NCBI GenBank assembly: GCA_963841735.1
Contig: CAWJDT010000001.1
Span: 1,696,001 to 1,760,000 of the forward strand
Origin: an uncultured Actinomycetes bacterium
GTDB taxonomy: Bacteria > Actinomycetota > Thermoleophilia > RBG-16-64-13
Length of the DNA stretch: 64,000 nt
Direction of reading: 5' to 3'
The notes beneath the pieces are model-generated. The model saw only the letters and a list, made by a program, of their open reading frames with translations. It ran no database searches and was not told the DNA's origin. Below, in pieces: positions 1 through 64,000 of the stretch (its first letter is position 1; every line of letters begins with the position of its first letter). Made by a program: the position numbers and the translations under genes.

Positions 1-96
1 AGGTCAGAGAAGACCCAACGGCGGCTTGACCCGTCTTGCTCCTGCGATGTGCAGGAGCAAGAAGATGAGGCGGGTCCTCAGAACTAGGAGTGTCAA

Positions 97-1309
97 TTGG
101 AACGATACCGAGCTGAATGACGATATCTGGTGGGTCGGGGCCATCGACTGGGACTCGCGTGATTTCCACGGGTACGAGACAGCGCGGGGCACCAGCTACA
201 ACGCCTACCTCATCTTGGACGAGAAGGTCGCCTTGGTCGACGGATGCCGCGAGGGCTTCGGACCGCAGGTGTTGAGCGCGTGCAGGGCTGCTGCGGGGGG
301 CGCCCGGTCGACTACATGATCATCAACCACATCGAGCCCGACCATTCGGGCGCCATCCCCTGGTTGGTGGAGAGGTTGACCCCGGCGAAGATCTTCTGCT
401 CCAAGCGGGCCAAGGACGCGCTTCTGCTCTACTACGGAGCTGAGCTGGTGGAGGGGTGGGACCTGCAGATCGTGGGCACCGGCGACGAGGTGTCTCTGGG
501 CCGCAACACCCTGCAGTTCATCGAGGCGCCCATGCTGCACTGGCCCGACAGCATGTTCACCTACGTTAGAGAAGCCAAGACTCTGCTGCCCAACGACGCT
601 TTCGGGCAGCACCTGGCCTCGTCTAAGCGGTTCGCCCACGAACTGGACATGAACGTGGTCATGCAAGAGGCGAGCACGTACTACGCCAACATCCTCATGC
701 CCTTCGGGGGCCAGATCCAGAAGATGCTGGCCAAGATCCAGGAGATGGGACTGGAGATCGAGGCCATCGGTCCCAGCCACGGCGTCATCTGGAAGGGTGC
801 CCGAGGACGTAGCCCGCATCATCGAGGCATATCAGCGCTGGAGCGGAGGCCAGGCCGCCGAGCGGGTGGCGCTGATCTACGACACCATGTGGCACTCCAC
901 AGAGAAGATGACTATGGCCATCGCCGACGGGGTGGCTCAGGAGGGGGTGGAGTGCAGGGTACTAAGACTCAGCGCGACTCCCCGTTCGGAGGCGGTCACC
1001 CAGGTGCTGGAATCGCGTGCCTTTCTGGTCGGCACTCCCACTCTGAACAACCAGATGTTCCCGACGGTGGGGGGCTTTCTCACTTACCTAAGGGGGCTAC
1101 GTCCCACGGGGCGCCTGACCGGGGCCTACGGCTCCTGCGGATGGTCCGGGGGAGGAGTGAGGTCGCTCGACGAGGAGTTGCGGGGCATGGGGCTTGAGAC
1201 GCTGGATGCTCTCGAGGTCAAGTACATGCCCAGCGCGGTCGACCTGGAGGCGTGCGCGGAGCTAGGACGGCAGGTGGCCCGCAGGGTCAAGGCGGCGGGA
1301 GGAGGGTAG
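97..1309 (+). CDS. fprA: Flavodiiron protein (FprA-type: metallo-beta-lactamase + flavodoxin domains), split by indels near ~100, ~280 and ~795
   Basis: WVGAIDW..FHGY..GTSYNAYL, NHIEPDHSG, HWPDSMFTY, NDAFGQH, PSHG and YDTMWHSTE motifs across ORFs 26-319, 244-1197 and 797-1309; AGGAG at 86-90 before TTG at 97. Confidence 0.9.
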
Positions 1310-1313
1310 ACCG

Positions 1314-1902
1314 ATGGCCATGACGGTTCTGGGACTGGCCGGGAGCGCCCGGCGCGGAGGCAACACCGAGACTCTGCTCGACTGGTGCCTGGGCGCCGCT
1401 CGGGAAGAGGGCGCCACGGTGGTCAAGTTCAGCCTGTGCGATCTCGCCATTCGCGGGTGTCAAGGCTTGCGACGCCTGCTTCAAGGACGGGGTCTGTATA
1501 CAGAAGAACGACGACATGCAGCTTCTGTATCCTCACCTGCGCGGTGCCGACTCTATCGTGCTGGCCGCTCCTGTGTACTTCCAGGGAATGCCGGCTGTGC
1601 CCAAGATGGTGATCGACCGATGCCAGCCCTTCTGGGCGCTCAAATACCTCCTGAAACAGCCACTACGCCCGCCCGGTAGCCCCGAGCGTATGGGTGCTTT
1701 CTTGAGCTGCGGGGGCACCAAACCCATGCAGGCTTTTGACGGCAGTCTCAGGATCATGAAGACCCTGTGGCTCACGCTGGAGATCACGCCTGCCGGAAAG
1801 GTCCTCTGCCCGGGCATCGACGCGAAGGGCCAGATCAGGGACGAGCCCGGGGCTCGAGTGGCAGCCGAACAGATCGGCCGCCAACTCGCCCGCGAACGTT
1901 AG
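1314..1902 (+). CDS. Iron-sulfur flavoprotein / NADPH-dependent FMN reductase family (one indel near 1467)
   Basis: GSARRGGNT; removing one base restores CQGCDACFKDGVC..DDM (Cx2Cx2Cx5C); AAPVYF..KMVIDR. Confidence 0.85.
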
Positions 1903-1917
1903 GCCGAAAGGAATGAG

Positions 1918-2127
1918 TTGAGAGTGCAAGCCGAGGTCAAGACCTGCATAAGCTGTGGCAAGCCACTGGCCGATCGGGTGGAGGAAGAGGAACGCACAGG
2001 CAGCACGGGCAGCCGCTCCACTGGAGAGTGCAGCACCTACAGGGTGTGGTTCTGTGTCAACAGCGACTGCCCCATGTATCACACCGACATGTACCGGGAA
2101 CAGATGGCCGATCGTATCGACAGGTGA
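1918..2127 (+). CDS. Small Cys-rich (zinc-finger-like) hypothetical protein
   Basis: CISC...C...CVNSDC; sits in operon spacing between flanking genes. Confidence 0.55.
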   Translation: MRVQAEVKTCISCGKPLADRVEEEERTGSTGSRSTGECSTYRVWFCVNSDCPMYHTDMYREQMADRIDR

Positions 2128-2165
2128 GTTCCGCTCACGGGGCCTGAACTGAGAGGAGAGAAGGC

Positions 2166-2375
2166 GTGCAGAAGCGATTGCAGCGCTCGCGCAGCGAGAA
2201 GATGATGGCAGGGGTCTGTGGGGGCCTGGGCGAGTATTTTGGCGTGGATCCCACTCTGGTGCGGGTGGTTTTTGCGGCCATAACGGTTCTGGGGGGAGCC
2301 GGGATCCTTCTCTACTTGGTGCTCTGGGTGGTCATGCCTCTGGAGTCACCACCGCCCTATCTGCCAGATAGATAG
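2166..2375 (+). CDS. pspC: PspC domain membrane protein
   Basis: RLQRSRSEKMMAGVCGGLGEYFGVDPTLVR..YLVLWVVMP; GGAG RBS. Confidence 0.9.
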   Translation: MQKRLQRSRSEKMMAGVCGGLGEYFGVDPTLVRVVFAAITVLGGAGILLYLVLWVVMPLESPPPYLPDR

Positions 2376-3140
2376 AACCCGCGGGGTAGCTCAAGGCTGT
2401 GCGCGGCAAGCAGCGCTGGGTCGTTCAGGAGGGTTTCACTTGGTCCATCGGCAACGATGCGGCCCTCGTCCAAGATGATCACTCGCTCGCAGAGTTCGTA
2501 GGCCGACGGCAGGTCGTGGGTGGCGATGATCTTGGTGACAGGTAGTGCGAGCAGGATATCGGCCACGTTTCGGTGGGCTCTCGGATCCAGGTTGGACAAG
2601 GGCTCGTCGAGCACGAGTAGCGAAGGACGCATGGCAAGTACGGTGGCCACGGCGACGCGCTTCTTCTGGCCGAACGAGAGGTGGTGGGCGGCGCGGTGAC
2701 CGGACCCCTCCATGCCCACCGCGGCCAGCGCTTCTTGCACCCGCACGGCGATATCGTCCTTGTCGAGGCCCAGGTTGCCCGGCCCGAAAGCCACATCCTG
2801 GGCGACACTGGTCAAGAAGAGCTGATCCTCTGGGTCCTGGAAGACGACGCCCACCCTGCGCCGGATCTCCCGCAGATTCTTGTTGTCGACTGCAAGTCCA
2901 AAGATGACGGAGTTCTCCCGTGCCTTTGAGTATGCCGTTGAGGTGGAGCAGGAGGGTGCTCTTGCCGGCTCCGTTTGGTCCGATGAGTGCTACCGACTCT
3001 CCCTGGCTCACGGTTAGATTGATCCCACGCAGGACGGGTGTGCCGTCTGGGTAGGAGAAGCGCAGATCGTTGGCCTCAATGGCCGGCGGCGGAGTAGCGG
3101 AAGGCAGGGGCTCAATAGGGGTTGGCGACCCAGCCTTCAT
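2357..3140 (-). CDS. cbiO: ECF Ni/Co transporter ATPase (CbiO/NikO), one indel near 2900
   Basis: [36 protein letters not shown]; ATGA overlap with cbiQ stop. Confidence 0.9.
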
Positions 3141-3916
3141 GACGTGCCCCATACCGACGCGAGCACCCGTATGGCGATGGCAGCGGATAACAGCGTGCCG
3201 GCGAAAGCGGTCTCAGCCAGACCGAAATCCGTGTCCGCCGCTAGTGTGACGGTGCCTTCGTATCCGCGGCTGAGCATGGCCACGTACACCCGCTCCCCTC
3301 GACTGTAGCTGCGGAGGAAGAGGGCGCCCAGCATCCTACCCAGCACCGGCACGTTCCCGAGCCAGCGGGCGCGGAAGTTGCGGGAGGTCATGGCTCGGCG
3401 CATGCGCCCGGCCTCGTCCGAAAAGACGAAGCTGTACCGGTACATGAAACTGACGATGAGGATGAACACCTTTGGCGCTCGCAGGCGGTCGAATCCGGCC
3501 ACCATATCGGCGAAGGGAGTGGTTGCTCCCAGAACGGTGACGCTGAGGACGCTCAGCAGCGCTTTGGCTCCAGCGTTCCAGAGCACCATCAGGCCCACGT
3601 TGCTCACGCTCAGGCCACCCAGGTTGTAGCTCCCTTGACCGGCTCGGTGAAAGAAGGGAAGAAAGACGGCCACCATCAACAGCACCGGCAGAACTATGAG
3701 CAGGCGCTTGAGCACGTAGCCGAGGGGCACGCGGGCAAGTCCGATGAGGAACACCAGCAGGGCGGCATACAGGGCGAACGCCCACATGGCTCTGGCGGGG
3801 GTGGTCACGACAATCACCGTGAGGCCGAGCATTGCCAGGATCTTGGCCCGAGCGTCGAGATCGTAGAGGAATCCTCCCGCAGAACTGCGCTCTGTCAGAA
3901 AAGTGCCGGCTGTCAT
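3137..3916 (-). CDS. cbiQ: ECF transporter T component (CbiQ/NikQ)
   Basis: [31 protein letters not shown]. Confidence 0.92.
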
Positions 3917-3964
3917 GGGGTTGCGGGGTCGGGGGTCAGCCCACCAACACGCGGGTCGCAGCGG

Positions 3965-4991
3965 CTAGGCCGAGTCGGTGCCTTGGGCGGCACGGGGTCG
4001 CAGTGTGCCGAAAAACCGGCCCAGCAGAAGCACAAGCGCGAATAGGGCGACGGTGCCGATCAGTCCGGCCACGCCTGTCGCTATCCTGGCGCTCTCGATG
4101 CCGGGCAACTGGTAGTCGGGCAGGGGAGAGAGATCCCACACCGGCTGCTCGGCGACCGCCGTTTCGAAGCCCTTGTCGGCGGCCACACGTTCGAGACCAT
4201 CAGGCGAGCTCGACGCGAAGGGCGAAACGAACACGGCCAGTGCCGCGGCCACCACGAGAGCGGAGACCACGAAGGCCCAGAGGCGGGTGCGCCTGGATGT
4301 CCCGCGCGTGGGGCAGCGAGGGTTCTCCCGGCACCTGTCCCGGGGTCGGCGAAGGCAGATCGAAGCTCTTGACCAGGTCGGGCCGGGCGGCGAAGACCGC
4401 CGCGGCGATCGCCGTGGTGATGAGGGCCTCGCCCAGACCGATGATCATGTGCACCGAGGCCATGGCGGGTAGCGCGACTCCCAGAGGAACGGTTCCGGAG
4501 AGCGCCAACTCGAGCGAGCAGGCGAGCGAGGCAAGGAGCACCGAGACCCAAGAGGCCACCGCCACCGCGGCCAGACGTCCGGTGAGAGTGCGGGGGAGGA
4601 GCCTCTTCAAGAGGAGAAAGAGCCAGTAGCTGGCAAACACAGCGATCACGCCCATGTTGAAGACGTTGGCGCCCAAAGCGGTGATGCCACCGTCCGCCAT
4701 GCCCAATGCCTGGACGAGAAGGACGACGGTCATGACTACGGTCGCGGCATAGGGCCCCAGCAGAGCGATGGCCAACATCGCGCCCAGGAAATGTCCGCTC
4801 GTGCCGCCGGCCACGGGGAAGTTCAACATCTGCGCCGCGAAGATGAAGGCGGCTGTGACGCCCAGCAGCGGGACCGTCCGTTCTCCCAACTCCTTGCCGG
4901 TCTTCCGGAGTGAGTAGGCGACCACGCCCAGGGACACCGCGCTCGTGGCCACCGCGACGGGGATGTCTACGAAACCGTCGGGGATGTGCAT
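3965..4991 (-). CDS. nikM: ECF S component NikM/CbiM, probably fused to a PDGLE (NikN) domain; indel near 4280
   Basis: N-terminus MHIPDGF, AFIFAAQMLNFPV..GTSGH, GMADGG; C-terminal ASSSPDGLE..LPDY. Confidence 0.88.
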
Positions 4992-5438
4992 GGCCTGCTG
5001 CCCTGCTCTAGGTTGGTTGTAGGTTGGCCTTCGCAGCAGTCGGCGCACACGCCGTGGATGGTGAGCTCGCGGACCGTGAAGTCATGAGTGGAGAGGAGCG
5101 CCTCGGGCAGAGCGGAGAGGTCCTCGTCGTGGAGGTGGTCCACCCGGCCGCAGGCATCGCATACCAGATGGTGGTGCCGGACTTCCTCTTCCACCTCGAA
5201 GAGGCGACAGTTGGGGCCCGAGCCGGGTCTCCCGCACAAGTCCGAGAGCGACCAAGAGCTCCAGGGTGCGGTACACAGTGGAGATGTTGACGTGAGGGAA
5301 TTGCTCCTGCACCAAGCGGCACACTTCCTCGGCGCTCATATGAGGGGCTCCCGCGCGCAGCACCTCCCAGACGAGAGTGCGCTGCGGAGTGAGCCTGTAG
5401 CCGAGATCCTGGAGCGTCTGTGTAGCGTGATGAGTCAT
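4967..5438 (-). CDS. Fur-family metalloregulator (indel near 5215)
   Basis: GYRLTPQR..HMSAEEV..NISTVYRTL, then HHHLVCDACG..HGVCADC. Confidence 0.88.
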
Positions 5439-5448
5439 CGCAGTTGCG

Positions 5449-5477
5449 AATCTATTGCAATAGCGCATTGCTGTCAA
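5449..5477 (-). promoter_or_regulatory. Sigma70-type promoter for the fur-nikMNQO operon with overlapping palindrome
   Basis: Minus strand TTGACA(5477-5472)-N17-TAGATT(5454-5449); perfect palindrome CTATTGCAATAG at 5452-5463; ATG at 5438. Confidence 0.7.
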
Positions 5478-5626
5478 CCGGTAACCGCGGTTTGGCGTAG
5501 TTCGAGCGGGGTGCAGCCGGGTGGCCACCCCCGAGCGGGTCTGTTACTGTTCTGACGAAGGATCCGGCACGGCCACGATGGCGTTTCCGGCAGATCGCGG
5601 AGCATAGTTGGAGGAGGTGATGGTCG

Positions 5627-6693
5627 ATGAGTGATATCCCGAGGCTGACGCTGCTTTCGCACGGTTCCGGCTGAGCGTGCAAAGTGGGCCCCAAGGACTT
5701 GGGGCAAGTCATGGCTATGCTGCCACCGACGGACGATCCGGCGTTGCTGGTGGGGGCCGATACGCTGGATGACGCGGCCATCTATCGGCTTGAACGATGA
5801 GGTCGCGCTGGTGCAGACCGTGGACTTCTTCACGCCCGTGGTCGACGACCCCTACGACTTTGGCCGCATCGCTGCCGCCAACGCCCTCTCCGATGTTTAC
5901 GCCATGGGAGGGCGGCCTCTTACCGCGCTCAACATCGTCTGTTTTCCCATCGGCACTCTGCCGTTGGAGTACTTGGGCCGCATCCTTGCAGGGGGCGCCG
6001 AAACGGTGCGGCTGGCCGGTGCCACCATCGTGGGCGGGCACACCATCGACGATCCTGAGCCCAAGTACGGCCTTGCTGTGACGGGGGTCATCAAGCCTGG
6101 CGACCAATCGACCAACGCGGCGGCCGTTCCAGGAGACCTGCTGGTGCTGACCAAACCCCTGGGGACAGGCATGATCGCCACCGCCATCAAGCGGGGCACG
6201 GCTGCCGGCGTCGCAGTCGCGGCCGCCACAGCAGTCGATGGCCACTCTCAACCGCGACGCTGCTGAGGTCGCCCGCCGGTTTGGCGTGCGGGCGGTCACC
6301 GATGTCACCGGCTTTGGCCTGCTGGGCCACCTGTCGGAGATGTGCCGGGCCAGCCGGGTGGGCGCCGACCTGTGGTTGGACAGGCTGCCCCTATTACCGG
6401 GAGTCGAGGAACTGGCCCGGGAGGGTGTGGTGCCCGGTGGCACGAAGCGCAACCTGGAGTATGTGGTTGCCTTCACGGAGTTCGAAGCGGCCATCGAAGA
6501 CTGGTGGCGGCTGATTGCGGCCGACGCTCAGACTTCAGGCGGGCTGTTGCTCGCGGTCGCCGAAGAGCGGGTCTTTCAGGTGGTGGAGGCTCTTGAAGAG
6601 AAGGGCGTGCCGGCTGCGGCGGTGATAGGGAAGATCCGAGAGGAAGGCGGACCTATGCTGCGGGTGTCGCTGAGCGGCGACTCCGGCGGATAG
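5627..6693 (+). CDS. selD: Selenide, water dikinase (selenophosphate synthetase) with Sec at codon 16; indels near 5790 and 6237
   Basis: GGAGGAGG RBS; [24 protein letters not shown]; [58 protein letters not shown]. Confidence 0.93.
5675..5705 (+). promoter_or_regulatory. Bacterial SECIS hairpin of selD
   Basis: GCCCCAA(5688-5694)-GGAC-TTGGGGC(5699-5705); G-first loop begins 20 nt after the UGA at 5672-5674. Confidence 0.75.
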
Positions 6694-6694
6694 G

Positions 6695-7120
6695 TCAGAT
6701 CGCAGCGGGCTCTCGATCGAGGTGCACCGATAGACTCACCCTGGTGCCCCCGCCAGGGGAACGGAAGAAGTTGACCTCGTCCATGAGCGTGACCATGAGC
6801 GGCAGGCCCAGTCCGCGGTATCCGAAGGTCTCCCGGCCGGCGGTGGGCGGTCTGAAGACGCCTGTGTCGACGATAACGAAGGTCAGGCGTCTGTCTTGTA
6901 GCGTGGCCGAGACCTCCACCGACTCTTGAGGGCAACGAGCGTGCTCCACCGCGTTGGCGAAAGCTTCCGAAACGGCCACCTTCAGGTCGAACGCTCTCTC
7001 GTGGCCGACGCCTGCCTCACGCGTGATCTGCTCGACGAATCGCCGTATGTCGCCCAAGCGAGCGGTCTCGGCTTCCACTTTCACGGTCCACTGAAGGTCT
7101 TCATGAGTTCCCGTAATCAT
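6695..7120 (-). CDS. Anti-sigma factor / RsbW-like ATP-binding protein
   Basis: LKVAVSEAFANAVEHA, DTG, RGLGLPLM..LMDEV..GT. Confidence 0.88.
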   Translation of the reverse strand: MITGTHEDLQWTVKVEAETARLGDIRRFVEQITREAGVGHERAFDLKVAVSEAFANAVEHARCPQESVEVSATLQDRRLTFVIVDTGVFRPPTAGRETFGYRGLGLPLMVTLMDEVNFFRSPGGGTRVSLSVHLDREPAAI

Positions 7121-7473
7121 GAGGTGCCGTCTCTCCTCAGGCTCGCATCCGCTTCTTCGCGGTCTTGGAACAACCGGAACCGGGGGTCGGCGAGCACGCC
7201 GACGATTTCCAGCAGGCGGTGGATGTTGCCGTTAGCCCCTATGAGACCCAGCCATCCGCTCTCAGGGAGCCTGCGGGCGTGTGAGAACATGACCGACAAC
7301 CCCCCGCTGTCTATGTAGTCCACGCGGCTGAGATCAAGCAGTACTACCGACGAGGCGCTTCGGGCCTCGTCGAGAGCGGTGTCCAAAGCGCCACATGTAC
7401 TGTGGTCGACATCCCCCCAAGTCTCGACCAGTGGTGTCTCTGTCAGCTTAGTCAGTCGCGCACTCATCAGCAC
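7117..7473 (-). CDS. STAS anti-anti-sigma factor (RsbV-like)
   Basis: GDVDHST..LLDLSRVDYIDSGGL; ATGA overlap with the anti-sigma gene. Confidence 0.88.
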   Translation of the reverse strand: MLMSARLTKLTETPLVETWGDVDHSTCGALDTALDEARSASSVVLLDLSRVDYIDSGGLSVMFSHARRLPESGWLGLIGANGNIHRLLEIVGVLADPRFRLFQDREEADASLRRDGTS

Positions 7474-7572
7474 CCGGTCAGCAGGAGTTACCTTGTTCTC
7501 GGGTCACTACTACCCGGACAGAGTCATTGTAAACACGGGAGTGTCTCGTTCTGTCGGGGGTGGCTGAGTCTC

Positions 7573-8730
7573 TCAAAGGATATGATCCACGGTTGTAAGC
7601 GAATAGCCTTGCGCGAACAGCCAGTCGACGACCACTGGGATCGCCGCGACCGTTTGCAGGCGGTTCGGGCCTCCATCGTGCATCAGGATGATCGCTCCAG
7701 GCCTGGTCTCGGCCTTGACGTGGGACATGATCGCGTTGACGTCTTGGCGTTCCCAGTCACGTGTGTCGACGGTCCAGAAGGCTAGGCGGAGGCCCATGGA
7801 GGAGGCGAGCGCCCTAACGGTGGCGTTGGAGTCGCCGTAGGGGGGCCGCAGGAAACGGCTGCCGCCGATGACATTATTGGTCCGGGTGATCTGGCTGGCG
7901 AACTCCGCGGCGCTCACCTTAGTGAGCCACGGATGGTTCCAGGTGTGATTCTCTACCTCGTATCCCGCGTCCTTCATCTGTTGGATGAGCTCCGGATAGG
8001 CCGACGCTGAGCCGCCCTGGACGAAGAAGGTGGCCGGAACGTGCGCGGCTGCCAAAGCGGCGAGCACTTCCTGAGTATGTGTGCCGGGGCCGTCGTCAAA
8101 AGTGAGCGCGGCGAGCTTCTGTCCGGGCTGGGGAGTCTCGTCCAGCCTATAGACAGTGTCTTGCGGGGCGACGGTGACCAAGGCCGCCGCCTCCCTGCCG
8201 CTGCAGACGCCTGTGTACAGCTCGCGCTCCCCGGGTGAACCCGTCTGCGCGAGACTCACGATGTTGCCCTGACCAGCGATGGTGGTTGAGAAGGGCATGT
8301 ACTGGGTGGTCGGCTCGATCTGCTCGATCAGGGGGTCACCATGCCGTACGACCAAGGCGGCTCCGTCGGTGAGCGCAGCGGTGGCGTCCAGCGATCTGTC
8401 GTTCACCCTACTAACGGCAGGAGAGCCTCCCGCGAGGGTGAGCACATCACCCGCGATGTCCAGAGTCGAGCCGTCCCGGGCCTGCGCGACCAGTGGCCCG
8501 GCTAGAAGGGAGGCTGCGACGCCCGGTTGCACCGACCGGACGACTCCGTTCAGCTCTACCGTGTTGCGGAGATTGGCATGGGCGGTAGGGGTGAGGAAGA
8601 AGGCCAGGCATCCCAGTAAGAACGCCGCCAACGACAGTAGCGCCACTTGGCGCCCGTTGCGCCGTCTCGTCCGCAGCCTTTTCTGTTTGCCGCTGACGGT
8701 TTGGTAGGTCGTGTGGGGGTGCCCCTTCAT
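7573..8730 (-). CDS. Secreted polysaccharide deacetylase (NodB/CE4) with a probable G5-like region
   Basis: ALTFDDGP, ATFFV, NHTWNHP, FLRPPYG, VDTRDW, IILMHDGG; N-terminal hydrophobic signal. Confidence 0.9.
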   Translation of the reverse strand: MKGHPHTTYQTVSGKQKRLRTRRRNGRQVALLSLAAFLLGCLAFFLTPTAHANLRNTVELNGVVRSVQPGVAASLLAGPLVAQARDGSTLDIAGDVLTLAGGSPAVSRVNDRSLDATAALTDGAALVVRHGDPLIEQIEPTTQYMPFSTTIAGQGNIVSLAQTGSPGERELYTGVCSGREAAALVTVAPQDTVYRLDETPQPGQKLAALTFDDGPGTHTQEVLAALAAAHVPATFFVQGGSASAYPELIQQMKDAGYEVENHTWNHPWLTKVSAAEFASQITRTNNVIGGSRFLRPPYGDSNATVRALASSMGLRLAFWTVDTRDWERQDVNAIMSHVKAETRPGAIILMHDGGPNRLQTVAAIPVVVDWLFAQGYSLTTVDHIL

Positions 8731-8882
8731 CGCGTTCTCATTATCCCATAGCAGTCGGCGGTTCAGGCTCTTCTAAGTAGGGGTCGTTCGGCGGAGCTGG
8801 GCAGTCCGGCTGCGGCTGGGCTCGACGGAGTGTGTGTTACCATACCGGCGGCGTATGCCACAAAAGCAACTGCGAGGTACGC

Positions 8883-10325
8883 ATGCGGATTGTCTTCATT
8901 GAACCCGCCTCTCCGGGTTTTCACATCTATAGTTTCATCAAGCAGATGCGTTTGGGCCTTCCTCTATTGGGAGCCCTCATGACCGAAAGAGGACATGAGG
9001 TGCGCATCTACGCCGAGGCGCTCGACGAGGTCAACTGGGACGACGTTCTGTCGGCCGACTTGGTGGGCATATCGACCACGACTTCCACCTCGGTGCGGGC
9101 CTACCGGTACGCGCAGAGGGTGCGGGAAGCGGGCATACCGGTGGTCATGGGCGGCCCGCACGTCACCTTCCTAGACGACGAGGCAATGGATTTCTGTGAC
9201 TACGTTGCCCGCAACGAAGGGGAAGAGACTCTCATTGCGCTGGTGGAGTATCTGCAGGGTCGGGGCAACCTGGAAAGCATCCTGGGCCTCACCTATCGTG
9301 ACGCGAACGGCAAGGTTGTCCGCAATGCCGACCGTCCGCTACTTGCCTCGCTCAGCGATCTGCCTTGGCCGGACATGAGTCTCGTGGTGGGCGGCGAGAA
9401 AGTGCATCCGAGCCCCATTCTGTCGTCGCGCGGCTGTCCGTTCGGCTGTGAGTTCTGTTCGGTGGTGCTTATGTTCGGGCGCAGAGTCCGCACCATCGAG
9501 CCAGAACAGGTGGTCGCGCGGATAAAGCAGGTGAACCCGAGCAAGATGTTCTTCTACGATGACAACTTCTTTATCAGCAGGCGCCGCGGCAAGGAGCTGC
9601 TTACGCTGATGATCCGGGAGAAGCTGTCGAATCCGTTCTTCGCGCAGATCAGGGTGGATTCCATCTGCAAGGATGGCAAGGTGGACGAAGAACTCCTCGA
9701 TCTGCTGTATACGGCGGGATGCCGCATCGTTTACCTGGGGTTGGAGTCGGTGAACCCGGCGACCCTGAAGGAATATCACAAGGAATCGACCATCGACGAC
9801 ATGGCCGGTGGTCTGGAGGCTCTTCACAAGCGGGGCATCAGCACGCACGGCATGTTCGTCTTTGGGGCCGATTCCGACACTCGCGAAGCTCTGGACAAGA
9901 CGGCGGACTTCGCTGTGGAACATGGTCTCAACAGCGCCCAGTTCCTTGCGTTGACCCCGCTGCCCGGCACCAGGCAGACGGCTCAGCTATTCGCCGATGG
10001 CCGGATATTCACCAAGAACTGGAGTCTCTACGATGGGCATCATGTGGTCTTCTGGCCCCAGCAGATGACTCCGTATGAGCTGCAAGACACCATCAATCGG
10101 GCGCACAAACGTTTCTACAGTGGGCGCAGGGCCATAGCCCGCAAATACGACGGACCGATCATCCGCAAGCACCAGTTGCAGGGGTATCTCATGGCGCGGG
10201 CTTGGGAGCACGTGCGTGAGAACCGTGAATTCATGCGGGATTTGAAGGAATTCTCCGAATCGCATCCTCGGCCGGAGCCGCTGGACGGTTTCTCCAAACC
10301 GGATTTCGGCAAGGCTGGTCTGTAG
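8883..10325 (+). CDS. B12-binding domain radical SAM protein
   Basis: VVMGGPHVT, NEGE, SRGCPFGCEFC (CxxxCxxC), DDN, GLES, TPLPGT. Confidence 0.9.
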   Translation: MRIVFIEPASPGFHIYSFIKQMRLGLPLLGALMTERGHEVRIYAEALDEVNWDDVLSADLVGISTTTSTSVRAYRYAQRVREAGIPVVMGGPHVTFLDDEAMDFCDYVARNEGEETLIALVEYLQGRGNLESILGLTYRDANGKVVRNADRPLLASLSDLPWPDMSLVVGGEKVHPSPILSSRGCPFGCEFCSVVLMFGRRVRTIEPEQVVARIKQVNPSKMFFYDDNFFISRRRGKELLTLMIREKLSNPFFAQIRVDSICKDGKVDEELLDLLYTAGCRIVYLGLESVNPATLKEYHKESTIDDMAGGLEALHKRGISTHGMFVFGADSDTREALDKTADFAVEHGLNSAQFLALTPLPGTRQTAQLFADGRIFTKNWSLYDGHHVVFWPQQMTPYELQDTINRAHKRFYSGRRAIARKYDGPIIRKHQLQGYLMARAWEHVRENREFMRDLKEFSESHPRPEPLDGFSKPDFGKAGL

Positions 10326-10433
10326 CCTCTCGCTCGTCGGAGTTTCTTCGTTCAACAAAGGATTCTTACTGCCATTTGCGAAAGGCTATCAGGACTTGCT
10401 AGCGGAGCTAGGCATTTAGAGCAGGGGGATAGC

Positions 10434-11192
10434 TTGGCCAGAGTGGTGGCCTTTACAAACCAAAAGGGCGGCGTGGCAAAGACCACGACGACTCTGAATC
10501 TTGGGGTTGCCTTCCAAGAGATGGGCCACCGCGTGCTAGTGGTCGATCTCGATCCTCAGGGTAATCTGACCATGAGCCTGGGTCTTGACCCGGACTCAGT
10601 GCGGCCCAGCATGTACGATGTTCTGGTCAGCGGAGTTAGCATTGAGGACGTCATCCGAAATCAGGAACTCGATGTGGCTGTGTCCAATATCGACCTCGCG
10701 GCCGCGGAGATCGCGCTGAGTTCGCTGATAGGGCGGGAGAGGTCTCTCAGTAAGGCCCTGCTGCAGGTGCGCGACACGTACGAGTTCATTCTCATCGACA
10801 CGCCTCCCTCACTGGGCCTTCTCACAATCAACGCCCTCACCGCCTCCGATGCGGTCATAGTCCCGGTGCAGTGTGAATATCTGTCTCTGCGCGGTCTCGC
10901 GCAGCTGGAGCGGACCTTGGAGTTGGTGAGGGACAATCTCAACCCCAACGTGCACATCGGGGGCATCCTGCCCACAATGTATGACTCCCGGACGGTGCAT
11001 GGTAGGGAGGCGGTCGAAGTGCTCCGCGGCAGCTTTGGGGATCTGGTCTACACCACCGAGATACACAAGACCATAAAATTCGCGGAAGCGCCTGTGAAGG
11101 GGCAGTCGGTTCTGAAGTACGCGCCGGACAGCCAGGCGGCTCAAGCATATCGCCAGCTTGCAAGAGAGGTGCTCGATGGAAAAAAGATCTAG
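10434..11192 (+). CDS. parA: ParA/Soj-family ATPase
   Basis: NQKGGVAKTTT, DLDPQGN, IDTPPSLG, PVQCEYLSLRGL, TMYDSRT, FAEAP. Confidence 0.93.
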   Translation: MARVVAFTNQKGGVAKTTTTLNLGVAFQEMGHRVLVVDLDPQGNLTMSLGLDPDSVRPSMYDVLVSGVSIEDVIRNQELDVAVSNIDLAAAEIALSSLIGRERSLSKALLQVRDTYEFILIDTPPSLGLLTINALTASDAVIVPVQCEYLSLRGLAQLERTLELVRDNLNPNVHIGGILPTMYDSRTVHGREAVEVLRGSFGDLVYTTEIHKTIKFAEAPVKGQSVLKYAPDSQAAQAYRQLAREVLDGKKI

Positions 11193-12681
11193 CATGAAGG
11201 ATAGTGGCCTAAGCGCTCTCTTCTTGGCGACGGACACGGCGAAACAGGGCGAGGAGTCGCTCTTGGACGCTGCTCAGGCTGAACAGAAGGCTGAGAAGCC
11301 CGAGCCCGCGTGTCGGAGTCCGGTCTCCAGGTAGGCGAGTCCGCCGATAGCTGCCAGAAAGTGCTCGCTGGGGCTGCTCCAGACGCGACCGGCGGCGGGG
11401 GGGCACGGAGTACCGGTGGGCCAAGACCATACTGTGATGGACGCGCAGGATCGGTCCAGCGCGGGGCGTCGTACTCTCATCCAGCCCTCGTGGAGCTTCC
11501 CGGCCGTTATCAGGGTGGTCGGGGTCGGTGGCGCCGGCACCAATGCTATCAATCGCATGCTCGAAGCGGGCATCAAGGGCGTAGAGTTCATCGCCATCAA
11601 TACCGACTCCCAGGCTCTGGCCATGTGCGAGGCTGATCACAAGCTGCGCATCGGTCATGACCTTACCAAGGGATTGGGCGGTGGCTCCGATCCGAAGGTG
11701 GGCCGCGACGCCGCCTTGGCTGCCTACGACGAGATCAAGAACATGCTCAAGGGCAGCGACATGGTGTTCATCACAGCAGGAGAGGGGGGCGGCACCGGGA
11801 CCGGTGCCGCGCCGGTGGTGGCCGAGATAGCCAAATCCCAAGGGGCGCTTACCATAGGGGTGGTGTCACGCCCCTTCTCGTTCGAGGGCAAGCGACGTGG
11901 CATCCAGGCGTTGGAGGGGGTGCGGGGCTTAAGGCAGCGGGCCGACACGGTCATCGTGGTGCCCAACGACAAGCTACTGGAAGTGGCCGACAAGGGCACC
12001 AGCATGATCGACGCGCTTCGTCTCGCCGATGACGTGCTCCGCCAGGGCGTTCAGGGCATCTGCGATCTGGTGACCGTGCCCGGGTTGATCAACCTCGACC
12101 TGGCCGACGTTCGCACCATCATGACCGGGGCGGGCACCGCTCACATGGGCGTCGGTCACGCCCGGGGCGAACAGCGGGCTCAGAAGGCGGCTGAGATGGC
12201 TCTCAACTCCTCGCTCCTGGAGACCTCCATCCACGGGGCCCGGGGTATTCTTCTCAATATCAGCGGCGGCGGGGATATGGCGCTCTTTGAGATAAACGAG
12301 GTCGCGGAGGCCGTAAGTGCCGAGGCCGCACCCGACGCCAACATAATCTTCGGCGCTGTGGTGGATGAGTCGCTCACCGACTGCCTGTGGGTGACGGTGG
12401 TTGCCACCGGATTCGACGCCACCAGCGATGAGATTCTCACAGCTCAGGTGGAAACGGCGACCAGGCACGACCATTCGGCGGAAAGACCGGCTGTGGAATA
12501 CGGTGTGCAGACGTCCCCGACTTCGAGTGACCAGACGGCTGCGGTGTCCGGCGAGCGGACGCCTGTCCCGCCCGATAGGGCGTTCACCGACCTGCTACCC
12601 AAGCAGGTCTGGACCGAGCCTGACGGCGGAAGCGGTGGTGCTGACGATGACACCCTGGACATACCGGCGTTTCTAAGGTAG
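11176..12681 (+). CDS. ftsZ: FtsZ with long N-terminal extension; either two compensating indels (~11310, ~11400) or a separate 52-aa ORF (11176-11334) plus FtsZ from 11416
   Basis: VVGVGGAGTNA, GEGGGTGTG signature, PFSFEG, T7 loop GLINLDLADV, C-terminal LDIPAFLR; ATG 11176 is in the same frame as the core. Confidence 0.9.
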
Positions 12682-13131
12682 GTTCTGGCGCAGGTCCCGC
12701 TCGTAGTAGAGGCTGGTCTTTTCAGCGAGGCCCAGCCTGCGGTAGAAGGCGTGGGCGCCCAGGTTCCACGACTCCGCCGATAGATAGAGCCTGCTGCAGC
12801 CGCGGGCCCGGGCGATCGTCTCGGCCGACTGCAAGAGGCTTCGGCCCACGCCAGAACTGCGGTACGCTTGCGTCACGAGCACGTCCTGGAGCTCGCACAC
12901 CAATCCCGCCGACCACGTGCTAAGCGAGAAGACAAGGGCGCACATGCCGATCAGACGGCCTTGGCGGTCGGCCACCAGCAGGAGGTGGTCGTCGGCGGCG
13001 AGAATGGCGGAGACCGTGGCGGTGAGGGGTTCGGCATCGGGGGGAGTGACGCCGTGGTGCGTCATGATCTCTTCCAGAAGAGAGAGTATCTGAGGCGTGT
13101 CTGAAGGTGTGGCCTGTCGGTAAGCGATCAT
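12673..13131 (-). CDS. GNAT acetyltransferase
   Basis: VLVTQAYRSSGVGRSLL, NLGAHAFYRRLG. Confidence 0.85.
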   Translation of the reverse strand: MIAYRQATPSDTPQILSLLEEIMTHHGVTPPDAEPLTATVSAILAADDHLLLVADRQGRLIGMCALVFSLSTWSAGLVCELQDVLVTQAYRSSGVGRSLLQSAETIARARGCSRLYLSAESWNLGAHAFYRRLGLAEKTSLYYERDLRQNLP

Positions 13132-13148
13132 GGGTGCGAGGTTAGCAG

Positions 13149-14055
13149 ATGGACGTGGAGACGCTTTATCTGAACGGGAGCTTCCTGCCCCTCTCCGAGG
13201 GTCGCATCCCCGTGGAAGACCGGGGCTTCGAGTTGGGCGACGGCGTGTACGAGGTGGTAAAGGTCATGAACCGCCAGGTGGTCTGGCCGGACGACCATCT
13301 GCAGCGGCTTGGACGGTCCCTGGCGGCGATCAGTCTGACTGAGGCCATCGTCGGTCACAAGCTCGAGGAGGTGCTCCCCGAACTTGTGACCCGCTCCGGG
13401 ATCGAACACGGTTGGGTGTATCTGCAGGTCACCAGGGGAGTCGCCGGCCGCGAGTTCGAGTTCCCCGCGAGTCCGCACCCCACGGTGCTCGCCTATGCCC
13501 GGGTCAACCCGGCGCCGACGATTGCGAAGATCCTGACCGGAACGGTGCTTCATCCCGTAGAAGACATCCGCTGGGCTCGTTGCGACATCAAGTCCACCAA
13601 CCTGCTGGCGGCTGTGCTGGCCAAGGAGGAGGCGCGGAGCGCGGGGGCTCGATGAGGCGCTCTTCGTCGCTCCCGACGGGACGGTGCGGGAGGGGGGTTC
13701 GTCCAACGTGTTCGCCGTGGTGGGCGGCGTCCTGCGGACACATCCGCTCAACAACCGCATTTTGGGCGGCATCACCCGTCTGCACGGTCTGCGCATGGCC
13801 CGCGCGGCGGGCTATAGGGTAGAGGAGCGGGCCTTCACTCTGGACGAGGTGACGTCTGATGCCGCCGTCGGATGTGAGGTCTTCACGGCCTCCACCACCA
13901 AAGACATCCTGCCCGTGGTCAGGATTGGAGCGCATTTGATCGGCAATGGGCGCCCCGGTCCGGTCACCTTGGCGCTTTTGGACATGATGCGCCGGGAGCA
14001 GGCTCTGTTCGTGGGGTTGGAGCCCCCCGCTCCGCTGGCGCTCGAGTCTCGCTGA
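13149..14055 (+). CDS. dat: Class IV aminotransferase (D-amino acid aminotransferase-like), indel near 13645
   Basis: EDRGFELGDGVYEV, YLQVTRG, RWARCDIKSTNLL, EGGSSNVF, ILGGITR, TASTT, PGPVT. Confidence 0.88.
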
Positions 14056-15025
14056 CCGCCGGCGCGGCCCCCGGGGACGCGCGCACCTGGCTCTCGCCGG
14101 GAGCCTGGTGCCGCATCGTCTTTACGATGTCTATCTCCGCCGCGGTGGGGCCGTGTTTGTCGGGCCCCGGCACCTCGAGCACGAACGGGACAGTGACCAA
14201 GGCCGGATGTCGGACCACACGGGCAAGACCTGCCCGGCCGATGAGTCCGAGCCCAGGGTTCTCGTGCCGGTCGTGCTTGGAAGCGAAGGGGGCACCCGAG
14301 TCGTTTAGATGGACCAGCCCTACGCGCTGAAGTAGATCCAGCCGCCGGAGGTCGCCGAACAGCGACTCCACCCCTTTTGCCTGGTGTATGGAGTGCCCGG
14401 CTGCAAACAGGTGGGCGGTGTCCAGACATAGGCCCACAGACGCCGGCAATGCAGCCAGCAGGAGTGCCAAGTCCTCGAGACTGTCCCCGATGGTGGACCC
14501 CGAGCCCGAGCCGCTCTCCAAGAGCAGGGGAGGAAGCTCCCCTGGGGCCTCTCCGCCACTAGGCAGAGCGGCCAGAGTGTGGGCGGAGGCCGCGATCGCG
14601 GCGATCGCGGCGTCGGTCACCAGTATGGACGCGCGGTCGAACCCCTCACCCCGATGCGAGCCGATGTGGGTGACTACCCCAGCCGCCCCGGCCAGGGCGC
14701 CGGTCACCAGCGCGTGTGCCAGGGCTTCTACCGAGTGTCCCCTGAGTGTCTCGTCGGGAGAGGCCAGGTTGATAAGGTAGATGGAGTGAAAGAACAAGGG
14801 AAGCTTGAGTTCGCGGAGACGCGCGCCCAAGCGCTGCAACTCTGCGCGATCTGGTGGGTCCATCTGCCACCTACGGGGGTTGGAACTGAAGACCTGTACG
14901 GCTTCGGCCCCCATGGCCAGAGCCCGGGCGGGTACCGCTGCAAATCCGCCCGCTGTGGATATCTGGCCTCCGATGAGGGGGAGGTTCGCGCTGCATCGGT
15001 CCGGCGCGCCGCTTGGTTTGGGCAT
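13964..15025 (-). CDS. nfo: Endonuclease IV (AP endonuclease family 2)
   Basis: QVFSSNPRRW, HSIYLINLAS, VTHIGSH, LLLE, CLDTAHLFAAG, HLNDS..DRHEN; 3' end overlaps dat and may be shorter. Confidence 0.88.
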   Translation of the reverse strand: MPKPSGAPDRCSANLPLIGGQISTAGGFAAVPARALAMGAEAVQVFSSNPRRWQMDPPDRAELQRLGARLRELKLPLFFHSIYLINLASPDETLRGHSVEALAHALVTGALAGAAGVVTHIGSHRGEGFDRASILVTDAAIAAIAASAHTLAALPSGGEAPGELPPLLLESGSGSGSTIGDSLEDLALLLAALPASVGLCLDTAHLFAAGHSIHQAKGVESLFGDLRRLDLLQRVGLVHLNDSGAPFASKHDRHENPGLGLIGRAGLARVVRHPALVTVPFVLEVPGPDKHGPTAAEIDIVKTMRHQAPGESQVRASPGAAPAVSETRAPAERGAPTPRTEPAPGASCPKAPR

Positions 15026-15086
15026 GTTGGGTGAGCCCTCTCATGTCGGGTGATTTCGTCCCCTGGCGCAGAGGATATACAATCGG

Positions 15087-15163
15087 GGCGACCGGCGACC
15101 GGCGACCGGCGACCGGCGACCGGCGACCGGCGACCGACGACCGGCGACCGGCGACCGGCGACC
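15087..15163. repeat. Heptamer tandem repeat (GGCGACC) x11, one variant GACGACC
   Basis: Counted directly; lies in the intergenic region between divergent nfo and the glycosyltransferase. Confidence 0.95.
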
Positions 15164-15205
15164 GACCATCCCTAGCGCCGGCGACAAGGCCGGCAGGGGG
15201 CCAGC

Positions 15206-16511
15206 ATGAAGCGAGGCGGGGCCACGGATGAACAGGGCGGGGCCATCCCCAAGCGCGCCGTCCGCGACGGCGCCAACGCTGTCGTCCGCGGCAGCGGGGG
15301 ACCAGCCGCATGTGCCCGCATCACTCCCGGCGCGGCGGGACTGGCCGTGTGGGCCCTCGAGCCCTATTTCGGCGGTTCGCATCGGTCGTTTCTGGAGGGT
15401 CTAGCCTGCTACTCGAGCCATGAAGTCGCTCTTCTCACCATGCCGGGGCGCAACTGGAAGTGGCGTATGCACGGAGGGGCCCTGACTCTGGCCCGGCGCG
15501 CGCTGGAACGACATCGGGAGACGGGCGAGCCGCCTCAGGTCTTCGTGGCCTCCGACATGCTCGATCTGCCGGTTCTTTTGGCCGCCGTGACCCCGACCCT
15601 CGGGCGGATCCCTACACTTCTCTACTTCCACGAGAATCAACTTACGTATCCCCTGCCGCCAGGAGTAGAGCGCGATCTCGGCTACGGGTTCAAGAACCTG
15701 GCCGGGGCGCTGTTGGCTGACATTGTCTTGTTCAACAGTGAGTTCCACCGGAGGGAGTTCCTAGCGGCGGCGTCCGATCTACTTGCCGCGATGCCTGACG
15801 AAGTGCCCTCCTGGGTAATGGGGGAGGTTGAAGCTCGAGCGAGCGTGCTTCCGGTGGGATGCGATCTTCGCCGTTTTGAGTGCCACCGGGCCCGGGCCCT
15901 TGCCGAGTCGGCCGGCGGACGATGGGGTGACCCGAGCAGACGGGCCCCTGCTTCTCTGGAATCAGCGCTGGGAGTACGACAAGGCGCCTGAAGAGCTGTT
16001 CCGGGCCCTATACGAGTTGAAGGCGGCTGGGACGCCCTTCCGCCTGGCGATGGCTGGGACGAACCAGGGCACTCCCACAGCCGTCTTCTTGCGGGCCAAG
16101 GAAGAGTTGGCCGACCATGTTGTGCAGTGGGGCAAGGTGGGGAAGGCCGCCGACTACGCCTCGCTCCTGTGGGCCGCCGATGTGGTGGTCTCCACCGCCG
16201 TCCACGAGTTCTTCGGTATCGCCGTGGTGGAAGCCATGTATTGCGGGTGTCGGCCGGTCTTGCCCAACAGGTTGAGCTACCCAGAACTGGTGCCGCGGGA
16301 GATGTACGCCGAAGTGCTCTACGAGCACACCGGGCTGGTGGCTGCGCTGGGGAGGGCATTGGCGCAGCCACGCGCCTGGCCGGAGGACTGGCAGCGCGCT
16401 TGGGTGGCCCGGTTCGACTGGGGCAGCCTGCGGACCCGCTATGATGAACACATCAGACAGTGTTGGGAGAGCGCTACGCGCCGGCGGGAACCTATGTGTC
16501 CCGGGCGGTAG
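15206..16511 (+). CDS. DUF3524/GTDC1-like GT-B glycosyltransferase (indel near 15935)
   Basis: LEPYFGGSH, WKWRMHGGA, DMLDL, YFHENQLTYP, FNSEFH, LWNQRWEYDK, STAVHEFFG, LSYPE. Confidence 0.85.
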
Positions 16512-16531
16512 CCGGACGGAGGAAGATAACA

Positions 16532-17908
16532 GTGGACGGGCTCTCGCTTGATATTGGGCGCTGTATGGCGGGCGCGGCGGGGATGAAAGGGCTGACCCCC
16601 GAGTTGCAGGCCGACTTGGCCCCGCGGCTCGAAGAGGCCCGCAGGGCGCTGCTGGCCAGGGCGGGCACCGGCATGCTGGGTTGGACGGATTTGCCACTGC
16701 AGGATCCCAAACAGTACCTGGATTTTGCGGACTCCGCAGCGGGTGGCTACGAGTGTCTTCTGGTCATCGGGATCGGGGGGTCGGCTCTCGGGGCGACGGC
16801 GCTGGCGACCGCGCTCCTGCCCTTCTTCTGGAATGAGCTGAGCCCGGAAGAACGCAGGGGGCGTCCGCGCCTATATGTGCTCGACAACGTCGACCCCGAC
16901 GAGATGGCCGCTCTGCTTGGGCGCTTGGATGCGAAGCGCGCATTGGTGAATGTGATCTCCAAATCGGGTAGTACGGGCGAATCTATGGCTGGGTACCTGG
17001 TGACCAAAGAGTGTCTGGAGGCGGCCGTAGGCGCAACCGCGCTCAAAGAGCATCTCGTGTTCACCACCGATCCGGCAAAGGGGACGTTGCGCCCCATCGG
17101 TGACGCGCTGGGTGTGCCCATGTTCGATCTTCCGGCGGGAGTGGGCGGACGTTTCTCGGTGCTTTCGGCGGTGGGGCTGCTGCCGGCGGCCCTCACCGGT
17201 ATGGACGTCGCGGCGTTGCTCGCGGGCGCTCGGGACATGGCCGAGACCATCGCGCATACTGAGGCGTGGGACAACCCCGCGTGCGTCTTTGCGGGCGTGC
17301 ACTATCTCCAAGACACAGCCCTGGGGCGACGGGTGAGCGTGATGATGCCGTATTCGGCTCGGCTGCGGGATGTGGCCGACTGGTACAGGCAACTCTGGGC
17401 GGAGAGCCTGGGCAAAGCCGTGGACCGGCAGGGCAAGATCGTGCATACGGGCCCGCTACCGGTTAAAGCGCTCGGGGTCACCGACCAACATTCCCAACTA
17501 CAACTCTATGCGGAGGGGCCGGACGATAAGGTGTTCACCTTCCTCGGCGTGGGGGAGTTCTCCGAGGAGATGCTCATTCCTGCCCCGGGACCGGAGGCGG
17601 CGTCGCTTGCCTACCTGGGCGGCCACACTGTGGCCGAGTTGATGTGGGCGGAACAGAAATCCACCGCGTGGGCTCTGGCCGAGAAGGGCCGGCCGTCGCT
17701 CACCATCACTCTGCCCCGGGCGGATGCCTATTCCCTAGGGGGGCTTCTCTACATGCTCGAGATGGCCACCGCTGTGGCGGGGGAGTTGTATGACGTCGAT
17801 GCCTTCGACCAGCCGGGGGTGGAGCTCAGCAAGGAAGCCACGTACGCTCTAATGGGGCGGCCCGGCTACGAGGCTCTGGCCAAGGAGATAGGCGGGGGCG
17901 ACCAGTAG
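16532..17908 (+). CDS. pgi: Glucose-6-phosphate isomerase
   Basis: IGIGGSALG, ISKSGST, VGGRFSVLS, QLWAESLGK, DQHSQLQ, DAFDQPGVELSK. Confidence 0.95.
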   Translation: MDGLSLDIGRCMAGAAGMKGLTPELQADLAPRLEEARRALLARAGTGMLGWTDLPLQDPKQYLDFADSAAGGYECLLVIGIGGSALGATALATALLPFFWNELSPEERRGRPRLYVLDNVDPDEMAALLGRLDAKRALVNVISKSGSTGESMAGYLVTKECLEAAVGATALKEHLVFTTDPAKGTLRPIGDALGVPMFDLPAGVGGRFSVLSAVGLLPAALTGMDVAALLAGARDMAETIAHTEAWDNPACVFAGVHYLQDTALGRRVSVMMPYSARLRDVADWYRQLWAESLGKAVDRQGKIVHTGPLPVKALGVTDQHSQLQLYAEGPDDKVFTFLGVGEFSEEMLIPAPGPEAASLAYLGGHTVAELMWAEQKSTAWALAEKGRPSLTITLPRADAYSLGGLLYMLEMATAVAGELYDVDAFDQPGVELSKEATYALMGRPGYEALAKEIGGGDQ

Positions 17909-17959
17909 GAGACGAGGTCGCGCCCGGCGCCTGCGCAGGCGCCGTTCCCCAACAGAGGA

Positions 17960-18024
17960 GAGGCACCCACGTGCCCTCGCGAAAGCTCGCACTGCGCTGT
18001 TTCGCGAGGGCACGTGGGTGCCTC
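17960..18024. repeat. Perfect 25-bp inverted repeat with 15-nt loop
   Basis: GAGGCACCCACGTGCCCTCGCGAAA (17960-17984) / exact reverse complement (18000-18024). Confidence 0.9.
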
Positions 18025-18030
18025 GACCCC

Positions 18031-18059
18031 TTGGCGCCGAACATATGTGTGGCTATGCT
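18031..18059 (+). promoter_or_regulatory. dinB promoter with LexA-box-like site; probably leaderless
   Basis: TTGGCG-N17-TATGCT; CGAACATATGTGTG at 18038-18051 resembles Gram-positive CGAAC-N4-GTTCG; ATG follows the -10 after a 7-nt gap. Confidence 0.6.
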
Positions 18060-18066
18060 GAGGGCT

Positions 18067-19281
18067 ATGGACGCGCGGGAGCATATCGTTCGGCCGCGGG
18101 CCGCTCACCGGGTCATCGCCCACCTTGACTTCGACGCCTTCTTCGCCGCGGTGGAGGAGAATCGCGACCCCTCGCTGCGGGGCAAGCCGGTCATCGTCGG
18201 GGGTGGCGAGCGGGGAGTGGTGTCCACCGCCAACTACGTGGCCCGGCGGTACGGCGTCCATTCGGCCATGCCGCTCCGCACCGCCAGGCGCCTCTGCCCG
18301 CACGGGGTGTATCTCACCGGGCATCATCAGCTCTACTACGAATACTCCCGCAGGCTCATGGCTATGTTGGATGAGTACTCTCCACTCGTGGAGAAGATGA
18401 GCCTAGACGAGGCCTACGTGGACCTTACCGGCACAGAGGGGCTGTTCGGTCCCCCGGTGGAGACGGCCCGGCTCATTCAGCGCCGGGTGGTCGATGAGCT
18501 CGACTTAAGCATCTCTGTCGGGGTGGCCGCCAACAAGCTACTGGCCAAGGTGGCTTCCGACTACGATAAGCCTGGAGGCTTTACCGTGATCCCCCTGGGC
18601 AAGGAGGCGGAGTTTCTAGCGCCGCTACCGGTGGAGCGCCTTCCTGGAGTAGGTCCGGCCCTGCTTGCCCAACTGCGAGACAGGGGGGTAGTCACTGTGG
18701 GTGATCTGGCTCAGGTTCCGCCCCATCTTCTGCGACTGTCGTTCGGGGAGATGGGGGAGATGCTCGCTCACCGGGCCAGGGGCGAGGATCTGGGCCGGGT
18801 GGCTCCGCGAGAGGAGGTCAAGTCCATCTCTCGCGAGCACACCTTCGACGAGGACGTTTCCGATATGGGCATCATCGAGTCGACCCTGGTGGCGCTCACC
18901 GAGGACGTATGCCGGCGCCTCCGGCGCAGACGCCTGGAGGCACGCACGGTGACGGTCAAGATCCGCTACGCCGACTTTGTCACCCACACCTGTTCCCACA
19001 CTCTGAACCGGCCCATGGATGTGGACGAAGTCCTTTTCGAGGAGGCTCTGGCTCTCTTCCGGCAGGGTCGGCGGCGGCGCTACCATCTGCGTTTGGTGGG
19101 GGTGGGACTCACCAACCTGGCGCCCCGTGCTTGGCAGGACGACCTTTTCGACCAAGAACTGCCCCTCCTGCGCGAGCTGGACCTCAAGCTGGACACCATT
19201 CGCGAGAAGTACGGCAAAGATGCGGTTCGACGGGGGGCGGCACTGCCCCGTGACGATCACTGCGATTCGAGCCGGGGCTAG
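18067..19281 (+). CDS. dinB: DNA polymerase IV
   Basis: HLDFDAFFAAVE, STANYVARRYGVHSAMP, SLDEAYVD, NKLLAKVASDYDKPGG. Confidence 0.95.
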   Translation: MDAREHIVRPRAAHRVIAHLDFDAFFAAVEENRDPSLRGKPVIVGGGERGVVSTANYVARRYGVHSAMPLRTARRLCPHGVYLTGHHQLYYEYSRRLMAMLDEYSPLVEKMSLDEAYVDLTGTEGLFGPPVETARLIQRRVVDELDLSISVGVAANKLLAKVASDYDKPGGFTVIPLGKEAEFLAPLPVERLPGVGPALLAQLRDRGVVTVGDLAQVPPHLLRLSFGEMGEMLAHRARGEDLGRVAPREEVKSISREHTFDEDVSDMGIIESTLVALTEDVCRRLRRRRLEARTVTVKIRYADFVTHTCSHTLNRPMDVDEVLFEEALALFRQGRRRRYHLRLVGVGLTNLAPRAWQDDLFDQELPLLRELDLKLDTIREKYGKDAVRRGAALPRDDHCDSSRG

Positions 19282-19324
19282 GACCTTCCGCGGCCGGGTG
19301 GCAGCCCCCGATGGGGCCGGGCGG

Positions 19325-20111
19325 CTATGGGGTCTGCTCGAAGACGCGTACCTCAGAGAGGGCTGTATCCTCCCACTGATCGCCCTCGTAGACCGAGACG
19401 ATGGTCAGTTTCACCCAATCTACCGCCTCGGTGGTTCCCGGCTTGATGCTCTGAGGCTCCGTGGAATCGGCCAGGTCGATTAGCTCGCTCATCCCGTTGG
19501 AGTATTCCACCTTGACGGCCTTGACCCGGGGATTGCCCTGGAAGCGCTCCTCATCTTTCTGACAACCGTTTGCAATCTCGATGCGTGCGATCGTCACTGG
19601 TCGGGAGAAATCGAAGCGCACCCACTCGCCCAGGCCGGGGCCGGCGGCCCCCTCCTCCCACGCGGTGGTGAGATCTCCGTCGATTAGATTGGTGGCCCGA
19701 TAGCTGTTGGTCGAAGTGGCCTTGAGCGCCGAGGAAGCGTCCGCGGCTGTGGGGCGTACCTGGATGGGGGCCAATGTGGTCGATGTATCGCTATCGGGGT
19801 TGTCGGAAATTTGGGAGGAAGTCGTCCCGATGGTGGCCGGGGTACCCACCTGCCCTGCGTAGGGTTCGATGTTCTCTGTGGTCTGTAGCGAGCCGTGGAT
19901 GATAAGGCCCAGCGTGATGGTGAGCACCGTCAAGCCAAGCAGGAGAGCGATGCCCATGGCGACCCCGGCGGCCGTGACCCGCGTGCGTCTGCGCCTAGAT
20001 CCTCCGTGGAGTCGGTCCGTACAGAGACGCCCCACAGCGGCCGCAGAACAGGGCCCGGGGCTCGTTCAGCGCCCGGCATTCGTTGCATCTGATGAATCTG
20101 TCTTCGCTCAC
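19325..20111 (-). CDS. Zinc-ribbon + TM helix + discoidin/NADase-type glycan-binding domain protein (indel near 20010)
   Basis: N-terminal CNEC..FCGRCGASL in the adjacent frame; TM helix; NLIDGDLTTAWEEG..GEWVRFDF..IANG..NPRVK..LSEV. Confidence 0.7.
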
Positions 20112-20312
20112 GTCAGCGTGCGGTCCCTCAGATGGCCAAATCTCATTAAAGCCCCCTTCGCAAGTCATTATGGCAAAATGACGGAGTTTTCCCCAACATT
20201 GTTCACGCAGGCTTGTGTTCCTGCTTGCCTTGCCTGTCCGCGGTGGGGTCAGGACGGCCCTCTGATAGAATCTGAACGTCCGTCCCATGTGAGCGCCCGC
20301 GGAGAGTGAGCG

Positions 20313-21197
20313 ATGGCTGATCTCGACAATGTCAAGGAATCCAAGAACTATTATCTCGATATCCCGCAGAAGAACCAGGCCTTCTTCGTGAAGGGCTCCG
20401 GTGCGCTTGACTGGGGCATGCAGAATCGTCTTGCCCGTATCTTTCGGCCCGAGTCGGGCCGCACAGTCATGCTGGCCGTGGATCACGGTTACTTCCAGGG
20501 TCCCACCTCCGGCTTGGAGCGGGTGGACGTCAACATCGTCCCGTTGGCTCCCTATGCCGACGCCCTCATGCTCACCCGGGGAATCCTGCGCAGCGTGGTG
20601 CCGCCCGCCTACAACAAGGGCGTGGTGCTGCGTGCCAGCGGCGGGCCCAGCATCCTCAAGGAGCTCTCCAACGAGCAACTGGCCCTGGACATCGAAGACG
20701 CCCTGCGACTGAACGCCGCGGCCATGGCGGTGCAGGTGTTCATCGGAGGCGAGTACGAGACTCAGTCCATTCACAACCTGACGCGGCTGGTGGACATGGG
20801 CAACCGGCACGGCATGCCCGTGCTGGGAGTCACCGCTGTTGGCAAGAGTATGACCCGCGATGCCCGCTACTTCCGGCTGGCGTGCCGTATCGCCGCCGAA
20901 CTGGGGGCGCATTTCGTCAAGACCTACTACGTGGACGAGGATTTCGAGACCATCACTTCCTCGTGCCCGGTGCCCATCGTCATGGCCGGGGGCAAGAAGC
21001 TCCCCGAACTCGAGGCTCTGACCATGGCCTACAAGGCGATCAGCGAAGGAGCCTCTGGGGTCGACATGGGCCGCAATATCTTCCAGTCGGAGGCTCCATT
21101 CGCCATGATACAGGCGGTAAGTAAGGTGGTGCACGAGTCCATGAAGCCCCAAGAAGCTTACGAGCTTTATTTGACCCTGAAGAGCGAGAAGAAGTAG
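20313..21197 (+). CDS. lsrF: LsrF-family thiolase / class I aldolase
   Basis: [53 protein letters not shown]. Confidence 0.92.
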
Positions 21198-21203
21198 ATC
21201 GGA

Positions 21204-21941
21204 GTGGAAGGCGGCCCGGTGAGCGGCGCACCAAGCACTACCCTCGCCAGGCTGCGGGCGCTCTGTCCCACGGTGAGCGTGGGGATCCTCAGCGCCGATC
21301 TCATGGACTTGGGCTCGGAGCTGGCGCTCTTGGAGCAGGCCGGGGTGGGGGTGGTGCACGTGGACGTGATGGACGGTTGCTTCTGTCCGCAACTTACCGT
21401 TGGAGCCGTCTATGTGAAGGGGCTGCGCACTCCGCTGCTCAAGGACGTGCACCTCATGGTGCAGGAGCCGCTGGATTACCTTGCCGACTACGTGGCTGCC
21501 GGCGCCGATATAGTCACGGTGCACATTGAGGCGGCGGTGCATATCCATAGGGTGCTGCAGCGCCTCGGGGGCATGGAACACAGCGCCGGGCCCGGCCGGG
21601 GGATTGTTCGGGGGCTGGCGCTCAACCCAGGTACCCCGCTGGAATGGCTGACGCCGCCCCTGCTGGATGAGCTGGATATGATCTCGCTTCTGGGCATCGA
21701 TCCGGGCTGGAGTGGGCAGAAGTTTGCTCCCCGCACGCTGGAGCGGGTAGCCCGGGTGAAGGAGATGGCGGAGGCCTCCGGCAAGGACATCCTGGTATGC
21801 GTTGACGGAGGCATCACGCGTGACAACATCGCCGCGGTGGCGGCGGCCGGCGCCGATCTGGTCGCGGCCGGCAGCGCGGTCTTCGATGGCCAAGCGGCCG
21901 CTGCGAACGCCCACTACGTGCTTGAGGCGGTGCGGGGCTGA
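21204..21941 (+). CDS. Ribulose-phosphate 3-epimerase family (LsrE-like)
   Basis: ILSAD, HVDVMDG.F.PQLT, DVHLMV, HIE, LNPGTP, DPGWSGQ, VDGGI, AGSAVF. Confidence 0.88.
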   Translation: MEGGPVSGAPSTTLARLRALCPTVSVGILSADLMDLGSELALLEQAGVGVVHVDVMDGCFCPQLTVGAVYVKGLRTPLLKDVHLMVQEPLDYLADYVAAGADIVTVHIEAAVHIHRVLQRLGGMEHSAGPGRGIVRGLALNPGTPLEWLTPPLLDELDMISLLGIDPGWSGQKFAPRTLERVARVKEMAEASGKDILVCVDGGITRDNIAAVAAAGADLVAAGSAVFDGQAAAANAHYVLEAVRG

Positions 21942-24097
21942 TGCGCTCCAAGTGGTCCGAGGACGAAGCCGCCGCGTTTGTCGCTCGCTACGGCATCGAG
22001 TGGGGGGAACCGCTGTCCCTCCGCACCTACTCTACCCGGCTGCTGGGCGGGGAACCTGCTCTGGTCTTGCACGGCGGCGGCAACTCTTCGGTCAAGGCGC
22101 GCTGGGTAAACATCCTGGGCGAGGACCTGGCGGCCGTGTTCGTCAAGGCGTCAGGCACCGACATGGCTACCGTTGAGCCGGCCGGGCATCCCGGGCTGGA
22201 TTTGGAGTACCTGCGCCGGCTGCGTACACTCACCGATCTGGACGACCAGGCCATGGTGGCCGAGCTACGCGCTCACCTCTTGCGGGCCGACGCCCCTACT
22301 CCGTCCGTTGAGGCTCTGGTGCACGCCTTTCTTCCAGGTGTCTACATCGATCACACCCACGCCGATGCCATCCTGGCTTTGACCAATCAGGATGACGGCA
22401 CAGCCGTGGTGCGGCGGGCGCTGGGCGAAGATGTCATCGTGCTGCCCTATACCACACCCGGTTTCAAGCTGGCGCTGGCCGCGGAGGCAGCCTTGAGGGC
22501 CCGGCCCGACGCTTGGGGCATGGTGTGGGCGCATCACGGCATCGTCACCTGGGGCAACACCGCTCGGGACTCGTACGATGTGATGATCAACCTGGTCTCC
22601 CGGGCCGAGCACTTTCTGGAGCACAACCGGGGGCCGCACGGAGCGAAGATCCCGGTGCCGGGGGAGAATGCAGCCGGCGGGGCCGGGACTACCTCAGGCT
22701 CCCTGGCGCGGACTAGGCTCGACTCTCAACTGGTGACCGTGGCCACGATGCTGCGCGGGCTCCTGGCCACGGAGAGCGGCGACAGCGACAGGCCCCACCG
22801 GCGGGTGATCGTGCAGACCCTGGCCGACTCGGAGGTGCTCGCGGTGCTGGGCGCTCCTTGGGCCTATGAAGCCCTGGTGACCGCGCCCCTGACCACCGAC
22901 CATCTCATCCGCACCAAAGCGCTGCCGTTGTGGATAGACTCTCTACCCTACGGCGACGAGGCCGCCTTGCGCGAGCTGCTAGGGGCCGCGGTGGAGCGGT
23001 ATTCCGAGGAGTACCGGGCCTACTTGGACCGGCATGCCGACGCCCTTCCGGCTGGAGTCGAGACCTTTGACCCCCGGCCGAGAGTGGTTATGATCCCCGG
23101 ACTGGGCACGTTCTGCGCGGGGCCCGACCTGCGCGAGTCGCTGATCACCCGGGATATAACTGTGCACACCATCGCGGTGAAGGCCGCCATCGCCGCCTCG
23201 GATTCCCTGTACCGGGGACTGCCTGAGGATGAGTTGTTCGCCATGGAATACCGCACTCTCCAGCACGCCAAGCTGGAGCGCGGGCAGGCCCAGCCCATGC
23301 GAGGCCAGGTGGCCCTGGTGACGGGTGCGGCCGGCGCCATCGGCACCGGTATCTGTCGGGGCCTGCTGGAGGCCGGCTGCCTGGTGGCCGCTACCGACCT
23401 GCCCGGGGAGCCCCTGACCGCGCTGGTCGCCACTCTGGGTGTCGAGTTCGGAGACATGATCATGGGGCTGCCGCTTGACGTCACCGATCCGGAGTCGGTC
23501 GCCGAGGCTTTTGCCGGAGTCGTGCGGGCCTGGGGAGGCATCGACCTGGTGATCCCCAATGCGGGTGTGGCTCATGTGGCCCAGTTGATCGACCTGAGTC
23601 TGGAGAAGTATCGCAAGCTCGAGCAGGTGAACGTGGAGGGGACGCTGCTGTTGCTCGCCGAAGCGGCGCGGCACTTCAAGCGCCAGGCCACCGGCGGCGA
23701 CGTGGTGCTTATCTCGACCAAGAACGTCTTTGCTCCCGGGGCGGGATTCGGCGGCTACAGCTCCACCAAAGCCGCGGCTCATCAACTGGCCCGCATCGCG
23801 AGCCTGGAGCTTGCCGCCGACGATGTGCGGGTGAATATGGTGGCGCCCGACGCGGTTTTCTCGTGCGGCGCTCGCCGCTCGGGTCTGTGGGCGGAGGTGG
23901 GCCCCGACCGGATGAAGGCCAGGGGCCTGGATGAAGCGGGCCTTGAGGCCTACTACCAGGGCCGCAACCTGCTCAAAGCTCAGGTGACGGCGGAGCACGT
24001 GGCCAATGCGGTGTTGTTCTTCGCGACCCGGCAGACTCCCACCACCGGGGCCACCATCCCCGTCGACGGTGGTCTGCCGGATTCCACTCCGCGGTAA
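21941..24097 (+). CDS. Bifunctional class II aldolase / short-chain dehydrogenase (RhaD/RhaEW-like)
   Basis: LHGGGNSSVK, PSVE..H, DHTHAD, HHGIVTWG; TGAAGAIG, NAG, YSSTKAA, RVNMVAPD. Confidence 0.9.
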   Translation: MRSKWSEDEAAAFVARYGIEWGEPLSLRTYSTRLLGGEPALVLHGGGNSSVKARWVNILGEDLAAVFVKASGTDMATVEPAGHPGLDLEYLRRLRTLTDLDDQAMVAELRAHLLRADAPTPSVEALVHAFLPGVYIDHTHADAILALTNQDDGTAVVRRALGEDVIVLPYTTPGFKLALAAEAALRARPDAWGMVWAHHGIVTWGNTARDSYDVMINLVSRAEHFLEHNRGPHGAKIPVPGENAAGGAGTTSGSLARTRLDSQLVTVATMLRGLLATESGDSDRPHRRVIVQTLADSEVLAVLGAPWAYEALVTAPLTTDHLIRTKALPLWIDSLPYGDEAALRELLGAAVERYSEEYRAYLDRHADALPAGVETFDPRPRVVMIPGLGTFCAGPDLRESLITRDITVHTIAVKAAIAASDSLYRGLPEDELFAMEYRTLQHAKLERGQAQPMRGQVALVTGAAGAIGTGICRGLLEAGCLVAATDLPGEPLTALVATLGVEFGDMIMGLPLDVTDPESVAEAFAGVVRAWGGIDLVIPNAGVAHVAQLIDLSLEKYRKLEQVNVEGTLLLLAEAARHFKRQATGGDVVLISTKNVFAPGAGFGGYSSTKAAAHQLARIASLELAADDVRVNMVAPDAVFSCGARRSGLWAEVGPDRMKARGLDEAGLEAYYQGRNLLKAQVTAEHVANAVLFFATRQTPTTGATIPVDGGLPDSTPR

Positions 24098-24124
24098 GAA
24101 GGTAAGCAATGCAGGAGGTAGCTG

Positions 24125-24358
24125 ATGAACTCGGTCACTGAGGGCGGATCTCCCGTTCTGCTGGTCTCTGTCTGCTCGCCGCTGGAGGCAGATATCATCG
24201 TCAGTCGGCTGCGCAGCGCCGGCATCGAGACCTACGTGCGGCACGAGGCCTTGTCGGTTGTCTACGGCTTGACGGTGGACGGAGCCGGCCAGCAAGACAT
24301 CATGGTTCGGCCGGAAGATCTAGGCGAAGCCCAGTTCGCGCTGGAGCAGACGCCTTGA
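24125..24358 (+). CDS. DUF2007-like small protein
   Basis: EADIIVSRLRSAGIE..IMVRPED..A; GGAGG RBS. Confidence 0.75.
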   Translation: MNSVTEGGSPVLLVSVCSPLEADIIVSRLRSAGIETYVRHEALSVVYGLTVDGAGQQDIMVRPEDLGEAQFALEQTP

Positions 24359-25347
24359 TCTCTGTGCTTGGCGTCGACATCGGGGGCACCAAGGTAGCCG
24401 TGGGGCCGGTGGATCAGGCCGGAGTGCTCCTCGCTCCTCCGTTGGTGGAGCCTAGTTGTACGGAGAGTGGCGGTGTCTTCGTATCGGGCCTGGAAGCCAC
24501 CCTCCGTCGGGCGCTCAGTGAGTTTGGGGACTTCAGCCCGGGAGTGATCGGCCTGGCCTGCGCGGGTACGGTGGACTTCGCGCGAGGGGTCATGGTCACC
24601 TCCCCCAATCTCCCCTTGGTCGAGGTTCCGCTGGCCGGACTCATACGGGATGCGCTGGGGCTGCCGGTGGTGCTGGACAACGACGCGCAGGCGGCAGTCC
24701 TGGCTGAGGCCGTCTGCGGCGCGGGGGCCGGTCTGCAGCACGTGGTGATGCTGACGCTGGGCACGGGGGTCGGTGGTGGTCTGTTCTTGGACGGGCATGT
24801 ATACCGGGGTGCCGGGGGAGGGGCCGGGGAGTTAGGTCACATGGTGGTGCTGAAAGACGGTCTGCTCTGCGGCTGCGGCGGCCACGGCTGCCTGGAGATG
24901 TACGCGTCGGGAAGGGCGTTGAAACGCTACGCGGCCGCCCGGGCGGGTGACCGAGAGGCTGATCCCGAAGGGACCCTGCTCTCGCTACGCGAGCGGGGGG
25001 AGTTGGGCGGAGGAGCGGTCACGCGGTTGGCCCGGCAAGGGTATCCCGGCGCTCTGGCAGCAGTGCTGGAGTTTGCGGACTGGTTGGGGGTGGGGCTGGT
25101 GAGTGTCTGCAACGTCTTCTCCCCGGAAATGATAGTAGTAGGCGGCGGGATAAGTGAGTTGGGAGGGCTGCTCCTTGAGCCCGCCACTGAGTACATGCGC
25201 CGGAATGCCATGGCCCCCGGATGCGAAACGGTTAGAGTCGCTCCCGCGGAACTCGGCAATCTGGCGGGGCTGGTGGGGGCGGGGCTGAGCGCATGGCGGG
25301 CTGTGAGCAGCGAAGCCGCCCAGGCGCCGTCTCCGGCCTGCGGCTGA
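24355..25347 (+). CDS. ROK-family sugar kinase (glucokinase-like)
   Basis: GVDIGGTK, DNDAQAA, LGTGVGGG, GELGH, CGCGGHGCLE. Confidence 0.92.
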   Translation: MISVLGVDIGGTKVAVGPVDQAGVLLAPPLVEPSCTESGGVFVSGLEATLRRALSEFGDFSPGVIGLACAGTVDFARGVMVTSPNLPLVEVPLAGLIRDALGLPVVLDNDAQAAVLAEAVCGAGAGLQHVVMLTLGTGVGGGLFLDGHVYRGAGGGAGELGHMVVLKDGLLCGCGGHGCLEMYASGRALKRYAAARAGDREADPEGTLLSLRERGELGGGAVTRLARQGYPGALAAVLEFADWLGVGLVSVCNVFSPEMIVVGGGISELGGLLLEPATEYMRRNAMAPGCETVRVAPAELGNLAGLVGAGLSAWRAVSSEAAQAPSPACG

Positions 25348-25363
25348 TCCGCGGGTCATAGCC

Positions 25364-26248
25364 GTGCTCTATATCTGCCCCACACCAATAGGCAACCTGG
25401 GCGACGTTACTCTGCGGGTGCTGGAGATGTTGCGGACCGCCGACCTGGTGGCCTGCGAGGACACCCGGCACACCCGTGTCCTTCTGGATCGCCACGGCAT
25501 CGCCGCCCGGCTGGTCAGCTTCCATGAGCATAATGAGGAGGCCCGCTTGGCCGGTCTTCTGCCACTCCTTCGGGAGGGCAAGTCGGTGGCGGTGGTTAGT
25601 GATGCGGGCATGCCCGGGCTGTCCGATCCCGGTTTCACATTGGTGCGGGCCTGCGCGGCCGAAGGACTCCCGGTGACGGTGTTGCCCGGCCCCTCGGCTG
25701 TGTCGACGGCCCTCGTGTTGTCGGGTCTGCCTACCGACCGCTTTGCCTTTGTCGGTTTCCTGGCGCGTGGCAAGGCCAAGTTGATAGAGCAGCTGGCCGG
25801 GTTCGACGGCTCTGGGGCTACGATGGTGGCCTTCGAATCTCCTCGCCGCATCCGCGCGTCCCTGGCAGCCATTGCTGTGCGTTGGCCCGAACGGCGCCTG
25901 GCGGTGTGCCGGGAGCTCACCAAGATCCACGAGGAGGCCGTGCGCGGTACTGCCGCCGAGATACTCGGGCAACTCATGGACCCTGTACGGGGAGAGGTGG
26001 TGCTGGTGCTGGAACCGGGCGGCGGGCTTCAGACCGGAGTGGCTACCGGGGGCGGGGGCGGCGCGGGCCAGGTTTTCGGCGACGGGGAGGCTGTTCGGCG
26101 CGCTCTGACGGAACTCCTGGACGCCGGCTTAGGAACCAAGAAGGCCGCCGGCATCGTGGCCGGTCTCACCGGGATGCCCAGAAAAGTTGCCTACGAGCTG
26201 GCCCTCGGCCTGGCGGACGCGGAGCCGGAGGCGCGACGGGTCGTATGA
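25364..26248 (+). CDS. rsmI: 16S rRNA C1402 2'-O-methyltransferase
   Basis: LYICPTPIGNLGD, ACEDTRHT, SDAGMPGLSDPG, FESPRR, RELTKIHEE. Confidence 0.95.
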   Translation: MLYICPTPIGNLGDVTLRVLEMLRTADLVACEDTRHTRVLLDRHGIAARLVSFHEHNEEARLAGLLPLLREGKSVAVVSDAGMPGLSDPGFTLVRACAAEGLPVTVLPGPSAVSTALVLSGLPTDRFAFVGFLARGKAKLIEQLAGFDGSGATMVAFESPRRIRASLAAIAVRWPERRLAVCRELTKIHEEAVRGTAAEILGQLMDPVRGEVVLVLEPGGGLQTGVATGGGGGAGQVFGDGEAVRRALTELLDAGLGTKKAAGIVAGLTGMPRKVAYELALGLADAEPEARRVV

Positions 26249-26422
26249 CGCGGCGCCTGGCGCCCCGAGCGGTTGTCACCAGCCGCCGCAAGCGGCTGCC
26301 AATGGGGTTTGCCAGCGCTCCGATTGGGGCAAATGCCTTGACAGTGCGGCCATCCCAAGCCTATGGTGGCAGCAGCAGACAGTACATTCCAGAGTGGGAA
26401 CAGCGAACAACGGGAGGTGGGA

Positions 26423-27124
26423 ATGGGCTTCGATATGAAGCGCTTCAAGAAGTGGGACTTTGGGGTGTTCGGCGCGTTCTTGTTGACCATCGTCGGAGTG
26501 AGCATACCTTGGTGGCATCTCAAGGTGGGCGATTTGTTCGGCGGCCTCGGTAATCTGGGAGATTTGGCAGGGGTCGATGTGCCCGGCATCCCGGGATTCT
26601 CGGCCAACCTCAGTGGCTGGAGCGCTGGAGTCGTCGGCACGGGCAAGGCGGCCTTCTCCCTCATTCTGATCGCCTGCGTCTGGATCTTGGTCAAAGCTCT
26701 CTTCAAGAAAGGGGCCCCCGCTCCGTCCTGGTACAAGGAGAGCTGGGTCATCATGGGCTTTGGCGGCCTTCTGACCATCCTGGGCATCGTGGGCTGCGCG
26801 AAGGCCCCCTTCGGTGGGTTCGAAGCCTGGTCCTGGCGGCCTGGGTCGATCATCACCCTGATTGCCGCTGTTGCCATGCTAGCGTTCGGCTACTTCATGT
26901 TCACGGACAAGTCCGGGGACTATGACGGGTCCGGCAAGTTCGCCCTGCCGGCGATGGGTGGCCAGCCTCAGTCTCCCGGCGGCTATCAGCCTCCGGTCGG
27001 CTATCAGCCTCCGGCTGGCTACCAGCCGCCGGCACCGCCCGCGGGTGGCAAGTTCTGTTCCGGCTGCGGGGGCGCACTTGCTCCTGAAGACGTGGCCTGC
27101 AAGAGCTGCGGCAAGCCCGCCTAG
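26423..27124 (+). CDS. Multi-pass membrane protein with Pro-rich GYQPP repeats and C-terminal double zinc ribbon
   Basis: Four hydrophobic segments; GYQPP x3; FCSGCG..ACKSCG; GGGAGG RBS. Confidence 0.75.
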   Translation: MGFDMKRFKKWDFGVFGAFLLTIVGVSIPWWHLKVGDLFGGLGNLGDLAGVDVPGIPGFSANLSGWSAGVVGTGKAAFSLILIACVWILVKALFKKGAPAPSWYKESWVIMGFGGLLTILGIVGCAKAPFGGFEAWSWRPGSIITLIAAVAMLAFGYFMFTDKSGDYDGSGKFALPAMGGQPQSPGGYQPPVGYQPPAGYQPPAPPAGGKFCSGCGGALAPEDVACKSCGKPA

Positions 27125-27180
27125 CAAGCGACCGACGTAGGGAGCGACCGAGCAACCAGCTCGTCGCCCGAGAGTGAGAG

Positions 27181-27220
27181 AAGAAGGGGAGCCGGCCGAA
27201 AGGCCGGCTCCCCTTTCTTT
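27181..27220 (+). terminator. Rho-independent terminator
   Basis: AGGGGAGCCGGCC-GAAA-GGCCGGCTCCCCT followed by TTCTTT. Confidence 0.9.
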
Positions 27221-27349
27221 GCGATGGGAGCCGACGCGTCCGCGACGTGGCGGCGAACGACAGGCTTCTGCAGGTGGAGTCCGGTGTGCTAGGTTGTAGC
27301 CTATTAAGAATCTGGGCGACGAAGCGTACAGAGGGAGCGAGGAGGGGAT

Positions 27350-27721
27350 ATGTTCTGTCCGGGCTGCGGCAAGGAGAACAGTGACGAGGCCGGCTTCTGC
27401 GAAGCGTGCGGCCGGCCACTTGATCTAGAAGGGTCTCGCGTGCCGCCGTATCGCCCGCCGATGCAGGAACGGCTGCCGGTACCGAACATACCTAGCTACC
27501 TCGGCTGGGCCGTCGCGGTGCTCATCCTATTCTTCTGGCCCACCGGCATCGCCGCGGTAGTGTATGCGGCCAGGGTGAACAGCAGGCTCGCCCTGGGCGA
27601 CGTCGCCGGCGCCCAGGAGGCATCGCGCAAGGCGAAGATGTGGTGCTGGGTCTCCTTCATCGTCGCCATCGTTGTTGTTGTCCTAGGCATCGTGGTCACC
27701 GTCGCGGGCAGGGGCTTCTAA
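27350..27721 (+). CDS. Zinc-ribbon + CD225/dispanin protein, paralog 1
   Basis: MFCPGCG..FCEACG; IPSYLGWA..FFWPTGIAAVVYAARV..GDVAGAQEASRKAK. Confidence 0.88.
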   Translation: MFCPGCGKENSDEAGFCEACGRPLDLEGSRVPPYRPPMQERLPVPNIPSYLGWAVAVLILFFWPTGIAAVVYAARVNSRLALGDVAGAQEASRKAKMWCWVSFIVAIVVVVLGIVVTVAGRGF

Positions 27722-27769
27722 TCGCGGAAGGCTGCGGGCGCAAAGAGTCAAAGTGGATTTGGAGGGGCT

Positions 27770-28144
27770 ATGTTTTGCCCGGGCTGCGGCAAGGAGATAA
27801 GTGACTCGGCCAGGTTCTGCGAAAGCTGTGGCCGGCAACTGGTCGAACTGGGGGTGCCGGAGGGCGCGCAGTACCGGCCGCCGATGCGGGAGCGGATACC
27901 GGAGATTCCTGACCACATCGGCTGGGCCATCGCCGGGCTCATCCTGTTCTGGCCGACTGGGATCGCGGCGATCGTGAACTCCACTCGGGTGGACAACAAG
28001 GTCTTGCGAGGCGACATCGACGGAGCGCGGGAGGCCTCGCGCAAAGCCAAGAAGTTCGGCAAGATCTCGATGTGGGTGTGTATTGCGACCTTTGTCATCT
28101 ACATGGGAGCTGTCATCCCGTTGATCGCCACGGGAAACTACTAG
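27770..28144 (+). CDS. Zinc-ribbon + CD225/dispanin protein, paralog 2
   Basis: MFCPGCG..FCESCG; IPDHIGWA..FWPTGIAAIV..GDIDGAREASRKAK. Confidence 0.88.
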   Translation: MFCPGCGKEISDSARFCESCGRQLVELGVPEGAQYRPPMRERIPEIPDHIGWAIAGLILFWPTGIAAIVNSTRVDNKVLRGDIDGAREASRKAKKFGKISMWVCIATFVIYMGAVIPLIATGNY

Positions 28145-28193
28145 TCACCTATCCCGTGCGCGGACGCGTCGGCAAAGAGAGCCAGGAGGGCCC

Positions 28194-28616
28194 ATGTACT
28201 GTCCAAGCTGCGGCAAGGCGGTAGGTGACTCGGCGAGCTTCTGCGACTCATGCGGTCGAGAGCTCAGCGGGCTTGGCTCGCCGGGCGTGATGCGGCCACA
28301 GCCCTATCAGCCCACCTACGAGGCTCCGCGGTACCGGCAGCCACTGCCGGGCCCGGGCTCGAGCACCCCCACCCACCTGGGCTGGGCCATCGTCTCGCTT
28401 ATCCTGTTTTTCTGGCCCACGGCCATCCCGGCGATAGTTTATGCGGCCCGGGTGGACAATAGGCTTGCGATGGGCGACATCGCCGGTGCCCAGGAAGCAT
28501 CGCGCAAGGCCAAGACTTGGTGCTGGGTGTCTACCGGCATCGCCATCGCGGGCGTGGTGATCGCCTTCGTCGTCTTGTTCATCCTTGCGCTTGTGACGAC
28601 GACGATCATCTTCTGA
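28194..28616 (+). CDS. Zinc-ribbon + CD225/dispanin protein, paralog 3
   Basis: MYCPSCG..FCDSCG; PTHLGWA..FFWPTAIPAIVYAARV..GDIAGAQEASRKAK. Confidence 0.88.
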   Translation: MYCPSCGKAVGDSASFCDSCGRELSGLGSPGVMRPQPYQPTYEAPRYRQPLPGPGSSTPTHLGWAIVSLILFFWPTAIPAIVYAARVDNRLAMGDIAGAQEASRKAKTWCWVSTGIAIAGVVIAFVVLFILALVTTTIIF

Positions 28617-28699
28617 ACGGGTGAGTCGCGTTGGCGCCGGCACGGTCGTGGACCCCGGCTGTACGCCCCCCGCCGGCCGCCCCAAGGCCCGATGCGAGG

Positions 28700-28859
28700 A
28701 GGCGGCTGAAGACCGAAGTCCCGGCCGCCAGGACACACTGGGCGGCGCAATATTTCGTTCTCAGTCGCGTCAATAGCGCTGCTATTCACGCTCCCTGCGT
28801 CCTCGTCTTGCGCTTGCCCACCCGAGTTCTGGCGGCGAAACGTCGGTCTTCAGCAGCCT
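28700..28859 (+). mobile_element. MITE-like element, copy A (160 bp)
   Basis: Terminal inverted repeats AGGCGGCTGAAGACCGA / TCGGTCTTCAGCAGCCT (16/17); internally similar to the reverse complement of 30000-30120. Confidence 0.75.
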
Positions 28860-28876
28860 GCTAGAATAGTCGGGCT

Positions 28877-30631
28877 ATGGCGCGCTTCTACATCACCACA
28901 CCCATCTACTACGTCAACGACGTGCCCCACATCGGGCACGCTTACACCACCGCGGCCGCCGACGTGGCGGCGCGGTTCCATCGGCAACTGGGCGACGAGG
29001 TCTTCTTTCTCACCGGCACCGACGAGCACGGCACCAAGGTCGAGCAGGCCGCCTGCGCCCGGGGCCTCACGCCCAAAGAGCACGTGGACGAAGTGGTGGC
29101 CAAGTTCAAGGAAGTCGCGGCCAAAGTCGGCGCCAGCAACGACTTCTTCATCCGGACCACGGACCCGGAGCACGAGAGATACGTGCAAGAATTTGTGAAG
29201 AAATGCTACGACGCGGGCGACATCTACAAAGGTTCGTACTCCGGCCTCTACTGCCCGGCCTGCGAGGCCTACTATATCGAGGAGAACCTGGTCGAAGGTC
29301 TGTGCCCCGACCACGGCACCAAGCCCGTCCGCATGGACGAGGACAACTACTTCTTCCGGCTGTCGGCTTTCCAGGACCGGTTGCGGGATCACTACCGGGC
29401 GCATCCCGACTTCGTACAGCCTCGCCACCGCTATAACGAAGCCCTCTCGTTCATCGAGCAGGGCCTGGACGACATCTCCATCTCCCGCGCCACCCTCAAG
29501 TGGGGCATCTCAGTGCCCTGGGACGAGAGTCAGGTCATCTACGTGTGGGTGGACGCGCTGATCAACTACCTCAGCGCGCTCTCGTACGCTCCTGGGCAAG
29601 ATCTTGTCTCCCGCTTCTGGCCGGCGAGCTACCACCTCATGGCCCAAGACATCCTCAAGTTTCACGGGATCATATGGCCGGCGCTCCTGATGTCGGCCGG
29701 ATATGAGCTGCCGGAACACCTGTTCATCCACGGGTACCTGAAGCTTGGTGGGGAAAAAATGTCCAAGACCCGCGGCAACGTGATGGACCCCTTCCCGCTG
29801 ATCGAAGAGTACGGGGCCGATCCGTTCAGGTTCTACTGCCTGCGCGAAGTGAGCTTCGGCCAGGACGGCATGGTGAGCGAGGAGGGCTTCAAAGCCCGCT
29901 ACAACAGCGAGTTGGCCAACGAACTGGGCAACCTGCTGTCGCGCAGCACCTCCATGATCGGCAAATACCGAGGCGGCACCGTGCCGATGCCGCCCCCAGG
30001 GCTGCTGGAGAATGCCGTTTCGCAGCCAGAGCACGATGGGCACGCGCGAGACGCGACCGAGGACGTGGTATCGCGCCGCACAGTGCGCTCTGGCGGCCGG
30101 GACTCCGTTCTCCAGCAGCCCCCAGGCTACGCCGATGCCCCGGAATGCGCGGTGGCGCACGGCGGCTCGCCGCTGGCCGTCGAAGCGACCGCCCTCTGCG
30201 CAGCGGTGCGCACGCAGCTCGACCAGATGGACCTGAGCGCCGCGCTGGATACCATCTGGGGCTTTGTGCGCCGGCTGAACAGGTACGTGGAAGAGCAGGC
30301 GCCTTGGAAGCAGGCAAAGGAGGCGGCCGCGGAAAGCGCCGGGGGCGCGGATCTGGGCACGGCAACGGGTTCCGCCGGGGTCGCGCTTGACAGCACCCTG
30401 TGGGACCTGGCCGAGGGCCTGCGCCTGCTGTCGGTGCTGCTGTATCCGTTCATACCCCAGACTGCCATGGCCATCCGGGAACGCTTGGGGCTCGGCGACG
30501 CCGGCGACCTTGCCTTGGGGACCGGCGCCGCTGAGGCGCCGCTGCTCTGGGACGAAGCCCATTGGGGCCTGCTTCCCGCCGGTCTGACCGTCGTGGTCGG
30601 CGCGCCGCTCTTCCCGCGCATCGAGGAGTGA
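28877..30631 (+). CDS. metG: Methionine--tRNA ligase containing a 42-aa in-frame insertion
   Basis: YITTPIYYVN, HIGH, GTDEHG, YVWVDAL, KMSKT, NELGNL, NRYVEEQAPW, LFPRIE. Confidence 0.96.
   Translation: MARFYITTPIYYVNDVPHIGHAYTTAAADVAARFHRQLGDEVFFLTGTDEHGTKVEQAACARGLTPKEHVDEVVAKFKEVAAKVGASNDFFIRTTDPEHERYVQEFVKKCYDAGDIYKGSYSGLYCPACEAYYIEENLVEGLCPDHGTKPVRMDEDNYFFRLSAFQDRLRDHYRAHPDFVQPRHRYNEALSFIEQGLDDISISRATLKWGISVPWDESQVIYVWVDALINYLSALSYAPGQDLVSRFWPASYHLMAQDILKFHGIIWPALLMSAGYELPEHLFIHGYLKLGGEKMSKTRGNVMDPFPLIEEYGADPFRFYCLREVSFGQDGMVSEEGFKARYNSELANELGNLLSRSTSMIGKYRGGTVPMPPPGLLENAVSQPEHDGHARDATEDVVSRRTVRSGGRDSVLQQPPGYADAPECAVAHGGSPLAVEATALCAAVRTQLDQMDLSAALDTIWGFVRRLNRYVEEQAPWKQAKEAAAESAGGADLGTATGSAGVALDSTLWDLAEGLRLLSVLLYPFIPQTAMAIRERLGLGDAGDLALGTGAAEAPLLWDEAHWGLLPAGLTVVVGAPLFPRIEE
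30000..30120 (-). mobile_element. MITE-like element, copy B, inserted in frame in metG
   Basis: Perfect 13-bp TIR GGCTGCTGGAGAA / TTCTCCAGCAGCC; flanking direct repeat CCCAG (29995-29999, 30121-30125); net +126 bp. Confidence 0.8.
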
Positions 30632-30691
30632 CGGCGGCCGAGTGAGCCGCCTGCCGGCAGCCCATCGCCGCCCGTCAGCCGTGACCACGTG

Positions 30692-31495
30692 ATGTTCATC
30701 GATTCTCACACCCACCTGGACCACTGCCGCGAAGGCGCGGCTGAGCTGCTGGCCCACGCCCGCGCGGCCGGGGTGGGCCTTATCATCCAGTCCGGCACCG
30801 ACCTGGAGCGCTCGCGCCGCTCGGTGGAGCTGGCGGAACAGTTTCCCGAGGTGTATGCCACCGTGGGATATCACCCGAGCGAAGCAGGTGTGATGGATGC
30901 CCGCGGTTGGGCGGCGATCGAGCGATGGACCGCGAATCCCCGAGTGGTGGCAGTGGGAGAGACGGGGTTCGACTACTACCACGACAACTGGCCTCACGAG
31001 GTGCAGAGCGAGGTGTTTGTGTGCCATATCGAATTGGCCCGGCGCGCCGGGCTGCCGGTGGTGGTGCACACGCGCGAAGCGGCGGAGGACACGCTCGCCA
31101 CGTTGGCCGAGCGCGCGGCCGGGCTGACTGTAGTGTTGCACTGTTTCTCTCTGCCGGGGCTGCTCGACGAGGTGGTCGAGCGGGGCTACTACCTGAGCTT
31201 CGCGGGCAACGTGACCTACAAGAACGCGGTTGACCTGCAGGTGGCCGCCCAGGCGGTGCCGGCGCATCTGCTGCTGTTGGAGACCGATGCGCCTTGGCTG
31301 ACGCCCATGCCCCTGCGCGGCCGTCCCAACCGCCCGGGGCTGGTGGCCGGCGTGTATGAGTTTGTGGCGGGATTGCGTGGGGTGGGCGTGGACGAGTTGG
31401 CCACGCAGATCGAGGAGAACGCGAGGACCGCTTTTCCCCGGCTGAGGTCGGAGCCGGTGTCTGGGCCGAACGCCGGGCCGAGGAGCGCGTCGTGA
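30692..31495 (+). CDS. tatD: TatD-family hydrolase
   Basis: IDSHTHL, VGYHP, VGETGFDY, VHTREA, LHCF, LLETDAPWLTP. Confidence 0.93.
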   Translation: MFIDSHTHLDHCREGAAELLAHARAAGVGLIIQSGTDLERSRRSVELAEQFPEVYATVGYHPSEAGVMDARGWAAIERWTANPRVVAVGETGFDYYHDNWPHEVQSEVFVCHIELARRAGLPVVVHTREAAEDTLATLAERAAGLTVVLHCFSLPGLLDEVVERGYYLSFAGNVTYKNAVDLQVAAQAVPAHLLLLETDAPWLTPMPLRGRPNRPGLVAGVYEFVAGLRGVGVDELATQIEENARTAFPRLRSEPVSGPNAGPRSAS

Positions 31496-32364
31496 GCCCA
31501 AGGGGACCGGGGGACGGCCCCGCATCCGGCGAGTCGGCGCTGCGGCAGGTGTCGCTGGCCCGCATCAAGGAGTTCGGCATAACGCCCAAGCGGGATCTGG
31601 GGCAGAATTTTCTAATCGACGACAACATCCTGGGGGTGATCCTCGGTTATCTGCAATGCACCCCCCAAGACGTGGCGCTGGAGATCGGTGCCGGCCTGGG
31701 GGTGTTGACCGCGGCGCTGGCGGGGGTGGCTCGGCATGTTCACGCGTTCGAGGTGGATAGGAGTTTGGAGGCGCCACTGCAGGCCACCCTCCAGGGTGAT
31801 CCCAAGGTGACGCTGCATTTTCAGGACGTGCTGAGGGCTCCGCTCGAGGCGCTTGATCCGCTCCCTACGGTGTGCGCCAGCAATCTGCCCTACTCGGTGG
31901 CCGGTCCGTCGGTGGTCGAAGCGCTGCAACGACTGCCGAGCGTGCGCCGCTACTGTGTGATGGTGCAGCGCGAAGTGGCCGAGAGGATGGCCTCCGCTCC
32001 CGGCACCAAGGTCTACGGAGTGCTCTCCGTGTGGGTGCAGCTATACGCCACCATCGAGCGGGTGCGCCCGCTGGCACGGTCGATCTTCTATCCTCAGCCG
32101 CACGTCGATTCGAGCCTGCTGGTGCTTGAGCGTCTGCCGGCCGAGCGTCTGCCGGCGTGCGAGCCGGAGCGGCTGCGAGTTGTTATCCAGGCGGCCTTCG
32201 GCCAGCGGCGCAAGACGTTGGCGAACGCGCTAAGCGCCGGGCTGGGACTGCCTCGCGAACGGGTGCTGGAGGTGATCGGCGAACTCGGCCTGCCTGCCGA
32301 CGTGCGGGCGGAGCGGCTTCAGCCGGGGCAGTTTGTGGAGTTGGCCGAGCGGATCCTCGACTGA
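31492..32364 (+). CDS. rsmA: 16S rRNA A1518/A1519 dimethyltransferase
   Basis: LGQNFL, LEIGAGLG, SNLPYS, MVQREVAER, PHVDS, AFGQRRKTL. Confidence 0.95.
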   Translation: MSPRGPGDGPASGESALRQVSLARIKEFGITPKRDLGQNFLIDDNILGVILGYLQCTPQDVALEIGAGLGVLTAALAGVARHVHAFEVDRSLEAPLQATLQGDPKVTLHFQDVLRAPLEALDPLPTVCASNLPYSVAGPSVVEALQRLPSVRRYCVMVQREVAERMASAPGTKVYGVLSVWVQLYATIERVRPLARSIFYPQPHVDSSLLVLERLPAERLPACEPERLRVVIQAAFGQRRKTLANALSAGLGLPRERVLEVIGELGLPADVRAERLQPGQFVELAERILD

Positions 32365-32401
32365 GACGCAGAGAGTGCAGAGCACTACCATCGGAGAAGA
32401 C

Positions 32402-33169
32402 ATGCCCGAGGCGCTAAAGGACAAGATAGCGATAATCACCGGGGCCGGCCGGGGTTTGGGTAAGGCCTTTGCTTTCAAGTACGCGGCGGAGGGCGCCAAG
32501 CTGCTCCTGCCCGACCTCAGCCTGGAGAGAGCTGAGAAGACCGCCGAGGACATTCGAGCCAAGGGTGGGCAGGCCGTGGCCATGGAGACCGACATCTCAG
32601 ACGAAAGCGCTACCCAGGCCGTCGCCGAGAAGGCCCTGGAACTCTATGGCGGCGCGGACATCCTGCTTAACAACGCCGGCCACATCTACGGCGTGGAACC
32701 CCGACCCTGGGATGCCTGGACCGTGGAGCTCTGGGACAAGTTTTTTGCAGTCAATGTCAGGGGGACCTGGCTGATGTGCAAAGCCGTGGCTCCTTTGATG
32801 GCGGAGCGGGGGCGCGGCAAGATCATCAACATCGCCTCGGATGTTCCCAGACTGCCGCCTTCGGCCGTGCTGCTTCCCTATGCCTGCAGCAAGGTCGCCG
32901 TCCACGAGATCACGCATGCGCTGGCCCGGGCACTGGGCCCTTCTGGCATCTGCGTCAACGCCATCGCACCGGGGTTTACGGCAACCGAGTCCACCTCGAC
33001 TGTGTCGCACAGTGAGCAGATGTTCGCCGCGACAATCGCCGCGCAGTGCATCAAGCGGCGGGAAGAGCCCGAGGACCTCGTCGGGGCTGCCGTGTTCTTG
33101 GCTTCGGACGGTTCGGACATGGTCACGGGGCAGTTGCTCATGGTCAATGGTGGTGCCGCCTTCGTGTAG
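32402..33169 (+). CDS. SDR-family oxidoreductase
   Basis: TGAGRGLG, NNAG, YACSK, VNAIAPG, VNGG. Confidence 0.92.
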   Translation: MPEALKDKIAIITGAGRGLGKAFAFKYAAEGAKLLLPDLSLERAEKTAEDIRAKGGQAVAMETDISDESATQAVAEKALELYGGADILLNNAGHIYGVEPRPWDAWTVELWDKFFAVNVRGTWLMCKAVAPLMAERGRGKIINIASDVPRLPPSAVLLPYACSKVAVHEITHALARALGPSGICVNAIAPGFTATESTSTVSHSEQMFAATIAAQCIKRREEPEDLVGAAVFLASDGSDMVTGQLLMVNGGAAFV

Positions 33170-33198
33170 GCGGCCCGGGCGGGCGAACGGCTGCAGCG

Positions 33199-34323
33199 CT
33201 AGCGACTGGTTCCCGTGACTTGTGGAGGCAACGGTGCGCCGGTGCCGCCCTTTGAGCTCCCCAGCGTGGTCAGGTCGACCGCCGCTATCTCCTTGACAAG
33301 TGGTTCCAGGCGCTTCAGCGCCGCCCACACCAGTGCTGTCGCCAGTGGCGAAGGCCGCTTCTTCTGACCAAACGAATAGATCTCAAAGCCCTTGAAGGTG
33401 GAAAGCGGCGTCACGGTGGCGTCGGGGGAGACGTTGTAGGCCAGCAGGCACGCGGCGATCTCCGCCACAGCGGCGCGATCGTCGGGGTGCGAACCGGGGC
33501 CGGACCACGTTTCTGGCAGACGGCCCAGCGTGTCGACGACCTCGTACGCCCCGTACCACGTAGGCGGCCACTTGACTTGTTTGAACTGCCGGCCATGGCC
33601 GAACATGTAGGGCTTGTGTGTCGCCCGCCCCCGCCATACGGCAAGCACTGTGCGCGCGGCTTGCATGAGCTCGGCCGGTCGCTCGGCGAGAGGGAGGCGG
33701 CTGAAGGCACGTAGGGCCTCCAGGGTGGTCTGCGGGCAGCAGTCGCCGACGCGCCCGGGTCCGCGCCAGCTACCCCCGGTCGGCGGCCGGCAGGGCCACG
33801 CGAGTCCCTGCGCGGTCTCGCGCAGATCGGTGACGGCGGTCTTCAAGGCCCGTTGCACCCGGGGATCGTCGCCGCGGCCGAACGCCAGCAACATGTCCAG
33901 GATGCCGTGCGTGTCGCAGAGCAGGGCACCCCACTGGGGAGAATCACCCCCGCGCTGGGCCGCGAACATCTGGAAGCGGCCCTCCTCGTCGGTGTGGGCT
34001 AGCAACTGGTCGAGTAGCCGGTGGATGCGAGCATCATCGCCGGCTCTGACCCCCATCTCGCCGAGCAGGTCCAACAGGTTGGTGGCCACAAGCGGTTTGT
34101 CGTGTCCACCCACGCGGTTGTCAATCTCCCAGTCGGGCAGCTGCGCGAGCAGCGCCTGCGTGTCTGGATGGTGGACGGCTGCCTGCTGGGCCGCGATGGC
34201 CTCGGAGGCAGCAGTGTGAAGGCTGGAAAGGCGGGTGAGGGCGATCCAGCGGGCCGCGGGCTCCTCGGAGTAGAGCAGCCACGGCATGGGGTCGGGACGA
34301 TCTAGCGTCGAGAAGAACGACAT
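33199..34323 (-). CDS. Hypothetical protein, possibly prenyltransferase/terpene-cyclase-like helical-repeat family
   Basis: 374-aa ORF; WLL..EP..R start, CDT, WPC, CP..T..AL, WY pattern; function unsupported. Confidence 0.55.
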   Translation of the reverse strand: MSFFSTLDRPDPMPWLLYSEEPAARWIALTRLSSLHTAASEAIAAQQAAVHHPDTQALLAQLPDWEIDNRVGGHDKPLVATNLLDLLGEMGVRAGDDARIHRLLDQLLAHTDEEGRFQMFAAQRGGDSPQWGALLCDTHGILDMLLAFGRGDDPRVQRALKTAVTDLRETAQGLAWPCRPPTGGSWRGPGRVGDCCPQTTLEALRAFSRLPLAERPAELMQAARTVLAVWRGRATHKPYMFGHGRQFKQVKWPPTWYGAYEVVDTLGRLPETWSGPGSHPDDRAAVAEIAACLLAYNVSPDATVTPLSTFKGFEIYSFGQKKRPSPLATALVWAALKRLEPLVKEIAAVDLTTLGSSKGGTGAPLPPQVTGTSR

Positions 34324-34458
34324 CGCAACACCTCATCGGCAAGTATACCGGCGGCTCGCCGAATGACGCCCCCTCCGGTTTGCCCTTGTCTCGCGTGGGG
34401 CATCATCTTGTGAATCGCGAAGCTGGGATCAAGCGGATGCGCCCGCCGAGGAGCTGAC

Positions 34459-35289
34459 GTGACCAAACACAGGATGCCCGTCCTCTTCGTGGGCCACGGC
34501 TCCCCGATGAATGCGATTGAAGACAACGCCTTCAGCCGGAGTTGGACCGCCCTGGGCCGCTCCCTTCCCCTCCCGAAGGCGATCCTCGCCATATCGGCCC
34601 ATTGGTTCACAGGAGGGACTCTGCTGACCGCGGAGGCGCAACCGCGGACCCTCCACGATTTCGGAGGTTTCCCCCCGGAGGTCCACGAGCTGGAGTATCC
34701 CGTGCCCGGCGACACCCACCTTGCCGAGCGGGTGGCGGAACTCTTGGGGCTCGGATCCTCGGCTCTGGTTGCCGATCGGGGCTTGGATCACGGCACCTGG
34801 AGCGTGCTCAGGAGGGCCTACCCAGGGGCAGACGTGCCGGTGGTGCAACTGAGTATCGATATGAGCTTGGACGTCAGGGAGCACCTCGAACTTGCCGGCC
34901 CACTCGTTCGGTTGCGTGATGAGGGAGTGCTGGTGTTCGGCAGCGGCAACATCACGCACAACCTTCGCGACGCGTTCCGGCGCATGTACTCCGGCGAGCG
35001 GTCGGTGCCCGAATGGTCGGTTCGTTTCGACGAGGCCGTAAAGCGGTGTCTCGTGGAGCGCGATACGCTCGGGCTTGTGGGCCTGTGGCCGGGCACCGCC
35101 GACGCGCGCCGCTGCCATCCCACTCCGGACCATTGGTTGCCGCTCATCTACGTGTACGCGGCGATGAGCCGCGAGGATGCCGTCGACTTCCCGGTGGAGG
35201 GGTTCGACTTAGGGCTATCCATGCGGAGCGTGCTTTTCAGCCCGGATCTGCTCACGGCCGGCCCCGAAGGCGCCGATAGGAGAGGGTGA
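34459..35289 (+). CDS. ygiD: DODA-type extradiol dioxygenase (YgiD/LigB family)
   Basis: FVGHGSPMNA, ISAHW, HDFGGFP, GLDHGTW, PVVQLS, GSGNITHNL, HPTPDHWLPL. Confidence 0.92.
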   Translation: MTKHRMPVLFVGHGSPMNAIEDNAFSRSWTALGRSLPLPKAILAISAHWFTGGTLLTAEAQPRTLHDFGGFPPEVHELEYPVPGDTHLAERVAELLGLGSSALVADRGLDHGTWSVLRRAYPGADVPVVQLSIDMSLDVREHLELAGPLVRLRDEGVLVFGSGNITHNLRDAFRRMYSGERSVPEWSVRFDEAVKRCLVERDTLGLVGLWPGTADARRCHPTPDHWLPLIYVYAAMSREDAVDFPVEGFDLGLSMRSVLFSPDLLTAGPEGADRRG

Positions 35290-35358
35290 TATCCTCAGTG
35301 GATGGTGCCCTGCCGCGACGGGTGCCGTAGCACTCCGGCCAGAGAGGAACACAAGACT

Positions 35359-36258
35359 ATGCAAGTCACCAAGAAGGCACCGGCGAAGGTCAATCTTTCG
35401 CTGCTGGTCGGACCCAGGGACGCCGGCGGCATGCACGAGTTGTTCACAGTCTTCGCCCCGGTTGATCTGTACGACCAGCTCGAGATCAACTTGGAGGCTT
35501 GTCCGGCCGGGTGGCTCGAGGGCGACCTGCGGGTCAAATGCCGGGTTGACGAAGGCGAGTCCAACCTGGCTACCAAGGCCCTGCGTGCCTTGGAGCGGCA
35601 CACCGGCTGGGTGTTCACGGGACGGGTGGAGATCGACAAGCGCATCCCCGTGGGCGCCGGCTTGGGGGGCGGTAGCTCCGACGCGGCGTCTGCTCTCCTT
35701 GCCGGTGTGCAGGCTCTATCCGAGGCGGGGGGACCGGTGCCCGAGCGGGCTCAATTGGTGGCCCTGGCTCGAGAGATCGGGGCCGATGTGGCCTTCTTCC
35801 TGGAGCCTCGACCCTCCATCGGGCGGGGAATCGGAGAGATCCTCGAGCCCATCGAACTGCCGGAGCTTTCTTTGGTCCTGGTAGCCTCCGAGCGGCATCT
35901 GTCCACGGAGCGGGTCTACAAGGCGTTTGACGATATGCAGCCGTTCGGGAACCGCGCGGTGTTCGATTTTCGGGCGGACGAGGCCGAGAAGCGCTGGCAT
36001 CAGGCGAGGGACACAGGACAAGTGGCCCGTCTGATGGAGAACGACTTGGAGAAGACCGTCTACGGCCTCATCCCCACTCTGCTGACCGATAGAGAGGTGC
36101 TGGTGAGAGAGGGGGCGACGGCTGCGTTGGTGAGCGGATCCGGACCCACCTTGTACGGGCTGTGCGCCTCTGCCGAGAAGGCCGAGGAAGTGGCCCGCCG
36201 CATGGTGCGGCGAGGCTTCAAGACCCACCTGGCCACAACGTCGCGCGGATTCTCCTGA
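35359..36258 (+). CDS. ispE: 4-diphosphocytidyl-2C-methyl-D-erythritol kinase
   Basis: APAKVNL, KRIPVGAGLGGGSSDAA, IGADVAFF, NDLE, VSGSGPT. Confidence 0.95.
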   Translation: MQVTKKAPAKVNLSLLVGPRDAGGMHELFTVFAPVDLYDQLEINLEACPAGWLEGDLRVKCRVDEGESNLATKALRALERHTGWVFTGRVEIDKRIPVGAGLGGGSSDAASALLAGVQALSEAGGPVPERAQLVALAREIGADVAFFLEPRPSIGRGIGEILEPIELPELSLVLVASERHLSTERVYKAFDDMQPFGNRAVFDFRADEAEKRWHQARDTGQVARLMENDLEKTVYGLIPTLLTDREVLVREGATAALVSGSGPTLYGLCASAEKAEEVARRMVRRGFKTHLATTSRGFS

Positions 36259-36340
36259 ACTCACCCCAGAACGAAGGCACGACCGCGTAGTGCGCACGCA
36301 AACCCGCGTCGCCACCACTTTGAGGCCGGGTTGAGCCGTC

Positions 36341-36369
36341 TTGACCCCCTCCGGTGGCTGACCTATACT
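36341..36369 (+). promoter_or_regulatory. Sigma70 promoter upstream of tRNA-Gln
   Basis: TTGACC-N17-TATACT. Confidence 0.75.
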
Positions 36370-36407
36370 TCCAACGCTCTTGGGCGTGACCCCGGGGCCG
36401 GAAGCAG

Positions 36408-36479
36408 TGGGGCGTGGCCAAGTGGTAAGGCAACGGGTTTTGGTCCCGTCATTCGTAGGTTCGAATCCTGCCGCCCCAG
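36408..36479 (+). tRNA. tRNA-Gln(TTG), CCA not encoded
   Basis: Acceptor TGGGGCG/CGCCCCA; anticodon arm ACGGG-TTTTGGT-CCCGT; T-loop GTTCGAATC. Confidence 0.96.
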
Positions 36480-36521
36480 CTTTTCCTCTCTTTCAGCGAT
36501 CCCATCGAGGTGCAGACGGGT

Positions 36522-37289
36522 ATGAGCGTTCAAATCTCCAGCGTCGTGGTGTTGGCAGCGGGCCAGGGCAAGCGAATGAACTCGCCGCTACCCAAGGTGT
36601 TGCATCAGGTCTGTGGCAGGCCCATGGTGCTCCACGTCATAGATGCCGCTCGGGCCGTAGGCGCTGAGCGCATAGTGGTAGTGCTTGGACACGGTCACGA
36701 GCAGGTGCGTCCGTACCTACCCCCCGATTGCGTGGTGGCGCTGCAGGAGCAGCAATTGGGCACCGGCCACGCCGTGTTGGCGGCCGCCGCCCGGATCCTA
36801 CCGGGTCCCATGCTTGTGCTGCCCGGCGACACCCCGCTGGTCACCGGCGAGGCCTTGGCGGCCCTGGTGAACGATCATAACCTCACCAAAGCCGCGGCCA
36901 CCGTGCTTACCATGGAACTGGAAGACCCCACAGGTTACGGCCGCATCGTGCGCGACACCGACGGCTCGCTACTGCGCATCGTAGAGCATCGTGACGCCAC
37001 CTCCGAGGAGCGCGCCATACGCGAGGTGAACAGCTCCATGTACGTACTTCCGGCGCCCCAAACCATGGACATACTGCGGGAAAGCAGTCCCGACAATGAT
37101 CAGCAGGAGATATACCTCACCGACGTCATCGTAGGCCTGCGTCTGCGGGGACGGAGGGTGGCGGCTTCGAAAGTAGACGATGCTACTCTGGTGCTCGGAG
37201 TGAACTCCCTGGACCAACTGGCTCAGGCGGAACGGCTGATGTGCCGCCGCGAAGGCCGGGAATTGCCGACGGACGGCCTTCAACAGTGA
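36522..37289 (+). CDS. glmU: GlmU uridyltransferase domain only (no acetyltransferase domain)
   Basis: LAAGQGKRM.S..PKVLH, QLGTGHAV, GDTPL, PTGYGRIVR, EVNS, YLTD, GVNS; stop at ~255 aa. Confidence 0.88.
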   Translation: MSVQISSVVVLAAGQGKRMNSPLPKVLHQVCGRPMVLHVIDAARAVGAERIVVVLGHGHEQVRPYLPPDCVVALQEQQLGTGHAVLAAAARILPGPMLVLPGDTPLVTGEALAALVNDHNLTKAAATVLTMELEDPTGYGRIVRDTDGSLLRIVEHRDATSEERAIREVNSSMYVLPAPQTMDILRESSPDNDQQEIYLTDVIVGLRLRGRRVAASKVDDATLVLGVNSLDQLAQAERLMCRREGRELPTDGLQQ

Positions 37290-37330
37290 TACCGTACGGG
37301 GTGAAGAGCACCGACAAGGAGGACCGGGGC

Positions 37331-38332
37331 ATGACAGAGCGGGAACCGCGGCGGTGTGCGCGGCTGACCCCCCAACGTTCGCTGATGGTGTTTTCGGGAC
37401 GGGGGAACCCGGAACTGAGCGCCAAAGTGGCCGATAAGCTTGGCATCGAGCTGGGCCGGGTGGAAATCAAGACCTTCGCCGATGGTGAGATATACGTCAA
37501 GTACGGCGAGAGCGTTCGCGGCGCCGACGTGTTCATCATCCAGCCTACCTGCCGGCCGGTGAACGAGAACCTCATAGAGCTTCTGATCATGATCCAGGCG
37601 GCTCGGCTTGCTTCTGCACACCGTGTCACTGCGGTTGTTCCCTGGATGGGCTACTCCCGGCAAGACAAGAAGAGTTGCCCGCGTGAGCCCATCACCGCGC
37701 GGCTGGTAGCCGACCTCATCCAGGCGGCGGGCGTCGACCGGGTGGTCACCATGGATCTGCACGCCGGCCAGTTGCAGGGATTCTTCAGTGTGCCGGTGGA
37801 CCACATGACCGCCCTCTCCATGATTGCCGACTACTTCAAGATGAAGGGGTTGGCAGTGGAAGACATGGTCATCGTCTCGCCCGACGCCGGTGGCATGAAG
37901 ACCGCGAAGCGCATGGCCGACCGTCTGGGCTGCTCGGTGGCGGTGCTCTCCAAGCTGCGGCCCGAGCATAACGTCTCGAGGGTGATGCACGTCATCGGCG
38001 ACGTGGAGGGCAAGACGGCTATCATGGTGGACGACATAATCGATACCGCCGGCAGTATCGTGAGCGGCGTCGAGGCGCTTGTGAACAATGGTGCCAAGGC
38101 TGTGTACGCCGCATGCACTCACCCGGTTCTGTCGGGTCCCGCCTACGAGCGTTTGGCCGCCTCACCACTGAAAGAAGTCGTGGTCACCGACACGATCCCC
38201 CTGCATGAAGGCCAGGAGCATGGCAAGATTGTGGTACTATCCACGGCCGATATCCTGGCAGATACTATCCGTAGCGTGTTCGCCGACGAGTCGGTGAGCG
38301 AGCTCTTTCAAGGTGAAAATCAGCTGTTCTGA
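37331..38332 (+). CDS. prs: Ribose-phosphate pyrophosphokinase
   Basis: FADGE, YSRQDKK, DLHAGQ, SPDAGG, VDDIIDTAGS, CTHPV. Confidence 0.96.
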   Translation: MTEREPRRCARLTPQRSLMVFSGRGNPELSAKVADKLGIELGRVEIKTFADGEIYVKYGESVRGADVFIIQPTCRPVNENLIELLIMIQAARLASAHRVTAVVPWMGYSRQDKKSCPREPITARLVADLIQAAGVDRVVTMDLHAGQLQGFFSVPVDHMTALSMIADYFKMKGLAVEDMVIVSPDAGGMKTAKRMADRLGCSVAVLSKLRPEHNVSRVMHVIGDVEGKTAIMVDDIIDTAGSIVSGVEALVNNGAKAVYAACTHPVLSGPAYERLAASPLKEVVVTDTIPLHEGQEHGKIVVLSTADILADTIRSVFADESVSELFQGENQLF

Positions 38333-38349
38333 GGGTCGAGGAGATACAC

Positions 38350-39003
38350 ATGGATACCATCAAGCTGTCGGTGAGCGAGCGCGAAGAGACCGGTAACGGT
38401 CCGGCCCGGCGGCTGCGTGCCTTAGGGCGCATTCCGGCCGTGACCTACGGCAAGGACAAGGGAGCCACCGCTATCTCGGTGGACCTAGAAGAGCTGAAGG
38501 TGGCCGCTCGTCACGGTCACAACGCGGTTCTGGAGCTGGACTTTGGCAAAGCGGTCAAGGGGACCAAGGCGAAGAAGGCCACCCACTACGCGGTGGTCAA
38601 GGAGCTCCAGTTCGAGCCCATCACTCGGCATCTGTTGCACGTTGACTTTCATGAGGTCGACTTGGCTGTTGAGATCGAGTCGCCAGTTAGCATCGAGCCG
38701 GTTGGTGTGCCAGCGGGTCTGACCGACGGCGGCGTCTTGGATTGGGAACGGCGTGAAGTAACGGTGCGCGCGCTTCCGCAGGATATGCCTGAAGCCCTTG
38801 AGCTGGATGTGAGCGGGCTCCAAATTGGACACCATCTCTCGGTGGCCGATGTGTCGGCGCCCGCGGGCGTCAACATCGTGGACGATCCCGAGACAGTCCT
38901 TGTCGCTCTTGTCCCGCCGCGGGTCGAGCAGGTGACGGAGACTGAGGCCGACGAAGCCGCGCCCGAGCCAGAAGTGGTGGGCGGCCAGTCTAGCGAGGAG
39001 TAG
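38350..39003 (+). CDS. rplY: 50S ribosomal protein L25/Ctc
   Basis: ARRLR..GRIPAVTYG, QFEPI..LLHVDF, GGVL, LP..MP. Confidence 0.93.
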   Translation: MDTIKLSVSEREETGNGPARRLRALGRIPAVTYGKDKGATAISVDLEELKVAARHGHNAVLELDFGKAVKGTKAKKATHYAVVKELQFEPITRHLLHVDFHEVDLAVEIESPVSIEPVGVPAGLTDGGVLDWERREVTVRALPQDMPEALELDVSGLQIGHHLSVADVSAPAGVNIVDDPETVLVALVPPRVEQVTETEADEAAPEPEVVGGQSSEE

Positions 39004-39015
39004 TCACCGGGCGGA

Positions 39016-39582
39016 GTGGCAACTGACGCGATCCATCTGGTCGTCGCTCTGGGCAATCCCGGCTCGGGGTACCAGTTCCATCGCCACAACGCTGGTTTCA
39101 TGGTGGGGGAGGAGCTGAGGCAGCGCCACGGGCTGCCTCAGTTGCGTTCGCGTTTCCAGGCGCTGGCCGCTGAGGGCGATATGGCGGGCACAAGCGTGTT
39201 GCTTCTGCTGCCTCAGACCTTCATGAATCTGTCAGGCAAAGCCGTGGCTGAGGCCGCGCGCAAGTACCGGATCCCGGTGGAGCGGATGCTGGTGTTGCAC
39301 GATGAGGTGGAGATTCCTTTTGGGGAGGTACGGCTCAAAGAGGGACAGGGCCTGGGGGGCCACAACGGCCTGCGCAGCCTGGAGCAATCGCTCGGATCGC
39401 GAGACTTCTGGCGGGTGCGGGTGGGCGTAGGCCGTCCGGAGCAAGCGGGCCGGCCTCTTATCGACCACGTTCTTGCCTCTTTCAGTGAATCCCGCGAGGA
39501 TGTGCTTTTGCTGGTCCGGCGCGCCGCCGATGTGGCAGACGAGTGGCTGGCCGCGCGGAGTGGCAGTCCATGCCCCGTCTGA
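39016..39582 (+). CDS. pth: Peptidyl-tRNA hydrolase
   Basis: LGNPG..RHNAGF, PQTFMNLSG, HDE, GGHNGLRS, RVRVGVGRP. Confidence 0.95.
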   Translation: MATDAIHLVVALGNPGSGYQFHRHNAGFMVGEELRQRHGLPQLRSRFQALAAEGDMAGTSVLLLLPQTFMNLSGKAVAEAARKYRIPVERMLVLHDEVEIPFGEVRLKEGQGLGGHNGLRSLEQSLGSRDFWRVRVGVGRPEQAGRPLIDHVLASFSESREDVLLLVRRAADVADEWLAARSGSPCPV

Positions 39583-42500
39583 CCGACTTGCTGCGCGGCT
39601 ATGAGCCGTTTGAAGCGATCGTTGCCCTGGGAGGGCGCCCAGACTGGCGTCCGCGGGCCGCCGGGGTGGCGGCCGCGGGGAGCGCGACCCTGAGCCCGAG
39701 CACGGCCCCGAGCCCGACGCCGACGCCGACCAGCGGCGAGGCGACTGTTCCCACGTTTGCCCACGCCTACATAACTGCTGGTGTCGTGAATCGCAGTCCC
39801 TGGCGAGAGGGCCCCGTCCTTGTGGTGGCGGCTACTCAGGAGGCGGCGGCGGAACTCGAGCATGAACTCGGCCTCTACTGTCCAGGTCGCACTGTCGCCT
39901 ATCTGCCGCCACGCGGGGTGTGGTATGGGTCGGAAGGTGAGGTCAAACCTAGAGTAGCGGGGCGGAGGGCGCGTGCCGTGGCTGCGCTTCTTGAGGCCCC
40001 GGAGGCCGGGCTGGGGGGCCCGGTCGTTGTAGTCGAGGCCACCACGCTCATGGAGGGGGTCGTCCCTCCGGCCGGGAGCGCGGTGACCGTGGAGGCCGCG
40101 GTCCGTTATGAGTTCGAAGACCTGGTGCGGAGGTTGGCCGGGCTGGGATACACACGGGTCGATCAGGTGGAGGACGCGGGTGACTTCTCTGTGCGCGGGG
40201 GGATCATCGATGTCTTTCCTTCCACCGAGCCGTATCCGGTGCGCATTGAGTTTTGGGGCGACGAAGTAGATAGCCTACGCCGCTTCTCTCCCTATTCGCA
40301 GCGCTCTTTGGCCACGCTGGAGAGGGTGGTATTGCACGCGGCGGCCGAGGAGGAGGGCGCCGGCCCGGCAGGCATCATCAGCTTCCTGGGCGAGGGAGCG
40401 CATGTCGTCCGGCTCGACCCGGCCCGGGCGGTAGTGCGAGTAGAGGCCTTTCAGAGCGATCTGGCCGATCTCTTGGGAGGAGGCGTCGCCAACGCGGGAG
40501 CTTACACGCCTTGGCCGGAGGTGCTCGCCGGAATCGCAGGGGTATCCACGCTCTCTTTGAGTTCCCCGGGCTTGGCCGGAGGGGATGAGGCGGGACCGGT
40601 CATCCGCGCCACCAGCGGCGAGATGCCGGTGACCAACCTGCCAGAGGCCGAGGAGGCGATCCGCCGGCTGGTAGCCAACGACTACCGGGTGGTCATCGCC
40701 TTTGAGCAGAGGGCTGAGGCCGAGCGGGCGGGCTACGTGCTGCAGCGGGTCACCGGGAGCTTGGCCGTCGGCGGCGACATTGAGCAGGGGCCCGGAGTGT
40801 CGTTCTTGCCGGCACCGTATCATGGGCATTTCGTTATCCCGGAGTTGAAACTGGCGCTGCTCACCGACTCCCTGGTGTTTCCGCGCCGTCATAAGGCGGC
40901 GGCTGGGCGGAGACCGCCAAGTGGTCTCGAGCTGTCCAGCTTCCGCGACCTGCGCAAGGGTGACTTCGTGGTGCACGAGGACCATGGGGTGGGCCGTTTC
41001 GACGGTATCTCCACCAAGACGGTTGCCGGGATCACGCGCGATTATCTGGACTTGGCCTTCAAGGACCAGGACAAGCTCTACGTGCCCCACGACCAGATTG
41101 CCAAAGTCATGCGCTACGTGGGTGCGGGGGGAGCGGCTCCTGCGCTCTCCAAACTGGGCGCCAAGGCCTGGGAGCACGTCAAGAGCCGCGCGCGCAAAGC
41201 CGCCCGTGAAGTGGCCGGCGAGCTTCTGCATCTGTATGCCATGCGGCAGGCTACCCAGGGCCATCAGTTCGCCGAAGACGGTGAGTGGCAGGTGCGGTTC
41301 GAGAAGGCGTTTCCCTACGAGGAGACCGAGGACCAGCAGCGGGCCATCGATGCCGTCAAAGACGACATGGAGTCGACTCAGCCTATGGACCGCCTGCTGT
41401 GCGGCGACGTGGGCTACGGCAAGACCGAGGTGGCGCTAAGGGCGGCCTTCAAAGCCACTCTCGACGGCAAGCAGGTCATGGTGCTGGTGCCCACCACCAT
41501 CCTCGCGCAGCAACACTACGGCACCTTTAGGGAGCGGTTCGCCGAGTTTCCCGTGAAGGTGGAGATGATCTCCCGCTTCCGTTCGGCGGCCGAGCAGAAG
41601 CGCATCTTGGAGGAGTTCAACGCCGGCCGGGTGGACGTTCTGATCGGCACCCACCGGCTGCTGTCACAGGACGTGAGGCCCAAGGACTTGGGCCTGGTGA
41701 TAGTGGACGAAGAGCAGCGCTTCGGCGTTACCCAGAAGGAGGCGCTCCGCCGTTTGAAGGTCAGGGTGGACGTGCTCACGCTTACCGCTACTCCCATCCC
41801 GCGCACCCTGCAGATGTCACTCTCGGGGGTGCGCGACGTCACCATCATCGAGACGCCCCCGCGCGATCGCCATCCCATTCAGACGTACGTCGGGCTGTAC
41901 GACGAGGGGATGGTGACCAGGGCCATTCAGCGCGAGATCGATCGAGGCGGCCAGGTCTTCTATCTGCACAACCGAGTGGAGACCATCGACAAGACGGCCG
42001 AGAGATTGCGGGCGCTCATTCCGGCCGCCCGTTTCGTGGTCGCCCACGGGCAGATGCCCGAGCAGGAGCTGGAGCGGGTGATGCTTGACTTCCTGCGGGG
42101 CGACGCCGACGTGCTTGTGACAACCACCATCATCGAAAGCGGACTGGACATCCCCAATGCCAACACCCTCATCGTCGACCGGGCGGATCTGCTGGGCCTG
42201 TCTCAGCTCTACCAGATACGCGGGCGCATCGGCCGCTCGGCCCGGGTGGCCCACGCTTTCCTGTTCCACCCTGACGAGGCGGTGCTCACCGAGGAAGCGC
42301 TGGCCCGCTTGACCACCTTGGCCGACTACACCGAGCTGGGTTCCGGATTCAAGATAGCCATGCGTGACCTGGAGATCCGGGGCGCGGGAGAGCTGCTGGG
42401 CGAGGAGCAGTCGGGCCAGATCGCCGCTGTGGGTTTCGAGATGTACCTGGCCATGCTCCGGGAGGCCACGGCTCAGCTCGAGGGGCAAGGGCCTGTAGTG

Positions 42501-42965
42501 GCGAGGGTGCCCCGGGTGGATGTGGGCCTCGACGCTCATGTCCCCGCCGGGTTCATAGGATATGAGGCCGCGCGGGTGGACCTGCACCGGCGCATCGCCT
42601 CGGCAGGTTCTCTGCAGGAGTTGGTCGATCTGCGGGCGGAACTCGCCGATCGCTTCGGCGAGATCCCCGAGCCAGTGGACAACCTCATCTTCCTGGGGGA
42701 AGTGCGGGTGAAGCTGCAGGAGTGGGCCGCCGACTCTCTTTCGGTGCGTCAGAGCCGTCTGGCCATCACCGGTTTGGTCCTGCCTCCCAACTCAAGAGAA
42801 CGCCTGCGCAGTCGAGACCGCCGTTATGTCTACGCTTCGGTGCAGGGGCAGCTGACGCTGGGTTTGCGGGGTGACGACCGGGGCCTGCGGGAGGCGGTCG
42901 GGCAGGTGTTGGATGATATACTCGCGCTCTTTGAGGGGGAAGCGACGTTAGACGCGAACAAGTGA
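39570..42965 (+). CDS. mfd: Transcription-repair coupling factor
   Basis: FSVRGGIIDVF, VVHEDHGVG, MDRLLCGDVGYGKTEVA, DEEQRFG, TATPIPRT, QIRGRIGRS, RDLEIRGAG. Confidence 0.97.
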   Translation: MPRLTDLLRGYEPFEAIVALGGRPDWRPRAAGVAAAGSATLSPSTAPSPTPTPTSGEATVPTFAHAYITAGVVNRSPWREGPVLVVAATQEAAAELEHELGLYCPGRTVAYLPPRGVWYGSEGEVKPRVAGRRARAVAALLEAPEAGLGGPVVVVEATTLMEGVVPPAGSAVTVEAAVRYEFEDLVRRLAGLGYTRVDQVEDAGDFSVRGGIIDVFPSTEPYPVRIEFWGDEVDSLRRFSPYSQRSLATLERVVLHAAAEEEGAGPAGIISFLGEGAHVVRLDPARAVVRVEAFQSDLADLLGGGVANAGAYTPWPEVLAGIAGVSTLSLSSPGLAGGDEAGPVIRATSGEMPVTNLPEAEEAIRRLVANDYRVVIAFEQRAEAERAGYVLQRVTGSLAVGGDIEQGPGVSFLPAPYHGHFVIPELKLALLTDSLVFPRRHKAAAGRRPPSGLELSSFRDLRKGDFVVHEDHGVGRFDGISTKTVAGITRDYLDLAFKDQDKLYVPHDQIAKVMRYVGAGGAAPALSKLGAKAWEHVKSRARKAAREVAGELLHLYAMRQATQGHQFAEDGEWQVRFEKAFPYEETEDQQRAIDAVKDDMESTQPMDRLLCGDVGYGKTEVALRAAFKATLDGKQVMVLVPTTILAQQHYGTFRERFAEFPVKVEMISRFRSAAEQKRILEEFNAGRVDVLIGTHRLLSQDVRPKDLGLVIVDEEQRFGVTQKEALRRLKVRVDVLTLTATPIPRTLQMSLSGVRDVTIIETPPRDRHPIQTYVGLYDEGMVTRAIQREIDRGGQVFYLHNRVETIDKTAERLRALIPAARFVVAHGQMPEQELERVMLDFLRGDADVLVTTTIIESGLDIPNANTLIVDRADLLGLSQLYQIRGRIGRSARVAHAFLFHPDEAVLTEEALARLTTLADYTELGSGFKIAMRDLEIRGAGELLGEEQSGQIAAVGFEMYLAMLREATAQLEGQGPVVARVPRVDVGLDAHVPAGFIGYEAARVDLHRRIASAGSLQELVDLRAELADRFGEIPEPVDNLIFLGEVRVKLQEWAADSLSVRQSRLAITGLVLPPNSRERLRSRDRRYVYASVQGQLTLGLRGDDRGLREAVGQVLDDILALFEGEATLDANK

Positions 42966-44113
42966 GGTCGACCTTGATCAGAAGGCTCGCCGCCGGCCTG
43001 GTCCTTCTGCCGCTCCTTATAGTGGTGCTCGTCTCGGCCCAAGGGTGCAAAGAGGAATTGCCTGAGGGCGTTATCGCAATGGTGGGTCAGTATCCGATCT
43101 CCCAGGCGCAGCTCGACACGATAGAGGCGCTCTACAAGACGGCCGGCCAAGCGCCCGATGAGGAGCGACAGCCTGCCGAATACAACAGCTTCAAGCTGAA
43201 GCTGGTGGAGTATCTGGTGACCTTGGAGGTCATGCGGCAGGAGGCTTCCGACTACGGGGTCACCATCACTTCGGCCGATGTTGACGGCCGTCTGCTGCAG
43301 ATAAAGCAGATGTTCCTGGGCAACGAGCAGAAGTTCGAAGACGCCGTCGCGGCGCAGAACCTGACTCTTGAAGAGCTCACCCAGGCCATCAAGGAAAGTC
43401 TGTGGTTCGAGAAGATGAAGGCGGCTGTTACGGAGGACGTGACCCTGACCGAAGACGAGGTGCGGGCCTACTATGATTCCCACACCTCTGAGTACGTGGA
43501 GCAGGAATCCCGAAGGGTGCGCCATATACTGATCTCCCCGTTTGTGGACGCAGCCGGCAACACCGTCGCGGGTACGCCGACCCAGGACGATTGGGACGCG
43601 GCGAAGTCTGAGGCCGAAAGCATTCGCAGCGAGATCCTAAACGACGCCGACTTTGTCACGTCGGTGGAGGAGTACTCCGATGACAAGGTCACCCGGGAAA
43701 AGGGCGGAGATCTTGGATATGTAATCAGAGGACAGACGCTGCCCGCCTTTGAAGACGTGGTCTTCTCGCTCAAGAAGGACACGCTGTCCGAGCCGGTCAA
43801 GACGACCTTGGGATACCACTTGGTCGAGGTGACCGATATCACTCCCGAGAACCAGCTGTCGTACGATCTGGTCAAGGAGAAGATCCGCACTACTCTGCTT
43901 GAGGAGAAGCAGGCAGCGACTTGGGGGCAGTGGCTCAGCGACAGGATGGCCAAACTGGGTGTGGTCTATCGGGATGGCTACGTGCCTCCCTCCGCGGCCA
44001 ATACCACGCCGACAGAGCGGACCTCGGGCGAAGAGCCCACGTCCACCGGCGGGGCCGACATCACAAGCGAGACCGGGGACGGCGACACCACCACCGGTTC
44101 AAGTTCCGACTAG
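42962..44113 (+). CDS. PrsA/SurA-like parvulin peptidyl-prolyl isomerase lipoprotein
   Basis: Lipobox-like SAQGC; VRHILI, YSDD..KGGDLG, FEDVVF, PVKTTLGYHLV. Confidence 0.88.
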   Translation: MRSTLIRRLAAGLVLLPLLIVVLVSAQGCKEELPEGVIAMVGQYPISQAQLDTIEALYKTAGQAPDEERQPAEYNSFKLKLVEYLVTLEVMRQEASDYGVTITSADVDGRLLQIKQMFLGNEQKFEDAVAAQNLTLEELTQAIKESLWFEKMKAAVTEDVTLTEDEVRAYYDSHTSEYVEQESRRVRHILISPFVDAAGNTVAGTPTQDDWDAAKSEAESIRSEILNDADFVTSVEEYSDDKVTREKGGDLGYVIRGQTLPAFEDVVFSLKKDTLSEPVKTTLGYHLVEVTDITPENQLSYDLVKEKIRTTLLEEKQAATWGQWLSDRMAKLGVVYRDGYVPPSAANTTPTERTSGEEPTSTGGADITSETGDGDTTTGSSSD

Positions 44114-44122
44114 CCGGCCGCC

Positions 44123-46227
<2,105 letters not shown>

Positions 46228-46301
46228 GTCGCTCGACTTCGGGCCATCGGGTTACTTGGGCGAAGGACACTGTCACGGAGAGGGCGAATACTAGATGAAC
46301 A

Positions 46302-46784
46302 ATGGCCAACACTATCGCCCCATCAGCGCCGTCTCGCTACGGCATAGGCAAGCCTCAGTCGCGGAGACGGCCGCGGTTCGCGGCGCGGCGACGCCTGCTC
46401 CTGCTGTTTCTGGTTCTGGCCTTGGTGGCGGTGGCCGTGTTGGCTAACTACGGCCCTCTCGAGGCGTACCGCGATGCCCGGTTGCGCCTTGACCAGGCGA
46501 CCTCAGCCGTATCCACTTTGGAGGAACAGAAGACCCAGCTGCAATCGGAGCTGGGTAGGCTGAGCGAGACGGGCTATCTGGAGAGTCTTGCCCGTGAGCA
46601 ATTGACCTATACCCGGCCTGGCGAGCAGTTGTACATCGTGACGGGGCTCGATGAGGCCACCGCCGAATCCGCCACCGACATTGCCGGCAGCGAACAAGGC
46701 GCCGCCTCGGTGGATAGCGGCGGCGATGCTGACGGCCCCGGCCTTTTCGAGCGGGCACTCAGCGCGATTCTGGGGGTCTTCTAG
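46302..46784 (+). CDS. divIC: Septum formation initiator (FtsB/DivIC)
   Basis: TM helix + coiled coil + YLESLAREQL.Y.RPGE; position after eno. Confidence 0.85.
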   Translation: MANTIAPSAPSRYGIGKPQSRRRPRFAARRRLLLLFLVLALVAVAVLANYGPLEAYRDARLRLDQATSAVSTLEEQKTQLQSELGRLSETGYLESLAREQLTYTRPGEQLYIVTGLDEATAESATDIAGSEQGAASVDSGGDADGPGLFERALSAILGVF

Positions 46785-46785
46785 G

Positions 46786-47190
46786 GTGGCGGCCCCTCGG
46801 CCCGATGAGACTCCGAGGGCGGTGCGCCGGTCGTCCGACCAGCTTGATCCCTCGTTTCTGAGAAAGCTCGAGGACGACTCTCTGTGGCGGGCGAGCAGGG
46901 AGGGCAGGCCGCAGCGCGCGAGGCCACCTCGCAGAGAGAAGCGCTCGCGCTTGCTGGCGATCGTTGTTCTTGTGGCAGCGGCGCTGATCCTCCTCATCAC
47001 CGGCATGACCGCCGGCAGCAGTGGATCCGGTTCTTCGGGGGGGCAGTCGACTCCCTTCAGACTCCTGCCCCTGCCCGGCAACACGGTGACGTCCATCGTG
47101 ACGGACACGGAGCCCCCAGTGGAGGAGTCATCGCAGAGCGACCCGGAGCCGCTTAGCAGCTTGTCGGCAGCGTTCGTGCTCTTGCGCTAA
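46786..47190 (+). CDS. Hypothetical single-pass membrane protein
   Basis: Fills the operon gap; basic stretch then hydrophobic helix LLAIVVLVAAALILLI. Confidence 0.55.
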   Translation: MAAPRPDETPRAVRRSSDQLDPSFLRKLEDDSLWRASREGRPQRARPPRREKRSRLLAIVVLVAAALILLITGMTAGSSGSGSSGGQSTPFRLLPLPGNTVTSIVTDTEPPVEESSQSDPEPLSSLSAAFVLLR

Positions 47191-47205
47191 CCGTTGGAGA
47201 TCGCG

Positions 47206-48726
47206 ATGGCGGTGGGGCCTCGTGACAGAAGAATAGTGGCAGCCGAACTGCGCCGGACGCCTCGGGACCTCACCGGCATCGCAGCCCGATGCCCGTTTGG
47301 CTATCCCGCTGTGACCGAGACTGCTCCGGTGCTGTCTGGAGGCGAGCCCAACCCGACCCTGCTGTATCTCACGTGCCCTGAGCTGGCCACCGTCGTCAGT
47401 CGCGTGGAGGCTGCCGGGGGGGTGCGGTCGCTACGCTCCTCCTCCAAGTCGGACGCTCGATTGAGGGCCTTGCTCGATGACATCACCCGGGCCTATCGGG
47501 TGCGGAGGACCGCTCTTCTCCAGACGAGCGCGTTTCGAGACCACCCCGACGCCCGCTTGGGCGCGGGGATCGGAGGCCCCGAGAGCCCGGCGGTGGCTTC
47601 TTGTCTTCACGCTTACGCGGCGGCGTTGCTGGCTGTGATGTCCGGATGGCTGGTCCCCGAGGGGGAAGGCGTTATCGAGCGCGCGGGGGAGGCATGGGCC
47701 AAGTTGTTCCCGTCGCTCGAGGTTTCGTGGTGCACCGATTGCCGCTGTGCCAAGTGGGATACGGAGCTGAGGCGCGCTGCCATAGACGTTGGCACCATCT
47801 CGGTGCGATTGTTGGTAGCGGATCTCACCGACGGGCGGCCATGGACCGTGGTGCGCAGGGCGGAGGTCACGCGTTTGGGAGAAGGTCTGGAACCAGGAGG
47901 GTCTCTCAGCGGGGAGGCGCGGCGGCGAACGGAGGAGGCCGTGGCTCGCTTTGGCGCGGAGGCCCGGACTCAAGGGGCGGTGGACATCATTCTGGCCGGC
48001 ACAAGCGCGACTCGAGAGGCCGCCGACGGACAGGAATTCATGGAGACACTCGGGCGTGATAACGCCCTACACCCCGTAGTACTCGAAGGCGAGCGAGAAG
48101 CGCAACTGGGATATCTGGGGGCAGGCCTCGACATCTCGGGCGATCCAGTGGTGCTGGATGTGGGAGGGGGGAGCACCGAACTGACCGTGCGCTTGGATGG
48201 CGGGCGGGTGTGGCCCACCAGCATGAACCTCGGCGCCAGTCGGTCCACGGGCGCGTGGATAAGGTCGGATCCGCCCTCGCCAGAGGACATCGCGAAGATC
48301 AAGACGGAGGCGGAGCGCGCGTTCAAGGAAGTCCGCCTCCATTACGGCAACGACATGCCGGACGGGGAAGCGCCGGCGGGGGAAGCGCCGGCCGACGACG
48401 AGCTGCCGGCGCCCAAGCGCCTTGTGGGGGTAGCCGGGACGGTCACCACACTCGCCGCTTTGGATGCCGGACTGGAAGTCTACGATTCCGAGGCCATCCA
48501 TCTGCGCACTCTCTCGTTGAAGAGCGTGAAGGAGCTGGTCGCCCGGTTGAGCGCCATGACTACCGCGGAGCGGGCCGCCCTGCCCTGCGTCCAGCCGGGC
48601 CGGGCGCCGGTGATCGTGGCCGGGGCGGTCATCGTGATGGCGGCCATGGAGACCCTGGGCTACGACATGCTGACCGTCTCGGAGCGCGACCTGTTGGACG
48701 GTCTGGTGATGGACGTCACGTGCTAA
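47206..48726 (+). CDS. DUF501 domain fused to Ppx/GppA phosphatase
   Basis: RCPFGYP..PNPTLLYLTCP..GIGG..CLHA; then AAIDVGTISVR, TRLGEG, TSATREA, DVGGGSTE, GVAGTVTT, VSERDLLDG. Confidence 0.88.
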   Translation: MAVGPRDRRIVAAELRRTPRDLTGIAARCPFGYPAVTETAPVLSGGEPNPTLLYLTCPELATVVSRVEAAGGVRSLRSSSKSDARLRALLDDITRAYRVRRTALLQTSAFRDHPDARLGAGIGGPESPAVASCLHAYAAALLAVMSGWLVPEGEGVIERAGEAWAKLFPSLEVSWCTDCRCAKWDTELRRAAIDVGTISVRLLVADLTDGRPWTVVRRAEVTRLGEGLEPGGSLSGEARRRTEEAVARFGAEARTQGAVDIILAGTSATREAADGQEFMETLGRDNALHPVVLEGEREAQLGYLGAGLDISGDPVVLDVGGGSTELTVRLDGGRVWPTSMNLGASRSTGAWIRSDPPSPEDIAKIKTEAERAFKEVRLHYGNDMPDGEAPAGEAPADDELPAPKRLVGVAGTVTTLAALDAGLEVYDSEAIHLRTLSLKSVKELVARLSAMTTAERAALPCVQPGRAPVIVAGAVIVMAAMETLGYDMLTVSERDLLDGLVMDVTC

Positions 48727-48809
48727 CGTAGTGCCGTGGGGCGCCGGTTGCCTCAGCACCGCGGTGGCTCAGAGCGCTGAACGAGCGCCGGAGCGAGCGG
48801 GGCGCACTC

Positions 48810-48891
48810 GCCGGAGTGGCGGAATGGCAGACGCAACGGTCTTAAACACCGTAGGGCTATGCCCATGCGGGTTCGAGTCCCGCCTCCGGCA
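48810..48891 (+). tRNA. tRNA-Leu(TAA), CCA not encoded
   Basis: Acceptor GCCGGAG/CTCCGGC; ACGGT-CTTAAAC-ACCGT; variable arm GGGC-TAT-GCCC; GGTTCGAGTCC. Confidence 0.96.
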
Positions 48892-49148
48892 TTGTGCCGA
48901 GTTGCAGGCAGTTCTTACCTTCACGGGGTCTGCGGAGCCACCCCGTTCTGGCCCGTAAGTGGCCCCCTGGTGGCATCTGGTGACGGACTTGGCACCACGC
49001 GTCACCAGGGATCGGACTCCAGCGGATGGGTAGGTACCAGGCAACGGGTTGGCAGGTATGCCGGCAGGTGCGCCGGCATCGCGAAGTGCGAGTCCTCGAA
49101 TCGGGCGCGTCTTCGTTGCTCTTGCGCAGGGTGCTTCCGACGCGAGAC

Positions 49149-49530
49149 CTAGCGCGCAGCGTCGATGGCCTTCAGCCACTAGACGAGAGCATTGTGCTCG
49201 GCCTCCTCTCCTTCAGGTGGCAGGAACGTGCCCTCACTGGTGAATCGTGGATTGACCGTCATGAGAACGGAGCCGTACGCTAGCTGGGCCTCTCGCACTG
49301 TCGCGGGTGCGCGGGGGAAGCTATACATGCCAAACATCGACAGATCCAGGAACTGTTGCGAGATGGACCACTGATAGACACCGCCTCCGCCGATGCGGAC
49401 GCGCTGCCACAGGGCGTCCCGCTTATCCAGAAACCACTGCAAGCGCTCCTGGTAGAGATCATATCTTCCATTCCAAACATCAGGTTTGTTGGACGTCGTA
49501 GACGTGGCGGCGACCGCGAGCTTCTCCACC
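49149..49530 (-). pseudogene. 3' fragment of an unknown gene with an internal TAG (49179-49181)
   Basis: Protein-like reading ..HNALV*WLKAIDAAR*; no plausible start, since the 5' side abuts the next gene. Confidence 0.3.
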
Positions 49531-49533
49531 TGG

Positions 49534-50451
49534 CTACGGGGCCTGCAACTCAAGAGACCAAGCTGGCTGGCCCTCGTACGAAGTGACATACAGCACATAA
49601 GTCCCGTCCAACCCTGGGACTTCCTTCGTCGGAGAGGCTGCCACCATGGTCATATCTACTGCAGTGTTGTCCTGGACCGCGTCCGCCCATCCCATGGGAT
49701 CATCCGCCGCAGGAACCAGATCGGCCGGTATGATCCACAAGAGAACACCGACGACAAAATCGCCCGTGTCGATCATATCTAGGACGAGGCGGGCCTCGCC
49801 AGAGACGGTGAAGGGTTCACTCACCAACATGCCCTCCATGCCCTGCCAAGGGGAGTCGGTCGATTCGAGCTTGACGACCGTAGTCCAGTCACTCTCAGAA
49901 GAAGGCTGGTCAGCCGAGCCTGTATCTGAGGTTGTGATGGTCACCTGTTCTTCGGTGGCCGTGTCGTCTGTATCATCAAGGGCCGAGATGTCCCAGTACC
50001 ACTTGCCGTCCCTTAGGACCAGGTCGAATACCTTTGGCTCGTCGCTATCATTCACGTCCTCTGTCGTTGTCTGGCCGTTCTCGACTGTCGTCACTTGGCC
50101 CCCGACCACGGTCACGGTAGCCATCTGACCATCGTCACTGATCTCGGTCGCCAGCTCGATGTTCGAGAATCGCATCGACGTCGAGTCGCTGAGTGCCTCG
50201 CCAGCGACCATCGCTTTCATCGCTTCCTCGGTCATGCCCATGGCTATGCCCACTTCGTAGAACTGCGGGTCTACGGTCTCCCAAAAAGCGTCGATGTCTT
50301 TGTTCTCAATAGCAGCCAGGATCTGCTTGACAGTCTGCTCAGGCCCGGCCGCTCCACTGCCGCCGCATGCCACTCCGAGCAGCCCGATCACCAATATGAC
50401 TACCGCGGCACCGATAGACAGCCATGCTCTACTGCGAAGACCAGTTGTCAC
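49534..50451 (-). CDS. Acidic lipoprotein of unknown function
   Basis: Signal peptide with LLGVAC lipobox; GPEQTV..; DLVLRDGKWY (NTF2-like ending). Confidence 0.7.
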   Translation of the reverse strand: MTTGLRSRAWLSIGAAVVILVIGLLGVACGGSGAAGPEQTVKQILAAIENKDIDAFWETVDPQFYEVGIAMGMTEEAMKAMVAGEALSDSTSMRFSNIELATEISDDGQMATVTVVGGQVTTVENGQTTTEDVNDSDEPKVFDLVLRDGKWYWDISALDDTDDTATEEQVTITTSDTGSADQPSSESDWTTVVKLESTDSPWQGMEGMLVSEPFTVSGEARLVLDMIDTGDFVVGVLLWIIPADLVPAADDPMGWADAVQDNTAVDMTMVAASPTKEVPGLDGTYVLYVTSYEGQPAWSLELQAP

Positions 50452-50641
50452 TTGACGCTCCTTCTCGAGGGATACAGCAGTGGCGTGTATGGACGGCGAC
50501 TCCCCACTTGTCTCGCAGTGTAGCACTGCTCGATGACGCCTCAGGTCCAGTATCAGGACAACGATCGTCGAAGACACGAGACCGACGCCGGCCTAGATTA
50601 TTCTGTACTAAGTGGGCGTTCTGCGCAGGAGAATCTCGATC

Positions 50642-50920
50642 ATGACCAAAGTACCGACCCCATCCCCGCTTGCTGAGGAGCGCACTCTGGCAGTGATCGG
50701 CAACCTGATCCGCGCAGGCGGATTCATGGGGTTGAACGTGAAGAGGTACTCACTCATCATCATCGACCGGCCCACGATCAAGAAGGTCAAGATCAAGACC
50801 ACGCCCCAGTCATCTAGCGATCCAGAATTCGAGGTGTTCGACTCGGGCAAGGTAGTCATGAAGTCATCAACAGAGAAGGTCGTGCTCTCTGTGGCCGACT
50901 CACTTGCAGCTGTGAGGTAG
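50642..50920 (+). CDS. Small hypothetical protein, possibly an internally deleted remnant
   Basis: AGGAGA RBS before ATG 50642; 92-aa ORF. Confidence 0.4.
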   Translation: MTKVPTPSPLAEERTLAVIGNLIRAGGFMGLNVKRYSLIIIDRPTIKKVKIKTTPQSSSDPEFEVFDSGKVVMKSSTEKVVLSVADSLAAVR

Positions 50921-50954
50921 GAATTCCGAGCGGCTGGCTTAGTCTGACGAGGTC

Positions 50955-50980
50955 CCCGGGGGTCCGAATCCCCCCTCCGC
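50955..50980 (+). other. Degenerate tRNA 3'-end fragment (att-like)
   Basis: GGGGG-TCCGAAT-CCCCC T-arm followed by TCCGC; no matching 5' half. Confidence 0.45.
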
Positions 50981-51812
50981 TTCTCTGCATGGGTTTCTTG
51001 GTCTTGGGGAGCCTCGGAGGCACGCACTTGTATGTGCCAGAATGCCCCCTTGGTGACATTTTGGTGACGAACTTGGCACCAGCAAACGGATGGGGACGGT
51101 CCAGATGGCACCAGATGGGACCCCTGCAGGCTCGGCGCGAATCCCCGATCGACCGTTATCAGGCTTGGCCGGCGGGGGCTATCGCATCAACAGACGGCCC
51201 GTCTTGTGCTGAAGGGCCAAGCGTCACGATTGATTCACTTGAGGCGTAGGGGCGGCCACATCTACCGGGCCTAATCTATGTATTCCCCAGTATCTTAGGC
51301 AACACACGGTTCTGGTACTGCTCTCGTTCAACGCGTAGCCGCGTGTTCTCGTCCTGCGTCCGCCTCTGTTGTTCAAGTCTTTGTCGGAGGGCATGCTTGG
51401 CCTTCTCCGTGTCCACGTTGGCGAAGTGTCCCATGTCAGAAAGCCACACAAGCCGGTGATCAGTCAGGTGAAGGCGCCTTCGCCGTTGGGGGGCGGAGAG
51501 TCGAAGCAGTAGGCGTCGGACGGGCCCGGCGGTGGGTTTAGCAAACTCCATCCGCAGGAATACGCTTTCTGTAGGGAAAGCCCAGAGCTCAGAGGATGTC
51601 CCGAGCGCGGAGGAGCGAGTTGAAGCACCCGGGGGGATGTCTTGACGAAGCACACCCACCTTGCTCACTTCGCGGTTTGTTGTGCCCTACCGGAGAGCAT
51701 CAGGCCCTCTTGGTCCCCGCCGACGCTCGCGCGGGTGATGCCCTCATAGCCCTCAAAGCGCTCAAAACCTTCAGAGCCACGGTCCCTAAGTGACGACCTC
51801 AAGGAGACTGAG

Positions 51813-54800
51813 ATGAGACGACGGAGATCAGCGGCGGTGCTTGTTGCGGCGTCGCTCTTGGTGGCGCTGATGGTGGCAATGTCTGCGGCGCTTGCCGCGG
51901 CGGGCCCGGCAGCTTGGCCGGACGGCACTGCATCAGGCGGGGCGGTCGGGGTGACGATCGAGGGTTTCAGCGCTCAGGCACAGGAAGAGATGACGCAGAT
52001 CCTCCAACAGAAGCTGAGCTTGACGCAGGCCCAGAAGAAGATCGACACCAGCATCCTGAGCGTGGTGTGGCAGGCGCAGGCTCGGATGACGGGACCATCG
52101 GCAGCGCAGGCAGCGCAGACAGCGCACCTCAGTGACCTGTCGACCTCATTGGCCCGCATCGATGACGCGGGCCGCGTGGCCGTCAAGCTGAGCGTGCCCG
52201 GCATAAGCGCCGGCCAACGCCAGGAGCTTGAAGCACTGGGCCTGGAAGCCAGCGTGAGCCTACCCGAATACGGGATCCTCGAAGGAACGGTGCCTTGGGA
52301 CCGGGTGGAGGCGGTAGCTGCGCTTGACTTCGTGCGAAGCGTGCGAGCGCCGGGCTACGCTGTTCCCAACGCCGGGGAGGTCACCTCAGCCGGCGACGCC
52401 GTGCTCAGGGCGGCAGAGGCTAGGTCGGCTTTCGCTGTCGACGGCAGCGGTGTGGAAGTCGGGGTTATCTCCGATGGAGTGAGCCATCTCTCGGCCTCCC
52501 AGGCCTCCGGCGATCTCCCCTCGGTGGACGTTCTGGAGGTGGGAGATGGAGATGAGGGGACCGCGATGCTTGAGATCGTCCACGATCTTGCTCCGGGCTC
52601 GGCGTTGGCCTTCTACAGTCCCTACACGAGCTCGGACATGGCCGCTGGGATCGGCGCACTGGGAAGCGCTGGTTGCGACGTCGTGGTCGACGACCTGACG
52701 TTCTTTGACGAACCGAAGTTCGAGGACGGGCCGATCGCTTTGGCGGCCCGGGCGTTCGTCTTGGACGGCGGGGTGTACGCTACCTCGGCCGGCAACAGTG
52801 CGGACCGACACTACCGGCATACATACGTGCCGAACGGAGAAACGTTCCCAGGGCCATATCGTGCCTGGCACGACTACGCCGAGGGTCCGTCCGTGGACCT
52901 GGGGAACACCTTCACCGTACCGGTCGGCGGGACTCTGATCGCGGTGCTGCAATGGAACAACGAGTGGGGAAGTGCCGGGGACGACTTCGATCTATGGTTG
53001 CAGGGCGACTCCGGCGCCTTGGCGGCCGGCTGGGATACGCAGGATGGTGACGACGCACCAATCGAAGGGCTGGAGTGGACGAACAACACTACAAGCAGCG
53101 TCTCGGTATATCTGGCTGTGGGCGAAAGCTCGCTTGTCAGCGAGCCTTCGTCGCTCGTTCTGGACTACAGCGTCTACTGCCACTTCTCTCTTTCGGGGAT
53201 TCAGTACGACACGCCGGACAACAGTGTGATCGGGCATGCGGCAGTCGAAGAAGTCCTCTGTACAGCGGCGGCTCGGGCCAGCACTCCCGATACCATAGAG
53301 TATTTCAGCTCCTGGGGCCCCGGAACGATCTTCTACCCGAGCCTCCAGGATCGGCAAGTGCCCAACATCACGGCTGTCGATGGTGTCCAGACCAAGACCG
53401 GCCAACTTGGATACTTCCTCGACCCCTTCTACGGCACGTCAGCGGCGGCCCCACACGTGGCGGCCATAGCCGCGTTGGTCTGGGATGCCGACCCGACTCT
53501 GACGTCCAAAGAGGTCTTCGACGTCCTCACCTCCACGGCGGTGGATCTGGAGACACCCGGCTGGGATGTCACCTCCGGGTACGGACGTGTTGACGCCTAC
53601 AAGGCGGTCGGCTCGGTGCTTGGACTTCCCACCGTAGACAGCCTCGCCCCGGCCGGCGGTCCCGCCGGCGGGGGCACGTCGGTCGTCATCACGGGCACCA
53701 ACTTCGTCGGGGTGAGCAATCCCAGCTACGTGACTTTCGGGGGCACTGACGCCACCGACTACACCGTCGACTCCGACACCCAGATCACCGCCACCGCTCC
53801 GGCACACGACGTCGGCACGGTGCAGGTGCAGGTGATCGCCGACGGAGGCACGACCGAGAACACAGCCGCCGACGACTACACCTATGTGGATGCTCCCAGC
53901 ATTACCGAGCTCGCGCCGTCGGTGGGCCCGATGGCGGGAGGCCAGGATGTGACCATCACCGGAACGGACTTCATCGACGTGACGGGGGTCACCTTTGGGG
54001 GAACGAACGCCATGTCCTACCATGTCGACTCCCCTACCCAGATAACCGCCAAGAGTTCGGATCATGCCCCCGGGACGAGAGACGTGCAGGTAACGGCCAT
54101 TGGGGGTTCCTCGGACACCAGTGGCACCGCTGACGACTACACCTACGTCGGTCTGCCAACTATCACAGGTATTGCTCCCTCCGGCGGATCGTGCGCGGGG
54201 GGCACGTCGGTCGTCATCACGGGCACCAACTTCGTCGGGGTGAGCGATGCCAGCTACGTGACTTTCGGGGGTACTGACGCCACCGACTACACCGTCGACT
54301 CCGACACCCAGATCACCGCCACCGCTCCGGCACACGACGCGGGCACGGTGCAGGTGCAGGTGACGGCCATTGGGGGTTCCTCGGACACCAGCGGCATCGA
54401 CGACGACTACACGTATATCGGTGCACCCACGATCACCCGTGTTGCTCCCTCCACCGGACCGTGCACGGGGGGCACCGTGGTCGCCATCACCGGTACCGGC
54501 TTCATCGGGATAGCCGGCCCGGCGCTCGCCCCGGACGCGGTGACCTTCGGGGGCGTCAACGCCAGCACCTACACTGTCGACTCCGACACCCAGATAACCG
54601 CCACCGCTCCGGCACACGACGCCGGCACGGTGCGGGTGCAGATCAGCGCCGTCGGTGGCACGAGCGTCGACGGCGCCACCGACGACTATCTCTACTATAT
54701 CCACTACTCATCCATCCGCGGCGATCACCGCTACCACACCGCCCAACTGATCAGCCAGGCGATGTTCCCGGAGGCTCTGCCGCCAGGGGCCGGGCTGGTG

Positions 54801-55625
54801 CTGGCCCCGGGGGAGACCTTCCAGGAAGCTCTGTGCGGTGCTCCTCTGGCCGCGGCTTGGGGCGGGCCGGTGCTGCTCACCTACCGGACCGCCCTCGACA
54901 ACGGCACCAAAGCTGAGCTGCAGCGGTTGGCGCCCAGCCGTGTGTTCTGCGTCGGCATGTCAGTGGCGGTGGTGAACGCGGTCGCGGCCGCCCTTCCCGG
55001 CGCGACCGTCGATGCTATCAACGGCGTTGGCGACAACGTCTACGACATGAGCTACCGGGTGGCCAAGGCCCTGCAGCAAAAAGTGGGCGACCTCACCGGA
55101 GCCACCGCCATCATCACCATAGGCACCAACTTCCCCGACGCCCTGGGGGTCTCTCCGCTGGCCTGTGCCAAGCTATGGCCCATCCTGTTGACCGAACCCA
55201 TCACCAAGCTCGTACCTGAGCCGAAACTTAACCCCAAAGCCGGCCAGGCTCTATCTGAGCTAGGCATCACCCAGGTCATCAAGGTGGGCACCTATGTCAC
55301 CACGCCGGCCAACATCAAGTACTACAACCTCTCCGGGGCCGATCGCTACTTCACCAACGCCAACGTAGCCAAATGGGCCCAGACCTATGCCGGGCTTACC
55401 TTCACCCACACCGGTATCGCCACCGGCGGGAAGTTTCCCGACGCTCTAGCCGCCGGACCATTTCTAGGCAAAGACGGTGGCGTTCTATTGCTGAGCCCCT
55501 TGAACGGGCCCCTGCCTCCGCCCATTAGCGCGCTGATAGCCGCCAATCGGGCCGAGGTGCGGGAGTTCTCCTTCATCGCCATGATCGAACCAGTGATAGG
55601 GGTGGTGAAGGCACTGCTGCTGTAG
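51813..55625 (+). CDS. Secreted subtilase-like serine protease with 4 IPT/TIG domains and 3 cell-wall-binding repeat 2 (CWB2) motifs
   Basis: Signal peptide; GVISDG, DEGTAMLEIVHDLAP, SAGN, FYGTSAAAPH; GGT.V.ITGT.F repeats; RGDHRY, NFPDAL, SGADRY, KFPDAL. Confidence 0.9.
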   Translation: MRRRRSAAVLVAASLLVALMVAMSAALAAAGPAAWPDGTASGGAVGVTIEGFSAQAQEEMTQILQQKLSLTQAQKKIDTSILSVVWQAQARMTGPSAAQAAQTAHLSDLSTSLARIDDAGRVAVKLSVPGISAGQRQELEALGLEASVSLPEYGILEGTVPWDRVEAVAALDFVRSVRAPGYAVPNAGEVTSAGDAVLRAAEARSAFAVDGSGVEVGVISDGVSHLSASQASGDLPSVDVLEVGDGDEGTAMLEIVHDLAPGSALAFYSPYTSSDMAAGIGALGSAGCDVVVDDLTFFDEPKFEDGPIALAARAFVLDGGVYATSAGNSADRHYRHTYVPNGETFPGPYRAWHDYAEGPSVDLGNTFTVPVGGTLIAVLQWNNEWGSAGDDFDLWLQGDSGALAAGWDTQDGDDAPIEGLEWTNNTTSSVSVYLAVGESSLVSEPSSLVLDYSVYCHFSLSGIQYDTPDNSVIGHAAVEEVLCTAAARASTPDTIEYFSSWGPGTIFYPSLQDRQVPNITAVDGVQTKTGQLGYFLDPFYGTSAAAPHVAAIAALVWDADPTLTSKEVFDVLTSTAVDLETPGWDVTSGYGRVDAYKAVGSVLGLPTVDSLAPAGGPAGGGTSVVITGTNFVGVSNPSYVTFGGTDATDYTVDSDTQITATAPAHDVGTVQVQVIADGGTTENTAADDYTYVDAPSITELAPSVGPMAGGQDVTITGTDFIDVTGVTFGGTNAMSYHVDSPTQITAKSSDHAPGTRDVQVTAIGGSSDTSGTADDYTYVGLPTITGIAPSGGSCAGGTSVVITGTNFVGVSDASYVTFGGTDATDYTVDSDTQITATAPAHDAGTVQVQVTAIGGSSDTSGIDDDYTYIGAPTITRVAPSTGPCTGGTVVAITGTGFIGIAGPALAPDAVTFGGVNASTYTVDSDTQITATAPAHDAGTVRVQISAVGGTSVDGATDDYLYYIHYSSIRGDHRYHTAQLISQAMFPEALPPGAGLVLAPGETFQEALCGAPLAAAWGGPVLLTYRTALDNGTKAELQRLAPSRVFCVGMSVAVVNAVAAALPGATVDAINGVGDNVYDMSYRVAKALQQKVGDLTGATAIITIGTNFPDALGVSPLACAKLWPILLTEPITKLVPEPKLNPKAGQALSELGITQVIKVGTYVTTPANIKYYNLSGADRYFTNANVAKWAQTYAGLTFTHTGIATGGKFPDALAAGPFLGKDGGVLLLSPLNGPLPPPISALIAANRAEVREFSFIAMIEPVIGVVKALLL
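53670..54363 (+). repeat. Near-identical intragenic direct repeat (53670-53835 vs 54198-54363)
   Basis: Offset 528 bp with few mismatches; corresponds to IPT domains 1 and 3. Confidence 0.9.
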
Positions 55626-55723
55626 ACCTCACATACTGTCTGCCTGGGGACCTGAACCCACCTTGACTGTGTCAACGGAACTGGGCGGCCGAATTTGCCG
55701 GAATGGGTAACAAGGAGGATCTC

Positions 55724-56524
55724 ATGTTGCATAAGGGTCGGGCTCGGGTGGTGCTGTCGACGATCGTCGTGGCGATGGTGCTGCTGACAGTGCCGGTGGT
55801 GTTCGCAGGGTGCGGGTCGTCGAGTACGCTCACGACGGCCGAAAAGGATTGGCTCGCGCAGAAGGGCACGCTGCAGGTCGGCGGCTTCACTGACTACCCA
55901 CCCTACGGCTTCGTGGACGGCAGCGGTCAGGCCGTGGGCATCTCCGCGGACTACTGGAATCTTGTGGGGGAGCGTCTCGGTGTCAAGGTGACGTTCACGC
56001 CGGTGGTCTTCGCCGACCAGATCGAGGGGCTCAAGCAGGGGCGCTTCGACTCACTGCAGGGCATCTTCCCAGTGCCTGAACGCGAGCAGTGGTTCGCCTT
56101 CTCTGACAGCTTCTACGTTATCGACACACACATGTACGTCGATGCGGCGCATGCGGATGTCAAGACGCTCGATAACCTGAAGGGACTCAAAGTGGCGGTC
56201 GTGGATGGCGACTCCGGTCAGCTGCTTGCCGACGACGCGGGCCTGACGACTGTGGTGGTCGAGGGTTACCAGCAGGCGGTCGAAGCCGTCGCGTCGGGCG
56301 CGGCCCAGGCGATGATCCTCGATGAGTTGGTGGCCGACTATTACATCAACAGCTTGAAGGTCTCCGACAAGGTGAAGATCGCCGGTGAGCCCGTGGCCAG
56401 CGGAAAAATGACCTTGGCGGTGGACAAAGACAACACCGTGCTGCTCGGCATCCTGAACAAGGGCATTGCCATGGTCAGCGCCGCCGAGGTGAAGGCCATC
56501 TCCGACAAGTGGCTGGGGCAGTAG
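55724..56524 (+). CDS. Amino-acid ABC substrate-binding lipoprotein (family 3), orphan
   Basis: VFAGC lipobox; DYPPYGF, PERE..F.FS, LKGLKVAV, ILNKGI; no permease nearby. Confidence 0.88.
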   Translation: MLHKGRARVVLSTIVVAMVLLTVPVVFAGCGSSSTLTTAEKDWLAQKGTLQVGGFTDYPPYGFVDGSGQAVGISADYWNLVGERLGVKVTFTPVVFADQIEGLKQGRFDSLQGIFPVPEREQWFAFSDSFYVIDTHMYVDAAHADVKTLDNLKGLKVAVVDGDSGQLLADDAGLTTVVVEGYQQAVEAVASGAAQAMILDELVADYYINSLKVSDKVKIAGEPVASGKMTLAVDKDNTVLLGILNKGIAMVSAAEVKAISDKWLGQ

Positions 56525-56585
56525 CAGGGAGCGGGTAGACGGCTGAAGAGGCCGGCAAGATCTAGCCCCGAAAGGCACACTTACA

Positions 56586-57644
56586 CTAGAGAGTCCCCAG
56601 CATGAACTGAACTATGAGCGACACTGCTGCGACCGCGAACCAACAGGCCAAACCCAGGATGATCGGTCGCAGTCCGTTTGCGATGAGCCGTCTGAGCTTC
56701 GTGTTGAGCCCGATGGCCGCCATGGCAGTCACGATGCCGAATTTGCCCACATCGGAGAGGTGTGCGCTGACGCCGACGCTGATGATGCCCGAGGTGCACA
56801 CCAGCGAGGCGGCAAGGAACCCGAGGACGAACCAGGGGAAGATCCTCTTGAGTGAGTAGCTTGATCGAACTCCCTCGGCGGCGGCCTCGCGCCGGCTCGC
56901 GCGCGCCATCCAAAACGCAAGTCCGAGCGTCACCGGAATGATCATGAGAGTGCGGGTGAGTTTCACGATGGTTGCAGACTGGCCGGCGGCGTCGGAAAAC
57001 GCGAAGCCGGCGGCGACAACCGATGACGTGTCGTTGATGGCAGTCCCAGCCCACATCCCGAACCCTGCGTCTGTCATGCCGAGCAGATGTCCCAGGCTGG
57101 GGAACATGAAGACGGCGAGGATGTTGAAGAGGAAGATCGTGGAGATGGAGCAACTGATCTCTTGACCGTCCGCGTCAATGACCGGCGCCGCCGCCGCGAT
57201 AGCCGAGCCTCCGCAGATGGCAGTGCCCACGCCGATGAGAACCTTGGCGTTCCGGTTCACCCCGAGTGCTCGTCCTGCCAGGGCCGCGACGAGGAAGGCG
57301 GCTGCCAAGGTGAAGACCATCACCAGGAGCGACTGACTTCCCACCCGGAGCACCACGCCCAAATTGAGCGCGAAACCGAGGAACACGATCGAGTACTGAA
57401 GGACCTTCTTCCCACAGAAGGCGATACCGCTGTCGAAGACCGCGGGGCGTTTCACAGACGCGACGACGATGCCGATTAGTATGGCGAAGACAGGACCTCC
57501 GACCACCGGGACCGCCCTGCCCGCGAACCAGGAGGGTATGGCTATGACCAGCGCGAGGCCAACGCCATAGAGCACAACGTAGACGGGCGGCTTCTTTGTC
57601 TCGGGGAAGGAGGCGGCCGGTCGTGGTGGTTCCGTAGAGGACAT
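56586..57644 (-). CDS. yeiH: YeiH / putative sulfate exporter family membrane protein
   Basis: GGPVFAILIG, LQYSIVFLG, GTAICGGSAIAA, AGTAINDTSSVVAA, VKLTRT, FPWF, AIGL. Confidence 0.92.
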   Translation of the reverse strand: MSSTEPPRPAASFPETKKPPVYVVLYGVGLALVIAIPSWFAGRAVPVVGGPVFAILIGIVVASVKRPAVFDSGIAFCGKKVLQYSIVFLGFALNLGVVLRVGSQSLLVMVFTLAAAFLVAALAGRALGVNRNAKVLIGVGTAICGGSAIAAAAPVIDADGQEISCSISTIFLFNILAVFMFPSLGHLLGMTDAGFGMWAGTAINDTSSVVAAGFAFSDAAGQSATIVKLTRTLMIIPVTLGLAFWMARASRREAAAEGVRSSYSLKRIFPWFVLGFLAASLVCTSGIISVGVSAHLSDVGKFGIVTAMAAIGLNTKLRRLIANGLRPIILGLACWFAVAAVSLIVQFMLGTL

Positions 57645-57857
57645 GACAGCAGTCTAGCTGATAGTGGCGTTTCTGGAATCCCGAAGCAGCGGTCGAACTG
57701 ATTCATGCAAGCGCAGGCCCCACTCAGCCGTCCGAATGCACGATCAGACGCCGCCTTGCCGCGTGGGTCTTCTTGCGACGATTGACCCCAGCGGTAGTTC
57801 GCCTATACTTTTGCCGAAGGGAATCAAGTGAGCGCCCCGAGATCGAAGGAGAGAGAC

Positions 57858-58694
57858 ATGCGAGGGCACGAGATCCCGTTCCGGTATGTGATCGCAGCAG
57901 CACTCCTCCTACCCGGTCTTATGCTCGCAGGCTGCCAGAAGTTGCAGGAGACGGGACAGACGGGACAGACTGGCACGACGGCAGTCTCCTCGGAGAGCGC
58001 GTCAGTGTCGTCAGGCTCAACCACGACGGTCACAGAGGTTACATCCACACTCTCCAGCTCATCGTCGAGCACCACGGTGCGTTCGACGACTACCACCGCG
58101 AAGGCCCCCGCTCCCACTGTGGCGAAGAAGGCTCCCACTATCACCAAGTTGAATCCCTCTTGGGCAGCTCTCGACGCTCAAGGAGCAGAGGTCGTAGTTA
58201 CCGGCACGGGGTTCACCGGGGTCGTCGCCGTCACCTTCGGGGGCATACCGGCCATGGATTTCCGCTTCGATTCCGACACGCAGATCACCGCGCATGCTCC
58301 CGTGCACAGCGAGAGCACGGTGAACGTGCAGGTGACCACGTCCGCAGGCAAGAGCGCAGACACCTTGGCAGACGACTTCATGTTCGTAGACACGAGTTCG
58401 AACGCTCCTGCCATCATCCCGGGGGTGATAATGGGAAACACTCCCACGATCACCAACTTGATCCCCAAATCTGGTCCGAGAGCGGGGAACTTCTATATAC
58501 TCATCGTGGGCACCGGGTTCACCGGGGTCACGGATGTGACCATCGCGGGCGGCTCCGTGACCTACCATGTCCTATCCGATACCGAGATCTACGCACTGGC
58601 TCCCCCCTGGCCGGGCGGAGTCGTGGACGTGCAGGTGACGGCGGGCGGAGTCAAGACCGCGCCCGGGCCCGAGGCGTCCTTGACCTACTTCTGA
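57858..58694 (+). CDS. Lipoprotein with Ser/Thr linker and two IPT/TIG domains
   Basis: LAGC lipobox; VTGTGFTGV..FGG..SDTQIT; upstream TTGACC-N16-TATACT (57782-57809). Confidence 0.85.
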   Translation: MRGHEIPFRYVIAAALLLPGLMLAGCQKLQETGQTGQTGTTAVSSESASVSSGSTTTVTEVTSTLSSSSSSTTVRSTTTTAKAPAPTVAKKAPTITKLNPSWAALDAQGAEVVVTGTGFTGVVAVTFGGIPAMDFRFDSDTQITAHAPVHSESTVNVQVTTSAGKSADTLADDFMFVDTSSNAPAIIPGVIMGNTPTITNLIPKSGPRAGNFYILIVGTGFTGVTDVTIAGGSVTYHVLSDTEIYALAPPWPGGVVDVQVTAGGVKTAPGPEASLTYF

Positions 58695-58782
58695 CCTACT
58701 CCGTCCGTCATGGGTGTGAGCTTGACTCTTAACTTCCGCGAGCCCTGAGCTACCCCGCACGCGGCGTCCAGCCGGCGTGGAC

Positions 58783-58875
58783 TCAGGCCTTGGGCTCTTT
58801 GGGCTTCTTAGGCTTCTTAGGCGCCTTAGGTTTCTTGGATTCCTTGTTGGGCTTCTTGTCGCGTTGGAGTTCCAT
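58783..58875 (-). CDS. 30-aa Lys/Pro-rich basic peptide
   Basis: MELQRDKKPNKESKKPKAPKKPKKPKEPKA*; GGAG upstream; below the ORF-track cutoff. Confidence 0.5.
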   Translation of the reverse strand: MELQRDKKPNKESKKPKAPKKPKKPKEPKA

Positions 58876-59125
58876 GGTGTGCTCCGCTCTTGTTCTAGAT
58901 GCGTTGTATCAGGTCGTGAGAGTACAGCAACCCTGGTGAGATTCAAGGGTTTTCGGTCCGGCGGCGCAGGTGCGTGTGCGGGGTGCGCTTTCTTTCATCT
59001 GCCACCCCCGCCGGTCTGACCTGCGTCGCCGGAGCTATCGCCCTTGAGGAATCCCTCGTGCGCGATGAGCGCACAACAACGGTTATGTTATGAGCTCGTC
59101 CTGAACCCTCGTCAAGCCTTCAGTG

Positions 59126-59845
59126 TCAGTTCACACCGAAGGGCGGGTACTCGTCGCGCAGGCCGTACATGAAGGCGCTGACGCGCATGTTCCAGCGGTT
59201 CACGCGCACCAGATAGTTGTGCATACGCGGCGGGAACTTGCCGGTGAACAGAACCGCCCATTGGCTCACATACCACACGCATGCCGCCCCGATCATCCTG
59301 AAGTACATCACGAAGATCACCGGGATAAGGGCAAAATACTTGATATACAGAAGGGTCATGATGGCCCAACCGCGTGAGCTCTTCTCCGGATAGGGCACCA
59401 CCAGAGTAACCGCCGAGCGTTCGTTGTCGGCCGAGAAGGGCGGGAATTCGTCGCGCAGGCCCATTTCGAAGGCGGTGATGCGTGCCTGCCAGTACATCAC
59501 TCTGACCATGAACGCGTGCCATCCCCGCGGGAACCTGCCGGTAAAGAGCACGGCAAACTGACCGAGCACGAAGAGCACCCCGACACCGATCTGGTAGATG
59601 TACAAGACGATGAACTGCACAAACAGCGTTATGAACTTGATGGGGATGATTGTGGAGAACAGCGCCCACATCCGCGAGCTCGTCTCCGGGCGCTCTATCT
59701 GCAGGTCGACCGGGTGGGTGTTGTACGCCGCGGAGGGCGGGGGAGTGTAGGCCGGGGGCGCCTCCTGAGCGGTCTGCTGCCCGCAACTGGCGCAGAACGT
59801 CTGACCTTCAACCAGTGTGTTGCCACATTTGCTGCAGAATGCCAT
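59126..59845 (-). CDS. Zinc-ribbon + tandem DUF4389 membrane protein
   Basis: FCSKCG..FCASCG; FAVLFTGRFPRG..LRDEFPPF and WAVLFTGKFPP..LRDEYPPF. Confidence 0.85.
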   Translation of the reverse strand: MAFCSKCGNTLVEGQTFCASCGQQTAQEAPPAYTPPPSAAYNTHPVDLQIERPETSSRMWALFSTIIPIKFITLFVQFIVLYIYQIGVGVLFVLGQFAVLFTGRFPRGWHAFMVRVMYWQARITAFEMGLRDEFPPFSADNERSAVTLVVPYPEKSSRGWAIMTLLYIKYFALIPVIFVMYFRMIGAACVWYVSQWAVLFTGKFPPRMHNYLVRVNRWNMRVSAFMYGLRDEYPPFGVN

Positions 59846-60066
59846 GCCGCTCTCCTTGCTAGGTGGTGGACTGCAAGAACTTGAGGTGCCTAGGAGCCGG
59901 GGCCTTTCCCAAGCGTTACCCGAGCGAATGCTATCACAACGCCTAAAATGGCCATTCACCTCCCATAGCGGGATCCGCGGCTGCGGCGCGTTGACTCAAC
60001 CGATGCAGGTGACCGGCGAGCTATTCCGTTCAGGTTTGGTTAAGGAAGGAAGCGGTATAGTAAAAA

Positions 60067-60220
60067 CAGAGTCCTGAGAGTTCAGACGCGGCATCTGAGG
60101 AACTTACAAAGGGGCCCGCTGAGGAAATGCGGAGGCAAATGGCCGCAGAGTACAGCGAAGCGGGAACGAAGTAGGGGCTGATGAAGGATGCAAAGCGAGT
60201 TCACTCAGGGCTCTGTTTTT
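60067..60220 (+). ncRNA. Putative rod-shaped structured ncRNA (6S-like)
   Basis: -10 TATAGT at 60056-60061; nested stems with G-U wobbles on the + strand; central bubble; ends in a U-tract. Confidence 0.45.
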
Positions 60221-60284
60221 GTTTCTGCCGAGGTCTCGCCGCCGTTGGGCGCTGTCCGCTTCGACGTGTAATCTTCTGGGCGGC

Positions 60285-60731
60285 CTAGTTGCCCAGTCTC
60301 TCCCCGAACGTCCGTCCATAGTCGTGGCAGGCTCGCATGCCCTCGTCGGTGCCCACTCGGTCCTCCAAGAGATTGAACGAGCCAAGGTTGAAGGGCTCCA
60401 TGCGGTAGACATGCTCCATGGTGTCGAAGATCATGGCCGGAGCATCACCGCTGTGGGTGTAGGAGCCAAAGGCCCCGCCTAGTTTGCCCTTCAGATCGGC
60501 CTGCTTTGCCATGAAGAGAAAGTTCTTCATAGGCCCGGCGATGTCTCGGTGATAGGTGGGTGACCCGAAGATGTACCCGTCATAGCCGGCCAGATCATCG
60601 AGCTCCTTGAGTTCCGAAACCTTCTTGGCGACAGCTTCGTGACCGGCGAAACGTACACCTTCGGCGATGTAGTCGGCCATCCGCTGAGTTTTTCCGGTCA
60701 ACGAGACGTAGGCGACAAGGACCTTCTTCAC
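60285..60731 (-). CDS. Flavodoxin
   Basis: YVSLTGKT..MA, FGSPTY, GAFGSY..SG. Confidence 0.9.
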   Translation of the reverse strand: MKKVLVAYVSLTGKTQRMADYIAEGVRFAGHEAVAKKVSELKELDDLAGYDGYIFGSPTYHRDIAGPMKNFLFMAKQADLKGKLGGAFGSYTHSGDAPAMIFDTMEHVYRMEPFNLGSFNLLEDRVGTDEGMRACHDYGRTFGERLGN

Positions 60732-60953
60732 TTCGCTCCTCCCTCGGGGCTGAGACTACGGTCGAGCGACACTGGAATACTCGAGCGCTGTCAGGTTCTC
60801 GTCCGCCATCGTGAATCCAACGACGATATTCATACCCGCTCCCGTCCGTTTCAACACGCTTTCTTGCGGGTAGCCACAAAGTATAGGCGTGCAGTATTGG
60901 GATCATCTACCTGGACTGCGCCATACGTGGTGGCGTTGAAGGAGGCCGGCAGA

Positions 60954-61175
60954 GTGGCAGAGATCAAACTGGATGTGCGCGGTGAGACCTGCCCCGTGCC
61001 CCTGGTGGAGGTGAGGAAGGCCCTCCGGCGGGCGGCCCCGGGTGACGTGGTCGAAGTGGTGGGCACGCATCCATCGTCTAAGAAGGAGATCCCGCTGGCG
61101 GTGAAGGCTCTCAAGCTAGAGCTTCTTAGCACTGAGGAGGAAGGTGCCACGTGGAAGATCAGGATTCAGCGGTGA
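60954..61175 (+). CDS. tusA: TusA/SirA sulfurtransferase
   Basis: LDVRGETCPVP; GGAGG RBS. Confidence 0.92.
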   Translation: MAEIKLDVRGETCPVPLVEVRKALRRAAPGDVVEVVGTHPSSKKEIPLAVKALKLELLSTEEEGATWKIRIQR

Positions 61176-61606
61176 CGGAGGAGACGGCGGTCGAGAAGGC
61201 TACGTTTGTTGTCCACAGCGGCGACTACGACAAGATCTACAGCGCCTTCATCATGGGCAACGGCTTCCTCGCCATGGGCATGGAAGTGTCGATGTACTTC
61301 ACATTCTGGGGATTGTTGCGACTGAAGAATGGTCAGCTGGACTCGGGCGAGCTGTCTAGGATGCACATGCTGGGATTGGGCAAGTGGATGGTCACACGGC
61401 GGATGAAGAAGAGCGGAGTGGCTTCGCTCGAGCGCCTGGCCCAAGATTTCAAGGAGTTGGGCGGAAAGATCTTCGCGTGCGACATGACCATGGACATCAT
61501 GGGGGTCCGGCCGGAGGATCTGCGCCAGGATCTGATAACTGAGTACTGCGCGGTGGGGACCTACGTAGAAGAGGCCCGCCACTCCGCCGTCACGCTTTTC
61601 ATTTAG
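61172..61606 (+). CDS. DsrE/DsrF-like (DsrE2) sulfur-transfer protein
   Basis: HSGDYDK..AF, YFTFWGL, FACDMTMDIMG, TLFI; GTGA overlap with tusA. Confidence 0.88.
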   Translation: MTEETAVEKATFVVHSGDYDKIYSAFIMGNGFLAMGMEVSMYFTFWGLLRLKNGQLDSGELSRMHMLGLGKWMVTRRMKKSGVASLERLAQDFKELGGKIFACDMTMDIMGVRPEDLRQDLITEYCAVGTYVEEARHSAVTLFI

Positions 61607-61614
61607 GAGGCGGC

Positions 61615-62784
61615 ATGTTCGCGGAGACCGTATATCTCGACAACTCGGCCGCTACCCGACTTGACGAGCGCGTGCTCGAGGCCATGAAGCCGTTCTTCTT
61701 CGAGAAATTCGCGGTGGCCACTTCAGAGTTCGGATACTCGTTGGGCATCGAGTCCAAGGAGGCTCTCGATGAGGCCCGGGCTTCGCTCGCGCACAGATTG
61801 GGAGCGCAGTCCGAAGAGTTCGTGTTCACTTCGGGCAGCACCGAGTCCAGCAACATGGCCCTCAAGGGAGTGGCTCTGGCTCTGGGGGAGAAGAAGGGCC
61901 GGCACTTGGTGACGTCGCGCATCGAGGACTTTCAGGTCTTAAATACCGGGGCGGCGCTTGGCAGAGCAGGCTTTCAAGTGACCTTGTTGGACGTCGATGG
62001 CGATGGACTGGTGGACCCGGCGGCGGTGGACAAAGCCATCACGCCCGAGACGATCCTGGTGTCGGTACAGCATGCCAATCAGGAGATTGGGACGATCCAG
62101 GATATCGAGAGCATCGCGAATATCTGCCGTGCCAAAGGGGTCTTGTTCCATACCGACGCTACCCATAGCTTCGCGCGGCTGCCTCTCGACGTGAATCGCA
62201 TCCCGGTCGACCTCGTGACGGTGGCCGGGCACACCATACACGGGCCGAAAGGGACGGGAGGCCTGTATGTGCGCTCCGGGACTCCCCTGGGCAAGTGGAT
62301 GGACGGAGGGTTCCAGGAGTCCAACCGCCGGGCCGGAGTGGAGGATATCGCAGGGGCGGTGGGTTTCGCCACCGCCGCCGAATTGATCACAGAAGAAGAG
62401 AACCAGAGACTGCGCGAGCTCCGCGACCGGCTGCTTGGGCGTGCCTTGAGCGAGATCCCGTACACCGTTCTAAATGGGCACCCAACCAGGCGCCTGCCGC
62501 AGAATGCCAATATCACGTTCCACTATGTCGAGGGGGAGTCGATCACTCTACAGCTCGACATGCGAGGCTTTGCCGTGAGCACCGGTTCTGCCTGCTTCAG
62601 CAAGTCGCTTGAGGCCAGCCACGTGATCATGGGCATCGGCGGGGATCACGAACGGGCACACGGGTCTGTTCGTTTCAGCTTGAGTCGCTACAACAATGAA
62701 GCCGACGTGGACGGGGTGATAGACGCTATCGCCGAAGTGGTGGCCGAGTTACGCGCCATCAGTCCGCTTACGCCCAAGGACTAA
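61615..62784 (+). CDS. iscS: IscS/NifS-like protein lacking the PLP Schiff-base lysine
   Basis: YLDNSAAT, FTSGSTES.N, ANQEIGTIQ, HTDAT, GH-T-IHGPKG, GGFQE..RRAG, STGSAC, SHV, GSVRFS. Confidence 0.9.
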   Translation: MFAETVYLDNSAATRLDERVLEAMKPFFFEKFAVATSEFGYSLGIESKEALDEARASLAHRLGAQSEEFVFTSGSTESSNMALKGVALALGEKKGRHLVTSRIEDFQVLNTGAALGRAGFQVTLLDVDGDGLVDPAAVDKAITPETILVSVQHANQEIGTIQDIESIANICRAKGVLFHTDATHSFARLPLDVNRIPVDLVTVAGHTIHGPKGTGGLYVRSGTPLGKWMDGGFQESNRRAGVEDIAGAVGFATAAELITEEENQRLRELRDRLLGRALSEIPYTVLNGHPTRRLPQNANITFHYVEGESITLQLDMRGFAVSTGSACFSKSLEASHVIMGIGGDHERAHGSVRFSLSRYNNEADVDGVIDAIAEVVAELRAISPLTPKD

Positions 62785-62798
62785 GGAGGCAAACAAGG

Positions 62799-63434
62799 AT
62801 GGCATTCCCCTACAACGACAAGGTGCTGGAGCATTTCCGTCACCCCCAGAACGTCGGCAAGATAGAGGACGCCGACGGGGTCTCCACAGAAGGCAGCCCG
62901 GCCTGTGGGGACATGGTCTCGCTATCCATAAAGGTGAATCCAGAGACAAAGGTGCTCGAGGACGTCAAGTTCGAGTCGTATGGATGCGCGTCGAACATCG
63001 CCACCGGTTCTATCATCACCGAGTTGGCCAGGGGCAAGACCATCTCGGAGGCGAAGAAGATCAGCTGGAAACAGGCGTCAGAAGAGCTGGGCGGGCTTCC
63101 GGCGATCAAGGCGCATTGCTCGGTGCTGGCCGTCGAGGGTCTGCGTGCTGCAATACGTGACTACGAAGAGAAGAACGGCCTGGTCGAGGAGCGCGAACCT
63201 ACCACTGAGGCTGTGGTCAAACGTCGCCTTCGGCACGTGATGAACCCGCTGAAAGGTCTTGACGTAGTGCGCACGGATTTGATCAAAGAGATCGAGGTCA
63301 AGGACGGCGTGGTGCGGGTAGTGGCCGACCTGGCCCCGGACCACCAGTTCGCGGCTGTGATCAAGGCGGACATCGCCGAGAAGATCCAGCCTCTCTGGGA
63401 CGTGAACGAGGTGGTCATCAAGTTCGTGGGATGA
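62799..63434 (+). CDS. iscU: IscU/NifU-N scaffold fused to a C-terminal DUF59-like domain
   Basis: YNDKVLEHF.HPQNVG, PACGD, YGCASNIA, LGGLPAIKAHCS; ~80-aa C-terminal DUF59-like region. Confidence 0.9.
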   Translation: MAFPYNDKVLEHFRHPQNVGKIEDADGVSTEGSPACGDMVSLSIKVNPETKVLEDVKFESYGCASNIATGSIITELARGKTISEAKKISWKQASEELGGLPAIKAHCSVLAVEGLRAAIRDYEEKNGLVEEREPTTEAVVKRRLRHVMNPLKGLDVVRTDLIKEIEVKDGVVRVVADLAPDHQFAAVIKADIAEKIQPLWDVNEVVIKFVG

Positions 63435-63608
63435 GAGATGCCGAGGGCCACTTCTCCACCGAGGGGCGTCCGAGTCGACCGTGCTGAGTCTGGCGACATC
63501 CTGGTGACGGACTGTTCTGGCTGCGCTATCGCCCGGTTGGGTTATGATTCCAGTCATGTCGACCTCTAGCTCATCATCTAGCGGCCTGTCTGGGGCAGAG
63601 TGAACGGG

Positions 63609-64000
63609 ATGGTGGCCGTCTGGGTGATCGTCTTCGTCGTGTCCCTCGCCGCTCTGGTCAAGTCGGCCGATTGGTTTACCGAGGGCGCGGAGGAACTCGG
63701 CGTATTTCTGGGCATGCCCACGTACGTGGTCGGTCTTACGATCGTCGCCATGGGCACATCCTTACCCGAATTGGTGAGTTCCATCTTCGCAGTCGCTCAG
63801 GGTTCTCCCGAGATCGTGGCCGGCAACGCGGTCGGTTCCAACATGACGAATATCTGCTTGGTTTTGGCCGTCGGGGCGATCATCGGCGGACGCTTGTTCG
63901 TGGCTCGCGAGATCGTGAAGATCGATCTACCTATGCTCGCGAGTTCGACCGCGCTCCTGGGCCTGGCCGCTTTGGATGGAACGATCAGCCGAGGCGATGG
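63609..64000 (+). CDS. Ca2+/Na+ antiporter (YrbG family), runs off the window end
   Basis: Translated by hand: KSADWFTEGA..GLTIVAMGTSLPEL..GNAVGSNMTN. Confidence 0.9.
   Translation, partial: MVAVWVIVFVVSLAALVKSADWFTEGAEELGVFLGMPTYVVGLTIVAMGTSLPELVSSIFAVAQGSPEIVAGNAVGSNMTNICLVLAVGAIIGGRLFVAREIVKIDLPMLASSTALLGLAALDGTISRGD

Follow-up and report, generated by a model that had tools for sequence, protein, structure and literature searches.

How a bacterium chooses its division site when it has neither Min nor nucleoid occlusion is the question raised by the locus described here. To our knowledge, the Actinomycetota lack Min and Noc; a second ParA (PldP or ParA2) is, as far as we know, universal in the phylum. 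In the 64,000-nucleotide stretch of actinobacterial DNA that we analyzed (the window), a gene for such an ATPase, parA2, is directly followed by an ftsZ whose reading frame opens with a short conserved tail, an arrangement suggestive of a direct ParA-to-FtsZ coupling of a kind not described before.

The positions of the features of the locus are collected in Table 1. An ATG at 11176, 17 nt inside the 3′ end of parA2, starts the peptide MEKRSSMKDSGLSALF in the frame of the complete FtsZ; every statement of the first-pass annotation about this overlap and the shared frame held when the sequence was checked. The annotation had also described a parA without an adjacent parB, and indeed the single ParB_N match of the genome lies at C1:698399-698671, beside another ParA. 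The FtsZ carries GGGTGTG, the T7 loop (NLDLADV) and DIPAFLR as had been reported, and Pfam searches of the neighborhood returned a radical-SAM/B12 gene on one side and a convergent GNAT gene on the other, with dcw genes absent. The radical-SAM/B12 gene is also found upstream in the related loci listed and is at most a putative member of the module. Scanning 10200-12900 for promoters and terminators yielded no signal beyond that of shuffled sequences.

Table 1. Features of the parA2-ftsZ2 locus, in window positions.
Feature	Position	Strand	Basis and remarks
Radical-SAM/B12-binding gene	8832..10325	+	Pfam; upstream neighbor, syntenic within the window's family
parA2	10434..11192	+	252 aa ORF; orphan ParA/Soj-type ATPase; deviant Walker A NQKGGVAKT
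FtsZ2 N-terminal tail, 20 conserved residues (MEKRSSMKDSGLSALFLATD)	11176..11235	+	Sequence and alignments
Tether from tail to core, variable, acidic, Pro/Ala/Gly-rich	11236..11508	+	Broken in this assembly
Probable one-base loss (approximate place), frame 0 to frame +2	11309..11311	+	Comparison with relative G004
In-frame TAG	11332-11334	+	Sole stop between tail and FtsZ core
G7 homopolymer	11397..11403	+	Probably one extra base, frame back to 0
FtsZ core (GTPase domain and FtsZ C-terminal domain)	11509..12417	+	Pfam
C-terminal linker and conserved C-terminal peptide DTLDIPAFLR, then stop	12418..12681	+	Sequence

The arrangement of parA, peptide and FtsZ is confirmed as an observation, and it is more than chance because the peptide and the gene order were found again in every related locus examined. 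The peptide stands at the head of the FtsZ frame in 29 of 29 related loci, 26 of which run without interruption to the end, and an orphan ParA lies directly upstream of this FtsZ (FtsZ2) in 47 of 49 loci, with the two genes overlapping in 43 of 44. A profile of the tail (A4) matched 31 of 31 genomes of the Thermoleophilia-like class vs 1 of 369 elsewhere in our sample of the phylum. Conservation of both the peptide and the parA-ftsZ synteny, proposed as a check on the annotation, was therefore seen across the whole class (31/31 genomes; 47/49 loci). Most genomes of the class (286/301) contain at least two FtsZ_C matches. Three genomes with a single FtsZ (G092, G174 and G088) also lack a ParA2 orthologue; we rejected this joint absence as evidence of coupling because neighboring genes vanish together in assembly gaps.

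The window FtsZ is a second FtsZ copy. A dcw cluster with the order murB-ftsQ-ftsZ-yfiH-yggS-sepF-divIVA was found on contig C4 (matches to MurB, FtsQ-POTRA, FtsZ, SepF and DivIVA), and a separate gidA-rsmG-parA-parB cluster at C1:694848-699175; the dcw-linked ftsZ that the annotation had suggested looking for is thus present in the genome, together with a separate parAB pair. Sitting between the radical-SAM and ParA genes and the GNAT gene, the window FtsZ fails as the primary dcw division FtsZ, and its core is 55% identical to the dcw copy. The window ORF (11416..12681, 421 aa) matched Tubulin with 158 bits (cut-off 33) over residues 32-191 and FtsZ_C with 116.7 bits (cut-off 27) over residues 240-334, and an intact FtsZ2 orthologue reached 400.6 bits against TIGR00065 (cut-off 295.2). 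Residues G182-G188 (GGGTGTG) and N284, D286 and D289 of the T7 loop are invariant in 41 of 41 FtsZ2 sequences, and a P-x-F motif lies within the last 14 residues in 37 of the 41. Judging from these residues, FtsZ2 looks functional.

In the deposited sequence the FtsZ2 frame is interrupted by a TAG between tail and core. Frame +2 is open from ~11310 to beyond 11403, so the loss of a base around 11309-11311 together with an extra G in the G7 run would bypass this stop; the arithmetic of the two compensating indels proposed in the annotation works, which is not proof of an error. Around 11325-11345 the window resembles the relative G004 in frame +2 (QVGESADS vs PVGEAGDE) and not in frame 0; the poor conservation of the tether makes this weak evidence. 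The reading frame of the tether did not emerge from GC at codon positions, computed in windows of 60 nt. No RNA run with the sequence was listed, no sequencing run contained more than 0.08 of the sequence words, and the contigs of four runs leave 11274-11443 uncovered.

If the gene were truly split or dying in this genome, its products would be a separate 52-aa peptide with the tail and an FtsZ lacking it, translated from ~11416-11437, a reading that we regard as quite unlikely. The TAG is there in the deposited sequence, which no read data contradict, and GTG 11416 and ATG 11437 are possible translation restarts. However, the 26 uninterrupted loci include that of the nearest relative, G004, and the other broken copies (G012 and G020, also G291) likewise come from assemblies of ~10 contigs. 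The assembly studied here has eight contigs and a completeness of only 89.7%, and more of its genes with split frames lie beside G runs (a class IV aminotransferase and probably a yfiH-like gene on C4); moreover, two compensating changes are required, one of them inside the G7 run. The break in the FtsZ2 frame is thus probably an artefact of two assembly indels. The annotation had left the choice between FtsZ and a 52-aa adaptor in front of it as the carrier of the peptide. In the relatives, peptide and FtsZ are one protein (29/29 loci), and an adaptor would exist at most in this assembly.

To which ParA does the tailed FtsZ belong? The parA2 product gave a full-length match to AAA_31 (203 bits, profile positions 2-177 of 177) and only a partial one to the MipZ Pfam model (44 bits). 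The KGGxxK[ST] motif with its signature lysine is present as NQKGGVAKT and is invariant in 43 of 43 ParA2 sequences, as are R186 and K212, which align with R residues of the ParB-linked ParA of the same genome and which may correspond to the Soj positions for non-specific DNA binding. The two ATPases of this genome are 42% identical. The best solved relatives of parA2 were 4pfs and 5if9, above the Thermus and Helicobacter Soj; 4pfs is presumably the M. smegmatis homologue. A quick maximum-likelihood tree of 57 rows separated ParB-linked ParA from a clade of class ParA2 plus ParA linked to a small protein (split support 99), with supports of 99 for the class ParA2 clade and 96 for the small-protein-linked one. 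A third paralogue, from two families, grouped as sister to class ParA2, but the support was only 91, so the tree stops short of strict orthology to the small-protein-linked ParA. Judged by clade rather than by strict orthology, the window ATPase is a member of the actinobacterial ParA2/PldP group. Across 16 loci from 12 further families, ParB followed the best ParA match in 13, and a tail ORF was present in none. As far as its accessible text goes, a review calls SCO1772 "parA2" and names the paralogue PldP (PMC4255298); a literature search on SCO1772, SCO1771 and ParH returned nothing relevant.

The tail itself has a relative outside the class. The annotation had called it ParB/Spo0J-like, and the two peptides do share a start in M-x-K-R and a G-L-x-x-L-[LF] stretch, whereas the window tail lacks the LG[RK]GL core of the ParA-interacting motif. 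Against a profile built from relatives' ParB N-termini (24 sequences), to which the genome's own ParB scored 37 bits, the window tail scored 4.1 bits and ranked 298 of 70,518 candidate N-termini. This score does not support kinship with ParB/Spo0J; the detectable relative is the tail of a small ParA2-linked protein. In Streptomyces, Egicoccus and Aestuariimicrobium, a ParA2-type ATPase is followed by this unnamed protein, whose N-terminus reads RRASLPGADELFRxT, and a small ORF starting with [KR]RASLPGADELFRxT was present in 14 of 14 ParA2-type loci examined outside the class, a non-random sample picked from the best matches.

Comparison of the two tails with hhalign aligned N-terminus on N-terminus with an E of 1.2e-4 and a probability of only 55%. 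With a profile built from 49 small-protein tails, five FtsZ2 tails (12.4-14.6 bits) outscored all 70,518 background N-termini, whose highest value was 10.7 bits; of the 44 FtsZ2 tails, 19 ranked within the top 45. Divergence keeps the tail of the window itself from being recognized directly by a small-protein tail profile, where it scored −0.9 bits (rank 9774 of 70,518), and its link to the small protein goes via the class alignment and the tails of other families. Gene order adds to the comparison: FtsZ2 is followed by scpA in two of two loci of one family of the class (f3), and the Streptomyces order is ald-parA-small gene-scpA-scpB. These profile matches and the equivalent slot before scpA support reading the FtsZ2 tail as the same element as the N-terminal tail of the small protein. 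The small protein was found in 86 of 401 genomes of the phylum and in 0 of 31 of the class, and it is absent from the window's genome, a pattern of mutual exclusion with FtsZ2. When longer proteins with the small-protein tail were sought, none of 24 candidates reached E ≤ 10, which is weak evidence.

Behind its tail, the small protein has a C-domain that was modelled at pLDDT >90. Its fold matches were mostly ribbon-helix-helix proteins (the ParB of pCXC100 with Z 4.5, ParG with Z 3.9) at Z 3.8-6.5 overall, under the safe level of the tool, and Foldseek against the PDB returned no match at E ≤ 0.001. The models suggest a probable ribbon-helix-helix, DNA-binding fold. The link to this small protein is new here, and neither the coupling of ParA to FtsZ2, nor the tail, nor the small protein was found described in the literature searched, whose coverage left subscription journals outside.

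Within the class, S6, L15 and F16 of the tail are invariant and R4, L12 and T19 occur in at least 90% of the sequences (alignments A2 and A4); the window and its nearest relative have L after LF where the other tails have R or K. A genome-wide protein search with the tail yielded only FtsZ proteins, of which 38 of 39 have Tubulin. The tether of the relatives measures 29-153 aa (median 69) and is 20% acidic, as determined in the 33 of 41 sequences where it was measurable. The AlphaFold2 model of an intact orthologue has a short helix at residues 14-20 and a low-confidence tether with no packing on the core (pLDDT 41-55 over residues 1-66).

Such a helix would also fit if the tail were an amphipathic, membrane-binding element by which FtsZ2 attaches independently of FtsA and SepF, with ParA only a co-expressed neighbor. 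The spacing of L12, L15 and F16 matches one face of a helix, and the same proposal was made, in the part of the source available, for the second FtsZ of Atribacter laminatus, which has an N-terminal extension, lies away from ftsA and accompanies a conventional FtsZ (Katayama et al. 2020, PMC7736352). We consider a membrane helix very unlikely here. The helical part of the tail (LAELFRATE, SSLFRATE) is neutral to acidic, 37 of 41 FtsZ2 retain the usual C-terminal peptide by which membrane tethers are recruited, and the same tail is found on a small protein whose fold is probably DNA-binding, where a membrane anchor makes little sense. Both tail carriers, moreover, always adjoin ParA2-type genes.

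The constant neighborhood of parA2 could instead reflect shared regulation in a chromosome-organization operon, with the tail binding another partner, such as ScpA/SMC, ParB, or a kinase that would target the invariant serine of RRxS. The ancestral operon parA2-small gene-scpA-scpB and the invariant or nearly invariant S6 and T19 fit this reading, and Rv1708 is reported as a binder of ScpA and ParB in the accessible part of its source (PMC10482377). Yet the window's family and most families of the class no longer have scpAB as a neighbor (in the window's genome scpA lies on C4, away from parA2), while parA2 always is one, and 43 of 44 loci preserve the stop/start overlap with parA2. Ribbon-helix-helix partition adaptors, besides, generally act through their N-terminal tail on the adjacent ParA, as in ParG-ParF, where the ParG tail activates ParF. 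A partner other than ParA2 is, on balance, unlikely.

Since the tail is kin to that of a small ParA2-linked protein, we favor the reading that it is probably a docking and activating element for ParA2 that was moved onto FtsZ. The locus would then be a two-gene module formed by a ParA2/PldP-type ATPase and a complete FtsZ2 with a conserved 20-residue tail on a floppy acidic tether; in the ancestor of the class, FtsZ would have replaced the DNA-binding domain of the small protein behind the tail. The pairs ParG-ParF, MinE-MinD and PomX-PomZ offer a model by analogy: ParA2 dimers with bound ATP may coat the nucleoid, and the FtsZ2 tail may dock on them and stimulate ATP hydrolysis, such that the ParA2 gradient would place FtsZ2 polymers or keep them off. 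FtsZ2 could then bias the site of the division ring through its normal C-terminal peptide and possibly also by co-assembly with the dcw FtsZ. Taken as a whole, this explanation, in which the tail was transferred from the small protein and ParA2 guides FtsZ2, seems to us somewhat better than an even bet. A wider proposal is possible but somewhat less likely than not: the tail may be the missing partner element of PldP/ParA2, carried in most lineages by the small protein beside scpAB in a type-Ib-like chromosomal pair and, in one class, by an FtsZ patterned by the ParA gradient without an adaptor. A portable tail of 15-20 residues that always accompanies ParA2-type genes is a first natural experiment, and a class in which the tail hangs on FtsZ itself is a second. 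If true, the wider proposal would mean a new mode of division-site choice, or of coupling between division and chromosome organization, in bacteria without Min and nucleoid occlusion.

Compared with known systems, the window ParA is like the second, orphan ParA of Actinomycetota, represented by PldP (Cg1610) of C. glutamicum, Rv1708/MSMEG_3743 and the SCO1772 "ParA2", in that it falls in the non-ParB-linked ParA clade, and the parA2-...-scpA-scpB context is shared by family f3 and Streptomyces. According to the available portions of two sources, PldP influences septum placement and is located on the nucleoid and at septa (10.1101/2025.07.02.662783; PMC4255298). The first of these, in the same portion, adds that PldP is not stimulated by ParB, that its partner in C. 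glutamicum is still to be identified and that it is tied to TatA dynamics (10.1101/2025.07.02.662783), so its division role is unsettled even there. Unlike our locus, the PldP literature searched describes, in its accessible parts, no FtsZ fusion or tail-bearing small protein.

PomXYZ in Myxococcus xanthus and MipZ in Caulobacter tie a ParA-family ATPase on the nucleoid to the positioning of FtsZ, as our locus may do, and PomX activates PomZ through an N-terminal peptide. These systems act on an ordinary FtsZ via separate adaptors or direct inhibition, whereas here the FtsZ paralogue itself has the tail. The second FtsZ of Atribacter laminatus, compared by description only, belongs to another phylum and its extension is read, in the part of the paper at hand, as a membrane-binding amphipathic helix, with no mention there of ParA (PMC7736352). 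In their layout, the type Ib partition pairs (ParF-ParG of TP228 and ParA-ParB of pCXC100) are similar to our locus, with a ParA-type gene followed by a partner whose basic, conserved N-terminal tail sits on a disordered stretch. The C-domain of the small protein outside the class also gives fold matches to the pCXC100 ParB and ParG, a putative likeness in fold and layout. Unlike in these pairs, a whole FtsZ stands here in the place of the ribbon-helix-helix DNA-binding domain, in a locus that is chromosomal and class-wide.

The window carries a second FtsZ and a second ParA of this genome (2.82 Mb in 8 contigs, 89.7% complete). Two FtsZ_C matches were found in the genome; the one outside the window belongs to a dcw-linked ftsZ on contig C4, the existence of which had been left as a check, in the order murB-ftsQ(POTRA)-ftsZ-Cu-oxidase_4-yggS-like-sepF-divIVA. 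The window protein (FtsZ2) and the dcw FtsZ share 55% identity, and the two ParA of the genome 42%. As the first-pass annotation had stated, no parB lies beside the window gene (parA2); the sole ParB_N match in the genome sits after the other full-length ParA (gidA-rsmG-parA-parB).

Features of the parA2-ftsZ2 locus
Feature	Position	Strand	Remarks
radical-SAM/B12 gene	8832-10325	+	upstream neighbour of parA2
parA (parA2)	10434-11192	+	252 aa, NQKGGVAKT; Pfam AAA_31 203 bits over whole length
FtsZ2 start ATG	11176	+	17 nt inside parA; opens MEKRSSMKDSGLSALFLATD
TAG	11332-11334	+	sole interruption of frame between the ATG and FtsZ core

The FtsZ2 start codon is preceded by a GAGAGG stretch and, as had been proposed, overlaps the 3' end of parA2 in frame with a complete FtsZ (Tubulin 158 bits, FtsZ_C 116.7 bits) that contains GGGTGTG, NLDLADV and DIPAFLR. 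The 52-residue piece between this ATG and the TAG had no match in Pfam. Downstream of FtsZ2 lie a convergent GNAT gene and then a class IV aminotransferase gene. The B12-binding radical-SAM gene is also found directly 5' of parA2-ftsZ2 in related loci of the same family. In translations of the ~15040-15320 region a unit of seven residues recurs in tandem (one strand giving ATGDRRP, the opposite strand PVAGRRS), which points to a short intergenic tandem repeat with a 21-nt unit.

We searched for the 52-residue piece in 61 related genomes, where it matched the starts of open frames of ~410-520 aa. It heads the FtsZ frame in all 29 loci (L011-L039), and in 26 of them the frame runs without interruption to a [DE]-[LIV]-P-x-F-L end, the exceptions being two broken copies (G012 and G020) and one with a different end (G031). 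Peptide and FtsZ core are thus one protein in these relatives, as had been suspected. The first 20 residues, hereafter the tail, are almost invariant (MEKRSSMKDSGLSSLFRATE); the tether after them is acidic and variable. Of the 39 database proteins with the tail at E <= 1, all have the size of an FtsZ and 38 contain a Tubulin domain.

The region around the TAG (~11325-11345) resembles the nearest relative in frame +2 but not in frame 0, and frame +2 is open from ~11310 to beyond the G7 run at 11397-11403, so that one base lost near 11309-11311 together with one extra G would give a single frame. The frame arithmetic of the two compensating indels proposed earlier therefore fits; the errors themselves are probable, and the break would most probably be an assembly artefact. 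The assembly is made of few contigs yet incomplete, and other broken copies (G012, G020 and G291) come from similar assemblies. Moreover, the aminotransferase gene breaks at 13655/13684, where runs of G5 and G6 make an assembly indel the probable cause; its two frames on the + strand cover profile positions 1-135 (13149-13655) and 149-223 (13684-14055). The sequencing runs examined left 11274-11443 uncovered, codon-position GC did not tell which frame is coding around the TAG, and we regard a real split of the gene in this genome as improbable. A further probable sign of such errors is seen on C4: downstream of the dcw ftsZ, the yfiH-like Cu-oxidase_4 gene (3663-4413 of locus L236) matches its profile in one frame at positions 110-238 alone and is overlapped in another frame by an ORF without family, probably reflecting another frameshift.

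The overlapping parA2-ftsZ2 pair is class-wide. A first tail profile had matches in 170 of 301 class genomes, and in nine other families all 20 fetched loci have a ParA overlapping an FtsZ that starts with [KR]R[AS]SM[RK][ED]GPLxxLF[RK]xT[ED]. A class-wide profile of 43 tails (A4) matched 31/31 class genomes of a phylum sample and only 1/369 outside the class (E 0.004, in a 68-aa frame). Among the 301 class genomes, 276 have two FtsZ_C matches, ten have three, 13 have one and two have none. ParA lies immediately 5' of FtsZ2 in 47/49 loci, with overlap of parA stop and ftsZ2 start in 43/44; synteny and tail, whose conservation in relatives was to be checked, are both kept across the class. In two genomes of family f2 (G042:C1:987796 and G068:C1:1407972) the open frame that begins with the tail reaches 860 and 843 aa, respectively, much more than in other FtsZ2; a very long tether or an additional domain may account for this. 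After the invariant LF, the window (11224-11226) and its nearest relative L011 have Leu (ALFLAT), and nearly all others Arg/Lys (SLFRAT).

The best solved relatives of ParA2 were 4pfs/5ihp/5if9 (205 bits) and 8ray, followed by the Soj proteins of Thermus (180 bits) and Helicobacter (145 bits). Its top matches outside the class, in 151 phylum genomes, showed 43-55% identity. A quick maximum-likelihood tree, computed for 57 ParA, set the ParB-linked proteins (20 rows) apart from a 37-row clade (support 99). That clade comprises the class ParA2 (support 99), the top matches from outside the class (support 96) and a third paralogue present in two families, to which the class ParA2 is sister with a support of only 91. 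This third paralogue (six loci, f13 and f22) is followed by neither ParB nor a tail ORF, and in f13 a small Cys-rich ORF (FFCPDCNEDHYL...) precedes it. According to the accessible text of a review, a second parA-like gene (SCO1772, parA2) occurs in all actinobacteria and is the PldP of C. glutamicum, with an effect there on the choice of the division site (PMC4255298). Binding of ParB and ScpA by Rv1708 is reported in the accessible text of PMC10482377.

Outside the class, a small ORF of ~112-165 aa lies directly 3' of the ParA2-type gene in 14/14 loci, a non-random set picked from the best matches (L177-L182, L184, L185, L188, L192, L194, L214, L216, L217). In a Streptomyces locus the order is alanine dehydrogenase-ParA-small ORF-ScpA-ScpB. 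The small protein starts with [KR]R[AV][SN]LPGA[DS]ELFRxT, continues with a variable tether and finishes in a conserved RHEEKVTFYCT...DRGRIVREAL; it had no family in Pfam. Database clusters that match it number at least 7994, each source name given being "hypothetical protein"; Atlas clusters are without name or mislabelled after the neighbouring ParA, and records of Streptomyces, Aestuariimicrobium and Egicoccus contain identical copies. AlphaFold2 modelled its last 65 residues with pLDDT above 90, as an extended stretch and helices 59-76, 82-103 and 105-113. Foldseek returned nothing significant with this model; an exhaustive structure aligner retrieved mostly ribbon-helix-helix proteins at Z 3.8-6.5, below the tool's safe level, including TraM, PutA, NikR, omega, Arc, Mnt, antitoxins, pCXC100 ParB (Z 4.5) and ParG (Z 3.9). 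The small protein probably binds DNA. It was found in 86/401 phylum genomes (f13 25/26, f18 19/21, f22 17/21, f31 10/10; tallies resting partly on 11 genomes flagged unpublished), and neither in the 31 class genomes nor in the window genome. At 16 loci of 12 further families, ParB follows the best ParA match in 13 and a tail ORF in none.

Aligned with hhalign, FtsZ2 tails and small proteins matched N-terminus on N-terminus over 23 columns (E 1.2e-4, probability 55%). We then built a profile from the tails of 49 small proteins outside the class and ran it against a set made up of 44 class tails and 70,518 background N-termini from the window genome. Five FtsZ2 tails (f3, f2, f5; 12.4-14.6 bits) outscored the top background (10.7 bits), and 19/44 class tails were within the top 45. 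The window's own tail scored -0.9 bits on this profile, and its link to the small protein therefore runs via the class alignment. In family f3, scpA follows FtsZ2 in 2/2 loci, FtsZ2 there occupying the position that the small gene has in Streptomyces. These results show that FtsZ2 and the small protein have a common tail, that the latter is tied to the same ATPase group, and that the two carriers are mutually exclusive and slot-equivalent; a binding partner of the tail other than ParA2 seems rather unlikely. In both tail families (A4, A7) the Ser within RR-x-S is invariant and the Thr that follows LFR-x nearly so; both residues are possible phosphorylation sites. A shortened tail (MERRSSSNGFDSLFRPT) in one genus of the window's family (L144, G024) aligns gap-free to the small-protein RRASLPGADELFRxT.

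The tail had been described at first pass as ParB/Spo0J-like, a kinship we could not sustain. In relatives the ParB N-terminus has the form MAK[KR]P[GA]LGRGLAALLGE, and the resemblance in M-x-K-R and G-L-x-x-L-[LF] is visible by eye. A profile of 24 such N-termini, the genome's own ParB left out, recovered that ParB at 37 bits, whereas the window tail scored 4.1 bits and ranked 298 among 70,518 candidate N-termini, without statistical support.

FtsZ2 is apparently functional, as judged from its GTP-binding and T7 residues, which show no variation among 41 proteins. An intact orthologue passes TIGR00065, and the C-terminal P-x-F peptide is present in 37/41. The tether measures 29-153 aa (33 measurable sequences). 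In the AlphaFold2 model residues 88-410 exceed pLDDT 90, and residues 1-66 (pLDDT 41-55) include a short helix (14-20) not packed on the core. That the tail is a membrane helix seems very unlikely. In ParG-ParF and similar pairs, N-terminal tails dock on and activate the partner ATPase. By analogy, we propose that the tail would dock on and activate ParA2, and that nucleoid-borne ParA2 would thereby position FtsZ2. In the literature searched, which lay outside subscription journals, we came across no account of a coupled ParA2 and FtsZ2, of the tail or of the small protein. The nearest published case, from the accessible text of PMC7736352, is that of Atribacter, whose second FtsZ is also N-terminally extended, but with the extension read as a membrane binder.
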